From the NCBI RefSeq assembly GCF_021869535.1, contig NW_026262581.1, positions 77,190,001 through 77,254,000 of the forward strand: a stretch of 64,000 nucleotides of DNA, read 5' to 3'. Position numbers and translations under genes: made by a program. Shown here piece by piece: positions 1-64,000 of this stretch. This stretch comes from Mytilus californianus (taxonomy: Eukaryota). The notes beneath the pieces are model-generated. The model ran no database searches. It was given only the letters and a program-made list of their open reading frames with translations, and was not told the DNA's origin. Numbering within the stretch: position 1 is the stretch's first letter; each line of letters starts with the position of its first letter.

Positions 1-555
1 TGGTTGTTTTACCTGCATGACGTCTTATTTATTGATTATATTTTGATACAGTTAATAAATAGAATACCGGTACTTAGAAATCGGTTACAGGTGTACAAAC
101 CTCCGGTAAATGTTACGGTTGATTAGTTACGAAATTGACCGGACCTTTGATGTACTAATTATATCATGAAATTATCATGAGTGACTTGCAACTTTTATAT
201 AATTTGACACTAATTAATAAGGACAAAATACATGACAGAGTACCTTACACTCTTATATTATTATGTATTTTATCATGTAACCAATTAACCTATTAACACC
301 TGACAGCGAGAGAACAATGGCCTTTCGCATTTATGTTGGTTAAATTAACATAAACTATTATTGATCCGACGATGGTTAAATTAACATAAACTATTATTGA
401 TCCGACAAACGGGATAATTAGATAGTTTTCAAAACGCTTTAGCTATTAGAAAGAACAGAAGTATGCAGAAATTTTCGCGGAATTTAATTTCGCGATTTCC
501 CCTTACCCGCCAAAATAAGCCAAAATAAACACCCCGCAAAAATAACCCGGTATAT

Positions 556-750
556 CAAGCCGTTAGTTTCTTGTTTGAATTGTTTTACATATATAATTTC
601 AGGGCCTTTTATAGCTTGCTATGGGGTATGGGTTTTGCTTATTGTTGAAGGTTGTACCGTGACCTCTAGTTGCTTTCTTCTACGTCATTTGGTCTCCGGT
701 GGAGAGTTGTCTCATTGGCAATCATACCACATCTTCCTTTTTTTATATTA
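556..750 (+). repeat. Abundant interspersed short repeat (probable retroelement 3' tail)
   Basis: ttgttgaagg..gtgacct.tagttg...gagagttgtctcattggcaatcataccacatct recurs at ~53290-53720, 54915-55040 and 59050-59180, and inverted at ~21351, 37523 and 38820. A related GC-richer tail lies at 51440-51720. Confidence 0.7.
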
Positions 751-858
751 AGCAAGGTCATTTCTAACACTGTTAAAATTTTATGTGTGCTCTAACAGAA
801 CAATAAGTATAAAATAGATACATACATATATATGCTAGAATTGAATATATTTGATTAC

Positions 859-1044
859 CTCCATATCCTATCTGGATGGCCAGCCTGGTAAGTTTAGCCT
901 GCAGAACTGACTTCTCTTTTCGTGCTGATGCCTGTGGTGCAGGTTTCTTTGGCTCACCATTCCCCACTTTGTTGTTGACAGCATTGGTATTATTGGAATT
1001 GTGGGAGTTTCCTGTTGGCAATTCAGGATTTATTGATCCAAGAT
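859..1044 (-). CDS. PMCA: PMCA coding exon 6 (loop after site A, basic lipid-sensing segment, entry to TM3)
   Basis: atattttgatag|ATCTTGGA...TATGGAG|gtaatc; DLGSINPELPTGNSHNSNNTNAVNNKVGNGEPKKPAPQASARKEKSVLQAKLTRLAIQIGYG; 186 nt. Confidence 0.93.
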
Positions 1045-2727
1045 CTATCAAAATATAAACTAAGCATGAAGACAACAATATATTTTATTTCAACGAATTT
1101 TTTTTATATAAAAGCTGAATTAACAAAAAAAAAGATGTTCAGTTATTATATTCATATTTCAAATGTTAATTGTCCGTTCCAAATGAAACAAGACTCTACG
1201 TTTGGTCAGTAATTTTTTCTTGTGTATGTTAACAATACTTTTCCTAACCTCTTCATGGAAGACATTTTTGTACTTTTGGCTACTGTGTGTCCCAATTATA
1301 TCAAAATGTGAATTTTGGCGAAAAAATATTGTTCAGGTTGCAGTTGGACTGAAGTTAAAATTGCATAAGTATTTTAAAAGAACCACAAATTTTTAAAATT
1401 CAAATGCCAAAGCAAGCACTGACTTTTGTGGTGATATCATCTATGCTTATTCTGTTATTATTTCTTTCCACGAAAAACAACAAGCGTAACTTGCAGAGAA
1501 TAAATATTTTATGTTTGAAAATTATAGGAGACATTTTATTTCATCAAAGAGGTAAAATAGTTACCACTTTATGAGAGTTAATGTTACTGTAAATATTGTT
1601 ACTCTTGTTTGTTAGTATAGAAATCTTAATGAAAAAATACTTTTCAGAGATCATGAGACACACACAAGTGGATTTAACTAATTTATGTCATAATAGGCTG
1701 TTTTTATGCAACTTTATGTTTCAAATGTTTATGTATATTACATTATATATAAAACACATATGTATATATGAAACAATCAATTCACGCATCTACAGCAATA
1801 CTAGATCGCCATGCACAAACTGATGAGAAAAATCAATCTGAAGTATAAAACCAAGTTACCAACAGGAAACCAATTTACCCCTTTTGGTCCTTTATAAAAC
1901 TGACTGGTCCCTAAACTTGCTAACCAATAGATAACCCATTTGAATTTTCACAAAACCTTTAACAGTGTTGTAAACTTTGATCACCAGATAAAAATTAATA
2001 AGAACATGGCACAAAATCTAAAATCCTGGTCTAGCATTTACATAGCCCAACAATAATCAGCAGCCTGTAAGCCCTTATAGGAACTATTTTAAAGGAGTAG
2101 GAATATTAAATTAAGAATCTTATTTGAACCAAAATATAATGCAAATATAAAAATCTGCATATGACATCCCCGAGTCAACTGAAGAGGAACTATGTTCTTT
2201 GGTCTTGATCTATAATATTTGTATTTTTTAACCTGGGATGGTTGGATGTCTATGACATCTACTGTATGTAGGGGACCATTTCACCTAAATAATGTTCACT
2301 GTTGGAAACCATACAGCGGATTTCATTTACAAATATTACAAGACCAACATAAAATCAAAATAACAACAAAGGAATCAATAGCTCTCTGTTTAAAAACCTG
2401 CATGCAAAATCTGAACTGTGTGTTCATGCAAAACCACTTCTTTTATGCCCGAACTCAAACAATAGACTTGTATAATAGAAACTGGCTAGTTCAATGGAAA
2501 TTTAACTTAAAAACATTTCAATAATTCTCAGGAATTGAAATCAATATTGCTCAGTCATTTGTCAGTGAAGCTTTTTGCTTCAGGTGACTATACCACAGAT
2601 TTACATCAGTTCTTTCTATCTGAGCAATTCTGGTTTTAACACCTGATATTTAAAAAAAATAAAAATCCAATGAATAACTTGCAACAGAATTGATTATCAG
2701 TCATAAGATTTCAGTTGCTTCCTGCTC

Positions 2728-3080
2728 AATACTTCCTTCTATCAGAATGAAGTTATGCATAACCTTTACTATTTTTTTAAAGATAGAAAACTGAAGCCAA
2801 GCATGAACATTTTTCATAAACTCCTGAAGCCATTCAAGTTTGAATACTTCCTTCTATCAGCATGCAGTTATTCATAACCTTGACTTTATTCTAAAGTTAG
2901 AAAACTGAAGCCAATCTGTGAAACATTTTCCAAAAACTCCTGCAGCTATACAAGTTAGCCTCAAAGACCATTGTCTGTACACCTGACACAATGTTCATTT
3001 CAATGAAAAGTATCTGAACATGTGACACAATGTTCATTTCAATGAAAATGTCTGTACACCTGACACAATGTCCACTTCAA
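2728..3080. repeat. 115-bp direct duplication (2728-2945) plus three 38-39-bp tandem units (2972-3080)
   Basis: aatacttccttctatcag at 2728 and 2843; gacacaatg at 2985, 3024 and 3062. Confidence 0.9.
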
Positions 3081-3144
3081 TGACATGACAAAGCAGGAAA
3101 TCACATGCCAAACGCATGCCGAAAAAATATATAAATACACATAC

Positions 3145-3174
3145 CCACTTTAACGTCAGCGTCACTAGTAAGCA
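3145..3174 (-). CDS. Candidate alternative microexon A3 (30 nt, phase 1-1), VLTSDADVKV
   Basis: Long T-tract ttatgttttttttattag|TGCTTACTAGTGACGCTGACGTTAAAGTGG|gtatgt; no stop; two GCATG motifs within 40 nt downstream. Confidence 0.6.
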
Positions 3175-5040
3175 CTAATAAAAAAAAACATAAAAATAAT
3201 AAAATTAATAAATAATTTGGTAAATTTATAAATATTTGAAATGAATATAGTACAGAGCTAGAAAATCTATTGTAAATTAAAGGTAATAAAGGAAATGTAG
3301 AACATATCATATATAGAAATTGTATATTCATATAAAATTGCATGCTGAAGTAAATAAATAAGGATATACTGACATCCTGAAAATAACTTGCAAATAAATC
3401 TTATTTCTTCAAACACAGATAGGTGTATATTTTTTCTGATTTACTTTAATTATTTGTCATACATCTCCTCTGATTGTTGCTGAAATATTTGTCATATAAT
3501 TGTTTGCATAATATCACAATGTGTTCTGAATGTTAGAAAAGAAAGACCAATTGAGTTTCTATACTGTAAAACTTGCTTTACTTACAAACAAATTCAACTT
3601 TCTTAATCGATTTACAGTTTTTTCTAAGGAGTAATACCAAAGGGCCAATACAAGTATATTTGTATCAACAAAGCCTAAAATATAGGTCACAGTGGCTATC
3701 TTTCATAAGTGATTATTATACTCTCTAAGATGCATCCTTATATGAAGTCATAGGGTTATAGGTTACTTAATATCTGAGATCTGAACTTGGACATAAACTT
3801 CATTGCAGTTAAAGTGTAAAATGTAGGTCAGATTGACCTTCTTTTTTCTGCTTTACTTGCCAAGATGCTAACTTAAACTGAGTAATATGATTTACTGTCA
3901 CTTTTATTTGAAATTAGATCTTGAATGTAAACTTAATAAAAGCCAATGGAGCATAAAATATAGGTCAGAGTGAGATACTTTAAAAAATAAATGCTACTCC
4001 ACAAGATACTTCCTTGTTATAAGCTTGTTAGTCACTAAGTGTCTGAAATCTGAACTTGAAACTAAAATTGATTTTCAATCTGTGAAATATAAAATATTCT
4101 GTGGATTTATTTTCAATAATCACAGAATGAAACGTTTTTTTTATAAAGTTATTAAGGTAAAAAAAAATTTGCACAGAGGACCTAGTTTAATTTATATGCA
4201 TGCATTGGTTCAATAATTTGCATAATATTATAACACTCTTAAATAGATTTTATGTGACTTTCAAACATCTCTTTTTTTTTAATTCTAAAATGACCGCTAA
4301 TCCACAAACGAAAATTTTCTCATGACGTGTAGACATCTCTAAATACCATGCAGTAGCAATAATAGCCAGCCACCAATAGCATAAGCACAGAAAGGAAAGA
4401 TGCATTAAAAGACTGAAAGAAAAATTCATCTAAAATAAACAGACAAATATCAACAAATTCTAAATATCAAAATTCAAATTTGAACAAATATTAATAATTA
4501 GTAAGCTTTTCAGGCACAATTTCAGAAATTACTTTTAATGTGAATCCTTGTACAAAACAAATAATCTGAAGGTTTCACATAAACTGCTTTTTAGAAAATA
4601 ATTGTTTAACCAATTTCAAGAATAAAACTTTTGCATCACAAATGCTTAACATTTATAAATGTTTTACTGGATTCAAACATTTTGAGATATTGAAGTATTA
4701 AATGTTATTTCTTTTCCTTAGGCAAAGCTATTGATTATCATCTTTATCTTTTATAAATAGAAATGTATATTATGAAAAAATAAGATATATGACAAAATAA
4801 ATAAATCAAATAATAATATAATATGAACTGTCCAATATCTTGACATAAACAAATAAGAATAATAGAATAGAAATAATAAAATCAAAGCCAAACATATAAA
4901 GAAATGCAATAAAAAAGAAAAGAATAGCCAGACAAGACTGTATGAAATTTTTAGGATAGAAATGCAATAAATAAAAAGCCAAATAACATGTATAGAATGT
5001 ATATAATAAAACAAGTAATAAATAAAAAGCCAAATAACAC

Positions 5041-5290
5041 GTATAAAATGTGTATGATAGAAAAGCATTACAGAATACGCCACATTACATGAATAAAATG
5101 TGCATGATAGAAAAGCATTACAGAATAAGCCACATTACATGTATAAAATGTGTATGATAGAAAAGCATTACAGAATAAGCCACATTACATGTATAAAATG
5201 TGTATGATAGAAAAGCATTACAGAATTAGCCACATTACATGTATAAAATGTGTATGATAGAAAAGCATTACAGAATTAGCCATATAACAT
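5041..5290. repeat. 50-bp minisatellite x5, with degenerate units upstream to ~4800
   Basis: gtataaaatgtgtatgatagaaaagcattacagaataagccacattacat repeated every 50 nt. Confidence 0.95.
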
Positions 5291-6750
5291 GTACACAATG
5301 AGTAGTGTAACATTCAAAGCACAAAGTCAAGGTGAACATGATTGCTTTATAATGATTGCTTGAAGGCTTGCTGGACTTAAGAAGGGACTGATGTATTGCT
5401 TTCTTCCACCCACCATAGAGAATAAGTAGAGGATTATCTCAAACAACTATTAGATCACATTATGGTCATGGTATTTCTATATAGAATATGGACATGAACA
5501 AATACTAAAGCCTCAAAGGAACTGTATCATTCACCTGGTATAATAAAATGAACTAATGATTGTTTGCTTGTTGTTTGTTTAACGTCCAGTGGCAAATATT
5601 TCATGTATGTTCAGGACGACATTTATTTCTGTAAATTTTTAAAAAAGCGTTGTGCTTTGGTAGATGAAAGTCTTAAAAAATGCAGAAAACTCCTCAGAAC
5701 AGTTTTGAGCTAGGATTTACAATACATTTTGCATGACAATACTATCCCTAGCATCCACTTGAGGCTTTTCTGAAAACTTGTAACAAGAATCTAACAAGAA
5801 GTTGCACATGATGTATATCCCCTCTTCTTGTCAGACACAATTAAAAATGTAAAGTATGATCAATCAGAAAGTGACTACCAGTAACTTGCTATAAAAAAAT
5901 TGCTTACAGGGTACAGCTTAACATTATAAAGAATCAGACCAAATATCAAATCATTCCTTAATACAGGAGTTCAGTAATATGTAACCACAGCTTTTCAGAG
6001 GTGAAGTTTACAAAGAGATGACGACAGACAATGGATGCAAAGTGATGGCTTAACCTACATTTTGCTATAGTGTTGTTACTTCATTGTTGTGCAGTGTTTG
6101 GAAGCATGCATGTTATTATTTCGTGACAGTAAATGCAGAGAAAGTACATGTGGAAAGATAATATAAAAAAAAATGAAAAAGAAAATGAAAATGGAATGTA
6201 TTTATGTAAACTCTGGACATAAATTGTGAGACAACAAAGTAATAACCACACAGAGGAAGTTAGAAATAGACACAGGTTTTTTTTCCAGACGAAATGAATG
6301 CTTTATGAAAGTAAACAAAGAAGTGAGTTTCCATCTTTTTATCAAAGTAAACAAATACAGAAAACTAAGATGACAATTGGTACTAAATATATTCTGATCC
6401 CACTGAATGTTGTATTAACATGTTAAATCTTTCACCAAACAAAGCAATGGGGGGAAGGTCAGGGTTGGTGGACATAAAGATGTAAGGCACTATGTCACCT
6501 TCACTTTTTGGTAAACATATCAATGCAACATAAGATCAACATATCTTATATCCTTAGAACTTTATGAACATACCAATCATAAAACTCAAAGGATATTATT
6601 TACTTTTTTCCAAAAAAGTTTTGTATGTTAATATATGTAATAATCATACTTGTAAAAAAAGAATTTTTATGTAAATAGTGCTGTTTTTTCTATGTTGATC
6701 TTTATTTGTGAAACTATCTAAAATCTATACAAGGGAGGTAACTGACTTAC

Positions 6751-6786
6751 ATGGAACTGTTTGTCCGGCAGTGTTAGTCTGTGAAC
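6751..6786 (-). CDS. Candidate alternative microexon A2 (36 nt, phase 1-1), GSQTNTAGQTVP
   Basis: atgcttccttcccgactctggcttacag|GTTCACAGACTAACACTGCCGGACAAACAGTTCCAT|gtaagt; good acceptor, consensus GTAAGT donor, no stop, GC-rich relative to the intron. Confidence 0.7.
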
Positions 6787-7564
6787 CTGTAAGCCAGAGT
6801 CGGGAAGGAAGCATAGTTATAAAAGTCAACAAATGTCCCAATATAAAGGATCTTCACTTCAAAATGTACCTCACACTTTTTTTCACCTCTTAAAAACATA
6901 AACATGTTTCGGGTGTTGTTTTTAATGAAATTACGAGCCAATCAGAGAGTACATTATGTTCAATGAAATACTAAAGTCCCATTACATATAAAAAGTGAAG
7001 TACATTTAAAAAGTGCATATAATTTCATTCATATAACAGACTATTATCATATCAATACACTCTAAAGGATTGAATAAGTGCACAGGTGCATATTGTATGG
7101 TCTCACAACAGAACACATTGCTATCTAACAACCAAAAAACAGCAAGCAATTTTCTAAGGTTGAGAGGCGCAGACTTCAAAAATTATTTAGAATCAGTGAA
7201 AAACTAGCAGAGAAGATCATTTGTGAATAGTGATCTTTTTGAAATACATGAATGAATAAATCAGTATTTTAAAGTGTTAATTGTATCAAGTTTGGAATAA
7301 CACAAGTTAACATTTTGAAAAGTTTGAAATAAGAAGAAAAATTTTGAAAGACCCTTCATTCAAACCAAAATGATGGTAGTATAAAAAGATGACAGGATTA
7401 CAATTATAATTCATTTTTTTCATTTTAACACAACATATGCATAAAAGTCTTCTTTTCTTTTCATTTTCAAATTAGAAATGTTAGCTGTAAGTAAATCATG
7501 AAAATTGTTTGCCATTTTTCTGACAACAAAATAATAAAACTGAGAAGGCATTATTGTACTTTAC

Positions 7565-7588
7565 CTCGATATGCCACTATTGTCACTT
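7565..7588 (-). CDS. Candidate alternative microexon A1 (24 nt, phase 1-1), EVTIVAYR
   Basis: Branch-like CTGAC, a TGC and a T-tract precede tttatttgag|AAGTGACAATAGTGGCATATCGAG|gtaaag; no stop; frame-preserving. The GAG acceptor is weak. Confidence 0.45.
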
Positions 7589-8405
7589 CTCAAATAAAAA
7601 AACAAGCAAGTCAGTTGTGCTCATTCATCAATCTTAACCCTAAGGTTGCCATGTAAATTTATTTTATTATGGATATACATATACGTACAGCATATAAAAA
7701 TAATTTTGTAAAATAAACTCAGTGCTAATAAACATTTTTTTTTAATATGAACATAAGTCTATTTTGAAGACAGACAAAATTTCTACCAACTGGAAAATGA
7801 TTGGTTTCTATAATGTAGAGGAGAACGAGAGAAAAGAACAAACATGCAAACTGTACAAAATATTAAATAGGAAAAAATTCAAAACCATATAAAAATAAGA
7901 CATCCTATTTTTCTTTTAGCTCTAAAATTAAAAGTTGTGAAATAAAAGATAAAATATTTACAATACTGTATTAAGAGTAAAGACTACCATGAAAGTATTA
8001 ACCAGTTGGTAGAATCAATGCCAATGTTCATAAATCATTTAAGCAGCTGTGACAATAAAAAAAAATTGACAGCTATACTCTAACAGTCACTGTGTATACT
8101 AAAAGTTGACCACTTCTATATGAGACCAAGTGAAAAAAGGTAACCCCCGGCAGGTGTCAAATTTTCAAGCAAGGCAATCTGATCAATAGTCAATTTTGCA
8201 ATTACCTTACTGAATTTTTTTTATTTTTTGGCAATGGGCAACAACACCTAGATAGAACAGACTGTATCCCTGTCTATACAAATCTTATGGTAAGTGCATG
8301 TATTGGAAGATTTGGACAAATGAAAACTTTCAAGCATTTAACTGCATAATCATCCACTTTGCAATCCCATTTTAACCATAAATGTGTAATGCAAGTTACG
8401 AAGTA

Positions 8406-10281
8406 AATAAAATGCTCCGCAGGGCGCAGCTTGATACGACCGCAGAGGTCGAACCCTGAACAGTTGGGGCAAGTATGGACACAACATTCAAGCTTGATAC
8501 AGCTCTGAATTTGGATTGTGATTAAATATTTGACACAGCATAGGTTTCTGACACAGAATGAATGTGGTCTAAGAACTTAAAAATTTTAAATTGGACATTC
8601 ACCTATTATGGTCCAATATCCAAAATCTAAATACATGGTTAGATTCAGAATATCAAAGAACCCCAAGAATTCAATTTTTGATGAAATCAAACAAAGTTTA
8701 ATTTTGGACCCTTTTGACCTCAATGTGGACAAAGTTGATAACGGGGCCCAAAAATCTAAATACATGGTTAGATTCAGCATATCAAAGAACCCCATATATT
8801 CAATTTTTGTTGAAATCAAACAAAGTTTAATTTTGGACCCCGATTTGGACCAACTTGAAAACTGGGCCCATAATCAAAAATCTAAATACATGTTTAGATT
8901 CAGCATATCAAAGAACACTAAAAATTCAATTTTTGTTAAAATCAAACTAAGTTTAATTTTGGACCCTTTGGACCTTAATGTAGACCAATTTGAAAACGGA
9001 ACCAAAAATTAAGAATCTAAATACACGGTTAGATTTGGCATATCAAAGAACCCCAATAATTCAATTTTTGATGAAATCAAACAAAGTTAAATTTTGGACC
9101 CTTTGGACCTCAATGTGGACCAATTTAAAAACGGGGCCCAAAATCCAAAAACTTAATACACAGTTATATTCAGCATATTAAAGAACCCCAAGAATTCAAG
9201 AATAAAACCCCATTGAAATTGATCAAGAAATAAGCAATTTATAAGAAGTATCTTCTTTTGCACAATACTGTGCAATTGAATATTTCTTGCTATTGCGCAA
9301 TACTGTGCAATTGAAGATTTCTTGCTATTGCGCAATACTGTGCAATTGAAGATTTCTTGCTATTGTGCAATACTGTACATGTGCAATTGAAAATTTCTTG
9401 CTATTGCACAATACTTATTATATAAAAATTTACACATCCTGTTTGGTGTGTATCTCCTACCATATCATTATTATTTGCTTTTAAATATAAATCAGAAATA
9501 ACCAACTTAAAAGGGAAAATTTTAAAAGAAAAAAAAAGGAAAAAAAGAAAATAAAAGAAAAAAAAAAAAATCCCCCCCCCCCTCAAATTTTTTGAACCCC
9601 CTTATGATTCATCACCCCCAAACTCAATCCCAGCCTTCCCTTTGTGGTATGGTACCTTGCAGTACAATTTCAGAGAGATCCATACACTTGAACACAAGTT
9701 ATTGTCTTGAAACTAGAAAAATGCTTATTTTTGGCCCCTTTTTGGCCCCCAATTCCTAAACGTTTCAGGCAATTACCCCCTAACTCAATTCCAGCTTTCC
9801 CTTTGTGATATGAAACCTTGTAGTACAATTTCAGAAATATCCAAACACTTACACACAAGTTATTGTCATGAAACTAGAAAAATGCTTGTTTTTTGCCCCT
9901 TTTTTGGCCCCTAATTCCTAAAATTTTGAGGCAATTACCCCCAAAATCAATTACAGCCTTCCCTTTGTGATATGGAACCTTGTGGTACAATGTCAGAGAG
10001 ATCCATACACTTACACACAAGTTATTGTCTGAAAGTTACAAAAATGCTTATTTTTGGCCCCTTTTTGGCCCCTAATTCCTTAACTGTTGGTACCATAAAC
10101 CCCAAAATCAATCCCAACCTTCCTTTCGTGGTATTGAACCTTATGGTAAAATTTCATGGAGATCCATTCACTTAAACTAAAGTTAGAGTGCGAAAACCAA
10201 TGTGTCTTCGGACGACGACGACGCCAACGTCATACCAATATACGACCAAAAAATTTTTAATTTTTGCGGTCGTATAAAAAT
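8406..10281 (+). mobile_element. Non-autonomous Helentron-like element (HINE), family A, copy 1
   Basis: 5' subterminal ATACGACCGCA is the reverse complement of 3' TGCGGTCGTAT. It has a 3' stem-loop (tatacgacc...ggtcgtata) preceded by a (GAC)n microsatellite, and internal ~130-bp, ~30-bp and ~150-bp tandem arrays. A near-identical copy lies at 35081. Confidence 0.85.
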
Positions 10282-10387
10282 TATTGTCAAATCATGCCCA
10301 ATACACCATGCTCATATTGCTTTGTATAAGCAGAGATACAGTTTGTATTATTTATGGGTTGTCTTCCTTTGCAAAAGATTTTAAATT

Positions 10388-10712
10388 TGGAAACATGTGT
10401 TGTTTCCCTTTTTCTAAATGATTCTAAAATTAAAAACATGTTTTGTTTCCCTTTTTCTAAAAGATTCTTAATTTAGAAACATGTGTTGTTTCCCTTTTTC
10501 TAAATGATTTTAAAATTGAAAACATGTTTTGTTTCCCTTTTTCTAAAAGATTCTAAATATAGAAACATGTGTTGTTTCCCTTTTTCTAAACGATTTTAAA
10601 ATTGAAAACATGTTTTGTTTCCCTTTTTCTAAAATATTCTAAATTTAGAAACATGTGTTGTTTCCCTTTTTCTAAAATTTTCTTAAACTGGAAATATGTT
10701 TTGTTTCCCTTT
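10388..10712. repeat. 43-bp minisatellite x8 organised as an 86-bp dimer
   Basis: aaacatg anchors at 10391, 10434, 10477, 10520, 10563, 10606, 10649 and 10692, strictly alternating GTGTTG and TTTTG variants. Confidence 0.95.
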
Positions 10713-12660
10713 GAAACAGTTTGAGAACAAAGTTGGGAGTTGGAAAAAGGACATTTTGATTAGCTTCTTATACTGTCAGTCTGTCAAAAACTTTTAAAAG
10801 TTACAAATGTCTGTTCATGTATACTCTAAGTCTCTAACTCTATTCAATTAAAAATGGAATAAACTTATCTATTGTTTAAGCTTTTCAACAAAATATTCAG
10901 GTATTACTGGATCACAATGACTGTTAGCATGGATATCTCAAAATGAGCACAATGACTATTTGTAAACAACATATAGACAACAAACAAACAACATTTTACT
11001 TATCTATTAATATACTACACAAATATTCAATGTTGGAATTTATTTATATATGTATATATTTTCTTAAAAGATAAGTTTATTATATTTAATATCTGTATAA
11101 TATTTTCAGAAACAAGACAAACTTAATTAATTAGCAGCAACTAGCGAAAGTCATTAGCTTATAGTTTAGGCCAAAATAACCCCCTTTAATAGCCTTTTTC
11201 CTTATCATATTTTTTTTAAGTATCTTATTGTTGATATGTACTTAATCCTTTTCCTGATGATTGGACAGTTTGAAGTAGATGTACTAATTTTATTTAAGAT
11301 AAGAACTGACAAAAACATCTTTCTGCGTTGGTTTTTTAGTCTCTTATTTTCAAGTCTTGTTTTAATTTTTCCACTGTGAGACAGTTTTATCATTCAAAGT
11401 TTTAGTAATATAACTAAAACTGTAATGAATTTGTAATTTATGTTGCTTATGAAATATTACATTGAGTTTATATGCCATTAAGAATGGCCATAGTAACTCA
11501 TCAGTTATTTTACATATGACAAGTCACCAGCTTGGGACTAACAATATTGACTGAACACACTATATTTTATTATATGAAATGACCTTTACTTTACTGTATC
11601 AATCATGTGAAGGCCATTATCCTATATCCATACATTTATTGATCTAGACTTATAACATTATTGTATTAATTGAATTTTTGTCATTTTATATTTATGGTGT
11701 TATCTACCTAATCCTTTTTCTGATATATGGATGATTTTTACATTATCACTTTCTCGTCATTCTTTAAAAAAAAAATCATATGTATTACAGTTACTATTTA
11801 AAAAGTTTGTATGTATTATAATGCCTTAAAAATAATGATTCCACTTAAAAAAAAAAAAAAAATATAAGGGACTCACGACAGGAAATCTATCTTTTTATTA
11901 AGTTTTTTTATAACTTAAAGACTACTATGCAAGAAATGTAAACAGTCAATTGGAACTATTTCAAACTGGTCTCATTTATTCTTATAGTAAATTTCAATTT
12001 AAAAAATAATTAAAAGCATGAAATAATTTATTTTCAATATAAACTAGCGATGCAAAAAATCTCTATTGAAAATATTCTCACTTGAAAACTTATTTTTGAG
12101 TTATCAAGAAGATTTTTCTACACATTTCCAATATGCCTAAATGTGAAATTGGTACTGATTATTCAATAACAATATATGATTTGAAGGAACCCTCTTGTCA
12201 AAGTAGGTCTCAATGTGTTCAGTGATTCTTAAAACTATTTTTAAATTGTTACCCCCAATTTCTTGACAGTATTTATGATTATTGTATAAGACATGCAAAA
12301 CACGACAGAATGACAAAAGCACATTTACAACATAACATAACCACAGATCAGCTGCCTTAAAACTCTGTGTAGTTTAGTGATAAAACAACTGCCTATGGTT
12401 TTCTCATTGTATTCCTTCTTTGTTTGGTAATATTTTAAATCTAAATCAAAAAAATAAAAATATTTAACATGTGTTGGGATGTTAAAAATATGAGCTGTTT
12501 TTCATGCCAATCTGGATCTCTCAACAATTAAATCATTTTTTTATATGAAAAAAATGCTAACATTAATCAAATGTTAGACAATGAGGACAATGCCTTAAAA
12601 ACCTAATAACAATTACATGTACTAATGCAATCATTCTGGTATGTTTATTATTAATTTTTA

Positions 12661-13460
12661 AAGATAAACAGTCAGTAATCTGGAAGTCAGAATTATCAAA
12701 TATAAACAGTCAGTAATCTGGTATACTCGGGATTATCAAATATAAACAGTCAGTAATCTGGTATACTCGGGATTATCAAAGATAAACAGTCAGTAATCTG
12801 GTATACTAGGGATTATCAAAGATAAACAGTCAGTAATCTGGTATACTAGGGATTATCAAAGATAAACAGTCAGTAATCTGGTATACTAGGGATTATCAAA
12901 GATAAACAGTCAGTAATCTGGTATACTAGGGATTATCAAAGATAAACAGTCAGTAATCTGGTATACTTGGGATTATCAAATATAAACAGTCAGTAATCTG
13001 GTATACTCGGGATTATCAAAGATAAACAGTCAGTAATCTGGTATAGTCAGAATTATCAAATATAAATAGTCAATTATCTGGAATAGTCAGATGTATTTAA
13101 GATAAACAGTCATTCATCTGTTTTAGTCAGTTTTATCAAAGTTAAACAGTTGGTAATCTTGTATAGTCACTTTTATCAAAGTTAATCAGTTGGTAATCTG
13201 GTATAGTAAGAATTATCTAACTTAAACAGTCAGTAATCTGGTATAGTCAGAATTATCAAATATAGAGAGTCAATTATCTGGAATAGTCAGATGTATTTAA
13301 GATAAACAGTCATTCATCTGTTATAGTCAGTTTTATCAAAGTTAAACAGTTGGTAATCTTGTATAGTCACTTTTATCAAAGTTAATCAGTTAGTAATCTG
13401 GTATGGTCAGAATTATCTAACTTAAACAGTCAGTTATATGGCATAGTCAGAATTATGCCA
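12661..13460. repeat. 40-bp minisatellite (~20 units) with a 200-bp higher-order duplication
   Basis: gataaacagtcagtaatctggtatactagggattatcaaa; 13021-13220 is repeated at 13221-13420. Confidence 0.95.
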
Positions 13461-14076
13461 AAGATAATGGCCACTTATCTTGCGTAGTTAGTTTTATAAA
13501 AGATTAATAGTCAAAACTATCAAGATAAAGGGTCAGTTATCTGGTATTGTCATAATAGTCACACATAACAGTCAGTTAATAACTACTAACGAAGCTAAGG
13601 AAAGTATTTCTTCTATAAGAAAATAAAGGTTGTCTCCCCTAAAGAATAGTCTATGTTTAATAGTCTGTTTTATTTATTTAAAACATAGGTCACTAAAAAA
13701 AAAATCCTGTGAAAAACCTTATAGAAGAATTTCATCATTTCTCATTATAACAAACATCAAACAATATCCAATAATAACACAATCTCTCATATAATTCAAT
13801 GCAAGGAGAAATTTCTGGCAGAATCACATAAGAATAAGAAAATTCTGACAGAAAAACTTTTTAAATATGCACTTATGCAAGTCATGCAAATTAATGTCCC
13901 AGATAATGGTTTCACCCAATAACCACAATTCTGCTTAAAGCAAGATGCACTAAATGAACAGTAAATTGCTCTTTTTAACTTGACTCTCTGTTTTAGAACT
14001 CATGCCTACTTAATCGCCATAACCAATCTTGATTACTAACTTTCTTTTTGGAATTTTGTTAATTAGGACTATATAC

Positions 14077-14241
14077 CTTCATTTGGACCATCTCCTTTTT
14101 TCTTGCCATTTTTCTTTTCTTTTTCTTTTTCCTTTTCTTCACCATGTGAGGCTCCCAATAGGGCAAAAATAATACCAGTTTGTGAGTTAATTCCAACAGC
14201 TGTGACCAACATTTTCCCACTTCCTTCCATGACATGGGTAC
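14077..14241 (-). CDS. PMCA: PMCA coding exon 5 (end of actuator domain, charged K/E loop preceding splice site A)
   Basis: gtgttgtcttaaag|GTACCCAT...AATGAAG|gtatat; [55 protein letters not shown]; 165 nt. Read-through past the donor hits TAG after two codons. Confidence 0.95.
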
Positions 14242-15113
14242 CTTTAAGACAACACAAACACATTTTTTGTAGAGAAAAGATTTTTAATTATGAAAAACCC
14301 AAGACCACCTCTAAATCATTGTTTTCTGAAACACTTTCCATGTCATTTGATAAACAAAATCCCTATGAGTCCCTCCATTTTAAATTCAATTTAATCTTAA
14401 TGATACAATTTAGCAAAAGATAGATTTTCTTCAAATATTTACATCTTACAATTTTCCCAATGACATTCAATTTCATTTAAGATTGGAAATTGTTTTATAT
14501 CATATAAAATGCCAGTGTATCAAATAAGTGTGAAAAGCAGTTATTTTTTCCCTTAAACGTTAATTTCTTCATTACTCTGTTGATAGAATAAGTGTTCCAT
14601 CGTAACTCTTGACATTTTCTGTTCGATGTACGGAGACCATTGATTTTCATCTAATGGTCAGTTATACATGGTAATATTGCCAACAATATTGATCTTATAT
14701 TTGATGTAAGAAAATATCTCAACACAAGATGGTTCAATACAACACACAACACATTCCTTTCTATTTGGTTCCATGTTTGTTCAAATTAAATTTCATGGTC
14801 ACAACTGTCATTGTCAAACCCTGATAATGAAAGTCTGATCCATACTGTTTTCTTTTATAGCGGCTTATGCTGCTATTTTTTTTTTTATAGCTGATATAAA
14901 AGCTATAGCTGCCTTTGAAAAGATGTCCACATTAATAGAATTAAATCTTCCTTCTAGGAATTAAAAAAAAATACAAACTTAAAACAGCTGAAGTTTAAAG
15001 ATTTCAGAAGGGACTTCTTTATATTTGAAATTTCATCCATCAATCTATAGTCCCTCATCTTTGTATTAAAAACCAAACTAAAACATAGTGTACTTTATTG
15101 TTACATTCTATAC

Positions 15114-15239
15114 CTGACAGCAAAATAGGACTTGTTGATTCTCCTTTCTTGACATGGTCTGATTCACCTGTTAATGAACTTTCATCTACCTTTAAATCGT
15201 TACTTTGTATAATTATACCATCTGCTGGTAAAAGATCAC
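15114..15239 (-). CDS. PMCA: PMCA coding exon 4 (actuator domain, TGES motif); absent from the ORF track
   Basis: tctattttcag|GTGATCTT...CTGTCAG|gtatag; [42 protein letters not shown]; 126 nt. Confidence 0.97.
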
Positions 15240-15809
15240 CTGAAAATAGAAATTAGTCAACCATGTCATATAGGTCAGCATATTGGTTTAATAAGAAAAT
15301 CTGTGCTCTATGTATATCTGCTTGACTGTTCGTGTTAGAACTTTGCCTATGGTTCTAAATAGTTGCTATGGCATTTTCAAATGTTTTTTCATTGCTCACA
15401 ATAAGTCCTCAAAACATGTTCATTGATGCAGATTAATTAGGATTGATAACATCATTCAAGAGATTGCTTATTAACTAGCCAAGCAAGAAATATTGACTTT
15501 TGTCAATCCTTGACATAAGTTTATTAACTAGAAATATTTCCAGGAACCATCAACATTTAAGAAATAGAATAATTTTGAATATCTATTACAGTGCAAGTAC
15601 TTTATTTCATTTCTATATATATATATATTGTGCTGATATTTAGTGTAATTATATATATATATATATATAGTGCCTAGAAAATCAACTTAACAATGTAAGA
15701 GTAGATCTGAACATTTTGAGACATTAAGAATGACCTTGGGTAAACTTTTCTGCAAAAAGTTTTTTTTTCATACATTGTCGAAATAAAGTTTAAATAATGC
15801 TTTAAGAAA

Positions 15810-15978
15810 TAAAAGACAAAACATTGTATTCAACCCTCCTTGTTTTTAAGAAAAAGACAAAACATTGTATTCAACCCTCCTTGTTTTTAAGAAAAAGACA
15901 AAACATTGTATTCAACCCTCCTTGTTTTTAAGAAAAAGACAAAACATTGTATTCAACCCTCCTTGTTTTTAAGAAAAA
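15810..15978. repeat. 41-bp tandem repeat x4, near-perfect
   Basis: acattgtattcaaccctccttgtttttaagaaaaagacaaa at 15821, 15862, 15903 and 15944. Confidence 0.95.
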
Positions 15979-17418
15979 AGAAAGCATATTAAGAATTTGC
16001 AAATCTTATCTGAATAAAAAAAACTTGAGTTTATTCATAATCTCAAATCAGAAAAAAAAAAGATTTCATTTTCCTGTTTAACTACATGCAGTCCATATTT
16101 CATATTAGTATTCTGATATTTCAAATGTCGAGTACATCATGTTGTACATTTTGCACCACATTTCAACATCAAAAGGAACTGACTGCATATGTATGGAATG
16201 TAGAAAAGTCAATATTGGATAAATCTGTTATTACTATCAAAGTGAACATATCTGATACAAATGGTCTTCATCTTGGCACCAGATCAGGAGATACAACCTT
16301 ACTTCAACTTAATACTGAAAGAACATCTTCATTTTCTCTTCATTGCTTGCATCAATGAAAATAAGTAACTATCAATAAAGTAAACAACCAGTAACCACCT
16401 GATATAATGCTGTGTAAAGCTTTGTCAACTTGAAGCTTACAGTAGTGTAAATTAGGGTTGTGTCATTTTCAACTTATCTGTCTTTTATAAAGAATGTGTG
16501 TTTCAGGTTTTGCGTAATTTTGACCTCTGCAAAAATTATACAACACAAGGCATGATTTCTAATGATTTTAACAGGTCCATGTTTCTTGACAGTAAGATGT
16601 TTGGTTTGTACCCAAAAAACTAGAACTGCTTTATAGAGTGTGAAGTGTGTGTAGTTATATATGTGTGCAGACAATGGTTTGTTACACCAGATATCTCATT
16701 ATCAGAATGATATTTTTAAAACAGTATCAGGAACTTATCAGGAAATCAAATTAGCTAATAGAACTGTTTTTTTTTTGCAACAGTTTAACATGTGGAGTAA
16801 GAACATTATAAAAAGATAGTGTAAAATTTTGGATGAAGACAAAACCAGAAAGTAAACTCATCACAGATACAAGGATTCAAATTTTGTACACCAGATGTGC
16901 ATTTCGTCTCCAAAAAGAACAACGCTCCAATAAAAAAAAGCCAAATAAAATGGTTATCATACCAATAAAGTGAGATTTTACCTGACCCTACGTTAGAGTT
17001 TTACTTCTTGATTGTCCACTGAAATTTTGTTCTGACCAATAAATAATATTGTCAACTGGACCAAATATTCAGTGAACCATCCAGCACCATTACCATATCT
17101 GAGATTTATGTTGATGACCCGGAGACAGTAACATTGACTGACAATGTATTTAGAAAGTTCTAATGTCAATGGAGATTCAATTAGATGTTGTAGAAAATTT
17201 GATTTGCTATTGTATAAAACTCTGCTTGCCACAAACTCCAATCCAATAAATATTGACAGACTTCAGCTTGGTCTGAATCGATCACAAACTGTTTACAATA
17301 ATGGCTCTAATGATTTAATCTACAACTCTGTGATGTTAATGTTCAAAAATTTCTAAAGATCAAATCTAAAAAAAAAAAAACTAAAACATTTTAATACATT
17401 TTCCCAACAAAACATCAT

Positions 17419-18798
17419 AAACAAGAGGCTCTCAAGAGCCTGAATGGCTCACCTGTAATTTTTTGCTTAAATCTTTCATCAATGATTATTTTTGCTTTTC
17501 AATATATCTTAATGAGTGGCTTAAAGATGTCATTTAAATGTTCTTTGTATCTGACATATTTTCTTCAAAAGCAAAAAAATGCATTTTACCCCTATGTTCC
17601 ATTTTAGCCATAGTGGCTATGTTTCTTGACGTACAAGGAAATAAAATACAAAATTTATACTAGATACTCTGAAACTCATTCAGCCCAAGTTTGGCTGAAA
17701 TTGATTTAGCAGTTTTAAAGGAGAAGATTTTTTTAAAGTAAGCAAACTAGATGAACAAATTGTGAAAAATTGTCTTTAAAGGACAATAACTCCTTAAGGG
17801 GTCAATTGACAATTTTGGTCATCTCAAACTTATTTGTAGATCTTACTTTGCTGAACATTTTTGCTGTTTACAGTTTATCTTTATCTATAATAATATTCAA
17901 GATAATAACCGAAAACTGCAAAATTTCCTTAAAATCATCAATTGAGGCAATAACCTAAAAACCAGATACCCAATTTGGCTGAAAATAACAGGGCAGGTAG
18001 ACCTTGACCTAATGAATACTTTAACTTCTTGTTTGATTTGCTCTAAATGCTTTAGTTTTTGAGATATGTCAAAAACTGCATTTTACCGTATGTTCTATTT
18101 TTAGCCATGGCGGCCATGTTTTCTGAGGAAACAGAAAATAAAACACAAACTTTATTCTAGATAACCTAAGAATCATTCAGCTTAAGTTTGGTTTAATTTG
18201 GTTCAGTAGTTTCAGAGGAGAAGATTTTTTAAAGTTAGAAAACATGATAAACAAATTGTGTAAAATTGTCCTTAAAGGGCAATTACTCCTTAAAGGGTCA
18301 ATTGACAATTTTGGTCATATACACTCATTTGTAGATCTTACTTTGCTGAACATTTTTGCTGTTTACAGTTCATCTTTATCTATAATAATATTCAAGATAA
18401 AAACCAAAAACTGCAAAATTTCCTTAAAATTACCAATTTAGTGGCAGCAACCCAACAATGGGTTGTTAGATTCATCTGAAAATTTCAGGGCTGATAGAAC
18501 TTGACCTAATATACATTTTTACCGCATATCAGATTCGCTCTAAATGCTTTAGTTTTTGAGATATAAGCCAAAAACTGCATTTTAATCGTATGTTCTGTTT
18601 TTAGCCATGGCGGCCATGTTTTTTGATGAAACAGAAAATAAAACACAAACTTTATTCTAGATACCCTAAGGATCATTCAGCTTAATTTTGGTTGGAATTG
18701 GTTCATTAGTTTCAGAGGAGAAGATGTTTGAAATAGTTTACACCGGACGGACGATGACGGACACCAAGTGATGGCAAAAGGGAAAGGTGAGCTAAAAA
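17419..18798 (+). mobile_element. HINE family B
   Basis: Starts aacaagaggctctcaagagcc with GCTCACC; ends ggacggacgatgacggac...GGTGAGCtaaaaa (inverted subterminal pair); internal ~500-bp duplicated units. Confidence 0.8.
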
Positions 18799-19020
18799 GG
18801 TGACACTTATGTACTGAAGATATATAAGACATGTGACAACTATTCCGAGACAATATCTCACAGAAAAATATGTAAGTTTTACATAAGACACTATCTTATA
18901 ACAGCTATTGAAAAGAGGGGTATGTTCTATGATACAATATTTAATGCCAGGTATGGGATAAAAGCATTACAGGTAAGGTCTAATAAAACATACCATATGA
19001 ATGTATGATAAATATCTTGT

Positions 19021-19190
19021 GAATGTAAGATACAAGATACCAAGGAATATAAGATACACTTTCTCATACAAGATACCAGAGGAATGTAAGATACATTTAC
19101 TCATACAAGATACCAGAGGAATGCAAGATACATTTACTCATACAAGATACCAGAGGAATGTAAGATACATTTTCTCATACAAGATACATA
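19021..19190. repeat. 36-37-bp tandem repeat x5
   Basis: tacaagatac at 19031, 19067, 19104, 19141 and 19178. Confidence 0.9.
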
Positions 19191-19194
19191 ATAA

Positions 19195-19442
19195 ATTGGT
19201 TGGTGTTTAATGCCACTTACAGAACTATTGGCTATTTCTTGGCTGTCAATGTTTATTGGTGGAGGATGCCTGAGAGCCTGGAGAGAACTATGACCTTCTA
19301 CAGAAAAACTGACAATCCTTTTCAATTAAAATTGAAGTAGAACATACCTGCACTGTGTGGGGTTCGAAACTCATAACCTCAGTTTTGACAGGATAGTGAC
19401 ACAGTAGCTGAACTAATAAGACAACTCGGCCACCAAGGCCCC
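19195..19442 (-). mobile_element. tRNA-derived SINE with a V-domain-like core (BivaV-like), degenerate
   Basis: Minus strand begins ggggccttggtggccgagttgtc (A-box-like), then gagtttcgaaccc (B-box-like), then ...ctccaggctctcaggcatcctccaccaataaac resembling the V-SINE core. A second degenerate copy follows at ~19520-19690. Confidence 0.6.
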
Positions 19443-21395
19443 CATATAAGATACACTCTCTCAAAAATATATAAAGAACGATAGAAATTGAAACGGTAGC
19501 TCATTCAAATAAAAAGCTTTCGGCACAATTGGCTATATCATGGCGTCCAGTTTTTGTTTGAGGATGAAGCCAGAGTATATGGATTGAACTGCCTACCTTC
19601 TGCAGGAAAACTGGCAATCTTCATCAATAAAAATCAAATGCACCTTGCCATGAGCAGGGCTTCCAACTCACAATCTCAGTGTTAAGGTATGGGTTAGTAG
19701 GAAAAATACAAACATTATAATGTTCACTAAATCTACTTAACCGGGATTGTGGTCTGAGAAGCATCTATTCAACAAATTATAAAACTCCTAATTGCCATGG
19801 CAACATATCAACAAGCATACAGACTAAGTTTCCAAGAAACTGTTTTATTTTGTATACTGGGTGACAAAATACTGAAAGCTGATGCCAAGATTTGACTTCT
19901 CTCAACAGAATTCCTGCAGGATGTTTATTAATGTCGATCAATATTAATAAAGATGTATACGAATGCCAAATCGCAATATAATTATGTAAAACATTGTATC
20001 AATACATAAAAACAATATGTCCTAAACCTCTAGGGAAAAGTTATGTAAAAATTCTGATTCTAAAGGAATATTATACAGATAATGTTTAATTTCTCTCACA
20101 AGATGGTCACTAAGTCATTAATCTGAAGATTTCTCTAAGTAACAAATGGTCAAGCACGATTTTCTTCCACGGTGACAGATCAGATAAATGATGATAATAC
20201 ATTGGTATTGATTCAGTGATGAAGTAGAATGGACAATTGTGTAGAATTCTTATTTACATACTATTTCCTCTGATCTGAACAATACCAATAACCATATACA
20301 TTGAAGCAGGAGTTTTTTTTGTAACAAACAAGAAAATGCCATAGACTGTTCATACAGATCACTGTATAACTATTAGAAAAAGGTTTTTTTTTATTAGGCA
20401 AAACAAATACTGGAGGGAAAATGTACAGATATTGTAAACCAGATTGTTCAAATTGAGCTCATATAAACAAATAGCAAATATTTCAAAACATGGTTAACTC
20501 TCAATTTTAATAACTGAAATCTTAGAATTTAAAATAACAATTCTTTCAATTTGCAAAATTTACTGGGCAGAAATTTTTTTAGCCAACATAATTGGGAGAT
20601 TTTCTTTGAAGAATCTCTTAACATTACCCATACAATTACAGTGAAATCATCTCTAATAAAGCTTTACCACAACAAATATTCATATGAGCCAAATCAAGTT
20701 GTCTGAAATAAATTAAACTAATCTGATATTTTTTTTAAGACATTGAAGGACATTATGACTTCTGATTCAAAAACTACAAAATAAAGGAAAAACTGACTAT
20801 AAAATTGTAGCAAAATTGTGAATCAGATTAATTTCAGTAATCCCTTATTACCATGCAAATCAATGATCACATCTATTCTTAATTAAGTATTGTTTTCTCT
20901 ACTGCTAGTATTGTCTCCTCACAGATCAATGACTTTACTAAATCTTTTTAAAGCACTATCGATCAAAAGAGCTCTGTTTCATCTATAATTTGTTCTGACT
21001 AATCCGTCAAAGGGCAGTAGATATGACAAGCAATTTTCCTCTATCAAATCAATTACAAAGCATGGACTGTTCATTTACTTTTTGTGGTATACTTATTAAA
21101 GTTAATTAACCCTCAAATATTTTAAAATTTCATAGTTTTCGGAATTGCACAAGATCATGCTTTCTCTGACTGTTTATGACATCTTTACACTAAACCCAAT
21201 GGATGTGTACTGATTGATATTTTAGTCTAGATAAAAGATTTATTTATTAGGTGGCATTGGCTTTGACCTAGCTTTCAGTAACTGCACGTAGTATCAGATC
21301 TGTAATTTTGTTAGCTGTTTTTGCATGTTTTGAGTCAATCTGATGAGTAAATATAAAAAAGAAGATGTGGTATGAAAGTCTTTTTCAACTGATTA

Positions 21396-21602
21396 CTGTG
21401 GATTCATTAATATTCGTTGGATACCAATTTTCGTGGATTTCGTGGGTACAGGGGAACCACGAATTTAAATGTTCAATGAATTACAAATTTCCTAAATGAA
21501 ATATGCAGACTTTGCCGAAACCACGAAATTAAATATCCACGAAAATGCAAGTTTTCTTCAATCCACGAAAATTGGTATCCACGAAAATAAATGAATCCAC
21601 AG
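21396..21602. mobile_element. MITE with TA target duplication (Tc1/mariner-type)
   Basis: TA|CTGTGGATTCATT ... AATGAATCCACAG|TA; second copy at 38582-38788. Confidence 0.85.
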
Positions 21603-22362
21603 TAATACAGTTTTATCTTCTGTTGTGCTGTAACACCAAAGTCCCAGGTCAGTATGTCATTTATTAAGTAAGATGGAATCTATCTCTGATCAGCTTGATA
21701 GGCATGGCAAACATGAGACTTAGAAAATAAAATATTGACAAAACTCAGCTTATAAAAATTCAGTTGTCATGTGAAGAACAAAGATTTTCACAGATACAAT
21801 TATATTTTGTCCTCTTGCATAACACAATTTCCAAAACAGGATGCTAAGATTTCATTTGTTACTAACCGTCACATTAAAGTAACAAAAATAAAAAAATATA
21901 AACATATTTGAGTATAGGAAGACTAACTTATCGATTTTTTAGACACATATTGAGTTCTCAGATATAACATGTACATCCTGTGGTATTGAAAATCAAAAAG
22001 GTAAATCAATCTGTTTTTATAACACCAGAAACTGTGCATTCAGTTCAGTGACTGGAAACTATATGCTGTACAGGCCTTTGACATTTTCAATGGTTAAGAT
22101 GGTAAAAATTTGAGCAACATCAAATCAGATTTAATATTACAATTAACAGACCCCATTAGACATGTAAAAACTAAACTATATATCACTGATTAGGGTAAAT
22201 CATGGTTTCCAAAAAAGATTTTGGCCAAGGACACTTAGGAGTAGTGTTATTCTATTTATAATATTTCTACAAAAAATCCATGGCCATAAAATCAACTTAG
22301 TAAAACCATAGAAAAAAAATGTTCAAATGATACTGATGATAATTTTTTTTTTAAAGCTATGA

Positions 22363-23213
22363 AAATAAATTCGGGATGTCTCCATTGGACACAGATGATG
22401 CGCCCGCTTACATATAACTTTATAAAGAGACATAACTAAAGAACTGTAAAAGTGACGCTACCCAAATTTGTACTTGATCTGAGTTTTGTTGTAATAAGCA
22501 TTGTTTATAAGTTTCATAACATTTAGTTGAGGCAAACTAATGAAAGAGAACGGAAACCAATTTGGGACGTACAGACAGATGGACAGACGTACAGATGGAA
22601 GGGTAAAAATTAATGCCCCAAAGAAGCATTCAATTCTTATGTTACATTTTTATGCCAGATTTTTCATTTTTTAAAGGGGCATAACTCTAGAAGAGTAAAA
22701 GTGACGCCACCAAAATTCGAACTTGATCTGTGTTTTGTGGTAATTAGCATTGTGTATTAGTTTCATAACATTTGGTTGAGGCAAACTAAAGTTAGAGAAC
22801 AGAAACGAATATTTCAGCAATTTTTCCATTTGTAAAGGGGCATAACTCTAGAACAGTAAAAGTGACGCCACCAAATTCAAACTTGATCTGTATTTTGTGA
22901 TTATAAGCATTGTGTATAAGTTTCATAACATTTGGTTGAGGCAAACTAAAGTTAGAGAACAGAAACGAATATTTCAGCAATTTTTCCATTTGTAAAGGGG
23001 CATAACTCCAGAACAGTAAAAGTGACGCCACCAAATTCGAACTTGATCTGTGTTTTGTGGCAATAGGCATTGTGTATAAGTTTCATAACATTTGGTTGAG
23101 GCAAACTTAAGTTAGAGAATGGAAACCAATTTTGGGACGTACGGATGGACGTATGTACAGACAGACAAGGGTAAAACTTAATGCCCCCTTCGCTACGGCG
23201 GGAGCATAAAAAA
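22363..23213 (+). mobile_element. HINE family C with ~160-bp tandem units (BIV160/pearl-like length class)
   Basis: Unit anchor aaggggcataactc at 22674, 22835 and 22995; 5' gatgcgcccgc versus 3' gcgggagcat; ggac/gaca microsatellite and a terminal hairpin. Confidence 0.8.
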
Positions 23214-24703
23214 TCTTTTTTGAAATAAATATACCCTGATGTTAAGAGAAGAGAAAAGCAGTGTTCCAAACATGAAATCTGACAACTTGTCAATCAATAT
23301 TATATAACTCAGTAGTTTAAATGTCTTCATTTATCCAGCACAGGACTTACAGGATGCCTCAACACACCCACACACAATGACAAATAATTCAACAATCTGA
23401 AAATCGCAAAGATTTTTTTATTTTCAGAAATGAAAATACAAATAAGATTATTGATTCTCCAATTCAATGAAAAAATCTAAATGTCAAACGTTTTTGATTC
23501 CTGACAAACAAACATCATGAACATAGTGACAGGAGTATGACATTTAGATACAATATCCTGATCCATTATTAGACAGAATGTCATTGGTATGAACAGATAA
23601 AAAGAGGTCACAATTACGGCATACTCTGTTATTGGAACTATGTAATGCTGCTCATTGTCACTGGGAGAAGACTTCATAAATTCCACTGTTTGTTGTGTCT
23701 GATCCTATTTGTGATTTTTTAGCATATTAAATGATCATAAATAAAATTGAGATATACTGTCAACTATTGATCACTAATGATACTCCTACTACAATCATTT
23801 AGTTATCTGCAAGTTAACGAGCAATAGATGTGAAAATGGATATAGCATGCTCAAATGAAGCTTCATACCAAGTTTTAAGAAGCTCCGATTTGTAGTTCCC
23901 AATGAAAATTTCATACATTACAATCATGTGTTAGAATATAGAATTCGGTAAACAGGAAGCTAATGACCAAATGATGTGAAAAGACATTTAACAGTATATA
24001 TATGGTATATATGTGTTTGATTCAATTGCAGTAGGTTTAGGCTTTGTCTGCTTGGAGACAGAATGTGTATGGGTAGGGCGCTATGTCTTCCTGCAGACTG
24101 TATCCTTGTTAACAAGCACGTTAATCGTTCCTGATGAGCTTGTTGGTCTAGTAAAAAGCAGAGTTCATGTATACATATCAAATCATTTTCTCTTCCTGAT
24201 ATGCATGAAACATTTGCCACTGTACATTAAACATCGATCCTTCTAATTATTTAAGTTCATTGATGTATAAAAGATGTATACCCCAAATCTCCCTTTATTC
24301 ATAGTTTGTGTTATTATGTCAAGGATTTGTAAGCAGCAAATGATTTTTGTCAGAAAGCTAAAATAAATGATGAGATAATGATATTTTGATATGTGGGGAG
24401 TAATTTGTCATTTTTTGATTAGTTTACCAGCTTTACTCATTCATTTTATTATCTGTCCAACTTTTCCAAATACTATTCCCAAATGAACATTAATCTTGTA
24501 TTCAATTTCATTTAAAAATTATTGTCTGTACAATTCATTCCAATGGTGTGTGTATTGTATCATGACTTAATCCTGACAATCTATACATGTCTATTAATAA
24601 CTATTTGATAAATAGACATTTCTACCATGCTATTTACATTACAATTAAGCACTATATTTGCTACTTGTTTGCATTCTCTGTAAGGTCAAATATTACAACA
24701 GTA

Positions 24704-25115
24704 ATAAAAGAACAGAGTTCCAATGTCCCCAGCATTGCACATATTTTATATTTGGAAGGGGCATAACTCTTTTAAAAAAAGTCAATCAGCCCACCATTAT
24801 AAAACTTGTCCGAGATATTGCTGATATTAACCTATAGTATAAGTTTTATATAAATCTGGCAAGTATTGTACCCGTGAGAGCGCTAACGAGGCCATTTTCC
24901 ATAAATTTAATATTTCCAAGGGGCATAACTCTTTTAGAAAAGTTGATCGGCCCACCATTAGAGAGCTTGTCCCTGATATTGCTGATATTAACCTATAGTA
25001 TAAGTTTTATAAAAATCTGGCAAGAATTGTACCTGTGAGAGCACTAACAAGACCAGATGGACGGACGCCCGGTATTTCCATTGTCCCCAGCAATGCCTTA
25101 CGCGGGGGACAAAAA
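24704..25115 (+). mobile_element. HINE family D
   Basis: 5' tgtccccagca; 3' hairpin ttgtccccagcaatgccttacgcgggggacaa after ggacggacg; two ~160-bp units. Confidence 0.75.
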
Positions 25116-25897
25116 TCTTATAAGCTCTGTGGGAGGGGTTGAAAAATGCACTCCATATCTAAACTTAACAAAAAGTTTCTAGAAGTATTAACCTATATCT
25201 AGGTCAATGGATCATCAAATGTATCTCAGTGACCTACTTTTTGAAGGAGGTTGATAAAACTTTGTGGACGGTTCATTCCATCTTTATATTATTGTAAGTC
25301 AGTATCTGAGAACGGAACTAAATTTGTAACTTACAAAAATGCACATGGACGCCTTTGATAAGTTAACATCCTAAAATTGTTGAGGCAGACTATAAATGAT
25401 CTATTTTACTGTATTATCAAGTATTTCCATGTATAATATAATTATCTCTGAATATTTTGTCCTTAAATCATAGTTTACTCCAAGCATTGACATTTTTTCC
25501 TTAATTACTGATGTTAATACATAAAAACAAAATAAATAGAACTCCAATTATTTAAATTTCAAGCCATTATAAAGCAGAATTGAACATGACTCGAGTAACA
25601 ATAAAAAATGATTGATCCATCTCATTTTGACTATCAAGATATATGTCAAGTCTAACAAAAACACACACATTCAATTGAGAAGGCAGAAGTAAAACCATTT
25701 ATATTTGAACCGATTTTTTCATTTTGTCTGTAGCAAATAGAACAGCAGAGGGATTTCTGTATGTCCATTGCTTCACTGCAACTACGTAAGACAAATTAAT
25801 TCATATAAACTTCCTACAGTTAACAGAACATTTCAATGTACCAAATACTATATATAAATTTCCTACAGTATATCAAAGTTTTATTGTAGATACATAC

Positions 25898-26128
25898 CAT
25901 ATTTTACTTGACAAATATCTCCTACTACTAAATCTCCTACAGGAATATGCATATCTTTGCTTCCACGAATCACAGAAAATTGATGTTCATGTTCTATTTT
26001 ACTTTGCAGTCCACGGAATTGTTGTTCTTTTCTATAGTCATTGAATGCTGTTACTAATACTACAACTATAACGGCTCCTAAAATTGCTACTCCTTCTATC
26101 CATCCTGCCTCTTGTTCTGAATCACCCC
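25898..26128 (-). CDS. PMCA: PMCA coding exon 3 (TM2 and start of actuator domain); absent from the supplied ORF track
   Basis: aattaattttag|GGGGTGAT...AAATATG|gtatgt; [77 protein letters not shown]; 231 nt. Confidence 0.97.
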
Positions 26129-26271
26129 CTAAAATTAATTAAAAGTAGGTATACACTTGTCATACCTGACATCAAATAATTGTCATAAATTGTGCAATAA
26201 TAAGGGCCTTATATCTGCCATTTTAATTATGGGCTGCACAACATCAAGGGGCAAATTTTTCTTAAGAATGA

Positions 26272-26817
26272 ATGCTTCTTTTTGTTATTTTAATGGGATG
26301 TAAAAGCGCTGAACGAAGCACATTTTATATGAAGCAAAGAAGTGCTCCATTCTAAAAATGTGTGCATCACAAATGCTTTTACAACCATATAAAATTCTGC
26401 AATTTTTCCATTTGTAAAGGGGCATAAGTCTAGAACGGTAAAAGTGACGCCACCAAAATTCAAACTTGATCTGTGTTTTGTAGTAATAAGCATAGTGTAT
26501 AAGATTCATAACATTTGGTTGAGGCAAACTTAAGTTAGAGAACGGGAAAGAAAAATTCAGCATTTTTTTATTTGTAAAGGGGCATAACTCTAGAAAGGTA
26601 AAAGTAATGCCACCCAAATTCAAAATTGATCTGTGTTTTGTGGTAATTAGCATTGTGAATAAGTTTCATAACATTTAGTTGAGGCAAACTAATGAAAGAG
26701 AATGGAAACCAATTTGTGACGTACGGACAGATGGACAGACGTACAGATGGAAGGGTAAAACTTAATGCCCCAAAGAAGCATTCAATTCTTATGTTATATT
26801 TTTATGCTGAACCATGA
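26272..26817 (+). mobile_element. Composite: palindromic MITE head plus HINE family C units, bounded by a ~19-bp inverted repeat
   Basis: taagaatgaatgcttcttt at 26272 is inverted as aaagaagcattcaattctta at ~26772. An internal hairpin at 26296-26388 (gtaaaagc...gcttttac) is followed by two ~160-bp units. Confidence 0.65.
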
Positions 26818-29604
26818 AATATTGGGATACCGGTAAATCTATTTTTCTTTTGTTATCCTATGCATTGTTGTAACATTGCCATTGGGAGAAAATGCAGTCA
26901 TGAATGTTGCATTTCATTAGGAAATATGATATAATTTTAGAATGCCTAGCAATTGTTGTCTGGCAATCAAAATTATGGATATTCATGAAACATCATTATA
27001 ATGTAATTATATAATCATCAAGGATAACAACATGTCCTGGTTAATCAAACATCACGATTAATGTCAAATCTGTCATCAATTAATATAAATGTAGTTCTTT
27101 GCAACTTCTATTCAAATAACCAAAACTTGCACAAGATGTCATGCAAAGTATACCCTACATTGTCATTGACAAAAACTCCCTGCCAAGTGCAAGAATGGAT
27201 ACAATAAAAACTCTACATTAAGTCAAATAGTGCCTTCATGTCAGATCTACACAGTACAACTCAACATTATAAAGTTCCAGACCAAATATCAAAGCAACCC
27301 TTAATGTAGAAGGGACAGACAGCAAGAGGATGGACAGACCAATGAAAGACAAAAGTTATTTCAGTATACCACCCAACCCGTGAGGGAGGTTATAAAATGA
27401 TTTCATTTGAAATAATGTGACGAATATTTAACTTTTTTTCTTTTACCTAAATATTTGTGTTTGATAATTTAAAGGGTAATCGAAAAAACATCTCTTGAAA
27501 ATGGATTTTTTTAAGTAGTTCAGGTCATGCAACAATAGACTTTTAAATGAATTTTGAAACAGAGTATAAAAATGACACTATATGAAGTAATAAAAGCAAT
27601 GTATAGACAGAAGAAAATCGTTTTCGTTGCATATAATGATGATATTGATAATTTTTGTGACGTCACTAGACTAAGATTGTGATGGTGTATTGATGATGAC
27701 TTCAGTCATTAATTATTTAAAGGGTTTTACATATATTACTAGCTGTGATAAGAATAAACCTATCAATAAACAGGCTGTGTGACAGACTCTGGGCTTAGTG
27801 AACAGTTATTGTTTAATGACTATTTATAAATGGCAGTCAGGTTCAATAGTGAAAGGAACTAGAGTGAACAGAAATTTGTTTTTGTAGCCTTCTGTTACCT
27901 GGTCTCCATTACAGCAACATTAACTGCAGCTTTGGACTTCAAAGTCTCTTCTGATTAAATATGACAATATTATACCATATCACTATTTCTAAATCGATCT
28001 TTTCTTTTATTACATTTATCATAGCTTATCCACTCACACAGTGTTACACAGCTTCTGTTTTATTGAAAGATTTGATATATGGTCTGGAACATTATAACAT
28101 TGAGATGTTCAATGCTAGTGATTTTTAGACCTGCCAAGCTGTCAATTCCTGTTTGACAATACTTTAAATTTTTATTGTACTCAATGAGCATGACATGAAA
28201 TAAAGTATGTGGGGTATACTTTGCATGTAATTGCATGTAACTTCTTGGTGGATATCTGATAATTGACTTATTATGAGTAGTTAATTCCTTGTTCACAATG
28301 TTCAAATGAACTTAACCTTTTAAAATACAATTTTATAAAAAGACCTTCATTTGTTCAAGGAAGGCAATTTACAAAAATAGAAAAATATTCCTCTGGACTT
28401 CAATACCTGTAGCGTAAAATATATGATGTCGTATCTGATTGAGTACTATTTTAGATTTATAGTAAACAGTGCTTTGCTATAGAAATAACCGAGAAGCACT
28501 CCTGCCATATTTCATTATTTAAACTGCCAAATTAAACAAAGAAAATAAGATTACATCAAGGTGAATCGTTGATTCAATTTGCTTTAAAAGCCTTGTTGAA
28601 TAATTACAAATCTGAGCTGATGAAGACTAGGAACACATATTGATTCTACCTTACGTTTTTCACACAACAGCAACTTAATTTTCAGCTGATCGAACCATCA
28701 GTTACAATATGATTAACAAACTGGATACAGATCTAACACGATTGCTTCTCATCGAACAGATATTAATTGATACTGAATATTGTTAATGTCGGGACTGCCA
28801 TCTCTCTCCCGCTGTTGTTTTGGAAGCAGACATTAGAATTTTTTCATTCGTTACTTCAATTGATTGACATTTTATTTCTGGATGCATTTCTATTGATTTG
28901 TGTTTTACATATATACCGTGCAGATTTTCCAAGTTTCATGTTGTTACGGGGAATTTCCATCAATAATGTTAATGTGTTAGTTAATGTGGTAAAGATTTGA
29001 ATATGCTACAATACATTTGACGTGAGGGATCCTCCCTAGAGCAATCCAACTCAAAATAAGATCAAATTCTATTATATTCAAAGTACTTTCAATTTTCTGT
29101 CTATCAAGGGAAAGAATTAAAAATATATGGCAACAATTTTCAACATGGAAAAGCAATCTCCTTTCTAGTGTCAGTTTGAGTGTAATAATGATTAAGAAAG
29201 TTGTGAATATAGTTTTAATGGCACTAAAGTTCTTTATTTTTGGAGTCTGTTGGATTCAAGAGTTTCTGGTTGGAACAGTACATATGCACTTTTATTTCTC
29301 TGTCAGATGTACATTGCAGACTAAACTGTATACAATGTAAACAACTTCGTAAACCTTAATAATATTCTTTTCACAATTTTCCCCCCCTTCATTTCAGCAA
29401 AATAGTAAATTTCTTTCTATGAAGACTTGTTCTGTCAATTACTTGCATGGCTACAAAAACATGGAAACCAGTGATGGATGTAGGAAATTCATTAAAAGAT
29501 TAAGGTGGTCAGCATATCAAAATGTAGAATATATTCTTATAGTTTTAAGTTTACAAGAGTTCATCTTGTTGAAATGAACGACTGACCGGTGCAGATGTAC
29601 TTAC

Positions 29605-29802
29605 CATCTCCTCCGTCATCTCCTGCAGGATAAAATGATAAACCTATAGTAACTAATGCAGCAATTAATAAAATAATTAAAGTCACATCCTGAAGTGCTT
29701 CCCACACTAACTGTAAAAATGTCTTTGGAGGTTTAGGTGGTATAACATTAGAACCAAAACACTTTATTCTATCTTCTAAATCAGCTGGTGCTCCTGATAA
29801 TC
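29605..29802 (-). CDS. PMCA: PMCA coding exon 2 (includes TM1)
   Basis: ttgtttgttttcag|GATTATCA...GGAGATG|gtaagt; (G)[65 protein letters not shown]; 198 nt. Confidence 0.97.
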
Positions 29803-32324
29803 CTGAAAACAAACAAACAAATATTTAAAATATGTATATTCAAAGATTCAGTTATGTAAAACAAGAATATGTGTTTATAGACACCATACCCTGTTCACAT
29901 AATCATGTTTCCATGTTGAGTGATCCCTTATTCTGGGTCAAAACCCTAGTTTGCCATGTAATCTATAAAGTTAACATTATAGTGAATATGTGCACATACT
30001 TTCAAGTTGATGTTGCAACTACCTCAGACCAAAACTTTAACCTACCTTATACCAAATCTTTAATCTGTTCAGTGATTGGTGAAATCTAGGTCAAAACATT
30101 GCTTTTGCATATATTGTAAGAACTTCACATCATAATGAACATGAATACTAAGTTTCAAGAAGACATGACCTCAACTTCATGGTAAACTATATTAAAACCA
30201 AACTTTAACCAGATATCAAAAGGGTGGACAGCTTGACATACTGGAAAACACAATCATAAGTAGGCATAAAAAGTGAAAAGAGTGATGTTTAAAATGAGGA
30301 TCTCTGCCAACTGAAGGCTGGTAGACAAGACCTTTTTAGGACACTGGGCTGTTCGCTTACTCTGGGATTTCATGTGGAAATTAAAATAAAAATCAAGGAA
30401 TTGTATATTCTAAACTGAAGATTTCTTCAATTTTGTATTTACTCTTATGATAAAGTTATTTCCTAAAAGGATAATTATACTATAAAAGGGAAGCAACTCT
30501 TACAAAACTTATCAAATAAAAAGACACATTGATGAATCATAAAATTAACAAACTATTAATCTAACATTAATCTACAATATGACACTCTATAAAGAATAAA
30601 TACCTATTAATTTCCCCATTAATAAAACATGCACATTGTATTATGCTTTTAAAATATCAATCTGATAATTAATCTGATTAACGTGACTATATTACTATGG
30701 TGAGAGGGCGAGAAATGTCATATCGTATTTTTCCACCATCCAAAGTCCATTAATCAAGCAATGGAATTAACCCTGGTTTATAACAATTCAAAATTGATGT
30801 CCTGCAATTCAACCAAGTGTAAACTAAGACTTTCTTGATGGGAAAAGTAGGAAACATTTTGATGTAAATGAAGTGATTTATTCTGTGGAATCCTCAACTT
30901 CCCTCCCTTGAGATCGCAGATTTTTTTCATTGTGACATAAAAATCAATAGCCATGATTAGCCTGACAATAATTGTCTGAAGAAACTGTTATAAATATATC
31001 ACACAGAACTAAAATCAGATCTACAAGCTATTTAAAAGTAGTGCGACAGACTTCCACAAAAAGACTAAAGTAGTCATTCAAATATGAATAATGGCATTGT
31101 TATATAATTATATACTAGGAACTGATTTAATATATGTAGGCTTAATACAACTTGAGAAAGCATCAGCAGCCTATAAGATTTACATATGAAACAGATTCAT
31201 CTTTTAGCTAGCTACATTAGTTGATATAAGGATTATTCTGCCAGTTTTAATACACCTAGATTTTTTTTCATGAATTGCCTTGTCCTAAAAAAAAAAAAAA
31301 AAAATTCTGAAGGACATTTAACTGTCTTGAAGTTGCGAAAATAAGTTGGTTTACATTCAGTAACACTTTTGAAGGACATTTTTATTTAGGAGATAACAGA
31401 TTGTATTTGAAGATTTGTGGGCATCAATTGGCAATTTGATGGTGGGAAATTGAGTATACTGGCCACACTGCAAACTGGCAAATCTTCAAACACAGCACTT
31501 TTATCACAACTGAATGAAAACACCAAGCAAACATTTTAAAATCAGTTAAAAATTGTCTGGGCTGGCATATAAAATTTTAGACCATCAATTATAGAATTAA
31601 TGCCCTTCTATTTGTGGCATCATTCAATCCAAATCACAATGAACATCACAGTCAGTGTTGCATTAGAAATTCGGTTTAACTTTACAATCTAACACAGTAA
31701 CAAAGTACATTGGAAGAACATTCAAGTATTAAAGATATTCTTGTGTGAATAAAAGAGGGGAGGTGGTGTGCATCAATAAAATAGCAACCCACCAAAACCA
31801 AACAAAAAACAAAAAAAGAGAATGCCCTTAATATTCTGTATGAATTTTTATCTTTGTAAGTATAAATCATATGATATCCAAATATAATGAAATGAAGTTT
31901 GAATCATGGAGTATTTATTCCAATATTGATTTTCTGTCTTATAACAGGGAACTTCAAACCTTTCCTTATCTAATCAAACTGGCATTGCACATTCTCAACA
32001 GTCAAATCATTCAAACTCGATTAGAATTTTGTCATCAACATCATTAAGGCATAGCATATGACCTACATATAACTTGATTCTAATAAGCAGCAATGTTCCC
32101 AAGCATACTAAGAAGCCACTTTAACAAATGAAATATAACACAGAAAACTAGGTGTAAAGAGATGACATGAATACCCCTACTTCCAGAATCATTAAGAATT
32201 TCATATTTAAATAAAGACATGCTGAATGAACAACAAAAAAATCATTATACACAAATAAACCCAGTACAACCACAATGAAATTTTCTAATTCCAGCTGGCA
32301 AGGGCTGAAATTCTATGAAAAAGA

Positions 32325-33068
32325 GGCGAAAGATAACAAAGGGACATTCAAACTCATAATTTGAAAATAAACTGACAACGCCATGACTAAAAAAGAAAAA
32401 GACCAACAGAAAAATAACAGTACACAAAACACAACATAGAAAACTAAAGACTAAGTAACACAAACCCTACCAAAAACTAGGGGTGACCTCTGGTGCCCGG
32501 AAGGGTAAGCAGATCCTGCTTCACATGTGGCAACCTTTTGTGTTTCTCATGTAAGTACAAACCCGGTGACAAGTCTAATTCGGTAGGTCACATTCGGGGG
32601 AAAAGGAACAGGATTGTAATTACGACAATTGGAACATATCCGTTGTCATGTGTGAAACATATATTCCATAACAGTCAACCAACTCGTGATGGCATCTGTA
32701 AAATTTACGAAGGGATGATTTCAACTTCACCACTTGGAACTCTTGGTTTAATAGCTTCCTTGTGAGCAGCAACCCTCTATCAAGGAAATCATGATACTTT
32801 TTGATAGGAAATACCAGCCCTGGAATATCCTATCAAGTGGGAGATGTATACTCTGTATGCAGGCATATTTTGCTATGTATAAGAAATGGAAAGTTCACAA
32901 TTGGGAAGCTAAAATCATCTCTTTTGTCGTAAAGTTTTGTTGTCAACCGACCCTCATTGTCAATTTCTAGATGTAAGTCAAGATATGAGGCAGACTTAAC
33001 TGTATTTGTTGCATCCTTAATCTCAAGTTCGATGGGATTGATGCATTCAACATAGTCACCAAATTTTG
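32325..33068 (-). mobile_element. 5'-truncated, frameshifted Penelope-like retroelement (RT C-terminus and 3'UTR)
   Basis: Minus-strand translation SKFGDYVECINPIELEIKDATNTVKSASYLDLHLEIDNEGRLTTKLYDKRDDFSFPIVNFPFL / PAYRVYISHLIGYSRAGISY / HDFLDRGLLLTRKLLNQEF...KFYRCHHELV...QLS*. This matches the PLE reverse-transcriptase end motifs as I recall them. Confidence 0.85.
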
Positions 33069-33392
33069 AACAGGTAAAACTGTGAGCTACTGCTCACTGA
33101 TGATACCCCCGCCGTAATATTTCGGTAAACAGGAAGTTGTTTCTGAAAACGCATCATACGGTAGTGCTGACTTATATAAACCCTGAAACCAAATTTCAGA
33201 AATCCTTGTCAAGCAGTTCCTGAGAAAAATATGACAAACATTTTCAACTTGGCTATCATGTGTAAAATAATACAAGTGTTCGGTAAACAGGAAGTTGTTG
33301 AGTGATGAATCTGAAAACGCATCACATGGTGTAACTTACTTATATAAACCCTGAAACCAAATTTCAGAAATCCTTGTCAAGAAGTTCCTGAG
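33069..33392 (+). mobile_element. HINE 5' fragment abutting the Penelope-like fragment
   Basis: aaactgtgagctactgctcactgatgatacccccgc start; duplicated ~160-bp unit (ggtaaacaggaagttg...aaaccctgaaaccaaatttcagaaatccttg). A separate family-C 3' end lies at 33661-33715. Confidence 0.6.
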
Positions 33393-33929
33393 ACTTAGAT
33401 CTGTAATTATTTACAGGCATAACGTAATATCATCCAGACGACGGTTGGATTTCAGAATGATTGTGGATATAACAGATTCAGAATGTCAGAAAATGGACAC
33501 AGAGTGGCATTCCATGAAAATAAAGTAATCTTAAATGAACCACAACTTTTATCTGCAAACTTATCATTCATTATAAAAGAAAGAGACAAAAATCAACAAA
33601 AGGTAAACTCAATCTTTAACAAACTTTTGTACACTTCTAATCCAAAAGTCAACTCAATATAACAGAAACAAGGGTAAAACTTAATGCCCCCTCCGCTACG
33701 GTGGGGGCATAAAAATCCAGACAACTTATAGATCTGGGAATCATGGAAGGACAAACAATAAACAGCTTCTATTCCACACACCAATATTGCAGCTTTTTCA
33801 AATAGCAATAATAATTCATGATTTGTGGATGCTTTATATTATATATTATATTGCATATATTTTAGGGTCAGTAACTTTTAAATGTCATGTGAATACTCCT
33901 AGTAGACATACCATGATGTAGATTTTTAT

Positions 33930-34170
33930 CTTTCTATCTTACAAGGTAATTGTCCAGAGGAAGACATGTCATCCTACCCAGACACATTATTGTGAAATAA
34001 AGCTGAAATGTTTCCCCACTTTTGATCCTACTCCTGAATTTTTATGTGCTAACAACTTAACCAGGGAAGCAGCAAATAACAATTTCACAGTCTTTTGTAG
34101 ATTGATTTCGGAATGAACTCATGACCTCAGTCATAATTCAAATGTTGATGCTCAATGGTGACATGCCATC
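33930..34170 (-). mobile_element. Degenerate tRNA-derived SINE (Meta-type by recollection)
   Basis: gacacattat...gaagcagcaaataacaatttcacagtctttt...gaactcatgacc resembles an abundant bivalve SINE read in reverse. Confidence 0.4.
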
Positions 34171-34270
34171 ATTTCAAGACAAGCTACAGCAATAAGAAAT
34201 ATTCTCTAATTAAATCTGCAATATTTACACATTACTCTTAATTCTCCATACATATTTAATGTATTCTCAC

Positions 34271-34454
34271 CTTCATTAGGTGAAGTAAATAATAAATTAC
34301 AGATTTCTATAACACTGCCATATTTGCTTTGTATATGTTCTACAGCTTCTAATCCTTTTTGTTCGTTAATTGTTCGTAGATCTGGTATGCTTATTCCATA
34401 ATTTCCATCTCTACAACGAGATGGACCAAGGCCATCCTGCTCATCACCTGCCAT
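34271..34454 (-). CDS. PMCA: PMCA first coding exon (exon extends to 34483 with 29 nt of 5'UTR)
   Basis: Acceptor ttttctattttcag before 34483; ATG at 34454 with an in-frame TAA upstream; MAGDEQDG...YGSVIEICNLLFTSPNE(G); donor GAAG|gtgaga. Confidence 0.9.
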
Positions 34455-34634
34455 AATTCTGATTATGTCTTCAGCTTATTTGTCTGAAAATAGAAAAAGG
34501 TAAAATTTAAGATGAGATCAACCATGATTTATCACAGTATTCATCAGAATACAATAATTATGCAGTATTCTTGCAGTATAGCTTCAAATTTTGGATCTTA
34601 TGAAAATTTAGTACTTTTAACAGCTTTTAAAATA

Positions 34635-34834
34635 CTGTAAATTCAAAAATTATTGTGGACATTATTATTATTGCTATTGTTAGACAATTAACATCAATAG
34701 GAGTTTAAATATTGTGATTTCAGGAAATGCTAAATACAAATAATGCTATCACAAGTTAAAAGTTTTTATTTTTGCCATATCTTTTTACAAGTTTCACAAT
34801 GATAAAAACATGGCAAAACTTTCAGAATTAACAG
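34635..34834. mobile_element. Degenerate MITE with TA flanks
   Basis: TA|CTGTAAATTC ... GAATTAACAG|TA, about 200 bp. Confidence 0.55.
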
Positions 34835-35080
34835 TATATGCTTTATACTAACTTGGGGCTCTTGCATGACTGCTTGGTGTCTTTAGCAATATTAAATGCA
34901 TATATACCATTTTTCTTGCAAAATCCATGCTTTTAATTTGATATATTGCATTTGCATATTATGAAACTATATTCCATGTATAGTCTTGTGGGATTTGAAA
35001 CCAGAACTGGAAGTTGCTTCTTTCGATATAAATAATATCAATCTAAAGCAATGGATTTGTCATATAACTTGCATCATTAC

Positions 35081-36730
35081 AATAAAATGCTCCGCAGGGC
35101 GCAGCTTGATACGACCGCAGAGGTCGAACCCTGAACAGTTGGGGCAAGTATGGACACAACATTCAAGCTTGATACAGCTTTGCATTTGGATTGTGATTAA
35201 ATATTTGACACAGCATAGGTTTCTGACACAGAATGAATGTGGTCTAAGAACTTAAAAATTTTAAATTGGACATTCACCTATTATGGTCCAATATCCAAAA
35301 TCTAAATACATGGTTAGATTCAGCATATCAAAGAACCCCAATAATTCAATTTTTGATGAAATCAAACAAAAGTTTAATTTTGGACCCCGATTTGGAACAA
35401 CTTGAAAACTGGGCCCATAATCAAAAATCTAAATACATGTTTAGATTCAGCATATCAAAGAACCCCAATAATTCAATTTTTGATGAAATCAAACAAAGTT
35501 TAATTTTGGACCCTTTGGACCTCAATGTGGACCAATTTAAAAACGGGGCCCAAAATCCAAAAACTAAATACACGGTTAGATTCAGCATATTAAAGAACCC
35601 CAAGAATTCAAGAATAAAACCCCATTGAAATTAGTCAAGAAATAAGCAATTTATATGAAGTATCTTCTTTTGCACAATACTGTGCAATTAAATATTTCTT
35701 GCTATTGCGCAATACTGTACAATTGACAATTTCTTGCTATTGCGCAATATTGTGCTATTGGATATTTCTTGCTATTGCGCAATACTGTGCAATTGAAGAT
35801 TTCTTGCTATTGCGCAATACTGTGCAATTGAAGATTTCTTGCTATTGTGCAATACTGTGCAATGAAAATTTCTTGCTATTGCACAATACTTATTATATAA
35901 TAATTTACACATCCTGTTTGGTGTGTATCTCCTACCATATCATTATCATTTGCTTTTAAATATAAATCAGAAATAACCAACTTAAAATGGAAAATTTTAA
36001 AAGAAAAGAAAAAGGAAAAAAAAAAAATCCCCCCCCAAATTTTTTGAACCCCCTTATGATTCATCACCCCCAAACTCAATCTCAGCCTTCCCTTTGTGGT
36101 ATGGTACCTTGCAGTACAATTTCAGAGAGATCCATACACTTGAACACAAGTTATTGTCTGGAAACTAGAAAAATGTGTTTTTTGGCCCCTTTTTGGCCCC
36201 AAATTCCTAAACATTTAGGGCAATTACCCCAAAACTCAAACCCAGCTTTCCCTTTGTGATATGGAACCTTGTAGTACAATTTCAGAAAGATCCATAGACT
36301 TACACACAAGTTATTGTCATGAAACTAGAAAAATGCTTGTTTTTTGCCCCTTTTTTGGCCCCTAATTCCTAAAATTTTGAGGCAATTACCCCCAAAATCA
36401 ATCCCAGCATTCCTTTTGTGATATGGAACCTTGTGGTACAATGTCAGAGAGATCCATACACTAACACACAAGTTATGTCTGGAAGTTACAAAAATGCTTA
36501 TTTTTGGCCTCTTTTTGGCCCCTAATTCCTTTACTGTTGGTAACATAACCCCCAAAATCAATTCCAACCTTCCTTTTGTGGTATTGAACCTTGTGGTAAA
36601 ATTTCATAGAGATCCATTAACTTAAACTAAAGTTAGAGTGCGAAAACCAATGTGTCTTCGGACGACGACGATGACGCCAACGTCATACCAATATACGACC
36701 ACAAAAATTTTTTAGCGGTCGTATAAAAAT
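35081..36730 (+). mobile_element. HINE family A, copy 2
   Basis: Same termini (aataaaatgctccgcagggcgcagc... ggtcgtataaaaat) and internal modules as 8406-10281, with two fewer ~130-bp units. Confidence 0.85.
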
Positions 36731-36904
36731 CAGCAAATATACAACATTAAGCAAACAGGGCCTTAGATGTAGTGGTTATCATGCACTCTCAGAATTATTT
36801 GTTTAACACTATCGACTGTGTCTTGAGTGAAAATCAACAATTACATCCTCCAAAAGCAAGGGGTTTCGGCTTCAATCTTAATATTGACTAGGATTGCCAG
36901 TTTT

Positions 36905-37365
36905 CTATAAACCATAAAAGTTTTGGCTCTATCAACTGCACTATTGCAATACTCTGTCTAAGCAATGCTATACTTTGGTAATTATTGGTTGTTTAGTGAA
37001 AGCTTCAAATGTTTGAAACATGCTCACACCGGGTATCCCAATCCGAAAATGCGGAGGGATTCGAAACCCGATGAGCAATAAATGAAAAATGTGTAAAGGT
37101 GGGTAAGTAAAAATGGATCCAATTAACATGGAAGAATAATGCTCCGTGGGAATCAGATCCAGATTTTACTTACCAACACTTTGCTCATCAATTAGTCCTC
37201 GGGATTTAGTTTCCTCCGCAGATTTGAATCGGGATACCTGGTGTGAGCATGTTTCAAACATTTGGAGCTTTCAGTAAATAACCAATAATTATCAAAGTAT
37301 CGCTTTGCTTAGACAGAGTATTGCTATAGTGCAGTTGATAGAGCCAAAACTTTTAAAGTTTATAG
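36905..37365. mobile_element. 461-bp fold-back (palindromic MITE-like) element
   Basis: ctataaaccataaaagttttggctctatcaactgcac... pairs with ...gtgcagttgatagagccaaaacttttaaagtttatag. About 150 bp of highly similar arms; pairing continues imperfectly toward the centre. Confidence 0.85.
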
Positions 37366-38194
37366 CTCATAAAAAGTCAATAAATATGGAATATTCTCTG
37401 AACAACAATGGTGAAGTTTGCATAGGAATGTCCTGTAATACAACAAACTAAAGACATAATTAAAATACACCTGTTGAGATGCACAAGTATTTTAAAGCTT
37501 ATGAAGTTCATATCTAAGTATATAAAAATAAGAAGATGTGGTATGATTGCCAATGGGACAACTATCCACTAGACCAAATGACGTCGGTTTAGTCTGAAAA
37601 TAAATGTCATAACCATATACATCTTGCCCCTAGTAATATACAGTTTTGATAATTGGTCTAATTTCTCTAGTCTTTTTTTATGCAACTGATTGAGAAGATC
37701 AAAAGCTGACTAACACCAAAAGCTACAATATGCACTGAGATAACTGGAACCCCATCATCCATGATATTCTTCATATGAATGTTTTGTTGTATTTAATGTC
37801 AAAGCAAGCATCCGTCTGTAGACATAATAAATAATATTTTGATTATTTGTAAACCTGACTCATGTTTGGATAAATAACAATGACAATTCTTCACAAAGTA
37901 TTTGAATTAGTTTAACAGTTAAAGCAGATGTATCAACCAATATGCAATTATAAACGGTACACCCTTCAATTTTTTTTTTGACAGAAGTCTGTCAAGTTCC
38001 TAATGAAAATGCACACAAAGATTTCTCTGTTAGGTCTACCTACATGAACCTAACACAAGTAACTGGGTCATCATGGTCATAGAAATGAATGTCATCATTT
38101 ACAATTAATGTACAATTAAAACATTGAATATTATAATTGCAGTGTAATACAATGTATGGGAAAAAGAGTAGTATCTTATTTTCCTGGAATTAGG

Positions 38195-38573
38195 TTGGGT
38201 CTCAACATGGGATTTTGGGTACAGTTGTGCAGCTTGGATTTAAAAAACACCCCCCATTCATATATTGAATAATTGTGAAATCCCTACCTATTCATATATT
38301 TCACAGTGAAATCATAAACCATTCATATATTTATCAGCTCAAATAGTACCTATATGCAATTTTAATGATAATCAGTTTGGGAAATTCAGTGAACATCGTT
38401 GCACAACAAACTGAAAAATTATGACCCATTGATATATCACAATTGGTCAATTACTACCTATTGATATATTTCCTCGGTAAAACTGCACCCCATTGATATA
38501 TTTGACTTATCAAAAAAGGGACCCATTCCAGCGGCACATATGTATATACCTTCATATAGGAAGAGACCCCCCA
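38195..38573. mobile_element. Probable non-autonomous DNA element with internal acccatt(c/g)atatatt repeats
   Basis: gggtctc...gagacccccc partial terminal inversion; about six degenerate internal repeats. Confidence 0.4.
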
Positions 38574-38581
38574 TGTGTATA

Positions 38582-38788
38582 TTGTGGATTCATTATTATT
38601 CAATGGATACTAATTTTGGTGGATTTCGTTGGTACAGGTGAACCACGAAATTAAATGTTCAATGAATGACAAATTTTCTATAGGCTTGTCTGCAAACTTT
38701 GGCAAAACCATGAAATTAAATATCCACGAATATGTAAGATTGCCTTAATCCACAAAAATTGGACCCATGAAAACAAATGAATCCACAG
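38582..38788. mobile_element. MITE, same family as 21396-21602
   Basis: TA|ttgtggattcatt ... aatgaatccacag|TA with a colinear interior. Confidence 0.8.
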
Positions 38789-39317
38789 TATAAATAGTTG
38801 TATCATATGTATATAAAGAAATGACTGTCAATGAGACAACTATCCACTGAAGACAATAATTATGAGAATGTGATATACAGGGCATGTGAGGTCATAAACA
38901 GGCTGCTACACAATCTAACGTGAAGACTGCTGAATGTGCAAAAAAGTATACATTTCAAATCTGTGTTAAGTTCAAAATAATACAAAAAACTCTATTTCCA
39001 AAGTGAGTGCTAACACTAAAGTTATAAAGATGGATCAAGAAAGCAATATAAACATAGATCAATGCAGACTGTGGAAAATTTTGATTATCAATGATTGTAA
39101 ACAGTTTGTGATCCATCATGACTGATGACAATAAGCTGATTTGTTCTGGTCCTCTTATTGTGTTTATTTAGACAGTATAATATATCAGTGTTTTGTGAAG
39201 AAATACAATGGATTTAATCTAAAGCTATTGACTGTTACAATACCCTAGATATATACAGCAATAAAATCAATAGCTGGATTCCAATAAATCTGGAAGAATG
39301 TTAGGGGCACCAGTCAG

Positions 39318-39660
39318 AAACAAAATCTATAAACAACACATTCCAGTAAATCACAGTCAATCCTTATTAAAGACCAGGTAGATACAAAATATAAACTGTA
39401 CAGAAGTAAAGAACAGGAACCAAGAAAAAACAAAATCTATAACACATTCCAGTAAATCACAGTCAATCCTTGTAAAAGACCAAGGTAGATACAAAATATA
39501 AACTGTACAGGAGTAAACAACGAGAACCAAGAAGAAACAAAATCTATAACACATTCCAGTAAATCACAGTCAATCCTTGTAAAAGACCAAGGTAGATACA
39601 AAATATAAACTGTACAGAAGTAAACAATGGGAACCAAGAAGAAACAAAATAAAACACATT
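39318..39660. repeat. 107-bp tandem repeat x3, with degenerate aaaatctatactgta units continuing to ~40500
   Basis: aaacaaaatctataacac anchors at 39428 and 39535, plus flanking copies. Confidence 0.85.
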
Positions 39661-41581
39661 TCAGTTTGGAAAAAAAATCTTCATTGAACACCTGAAAATC
39701 ATAGAGACCCTTAGATTTTGTTAAAGATGTGGTAGACCTATAAACAGGATAGATAATGTTGTGATTTATTGGAGTATCTTAAAGATTTCGTTTCTATCTT
39801 GGACCAATGATTTACTAGTTGATTTTGTTTTTAACTGTTAACAGTTAAAAACAAAATCTATATGGTATTTCAATAGTTTGAACCAAAATCTATACTGTAC
39901 ACCATTACATTAACTAATTCATGGGGACCAATGAGAAACAAAATCTATACTGTATGCAAGTAACCAAGCAATCTGAGGGTATTGCATATGCATGTTTGCA
40001 TTACAATGTCTTCTACTGACAGAACTTAAGATGAGTTCATGCTAATATGGACAAGCATTCGAGTGTGAGAGAGAAGACTGGTAAATTTCAATTTAAATAG
40101 GAATAGAGCTGTTTCTGATGTTACTTGTTTGCAAAAATCTCTCAACTAGAATGACAACTCAAACTTAATCCATTACTTCTTATAATATGATTATAAACTT
40201 ATTACCTAAATTAGTAATCTATTGATTTAGGCATTACAGTAATAAGTGCAGAAAACCATATTTTAAAGCAATTTTTCTATATCTAGGGCCTCAACTGGAA
40301 CAATTAACTCTAATTAGTAAAATATAAAATCTATAATGATGAAGTCTTAAGCAAGAGACAAATTCTATACTATATTCTAGTAAAGCATCATGGGCCAGAT
40401 AGGAATATAATTTCTACTGCACTCCAATAAATGATGGGGACAAGTGAGAAACAAAATTTATATTGTACTCCAATAAATAATAGGGGCCAGTTTGAAACAC
40501 AAAAGTGAACACAGTCATATGTTTCACCTACAATATATGGAATGATTTTAAAGGTCAATGAACTCTGTAACTGAAATCAAGGTTAAATAAATCTTAACAA
40601 ATACCTCTTAATTCACATACACAATATTTTTCCACAATTGAAATAAATGTAAGTAATCATTACAGCTGAGTCCCCATAATTTAAAATAAACTTCAATACC
40701 ATATTATAGCATTTTATTCAGAATAAAGTCAGCATAATTTCTCAGGGCAATGCAGTTTGTAACTATAATCTTCTGTAGGAGCGTTATGACATCATTATAG
40801 AAGTTAACCCACCACTGGTTATCTATACGTCATTATTGCAATCTCAATAACTCAATGATATACATGCAGTCTGTGATTTTAATAGCTTCTGTAAGATATT
40901 TAATTGCAGATTCTAGTAGAGATTGCAGTGAAATGAACATTCTAGGTTTTTTTTAAATAGTTATGGACCAAAAAACTTGTCAAAATAGCTCTTTTAGGCT
41001 TCTTTGTCAAAAATGTTGTTTATTCTCCAAAGAAGGGGGTTTATAATAAGGATGTTACTGTTGAAATTATTTGTTGAAATAAAGGGTTTTTCTAGAGCAC
41101 TGGTGACATGACTGTAACAGTCTCCCTATTTGTTCAGAAGCTTTTTCTACTAAATTAATCTGCATGCAAGTTGTTAAAGTTGGAGGTCATGATTTCAAAC
41201 ACTGAGTGGCCAATAGTTCTAGGTTTGTAAAAAAAAATTAAAATAAAAGGTGAGGTGGGAGGGGCAAGCAGGGAGTGTAAAACAGCAAAGAATAATTCAT
41301 TTGGTCATTACAATTTATTTACTAAAGTATCAGACTAATACTTATGTCAAAAGCACTCGATGACAGTGCTGTCTCAAATATTAACCAAGACCCAATTTAC
41401 TTGTGAACTATTTGTCACAATGTGTAAACAAATTTGTATCTTCATTTGTGCATAAGAATTGCAATGGATATACTTGTCGGACATTTCCTTGGCCTTGACT
41501 GGATTTTAAACATTAAGAACACCAACTCATCTTATTTAAATTCATGCATTTAAAATAGAAAATTGTAAATTGAAAGCTTAC

Positions 41582-41629
41582 CCTTCTTTTAGACATTCTT
41601 TAATAAATATTTCTTGTGTACTTTCCTCC
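41582..41629 (-). other. Candidate 48-nt 5'UTR exon of PMCA
   Basis: ctttaatgtatacag|GGAGGAAAG...TCTAAAAGAAGG|gtaagc; purine-rich exon body. Confidence 0.45.
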
Positions 41630-44499
41630 CTGTATACATTAAAGATCAATAATTATTACAGGTAAATAATTGTTGACCACTGAATACACACCTGGACTGG
41701 ACAGAATTAATCAACCATTCAAATCATAACATTTTAATATAAAGAATTTTGTGAACCTTGCAATTCAAGATCTATTTCAAGACAGGATACACAATTAAAA
41801 ATAAATTATATTTTTTGTAAAACACATTGAAGTAAGATCACATTGGCTCTATCTATATTTACATTCTTTATTACTAGTGAACCACAAATTATATTTTGCA
41901 ACAGAAGGAGATGAAATAATAAAAAAGACGATTTTGATTGGGACACTATACAATAAACCATGTTAGAAATTTATTCTAAGCAAGATAGAATTATACAATG
42001 GTAGTAAAAATACAAGTTTATTATGCATATAAGATATGAATCAATGAGACCATTATATTCTATGCCCTCAGCACAAATGTTAACCAGCTTTCAAAGATAT
42101 ACATATCAATCATCCCCTAACACAAAGATATTTGAACTTATTTTTAGAAGTGAATTGCTAATTAAATTATGAGTATAGAGATGATAAAAAGGCATTATTA
42201 CCTGTATGCCAAGGTAAACATAAATATGCACCTGGTGTTCTGTGAAGGTTTATTTGAGAAATCTAGTTAACAAAATAAATACAATTTAAAACATTATCTT
42301 TTATATATATACTTTCAATTATTGATTCTGAACTCCCACCAAATGTTTTATTTGTGATTGACTGATTTTTACTTGCTAAATATTTATTTGTAGTATTTAA
42401 ACATTGACCTTCAAATTTTAACATCAAAGGTTACATATATAATATTGATACCAATAATTTATAAATTGATGGGGGTATTCACAGCACATCTAATTCTTAT
42501 GATGATACACACAATACACAATAAATTGGATTACATTTCCCCCTGTTATTTCTTTTCCAGATCAACAATATTTAGTGGAGTGAAGAGTCATTTAAAAATG
42601 TACTATAAAAGTTGCAATACATAAAAGTTGTTTTAAGATGCTGAACATTCTCAAATAAAAAACCTATTGAACTTTACCCAGCAAACTGAAAGTGTTACTT
42701 AGCTTATTAAGTAATATTAAAATATAATTTTTATTTCAAATTTTACAAAATATATCATGAAAAATATTGTTATTCCTACAAAAAGTGAAATATTTATTTT
42801 CAGAACATATGAAATGTTTACTTTTTTTCAAATATCAAAATCATTATGGTTCTTGAAAATGTCTTTTTATAATTATTTCTAATAATTTAGTCCTAACAGG
42901 TTTGGGACTTTCCAGTATACCAATGAAATGTTTATACTAACATAAACTATCTCTATAGAGTCAAAATATCTCTTAAGTGTGATTTCTTAACACAGTGGAA
43001 ACTACAGATTACCCCTACTACTGTATCACCACCAAATAGTATGGTGACCTTGCTCATGTCCAAGGGTGTTACAGTGACAATTAAAACCACAAACAATCTT
43101 TTTATGTCAATCAAACAACAAAAAAAATATAAATTTTCCATTAATATTCATAAATGTCACAATATACTAGACAGAGTGTAAAAGACAATAGAATATTGAC
43201 ACATTAGAATGAATAACCCTACAGACAATAAAACATGGAGAAGACAGGTGTATGACATTGACCTCATGTTCTCTTATGTTTCTGTCTGACTAACATGAGA
43301 CTAATTTACCACAGGGAGCTCTTTAGGAGGCAGTGGTCAAAGTGCCATGACACAGGCTCTCACCCATGCCAATCAGCTTATTTTTTATGCACTTTAAATT
43401 CTTTTAGTTGAAAACTCCTCTTCCTATTCATAAACTTACACAATGAGGTCAATTGGACTTAAAATGAGAAACACAATTATGATTGTTAGCCTGTAAGAAT
43501 AACTCCACTTTAGAAATGAACTCCCAACTTACAACTTAATGAAGTTTTAAAACTGTATCAGAGTCACTGAATCCTGAAATGTGGGTCCATGAGACCTTTG
43601 TCCTCAGACAAATATTGCTGTTTCAGAGAATTGACTGAGCTAATATTTTAGTTATTTCTAAAGGGCAGAAAACCATAGAAGATATCAAAGAACAAAATTC
43701 CATTTTGTGAAAAAAGGGGGGGTGTCTTTAATCTGAGAAGTTGTACTATAAATGACTCTTAAAAGTTTTCTAAATTGTAGAAAATTAAGTCTGGTATAGT
43801 GTCTTGAAAATATAAAACCACAATATTCAAAAACTTTGAAATGATGCAATCATACATATCCAAGTTTACAACATGAACAGACAGAAATAAAGAACATGTT
43901 ACTACTGTAGCCAACATAACAGGAAATGCACATATTGACAATTCTAGGGGTTGAAAATCAGGCTAATAAAGACCTAGAGATACTTTTAAAACTGAAAACA
44001 GTTCCATATTTTCTAAAAATTGAAACAAATTAGAGATATTTAATGTATTTGACTGATCAACATTTTACCAATGTATAAAGTCATGGTAGTACTTTGATCT
44101 ATAATACATTTAACCCATCTGAAATGGTATAATAGATAGTCATCCATTGACCTTTGACCATTTTTCCCCTTAACCTCAACTCTTCTAAAAAAAAATCAAA
44201 TATTATAACTAAATATATTCACAGATTTTTGTTAACAGTTATTTCCTTGAATATAAACTGTATTGTATAAGACATGATGAATGTAATTGATAAAGAATGA
44301 CAAATCAATTCTATGATTCATTGCATAGACAATTCTATATTCCTAAAGAAAAGGCTTTGATTGTACAAAGTTACAGTAAACCTCCTACATTAACAAACAT
44401 TCCATAAATACAACATGCAGGAAAGGAAAAAAAAGATCCCTATAGTCTATCAAGCAATCATTAACCTTAACTGAACTCACAGCTTTCTTCAAGTTTTAA

Positions 44500-44830
44500 G
44501 AAAGGAAAGATGTGACTATCAAGTTCTGGTCAAAAGAGTAATCAGCATTATTTCACATCAAGCTGATTCATGTTACAAGTTTCTTTCTTGGTAAGGAAAG
44601 CCATTGCCCAAAAGAATAACTCAGGAATAATACAAAGTCATTGTGTAGTAGACGGATTCATAGCAAGATGGTCATTATCAATTCTGAGGAAGTCATTTTT
44701 GATTCTGAGTAAATTATTATTTATCAATTCAGAGAAAGGCGTTTTCAATTTGGATGAAGATTCACAAAGTTCTAATATAATGAGAGTCATTATTAATTGT
44801 GAGTAACACAAACCATTATCCATTCAGAGT
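44500..44830 (-). pseudogene. Possible highly degenerate LINE (CR1/L2-type) RT fragment
   Basis: Minus strand ELINNNLLRIKNDFLRIDNDHLAMNPSTTQ resembles the RT W..N.L.LNP.KT segment; stops and frameshifts present. Confidence 0.3.
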
Positions 44831-44944
44831 ATAAAATCATTGCATATAAATACAAGAAGTGGGTACTAATAAATGAGACAGCAAACCAACAACAACTAGA
44901 GGTTCTGAAAACAAAGCTCAGAAAAATATACATCCTTTACCCTT

Positions 44945-45280
44945 AACAGGCTATTATTTGAACTTGGAATTATTTTTAATTATGGAATTTGCATTATTTC
45001 TTGTGCTTGAAATTTTTAATGAATTCCATGTTTATTCTGTATTATAATGTTCTGTGCTGCGCACAACACTTTCTATTACAAAGAAGATAGCACATTTCAA
45101 TAGAATGTACTGTGCCGCGCACAACACTATCTATACAAAATACATTGTGTGGAAAGTGTTATGCACCGCTCAAAACATAATAATACTTAATAAACATGGA
45201 ATTTATCAAAAATTTCAAACACATGAAATTATGCAAATTCCATAATTAAAAATAATTCCAAGTTCAAATAATAGCCTGTT
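44945..45280. mobile_element. 336-bp fold-back element
   Basis: aacaggctattatttgaacttggaattatttttaattatggaatttgc... pairs with ...gcaaattccataattaaaaataattccaagttcaaataatagcctgtt; CCTT on both flanks (possible 4-bp TSD). Confidence 0.8.
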
Positions 45281-48200
45281 CCTTGTATCCATCATAATAT
45301 GCAAAGTATTAACCTTGACCTTACAGACACTTAAGATATTCCAACCATATTAGCAAAACACCCTCTAGTGGTGGGCAGCAATATACAATAATATCAAGGC
45401 TCATTATTATCTATTAGGCATTTAAACAATCGGAGTCAGAGACCTTGCAGAGAGACAATAAAACCTTATTCCTGACTCACTTTCTAGTGTTGGGCAACAA
45501 TTCATCATTTATTAACAAAAATCTAAACCCTTCAAGGCATTCAAAAGTTTTGAGTTGAATAAAGTTTTACATATTTGAAGCTATGTTTGTGACTGTGACC
45601 TTGCAGAAAGACATTCCAACCTAAATCATGACACAACTTCTTGTCGTGGGCAACTTAAATGCCAAGTTTCATCAATTCCTTCAAGGCATTCATAAGTTCT
45701 GAATATGACACAACTTGCACATGTACATGTATACATACAGACAGACGAATATATAGACAGAAATAAGAGTGACAGTGATTTAGTCATTATATTCTTAAAA
45801 GGAAAAACATTTGCAATCATACAAGGTCTCCTTTATTTTTATATTGAACCACCAGTAAACAAATAAAAGGGCAAAACAAATCATTCTTAAGGTTTAGTAG
45901 AAAAAATGACTTTTGTCAATAGAAATGGAGATATTTAAATGTTCTTTTATCATAGATCCTGGCTTTAGAAAGTTAATAAGAAATTCTACAGTAAATTAAT
46001 GTATTGTTATAATAATGGACAATGGCAGCTTTGATCACTATCTGCACATTTCTCATATTTATAAATGGAAAATGTAAACAAGAAATGATAGCTAGATCAT
46101 TGAGGCTTACTTATCTAGAACTGATAGTAAATCCAAATGGACAATATGTACTCTTTCTCTTATTTACTGAATCTGTTTATTTATAATGGATAAATTATAC
46201 ATCCTGCGTTACATAACTACTAAATAAACTATGCATAGTCTTGCATTTATGCATAAATCTAGTTAGGAAATGACATTTGATTTTTGCTCATTAATTAGGC
46301 AGTGGCTGAAGTTTCTGTTAGTCAACAATGACACACATCAAGCTGGAGTTACTAAAGCAATGTTAAAATGTTTCTAGAATTATATCTCTTTATAATTTTG
46401 CAAACATGTGTAACAGTGCATTAAAATCACTTTAAGTGCTAGACAGAACATAAGCCAAAACTTGTTTCTATATCTTATCACATGACATAATCATGTCATT
46501 TTAATTAGTCATATTATTATGCATTGTCATTAAAATTCATAACAAATTTCATCTCAGTGCAATTACATATTAAATATGCTGAAGAATTTTTGATCATACA
46601 AAAACCTTTATATACATGTATTAAACAGGAATAAACGATGTACATGAAAACAAGTGTACTGGATAAGTCCATAGTCAAGAAATATACCTGTAGTTTATTG
46701 TCAATTGGAGACCCTTTTTAACCATTATCCCTCAAATGGCCTCTTTACATGAATCCTGACTGCTTTAAAAGAAAAAAAGTATCAGTGATCTAAGCCCTTA
46801 GTTATTTGTTATAGTCACAAACAGACTTAGTCCTGAGGTAACAATAGTAAACGGACCATTTTTACTGTGCTGTTATTGTTGCTATGCAATAATAATGTCC
46901 AATATGGAATGAAATAATGATTTTTTAGAAGTGGAATGCATGCTTTTGGCCTGCAATCATTGATTTATTTTACAAAATCTCTACGAAATCTATTAACACT
47001 CAATTTTAATAGAGAATCATGTTTGTCTCCGCTCCACAATCTAAATATCATTTCTATCAAAGAGTAGAACTCCCCCCCCCCCCCCCATCTACATTCAGTT
47101 GCAGGATAAAACACAATATTTCTACTCTCTATAAATATAGTTTTATCAATACTCACTAAATAAGATCAGTATAAGAATCACCTTTTTTTCTTTTTGAATA
47201 AATATGAAGCTTATAATTTAATTTTTCATATCTTTTAGGCTTTTCCCATTAAGGTATACAATGTTTTGTTTTTGCATTGAATTTGATAAAAATATTGTAG
47301 AACTGAAGTGAAAAATATAAATAAAACCTACCCTACATTTACAAGTCTGTCCTATAGTAAAATGATATATCAATTGAACACAACATCATTTTTGACATGG
47401 ACTTTTGTTCAGTATCCTGAGGCCAAATAAAAAGGTACTGGGGAGATGAAAATAGTCCATACAAAAATGCCACTTACTTAAAATTAATAGTTATTCACAT
47501 GTCAATCAATCCATCAAAGTCAGTCAGTTCAAAAATGTAGGTGTTTAAAAAGTTCAAGGTAACATACAATATCTAAACATATTTTATATTGATCAGACAT
47601 ATTGACTGGCTACTATTTATATATAAAATGGATTATATAAACAAAAGTACTGCAGAAATTTATTAAGGCTATAAATTAAGGTTTAAAATCAACTGACAAA
47701 TTGAAAATATGTCAAATTAAAATCTATTTTAACTCTAGTTTTAGTTTCCATCTTCTGTATAATAAATTTGAATAGTTTAGATACTAGTCTTTGTACCTTT
47801 TTTTTGTTGGGTCATTTGACTGTATTATTATACCTACCAAACTTTACAATTTAAAGACCTGTATGTCAATTTTCTGAAGAAAAAAACAAACTGATGAATA
47901 AGAGCATTCCTTCCTTTATCAGCTCACATAACTCATCAATACATTAAAATTCAATACTCAAGATAAATATGTTTTATCTTTAAATTGAATCAGTTACCCA
48001 AGACAAAATCTTTTTAAGTAAATATTTCTCTGTATAAGTTCAATATTACCAACTTATTGCAAATTGCTTCATTACTCAACCTATATTTCATTCACCCATT
48101 TTTTCTTTTAACTCATCTCCTTTGAAACTCTTCCTCTTTCACACTAAATGCATGTGATTCCTTCTTCTGAGTGAGTGTCACTCAAAATACCAAATGTGTC

Positions 48201-50470
48201 TCTGTTTGATTCTGATTTTCTGTTTTAAACATTTTTGGTACTTACTACTCACTGCACACATTGATGAAATCTTCAGATGAAAATACTTCATAATGAATTA
48301 AAACTGTTTAAACATTATCTGTCCATACTAACAAAATTACCATATGACATGTATATAGACCATGCAGCTCTCATTATTCTAATTTGTTATTCAAAACCAA
48401 AGTGCATCAATACAGAATCTTCATAAAACAAATCTAAAAATAGTACTAATTCATTATCAAACCTTTAGGCAGATCCTATCAGAATGCATTGTTAATGAAT
48501 TAATCCCTCACAGAAAACATATCCTCTTACTATCCCTCAGCTATTACATTGATGGTAATAGTAGTACATATATCGTCCTGTGACAGTCAATGATGTAACA
48601 CACAGTATACACAAGGATAGATTTAACTACTGCATTGATTGCTATACCTTTCCATTCCAATCAATTAACACAAGACGTAACTATGGAAACCAACTATTCC
48701 ACCCCAAAAAATAAGACCGACTGCAAGAATTTTTTTTCACACATTTTTTTGTATCCATTGAATTCCACACTATACCTGTATTGATGGCAGTCTGCAGGGG
48801 GGTAATATTGATGCATTGATCAGGGTGGGTAACACATTACTAATCATTATTGGTAGTCAATACATTCCAAAGACATTCTCTTATCTTTTGTGACCTTTGT
48901 ATACAATTAATTCATTTTTAATGTTACTTTTCCAATTTGAAAAGTATCTGAGATATAAGGACTGTTATGTAAAGGAAATCGACAGTTTTATCAATGAATG
49001 TATTACAACATATGTTGCTGTTTTTATTGAGCTAGGTGGCTTGTTAGTACTTCAGATGTATATGTCTAACTACATTTCAATTCATTGAGATAAGACCCTT
49101 ATTAGATGAACTTCTTTTGAAAACTTCAATGCTAATACATTTTTGTCATTGTAAGTATTGCTGCTTACAAGGTATTAATTGAAATAAGGGTTCTTTATGG
49201 TAAATGGAACTTATCATCCCATTTTTACTAACCAAAACAGCAGGTGCCATGTCATCCTGAGTTCACCTGTTGATCAAGTTTGTGTCGGTCATTTTGGTTT
49301 TCTGTGCAATGTTTTGTGGACAGTTGTTTGTTTTTTTGTATTTTTTCTCTACAGTCCTAAATCCATGCACAAGAAAGTGAAAATTTCATATCTTCTCTCA
49401 ATTATAAAATGGTTAAAAAGGATTATAAATCTGTCATTTCATACTGATAAGCCGACTGATAATATTACTTAACAGATGTTTAAAACACAAAATTGTTAAA
49501 CTTTAAAAGTTTTAGGAAAATGCACAGGCACATGCGAGGTTGACCCCCCCCCCCCCCCCTTTTTTTTGAGTTTAATTCTTATTTTGGAAACATTCTTTGA
49601 TATTGTTTATCCTGACTTTCAAGATTTATTTGAAAACCTAATTATTTTTAAACATGGGTTTTAAAAATATCCTAATCTTGCAATTTATTGAAAAAATCAA
49701 ATTTTGTAAAAAAAAATCAAAATCACATATAATGAAAAAAAAAAGATATATATCTTGATTGGTATTTTGTATTTCATTGTATCCCTTCTTGCAACAATTG
49801 TCACCTATAGATTGAGAAAGAAACCATGTGGTATCTGTGAACTAACATAATATAATTGATGTGACAGTTTAATTTGAAAATATGGTGTTTTCTAAGTGGT
49901 GCAGGAGATAAGTTCACTTTTTATTCAACATCATTTTGATGCAAATTCTTGGGCTTAGTTGTAAAACTGTCTAGGCCATTGTATTGTATATTTTTCTTCG
50001 ACTTATGATTTTTGTTTGTCCTCTTTCTCCCCTTTTACTCTCTTATGCTACAAACTCAAGACAAATCAGTGCTGAGGTCTGCCATAAAAAGGACAGTTGA
50101 AAAACTGAAAACAACTACAAAAAAACTTTTGATTTTATTCCCCCCTTTTTCATTCAAGGTAAAATAAGAAGTACAAGAAGGTAGAACAAGAAATTACAAA
50201 AATATCTAAAGTCTTACTTGTCTCAATGTGAAAAATGACTGACATTAAATTGTTGGTAAGTTGCAATGGAACCAACATGTTTGTGTCCTTTAACAGGTTT
50301 TTAAATCAAACTTCTTCCTCTAAAACAACATCATTAAAATAAACATGGTATCCCCAGAGTGTCAATCATATCATATTTCCTTATTTCTATATTTATATCA
50401 GAACATCTTTTGGCTACAACTTTTGAACTTTTATTCTTTTTTAATTGAGTAATAAATATGAGAAACTTAC

Positions 50471-50492
50471 CTGGTCTTTAGCCATTAATTAC
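50471..50492 (-). other. Candidate 22-nt 5'UTR micro-exon of PMCA
   Basis: atttattatttttattcttgcag|GTAATTAATGGCTAAAGACCAG|gtaagt: near-consensus acceptor and donor only 22 nt apart. Confidence 0.5.
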
Positions 50493-53400
50493 CTGCAAGA
50501 ATAAAAATAATAAATATTACAAAAATATTACAACTTTGCTTTCCCCTACTTTTTCTACAATTTTCTTTTCCAAGTCAATGATAAATCTTCAAATTCTGAT
50601 ATAATTGCTTTAAAAAAATATACATATATATCTTTTCAATTTAGTTTTAATTGCTTGTCACAACCGTGTTTGGCCAATGGTCAAAAGTATATTTTTGACC
50701 ATCACAAGATTTGGTCCATTGAGACTATTTTCTTTATAAAGAATATACAATAAGCAAGGGAGTTAACTCAACCGTAGAATAATTTATAATGGAATCCAAT
50801 GTGCACCAGAAAAGGTTTTTACAAATCAAAGCTACCTAAGGATAGATTTATAAATGAGCAGTCTGTAACTGACAGTTTATTCTTTCATCCATTCAAGTCA
50901 TAATATAACGTACTGCTCATAAATCTATTCCTTATTCCTGACTTTTTAGTGAAAGAAAATACTATATCAAACAACAGTGAATACAGACAATGGATATGCA
51001 CACAAGAGGCTCTGACTTGCAGTTCCTGAGAAAAACATCAACATTTCTATGTCCATCAATGTAAAGATTAAAACATTTATGGGACTAACAGGAAGAAGGT
51101 AAAGACAGACATTCTATCTTGTCAAACTGCAGAGGTTACCAATGTGAAGCTAAGTGGTACTCAATATCAATAAGCTCTTGTAGTTGACAAAAAAAATGGT
51201 ACAAAACATATGAAGAACATTACATGTATGCTGCAAACAGGAAGTAGATAAGTGATAGATCTGAAACATGTCACACATTTAAGCTTTCAAATATGATGAT
51301 TGGTAACAAAACTCAAGCTCTCATTAGTATATTTGTAGTTGCTGAGAAAAATGGGTTGACAATTTCTTGGGACAGCATAAATGTGAAGAATATATGAAAG
51401 TGCTTTGTGGGCCATAAACCTTATGTACACAAAAGTACTACCGCATTTTTGCGCCTGTCCCAAGTCAGGAGCCTCTGGCCTTCGTTAGTCTTGTATCTTT
51501 TTTTAATTTTAGTTCATTTATATGTTTTGGAGTTTAGTGTGACGTCCATTTTCACTGAACTAGTACACAATTTTATTTAGGGGCCAGCTGAGGACATCCT
51601 CCGGGAGCGGGATTTTCTCGCTGCGTTGAAGACCCATTGGTGGCCTTCGGCTGTTGTCTGCTCTTTGGTCAGGTTTTTGTCTCTTTGACATATTCCCCAT
51701 TTCCATTCTCAATTTTATTATATGAAAATCTAAAGGATTCTGAAATAACTCTTGATGGACAGAAGTACTAGTATCAAGACTCAAAGGAATGCTAGAAAAA
51801 TCAAATCTCATTTACATATAAATTTGCATAGTTAATTAAATGTTCACAACCAGGAAGAGTATAGAAATATGGCAAACTCCACTAATAAGAGATGTCAATC
51901 CCCAAAGGTCAGTAATGAAATGTTACTGAACATAAACTGTATTATTAAACATAAACCTCAGTTATCTAATGGTACAATTGTAACACAATACCACAAACAG
52001 ATCAGGATATTCAGGCCAAACCTTCTTACTGAACCAGAGGCCCCAAGGAGCCTGTATTGTTTACCTGGTAGCAGAAAGGTCTATAATTATGGCATATCAT
52101 CATGATCAAGTCAAATGTTGGGGATGATAGGGTGAACAAACAAAATGGGCTGTCATAATATTGAATAATTACAAATGTTTTTTGGTTTTAAAATAAAATG
52201 AGGCAATAATAAAGTTAATCTTGATGCTATTAATTATCAGTACATGAAGTTCATTCACTTTTAATCTAAAACCCAGTAGAGGAAATTTATTAGTTTTTTG
52301 TGTACAGATGCAAAAATCGATACTTTTTTTCCAGCAGACAGAACTATTTGCCTATGAGTAATATCTCTCAGCTAATGAAAAAAAAATAATATCTATATAA
52401 ATTGAATGGTTTCAAAAATAATTAATTTGTTTTTAATTTCCTATTTCAGATTTTTAAAGCATTTGATTTTTCGATAAAATAAACTGCTTTAAAATATCAT
52501 AAGCATTCTTCAAGAAACAAAAGTTTATTAACAGCTTCTCCCCTGAATATATATACAAGGATTGTACTTCTTATACAAGGAATAATTAAAAAATTTTGCA
52601 TTACAATTACATGTATAGTTAGCAGTCAGGTGATTCAGTCTTGGTTAGAGGACAGACATTAAGACAAGTAATTTAGAAAGGTATTTTAGTGCTACTTGTC
52701 ATTTATACCGAATACTAAATAATATTCAAATGGATCTAGTAGAGTGATAAGGAAAATTGATTATTTAAAGAGTTTTGATGGATGGTGGACACCAACAAAT
52801 ACAAAACAAATGTAGCACAAGCTCACACTGGACTTTTTAGGCAACTGAGCTAATTTAAATTCTAATCATATACAAAGATAATGGGAAAATATTTTTGAAG
52901 TCATAAGACATATCTAATATTCCTACCTACTTTGGAAAGAAGATCTTGCTATTTTCCTAGTAAAGAATTTTATTTGGAGTGGAAAGTTTTTTTTACTTTC
53001 GTCCTTCCAATAAATGTGTTGGAAAATGGATTGCAGTTTTCTTTATTTTCCTTTTTTATGTGAGAGACATATTTGTATAGGGAAATAAAATAAAACTAGA
53101 CAAAGTGATGCCCCCGCATTCCACTCTGAAGTAACTGTATTATAACAAAGTTAATGTAGGACTTTCTTTGAGATATTATTGTGTCTGGGAGACACAATTG
53201 ATGCCTCCGCAGATGCAAAGTGTTATTTTAAAATAACTATATTGTATTTACATTGTATCGTAGGTCAAATTTATTTGTTCAGTGTATGTTCACTGGTGTT
53301 AATATGTCCTTTGGTTGAGTTAAGCTATTTCAGTTGATATTTTATAGTGTGTCTTTCTATGTTGTGATGTTACACTATTGTTTCAGAAAAAGGGTGAAGG

Positions 53401-53739
53401 TTTGGTACCATTAAAACATTTAAACCCACTGCATTTGTTTGCACCTGTCCTAAGTCAGGAATCTGATGTTCAGTAGTTGTTGTTTGTTGATGTGGTTCAT
53501 AAGTGTTTCTCGTTGTTGATATAGATTAGACCGTTGGTTTTCCCGTTTGAATGGTTTTACACTAGTAATTTTTGGGGCCCTTTATGGCTTATTGTTCGGT
53601 GTGAGCCAAGGCTCTGTGTTGAAGACCGTACTTTGACCTATAATGGTTTACTTTTATAAATTTTGACTTGGATGGAGAGTTGTCTCATTGGCACTCATAC
53701 CACATCTTCTTATATCTATATAACATTTAACCGCTTATA

Positions 53740-54342
53740 CCCCAAAAATGACAAAGTTAAAATATCTCCCAAAAGAGCAAATATTTATAAAAATCAAAAT
53801 CCTGACCACATGCACACCTTCAATACATGTACAAACAGCCAGCAAAGTGAAACCTTCCTAGCATTCAAACTGTACATGCTGTAGGAGAAGTTATCTGGAA
53901 GCGCTCCTCTTATACAAGTGAATACTCCAAAAAATGACAAAGTTCAACTATCTCCCAAAAGAGCAAATATTAATAAAAATCAAAATCCTGACCACATGCA
54001 CACCTTCAATATATGTACAAACAGCCAGCAAAGTGAAAACTTCCTAGCATTTAAACTGTAGGAGAAGTTATCTGGAAGCGCTCCTCTTATGCAAGTAAAT
54101 ACTCCAAAAAATGACAAAGTTCAACTATCTCCCAAGAGAGCAAAAATTAATAAAAATCAAAACCCTGACCATATGCACACCTTCAATATATGTACAAACA
54201 GTCAGCAAAGTGAAAACTTCCTAGGATTCAAACTGTAGGAGGAGTTATGCGGAATAACTATATACCCATAATGGGACGGACGGACGGACAGACAGGGGTA
54301 AAACAATAAACCCCCCAACTTTTAGTTGCAGGTACATAAAAA
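53740..54342 (+). mobile_element. HINE (5'-truncated) with ~177-186-bp tandem units
   Basis: aaaatgacaaagtt at 53745, 53931 and 54108; ends gggacggacggacggacagacaggggtaaaac...ataaaaa. Confidence 0.75.
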
Positions 54343-56384
54343 TTAAGTGGCATAACTATAACAATGTATTGACACATAGGACTGGAAAATGTTATCAACA
54401 TGAATAGGAATGGTTCTTTCACAGGAATTCAGTTTCAATTCTGTATAACAGATCGGATCAAATTTACTAATACCAAAACTTACTTTAGCAGGAAAATTTT
54501 AACAAAACATTCTATTTTTTATTAAGGGGGGAAGTGTGCTCTTTTATGTTTTGTTGATCTTAAATGTATTTAGCTTTCAACACTTTGAGTCATGTACATT
54601 TGTACCTGAAAGAAGATTATTCCAGATAGTGCAATCATCATCATCTGTGCATAGAAATGATGTTTATGAGTATAATGGGAAAATGTGAAAACATAGTTTA
54701 TTAATAAATGGAAAAACATTGTTCATTTTTCAGTTGTCTTTCAGTAAATGAGAGTATACTTAGATGAGAACCTTGTGTTTTTGTCTTTTAAAAGGCATTT
54801 TTGTATATTTGTAATACAGATCTCTTTCTTTTGTTGTTTTTATAATAAATCAGGCCATTGTTTTTTCTCTTTTGACTTGATTTATATTTTGTCCTTCCTG
54901 TGTCTTTTTTTAGCTAATACTATCTGTATGGGTTTTGCTCATTGTTGAAGGCAGTACTCTGACCTATACTTGTTAACATCCTTGTCCTTTTGGTCTCTGG
55001 TGGATAGTTCAGGCAATCAGTTTATACTACATCTCTTTATTTGTATATAACACTATTGCATGTCTGGAATAAGGAAGAAGCCATTTAAACAATGAAAGAA
55101 AAAAGTATTAGCATATAGTTTTACTAAATAAAGGAAATCTGAGAATATCTGATTCATCCAATAAGGTGTTGTATCGTTTCATCTTAGGATTATATCTAAA
55201 ACAATCCACAGATTCAAGAAATTTTCATTTTCAGTTTCATCTTTCTGTTCTATAATCTTTTATTTTATTGATGACAGTAAAGCGGTGCATTAAATCTATT
55301 TCAGTTTAAAGTTCCGTAAATGAGAAGTACATACAATGACATACATGTGAGTGTTGTGCTATAATACCCCACCCACTTATTTATTTCAACAGCTTGTCAT
55401 TCTATTTATTCATTTACAAATTATTGCAAATGAGGCATTTCAATTTCAAGTAGTTGAGGGGAAAAAAAAGCCATTTCCATAAGTTAATCCCAAGAGGTAT
55501 TGGAGATCTGAAAATTTTCTATAAAGCAGAGTAAATGTGATTAGAAATGGTGATGACGAAAATTGAAATATAAATAATATTCTCTAGTACAGTATTGTGA
55601 AATAGAATGGGATACTGGAGAAAACAATACCCCTATAAGCAGTGGAAAGTGTCCTATAATCAGAAATGGAAGGGATTATACTCTAATCAAAAGTCCCACT
55701 GACACTTGCAGTGATGATGCTGTTGTAAATAGGCAATGTAGAAGAGTCAGAACATTTGATTTTTACATGAATTCCACTATTTTGTATTGCTAAAGCAAAA
55801 GAAAATATATTCACCAAAAGGCAAACAAATTATATGTAGTAAAATTTACTATTGTGTAAGTGAAAATCTAATTTGACCCAAAGGATGTTCTACATGTTAT
55901 ATTATATAAGCCCTTTAATTTTCAAATGACCCCCTCCCTCCCCCCCCCCCCCAAAAAAAAAAATAACATAAAAATAAAAAACATATTTATGGGCATTTAA
56001 AATCAATGTAAACCCCTCTCAGGATGGGAAGGGATTCTAAATTCAGAAGTGGAAGGATATCCTCTATAATCCAAAGTGGGAGGTTAAATCTATTTTAGAT
56101 GAGGAAGGGATGTAACACAATCAAAAGTGGATGGGATGTTGTCATAACAAAGACATCCATCAGAAGCAAAGAAGACACTCTTATCAGAAGTGAAGACAGT
56201 ACTCCATTTCAAGAATGGATTGAATACATTTTCTATCAAAAATTATAGATCTTGAAAAAAAGAGCAGAAGGTGATTGGATAGTTTAACAAGAAATGTAGG
56301 AAATATATCTACCAGAAGATCACATATTAATGTATGAGATTCAATAATTTAGAGAAAGTTAAGTACTCTCTAGAAAGAAGTCTA

Positions 56385-56640
56385 TCTTCTCTGGCTGGAG
56401 GTTTTACTGTAGCGACAGCTAAAAGACATAAGAGGGGCTGGTCAAAGAAAGGTCTGTATTCTCTGGCTGGAGGTTTTACTGTAGCGACAGCTATAAAACA
56501 TAAGGACTGGCCAAAGAGATGTCTGTATTCTCTGGCTGGAGGTTTTACTGTAGCAACATCTATAAGACAGAAGGACTGGCCAAAGAGATGTGGTTTACTC
56601 TGATTGCAGGTTTTACTGTTGCGACTACTGCTCAACAAAT
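56385..56640. repeat. GC-richer 69/72-bp tandem repeat x3.5, open in frame on both strands
   Basis: tctctggctggaggttttactgtagc at 56388, 56460 and 56529, degenerate at 56597. Confidence 0.9.
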
Positions 56641-57071
56641 AAGCTGTATCCTTACACAACCTTACGAACCATTGTTCAAGGTCTGTGAGATAAGTCAGTA
56701 TGTAAAAACCATCTGTTTGTGTTTAATGCACCACATACTTTCTTCTACATCAGTAATCAGTAGGTAAGTGAGGCTATTATAAAAATATACAGAACCTTTT
56801 TCATCACCAGTAATTAGTATAAAACACCTCCACTTAGACAAGATGTTCTTGCAGGTTAAAAGTTTTATTTTTTTTGTTCTAATATCTGAACATGGTAAAG
56901 CAAAGGGCACATACAATAACAGATTGTTTTACCAATTCAAGTAGACTGGTTTAAAATGCAGTGGATTTTGTTAAAGACCTACATGTAACAAGATAATAAG
57001 TGATGATAGAGCCTTCCAGGGCCAGTCTCTTTATAATGTAAAACCCTGGAATATAATAAAAAGACATAAAA

Positions 57072-57945
57072 AAAACTAGAGGCTCTCAAGAGCCTGTGTC
57101 GATCACCTGTATCTACTGTGTTTTTGGAAATCATGTAAAATAAGGTTAAAATCATAATAAATAGTATTAGATACCCTAATAATGACTGAGGCCAAGTTTG
57201 GTTTAATTTGGCCCAGTAGTTAAATTGAAAGCAGGTCATCCTATTTTAATCTAACAATAGTTACTGAAGACCCCTTATCATTATTTAAATTGGTTTTCAA
57301 GTTGTGACCATTTGAAATTGTTTTTTTTACAATTTTTCCTTAGCCATGTTGGTAGGATGACAGTGAGTGAGGGTCATCGGATACATTTTTCAATCAAGAT
57401 ACCCTATTGAAAATTGTGGTTAAGTTTAATTCTTTTTGGCCCAGTAGATTAAGTGGAGAAGTTTTTGTAAAAGATTACAAACATTTACGAAAAAATTGAC
57501 TATAAAGGGCAATAACTCCTTAATGGGCCAATTGACAATTTTGGTCATATTGACTTATTTGTAGATCGTACTTTGCTGAACATTATTGCTGTTTACAGTT
57601 TATCTCTATCTATAATAATATTCAAGATAATAACAAATAACTGCAAAATTTCCTTAAAATTACCAATTCAAGGGCAGCAACCCAACAACGAGTTGTCTGA
57701 TTTGTCTGAAAATTTTACAGCAGACAGATCTAAACCTGATAAACATTTTTACCCTGTCAGATTTACTCTGAATGCTTTAGTTTCAGAGATATAAGCCAAA
57801 AACTGCATCAATAGATATAAACAATTCCCCAAAGTTTCATGACAATTGGTGAGAGCGTTTTTGAGTTATTGTCCGTAGTGTTGACGACGGACAGACAGAC
57901 AGACAACGGTATACCATAATACCTCCCGTAAACGGGCATATAAAA
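57072..57945 (+). mobile_element. HINE related to family B (same 5' end and internal unit, different 3' hairpin)
   Basis: aaactagaggctctcaagagcctg start; body similar to 17770-18600; ends (GACA)n then cccgtaaacggg hairpin and atataaaa. Confidence 0.7.
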
Positions 57946-58343
57946 TCAATTAATTTACATGTACCTCAGTTTATGACAGTATTCAAAACAATCCTCCTCT
58001 TACCTACACTGAGTTCCTCCCCCATATTAATACACTACTAACACACATGTGATTAATTAACTGATGATGTATTTATCTAGACAAGAAGTCAACATACATA
58101 TATATCACTTCCTATATCTGATGACCATGTAATCCTAATATAATATTTGCCTAAAAATATCTCATTTTCAATATATGCATGTATATATATATATGATGTG
58201 AATTTATACTATTTCCTGTTGTGTACTACATATTTTCTCATGTTGAAAGTTCCAATATTGAAATCCACTCAATATATATTCAGTATTCTCCCGAGAATTA
58301 AGAGACACCAAATTGTCATAAAGAAGTATATATACATTGTCTT

Positions 58344-58450
58344 AGAGTTGGCTGAGTGGTCTAAAGCACTAGACACAGTGCAGGTGGTGGTGCTGATAAT
58401 GTTACAGCAGTGGTTCTAATCACACTGTCGACTGAGAGAAGAAAAATTTG
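58344..58450 (+). mobile_element. tRNA-like SINE head fragment
   Basis: ttggctgagtggtctaaagcac (A-box-like) and ggttctaatcac (B-box-like); no complete cloverleaf. Confidence 0.45.
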
Positions 58451-60167
58451 CAAACACAAATTTGCAGATCTAACAATATTTAGTTAAATTTCAAACTAAG
58501 TACATGTATATAAATTTCAGTTAAATCTAGAAAAATAGATAGAAAAAAAAAAAAGGAAAGCCAGATAGTTGTATGATCTAGTGCACAATATGGCTTTCAT
58601 CATCAAATGATAGAATGACTAATGTAATAATGATAGAATGCCTATACAGTACTTATCTAACACCCCCTCCAACAGAAGCTGAACATGTAGTGATATGTAT
58701 CAAATGATATCACCCTTGACAAAACAGAAACAACATCACAACCCCAATCAAAGGTTGAACAGTAGTCTACGTTATCTTCCTCATCACAAATCTCTCCCTG
58801 TAATTAGGAAGGAATGTCGGTAATTGTCTATAATAAACAAATGTTATACTAAACAGTCATTGTTTCATATTTTTTGTCATGCATAGCAGTCTGCACCAAA
58901 ATCTTTTCCAACTACTAGATCGAAGACTAATATTCCGACAATTTTCTTATGTTTATAAACAAATATTTGCAAATACTTTAATTAGTCCGAATAAAATTTA
59001 ACTTGTCTGGGGCATCTGACTAGTGGCTAATGGTGCAGACTGGCATAGACCTTTTATAGCTTAATGTATGGTGTGATTTTTGCTCATTGTTGAAGGCCAT
59101 ATGGTGACCTATAGTTGTTTAAACTCCTTGTCCTTTGGTCTTTGGTGGATAGTTGTTTCATTGGCAATCAAACCAGTGTCATTCCCTTATCTACCAATGG
59201 TTACAACTCTTTTTCCTTTCTGGTTGCATTTTGTGTTTTTGTTTTGTATATTATAGACATACCTATTGAGTGTCAAAACTGAGTAGTAAAATGTGTCTTC
59301 TTGTTAATAAATATTTTAGCAGTACCATCTCATCAGAGAGACACCCAATTATACAAAAACAATAATACTACAAACTATAATATTTTCTTTTTATCTTTAT
59401 CTTAGAGGGGTTATTTTGATTTATATACATATGTTGATAGATATATGTATTTGTGTGTTTACATTTATATAATGTCTTTTTCATAAATTGTGGTATCAAT
59501 CCTATAATTTTAAATTAGAAGCCATTAAAAAATTCTTATTCTTGCATGTTATTTATTTGTGTCAAAATTTGTAAAACGTCTCACCTGTTTCATTGATCAT
59601 GATGGAATTTTATATTGAAAGTCTTTCAGATAAAGGTTTTAAACTTAACATTATCCATGAATCATGAAACTGAGGTCAAGATCAGATGAACTCTGCCAGA
59701 CCAACAGTCACAATGACAGTACATCTAGGAATCATTCCATACAGTGAATACAATTGATCTTTTGGCTAATCTGAGAAACACCTAACCACGGAAGCTTTAG
59801 GTTGACCAATGAACTATATGAAAATGAGGTCAAGGTCATATGAACACTGCTACACAGACATGTACATCTTACAATCATTCCATACCAAATATAGTTGACC
59901 TATTACTTATAGTATTTCAGAAACAAAGTTTAACCATGAAAACATAACTGTTACATTATTATCTCTGACAATGCATTACAATCGACTTATTCATTATTTG
60001 TAGGAGTTGGTATTCCACAATTGTGTTTAGTCATACAAAAAAATTATTGAAACTTCTATAAAACATGAGTTTCAATCAAACCACCACTACACTCAATGCC
60101 GAAGTTATAAATCTTTTAATTCATAAGACATTTAATTTTTTCATTGGAAGACACGAAACAGTTTAGA

Positions 60168-61188
60168 AAATAAATGTGGATAGTGTCCACATGTGGACAC
60201 AGATGATGCCCCCGCTTGCAAAGCATATAGTTATAAAGGGACAAAACTGAAGAACGGTAAAAGTGACGCTATCCAAATTTGAACTTGATCTGAGTTTTTG
60301 TGGTAATAAGCATTGTGTGTAAGTCTCATAACATTTGGTTGAGGCTAACTTAAGTAGAGAACAGAAACTAAAAATTCAGCAATTTTTCTATTTGTAAACA
60401 CGCATAACTCTAGAACGGTTGTGTATAAGTTTTATAACATTTGGTTGAGACAAACTAAAGTTAGAGAACGGAAACAAAAAATTTGTACTTGATCTAAGTT
60501 TTGTGGTAATGAATATTGTGTATAGGTTTCATAATGTTTGGTTGGGGCAAACTTAAGTTACAGAATGGAAACTAAAAATTTTGCAATCTTTCGATTTATA
60601 AAGGGGCATAACTCAATAATGGTTAAAGTGACACTTCCCAAATTCAACTTGATCTGTGTTTTATCAGTGGAAGTCAAAATTAAACATTGCATTGTATAAA
60701 GCATTGATTGTAGTTGATTCAACTATACTCATGGACAAAGGAAGATAACTTTTTAAATTTTAAAAATTACTTGATATTTAGAAGAAAATAAAAATTTTGC
60801 AATTTTTCCATTTTTAAAGGGCATAACTCTAGAGCAGTTAAAGTGACGCCACCAAAATTCAAACTTGATCTTTGTTTTTTGGTAATTAACATTGTGTATA
60901 AGTTTCATAACATTTGGTTGAGGCAAACTAAAGTTAGAGAACGGAAACTAAAAATTTTGTAATTTTTCCATTTATAAAGGGGCATAGCTATAGAACGGTT
61001 AAAGTGAAGCCACCAAAATTCAAACTTGATCTGTGTTTTGTGGTAATAAGCATTGTGTATAAGTTTCATAACATTTGGTTGAGGCAAACTCAAGTTAGAG
61101 AACGGAAACCAATTTATGGACGTACGAACGTACAGTCGGACAAGGGTAAAACTTAATGCACCCACCGCTACTGCGGGGGCATAAAAAA
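60168..61188 (+). mobile_element. HINE family C, longest copy, with an interruption near 60660-60790
   Basis: Perfect 18-bp palindrome gtgtccacatgtggacac (60183-60200); 5' ATGCCCCCGC matches 3' GCGGGGGCAT exactly; several ~160-bp units. Confidence 0.85.
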
Positions 61189-64000
61189 TAAAGATTTTAA
61201 CTGACCAACAACATAATGGACTGTGTTATCAATCAATAGATACTTTAACTTCCCTCAGAAACATTCCACTTACCCCAATTAGCCTAAAAACACCAATGAT
61301 AAAACAACCTCCCTCAATAGTCAAAATTACAGCAAATGTCCTAAAACCATATGGTTACAACACAACTGTAAAATTTTTAAGACTTCCCATTCTAGACCTA
61401 GGTGAACATCAATTTATACTTTTAAAGCACTATTTTTAAAAATTTTAATAAAATCTTTTTGGGCTGCATTCTTTTTCTTTTTTTCACATCTGTATGTAAA
61501 TTTTTGATGGCAATTAACCAATTTTCCCCATCACACTATTTGTTACAAAGTTGAGATATCACCATCAAAGTTTCTCCTTCATCTATAGCCACTGGCATTA
61601 TGGCTACTTTCCAAACATAGATTTCACTCTTTTCTTATTATAGTTATAATCTGTTTCAAGTCATTGATTACTTTATTTCTGTAAGTTATATATATTGATC
61701 CTGAGCAGTCCACAATATATCTATTGTCCCTTTCTGTTTCATGATGGAAAATTTAGGACACAAAATCAACTAGCCCTGTGTATAGCCATTTGGTTTGACA
61801 ACTACGTACAGAGTTGGTGCAATTCGGATCTACCCCGTCTCCCCTAACCTCTCTGAATTGTTGAACGCTATCATTTTGCATTAACCATAATATAATGGCG
61901 TAAATTAGATATACATTACTGGTCTCTAACTTCAATGACTGCAGGTACATTTAAAGACAAATACTTGCTACATTCATTTTGACAGAAAATGGGTGTCTTG
62001 TACAATTAAAATCCTTAAAAATTCATAGCATTATAATAAGTTGTTTTCCTGCACATTGAAAGTGTTATTACAAAATGCCTTTTTTCTTTATAAGTTTCTT
62101 TACAAATTTTGAGATACAGACGCTGAAAAGGGGGGGGGGGTCTAAACTAGGCAATGTTAGGAGTGGAACATGTAATAAAATTTATGCATTAACCATTTGT
62201 GTAGCTCCATAAGGGGGCTACCCCCTCAAATTATCTCTGAACTGAAAATGACTACAAGACTACAAAATTCTGTTTCAATATTAACATAAAAAAAACAGGA
62301 AATCTCTTATACTTATGTATATATTAACATGGCTGGTTAACCTTTACTTTACATTTAAACCCATCAAATAAATCTAAAACCATCTGTTTTATTCCACATT
62401 TGTTTGTTTTCTTTAATCCCTAGAATACACATTATATACAGCTGAAGGATAAGATCTCTGTCTTATAGGTATACAACTTACACAAACCAAAAAGCCAAGT
62501 ATTTCTACTGAACTATAGTTATGTTTCATAAGGTCCATAATTAGTACAATTATGATATAAAATCAATGCATGGTTTTTCAGAATCAAGATTCCTAACAGT
62601 AAAAATATATCTAAAGAAGAAAATTTATGTACATAAACATCCCAGCTGCTTATGCATTTGTGAAAGAAAAATGTATATTTACCTTTCCCTAAAATGAGTG
62701 TGAGTATATTTTACCTGGAAAGATGGTAACAGAATAATATATCTATAGTCCAGTGATTTTAAATTCCAAGATAATCAAAGTTTAATTCCAAGGAAGCCAT
62801 ATTTTTTCTTTCCTGTCAAAGGGAGATTACTGATGATCATAAATTATATAATTTAAGTTCAACTTCTCCCTCTACGAGATCATACTATACAAATATTGAT
62901 ACAATGAAGGAATGCTTTTTATGAATGACCAAATTAATCCATACTATAGGATCCAATTTAAATGCCAACCTTAAATAAATTAAATAGTATTTCGTCAATC
63001 TGAAATACTATAGAAAGAAGTCTTATTGCGCTGACAAAGCAAACTATTCTTGCATGAATATTCCGATGTAAATATCTATAGGTTGATCGACAGAAAATCT
63101 TTAAATTGGTCACTGATTTCTGAAATCCAATCTTTAAAATACTGCGAAATTTGTAACAAGGACATCCCTTGTTTACATACTAGGAAACAAAGGCGTTAAT
63201 CATGGATGACGACAAACTTTCTATATACAGTCACTATGAGAAAACTATAATAAACCCTTACTACAATATTATAACAGATTTGTGACACCTGTTACCTTCA
63301 AGGACTTAACTTTTATGTTAATCAGTTTGTGATAATTATTTGATTGATTATTCAATCTTTGTGAGATACTGGCAGCTAAAGTGTTCAAATAATACAGATT
63401 TAACAGCTAACACCCATTATCTATACAACTTGAGTTGACAAAAGCATGTTTTTGCATTACAAATTAATCAGCTAGTTAAATCGTCCATATCAATCTTCTT
63501 ACACTGTTGTAAACCTGGAAATATTAACCTACTGGCTAAATGTTCCTTGTCAAATATCAAAATTAATATTTTAATTTTCCTAAGAAATTAAGTAGATACA
63601 AGAAGTTTGCTATGAGTTGTCAATCTCATTAGTAAAGGAAAACCTGTTACAAGATAACAGATCAATCAATAGTTACACATTTTGTGTTATTTTTAACACA
63701 CAGCCAAAATAAAATGATGCTCTCATCAAATTCTATGGAGGTAATGATAACAAGAAGTACTTACCAGTGTAATATTAATCCATAGATATATAAAATACGG
63801 TAATCTTGACATAAAATTAACATAAAATCTGCTGGTTTGTACAATCAATATACACTTTCACTGGTCATTGCCTATACACCACTAAATTATACACAGAAAA
63901 AATGTTGGTGGATAAAATACACATATACTTCCCAACTATTGTAGAAATGTGCAACCTAGCTTGTACATTTTGCTATGGAAACCAATTGTGATCTTATTGT

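Follow-up and report, generated by a model that had tools for sequence, protein, structure and literature searches.

Does a mollusc PMCA (ATP2B-like) gene carry, within one long intron, a set of optional microexons comparable to those at splice site A of the vertebrate genes? The window analysed here, a 64,000-nucleotide stretch of Mytilus californianus DNA, matches the PMCA gene locus of GCA_021869535.1 at 100% and carries exons 1–6 of this single gene on the minus strand; molluscs have one PMCA gene (PMC6987452). The locus product contains PF00690 (Cation_ATPase_N), PF00122 (E1-E2_ATPase), PF13246, PF00702 (Hydrolase), PF00689 (Cation_ATPase_C), and PF12424 (ATP_Ca_trans_C), and it combines the P-type ATPase domain set with the C-terminal calmodulin-binding autoinhibitory domain, which together define PMCAs (P2B-type ATPases). 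In HMMER searches, residues 200–420 match human PMCA1 (6a69_A, E 8.7e-52) and PMCA2 (9gsd_A, E 3e-49), and by these alignments the product is close in sequence to experimentally characterised PMCAs.

Exon 5 (14077–14241, minus strand), recognised from its sequence and translation, encodes the end of the actuator domain and a basic/acidic stretch, terminates in ...KKKGDGPNE, and carries one G over (phase 1). Exon 6 (859–1044, minus strand) encodes a variable loop followed by the conserved acidic-lipid-binding segment ...RKEKSVLQAKLTRLAIQIGYG, and aligns with human PMCA1 residues 341–408. The initial annotation had placed these flanking exons at 14241–14077 and 1044–859, in agreement with the sequence, and had located the intron between them at the vertebrate splice site A position in the A-M3 linker. 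The HMMER alignments to human PMCA1 (6a69) and PMCA2 (9gsd) break exactly there, stopping at the end of exon 5 and resuming in exon 6. The intron is 13 kb long and houses all three microexons, whose residues lie in the part of the protein left unaligned, after the actuator domain and before the acidic-lipid-binding segment (KEKSVLQ.KLT...).

Microexon A (7565–7588, 24 nt) encodes (E)VTIVAYR, an insert of 8 residues; microexon B (6751–6786, 36 nt) encodes (G)SQTNTAGQTVP, an insert of 12 residues; and microexon C (3145–3174, 30 nt) encodes (V/L)LTSDADVKV, an insert of 10 residues. All three lie on the minus strand and, as first proposed, have an AG acceptor, a GT donor, no stop, a length divisible by three, and phase 1-1. 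B and C are identified by junction reads, conservation, and RefSeq isoforms, and A by its AG/GT sites, open frame, conservation, and RefSeq isoforms. The segment first described for B is real, although its peptide coordinates were one base off because the acceptor G mimics the carried-in G. The eight exon combinations all stay in frame without stops, as had been claimed, and their junction codons vary. The last base is T in B but G in exon 5, A, and C; these codons therefore depend on which exons are chosen, and C opens with Val or Leu and exon 6 with Asp or Tyr. Inclusion of B therefore places Leu at the start of C, giving a conserved P-L-L.

RNA reads were taken from a stranded run of the same species (X24), of which about 6% was read, and were placed on a 6-kb stretch spanning exon 6, C, and B, which gave the reads an anchor; A lies 750 nt beyond it. 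All junctions counted in this run carry GT..AG ends on the gene strand, and exon 6 is covered to a depth of about 40–68 with joints at both ends. The joint between exon 6 and C (1044→3145) was found in 72 reads from 54 starts, and that between C and B (3174→6751) in 20 reads from 17 starts. Contigs from two more runs follow the routes exon 6-C-B-exon 5 (run X1, containing both joints) and exon 6-C-exon 5 (run X3, containing the first). Upstream, 54 loose-end reads link the end of C (3174) and 25 link the end of B (6786) straight to the end of exon 5; the consensus of these reads corresponds to window positions 14079–14108, i.e., exon 5, with agreements of 0.90 (B) and 0.96 (C). B is a cassette exon, included in 20 reads and skipped in 54 (about 27–31% inclusion in X24), and its per-base depth is about 30% of that of C. 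The depth of C about equals that of exon 6, and C is near-constitutive in the X24 RNA examined. The RNA check suggested with the initial annotation thus came out positive for C, joined to exon 6, and for B, joined to C; A, which the stretch excluded, has no reads in M. californianus.

No read consensus pointing to A was seen in the X24 reads examined on the stretch of exon 6, C, and B. Since the reads of B and C lead upstream to exon 5, inclusion of A in X24 is a small minority at most, and A is most likely restricted to certain tissues or stages. Neural microexons that depend on the SRRM3/4 eMIC domain show tissue-restricted inclusion and have a UGC motif closely upstream of the 3′ splice site. 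Mytilus has a UGC ~17–19 nt upstream of A, which the Pecten and Saccostrea orthologues lack; a neural (SRRM3/4 eMIC-dependent) programme for A may be taken as only a lead.

The RefSeq isoforms, which are computed models, extend these routes. The loop of M. californianus X1/X5 consists of exon 5, B, C, and exon 6, and that of X1 is identical to the corresponding sequence in the window. In M. edulis, X3 joins exon 5, C, and exon 6, and X2 joins exon 5, A, C, and exon 6. A also occurs in Pecten X2, Argopecten X2, S. echinata X2, C. angulata X3/X5, M. gigas X10, and O. edulis X5, accompanied by C in M. edulis and the scallops and by B and C in the oysters. Crassostrea angulata X3 contains A+B+C, while Saccostrea cucullata X2 contains B only and X5 none; the bivalve models also include Pecten maximus X1–X3 and the remainder of S. 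cucullata X1–X5. A is thus optional between M. edulis X2 and X3, and likewise among scallop and oyster isoforms. Small, frame-preserving, optional exons of the kind that characterise PMCA splice site A are therefore found here, B being optional by reads and A and C by isoforms across species. The combinatorial cassette initially proposed holds across bivalves, where none, B, C, A+C, B+C, and A+B+C were found, but Mytilus contributes only three combinations: C, B+C, and A+C.

These data could also be read as showing a single true cassette in Mytilus, B, with C a constitutive 30-nt exon and A conserved but rarely or never spliced in, which would make this an ordinary site with one optional exon rather than a combinatorial module of three. 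Every well-supported X24 route from exon 6 runs via C (72 reads), neither a 1044→6751 joint nor a loose end at 1044 is among those listed for X24, no consensus leads to A, and all Mytilus isoforms examined contain C, which was always included in the Mytilus data. However, M. edulis X2 includes A, and the coding sequence, splice sites, and flanks of A are strongly constrained between Mytilus species. Saccostrea cucullata X2/X5, the Tridacna cDNA, and the Mya and Haliotis models skip C, and the read evidence comes from about 6% of one RNA run, with a further 163 minor loose ends beyond those listed. We therefore regard the one-cassette explanation as unlikely. Instead, we consider it very probable that A, B, and C are genuine conserved cassette microexons of site A in M. 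californianus PMCA; the change in the linker that they bring probably modulates the pump.

Comparison with M. trossulus, where the intron background identity is 79%, places all three exons above this background, in line with the cross-species check that had been suggested. B is identical at 36/36 positions and lies, with its intronic flanks, inside a 175-nt island (6679–6853, minus strand; 171/175 identical). C is identical at 28/30 positions, both changes being synonymous, and A at 23/24. The island around A, with its conserved flanks (7537–7632, minus strand), matches at 95/97 positions (binomial P about 4e-8 at the 79% background). In blastn comparisons of the whole intron with Pecten and Saccostrea, the three microexons are the top collinear matches, C being the best (E 2e-13 in Pecten and 1e-11 in Saccostrea) and B the second best. 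The acceptor context of B (tgcttcc...tggcttRcag) is recognisable in both genera, and homologous 24-nt exons with the phase of A and intact splice sites are present in both genomes. Mussels, scallops, and oysters have these exons in the same sizes and phase and with the same junction bases.

The conservation at A might alternatively reflect a splicing-regulatory or other non-coding element whose exon-like appearance is incidental. It reaches about 35–45 nt past A on both sides, and non-exonic islands lie close by (7182–7009 and 8096–7992). On the other hand, the changes in A among mussels, scallops, and oysters concentrate at synonymous or conservative positions, and A keeps its length, phase, AG, and GT across the three groups. 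Since A is also translated at its exact position in at least seven RefSeq isoforms from at least six species, we consider a non-coding origin of the island very improbable.

The bare splice pattern (AG..GT, open, divisible by three, phase-compatible, 15–60 nt) occurs in 265 segments of the exon 5–6 intron. A, B, and C together occupy ranks 1, 2, and 3 of the 265 by a crude splice score. On the opposite strand, used as a control, two segments score as high as A and C and none as high as B. The pattern is thus within reach of chance and alone says little for A and C; the chance test was therefore not relied on. That the three are nevertheless chance AG..GT open stretches of a long AT-rich intron, as the 265 segments and the two equally scoring control segments might suggest, can be set aside with near certainty, since junction reads already refute it for B and C, the conservation of all three far exceeds the background of the intron and extends to distant bivalve genomes, and each is present in annotated isoforms.

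In homologue searches, an exon 3 query yielded mostly single-exon fragments, and its first full-length match, a sandfly PMCA, led to insects only; molluscs were reached by a second search through Lingula. Gastropods, cephalopods, nemerteans, and the brachiopod Lingula have peptides like those of B and C as well. The initial annotation had called the cassette conserved or convergently built; the scallop and oyster genomes and the similar loop peptides show conservation within Lophotrochozoa, not convergence. Oyster models contain a further exon of 15 or 21 nt between B and C (YVRDY / YSRNFEH), which is absent in the Mytilus reads, where C joins B directly. The cassette had moreover been described as hidden, yet RefSeq models of M. 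californianus, M. trossulus, M. edulis, M. galloprovincialis, scallops, and oysters already list its exons. The original call was thus correct, but it concerned exons already within automated annotation, and since public gene models hold them, it is a rediscovery and not a new kind of thing. The RefSeq bivalve models contain the same exons as database entries without description or analysis, and our literature searches found no paper on mollusc site-A splicing.

At vertebrate site A, small optional frame-preserving exons likewise lie within one intron (PMC5641333, PMC8428515). The Mytilus cassette shares with vertebrate ATP2B (PMCA1–4) the protein family and the linker before TM3, and with ATP2B2, which has three optional exons (w/x/y/z variants), the arrangement of several small exons divisible by three in one intron. 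Vertebrates are thus not alone in splicing several microexons at site A of PMCA. The sizes differ: the Mytilus exons measure 24/36/30 nt, whereas the PMCA2 inserts have 14, 31, and 45 residues and that of PMCA4 has 12. In HMMER alignments of the mollusc loop peptides with human PMCA1/PMCA2, nothing aligned to the vertebrate inserts; mollusc PLL[ST]SDA..KVD, amphioxus SLRDEPDGKVD, and vertebrate QPLKSAEGGD resemble one another only faintly.

Functional effects of site A are known for vertebrates only: in PMCA2 and PMCA4, the insert alters activity, lipid sensitivity, or apical/basolateral targeting (PMC8428515, PMC5641333). In Mytilus, A, B, and C add 8, 12, and 10 residues, respectively, to the A-M3 linker, immediately before the acidic-lipid-binding segment. 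In the RNA examined, essentially all transcripts carry C, about one in four to one in three carry B, and few or none carry A. By analogy, a linker altered in length and composition probably modulates the pump's basal activity, its activation by acidic lipids, and/or its membrane targeting, and the cassette may tune Ca2+ export.

The alternative splicing of this loop bears on work on shell formation. Papers on mollusc PMCA cDNAs reported 36–39 more site-A residues than in human PMCA2z (Tridacna squamosa, PMC5641333; Crassostrea gigas, PMC6987452), and their authors inferred apical targeting from loop length (PMC5641333, PMC6987452). The side of the pump (apical/basolateral), and hence the Ca2+ route to the shell, is in this way deduced from the loop length of one isoform, either cloned or predicted (PMC5641333, PMC6987452). 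Whereas PMC5641333 and PMC6987452 handle the loop as a single fixed sequence, it is alternatively spliced here, which lengthens it by 10 or 22 residues in the RNA examined and by 18 in the A+C model of M. edulis. Judged against other clams, the Tridacna cDNA would represent the B-included, C-skipped isoform with Tyr as its junction codon. Before inferences from loop length can hold, expression must therefore be resolved by isoform in mantle, gill, muscle, and nerve.

A broader and rather doubtful reading, which we offer tentatively, is that the set is an ancient lophotrochozoan (possibly bilaterian) module in which the junction-codon switch is conserved and functional and which, in Mytilus, is controlled by an ultraconserved intronic island between A and B (7009–7182, minus strand; 173/174 identical to M. 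trossulus). The P-L-L arising from B inclusion, e.g., could then act as a putative sorting or lipid-interaction motif. Alternatively, the island may hold a candidate fourth, genus-specific microexon, an 18-nt AG..GT phase-1 segment at 7124–7107 that ranks fourth by splice score. The searchable literature yielded no description of an ancient module, a functional codon switch, control by the island, or a fourth microexon. The island is not conserved in Pecten or Saccostrea and has no copy elsewhere among the loci searched. As a known or structured RNA it was rejected, with no Rfam match and a fold no better than shuffles (z −1.2); the Rfam scan of the whole intron (E ≤ 1) returned nothing except one chance-level miRNA match. 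The inverted repeats around A and B are only short AT-rich pairs at chance level and give no basis for a base-pairing model. Near A, 8096–7992 forms another conserved, non-exonic island.

Coding exons 1 to 6 of a plasma-membrane Ca2+-ATPase (PMCA) gene lie on the minus strand of the window, with exons 1 to 4 near 34.4, 29.7, 26.0 and 15.2 kb, exon 5 at 14241-14077, and exon 6 at 1044-859. Exon 5 ends in ...KKKGDGPNE plus one carried G, and exon 6 starts with AT..., hence the reading D-LGSINPELP across their junction. The 13,032-nt intron between them (hereafter the site-A intron) contains, on the same strand, the three segments described in the initial annotation, A (7588-7565, 24 nt), B (6786-6751, 36 nt), and C (3174-3145, 30 nt). 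Each has an AG acceptor, a GT donor and phase 1-1, and the frame stays open in all eight combinations of their inclusion. A encodes a short hydrophobic stretch, while B is polar and C is acidic. Since the last base is T in B but G in exon 5, A, and C, the junction codons vary with the neighbouring exon.

By itself, this pattern is not beyond chance. Of AG..GT segments that are open, compatible in phase and 15-60 nt long, the site-A intron holds 265. A, B, and C occupy the first three ranks among them by a crude splice score, and the true splice sites of the PMCA gene are of similarly modest strength. On the opposite strand, two segments match A and C in this score and none matches B. Because the pattern alone does not exceed chance, the case for the microexons had to rest on independent evidence.

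Reads were mapped on window positions 820-6819, comprising exon 6, C, and B, from X24 (raw reads of a stranded RNA-seq library of the same organism), the Logan-contig runs X1 and X3, and one run of a relative. In the approximately 6% of X24 that was read, the joint between exon 6 and C (1044-3145) was supported by 72 reads with 54 start positions and that between C and B (3174-6751) by 20 reads with 17 starts, both with GT..AG ends on the gene strand. The upstream loose ends of C (54 reads) and B (25 reads) in X24 both run into 14079-14108, the end of exon 5, and their consensus agrees with exon 5 at 0.96 and 0.90, respectively. Contigs show the order exon 6-C-B-exon 5 in run X1 and exon 6-C-exon 5 in run X3, which derives from another Mytilus with three differences in exon 6. 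Bin depth in X24, corrected for exon length, is similar for C and exon 6, and for B amounts to roughly 30% of the value for C; counting junction reads puts B inclusion at ~27% in this ~6% of the run. Among the joints listed for 820-6819 in the same fraction, exon 6 is joined only to C and never, for example, to B. Thus C is included and B is alternatively included, and we regard it as virtually certain that both are real exons. Among the loose ends listed, which exclude 163 minor ones, none has a consensus leading into A, which lies outside the mapped 820-6819, in this ~6% of X24 from an unspecified tissue. Within the mapped region, ~55 nt at 5561-5619 show extreme depth in all runs, with a word depth of 1e5-1e6 in the relative's run and reads from both strands in the RNA run; these nucleotides form the core of a transcribed interspersed repeat of very high copy number.

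A, B, and C are deeply conserved as exons. Against a background of 79% identity to M. trossulus over the alignable site-A intron, A is identical at 23/24 positions, the single change converting a junction codon from Glu to Asp, B at 36/36, and C at 28/30, with both changes at synonymous third positions; the islands around A and B match at 95/97 and 171/175 positions. The genomes of Pecten maximus (scallop) and Saccostrea echinata (oyster) contain orthologous exons with order, lengths (24/36/30), phase, terminal bases (G, T, G), and AG/GT sites kept. The cross-species intron alignment proposed in the initial annotation indeed recovered these exons: in whole-intron blastn of the mussel site-A intron against those of scallop and oyster, C was the top match in both (E 2e-13 and 1e-11), B the second in both (E 3e-7 and 2e-5), and A the fourth for oyster (E 5e-4), all collinear. 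At the protein level, B- and C-like peptides occur in oysters, pearl oyster, clams, gastropods, cephalopods, nemerteans, and Lingula, and a Val/Leu junction switch recurs between B-containing and B-less isoforms. A-like 8-residue inserts are present in scallops and oysters, and Haliotis has a 9-residue hydrophobic insert at the same spot. Oysters have one more exon, of 15 or 21 nt, placed between B and C. Very probably, A is likewise a genuine exon that is spliced in somewhere in Mytilus.

The initial annotation considered the microexons hidden from annotation. They are not, since RefSeq isoform models already contain them, including those of M. californianus itself, whose gene locus (GCA_021869535.1) matches the window at 100% identity over 13.5 kb. 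The loop of its isoforms X1 and X5 equals exon 5+B+C+exon 6 of the window at every residue. RefSeq models within Mytilus comprise three combinations: C only (M. edulis X3/X6, M. trossulus X2, and M. galloprovincialis X2), B+C (M. californianus X1/X5, M. trossulus X1/X3, M. galloprovincialis X3, and M. coruscus), and A+C (M. edulis X2, with the A peptide DVTIVAYR). Across species, none, B, C, A+C, B+C, and A+B+C are annotated. Homologues were collected from a full-length PMCA and, via Lingula, extended to about a hundred lophotrochozoan PMCAs. In P0274 (a Tridacna squamosa cDNA), P0329 (Mya), and P0328 (Haliotis), no C sequence intervenes between B and exon 6, and the junction codon is Tyr, so these read as C-skipping isoforms; the published mantle PMCA of Tridacna would accordingly represent a single splice form out of several. 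RefSeq isoforms of decapod crustaceans (P0276/P0307 and other models) differ by the presence or absence of a ~23-residue insert at the same loop position, so site-A variation is annotated in arthropods too. In the Lingula anatina model P0157, the part covering exons 2-5 is duplicated in tandem (residues about 95-325 and 326-556), apparently through an error of assembly or annotation; a second Lingula model, P0270, lacks both the duplication and a B-like insert.

HMMER alignment of the mussel protein with the human PMCA1 and PMCA2 chains of known structure covers the actuator domain, breaks off at the final residues encoded by exon 5, and restarts in exon 6 at KEKSVLQ.KLT, the conserved segment before TM3. 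The microexons fall in this gap, the A-M3 linker, which is modified by vertebrate splice site A (PMC8428515), and their assignment to that site holds. The mussel loop peptides gave no HMMER alignment to human PMCA1 or PMCA2. Because these peptides do not align, the mollusc exons may be homologous to the vertebrate w/x/y exons (PMCA2 insert variants) or may have arisen separately in the same intron, and we favour neither.

In vertebrates, the length and composition of the A-M3 linker beside the acidic-lipid site alter basal activity and lipid activation, and linker variation in PMCA2 also alters apical versus basolateral targeting (PMC8428515, PMC5641333). By analogy, linker changes next to this site may alter basal activity and lipid activation in mussel PMCA. 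C and B+C would be the bulk mussel isoforms, with A a tissue- or stage-restricted addition. A measurable difference between the isoforms in activity or targeting seems to us an even bet. The observation of the initial annotation is confirmed and its reading as a site-A cassette supported, but not the label "hidden", and tuning of Ca2+ export may be entertained as a suggestion. The feature is ordinary PMCA site-A splicing, already annotated; our literature search found no paper describing these mollusc microexons, and two mollusc papers discussing site A take the loop as a fixed insert (PMC5641333, PMC6987452).

Between A and B, a 174-nt island (7182-7009, minus strand) matches M. trossulus at 173 positions against the 79% background. 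The gene's reading frame is open over its full length, and it contains an 18-nt AG..GT phase-1 candidate microexon (7124-7107) with a UGC-rich acceptor context. The island had no Rfam family match or significant fold, and blastn detected no conservation in the scallop or oyster introns. A further island, upstream of A at 7992-8096, agrees with M. trossulus at 102/105 positions and bears no evident exon signature. The site-A intron is packed with minisatellites (window 2728-13467), at 12660-13467 (40 nt x 20), 10373-10712 (43/86 nt), 9614-10185 (161 nt x 3.5), 9251-9415, 8613-9199 (135 nt x 4.5), 4939-5304 (50 nt x 7), 2972-3083, and 2728-2956; parts of the 8.4-9.2 kb array are repeated elsewhere within the PMCA gene. 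An ORF-like repeat with the peptide motif FPFSNLSLPQPNVMKLIHNAYYHKTQIKFEFWW occurs in minus-strand frames at about 60.2-61.2, 26.3-26.8, and 22.4-23.3 kb, in several tandem or dispersed copies in PMCA introns and upstream of the gene, and is probably an interspersed repeat family.
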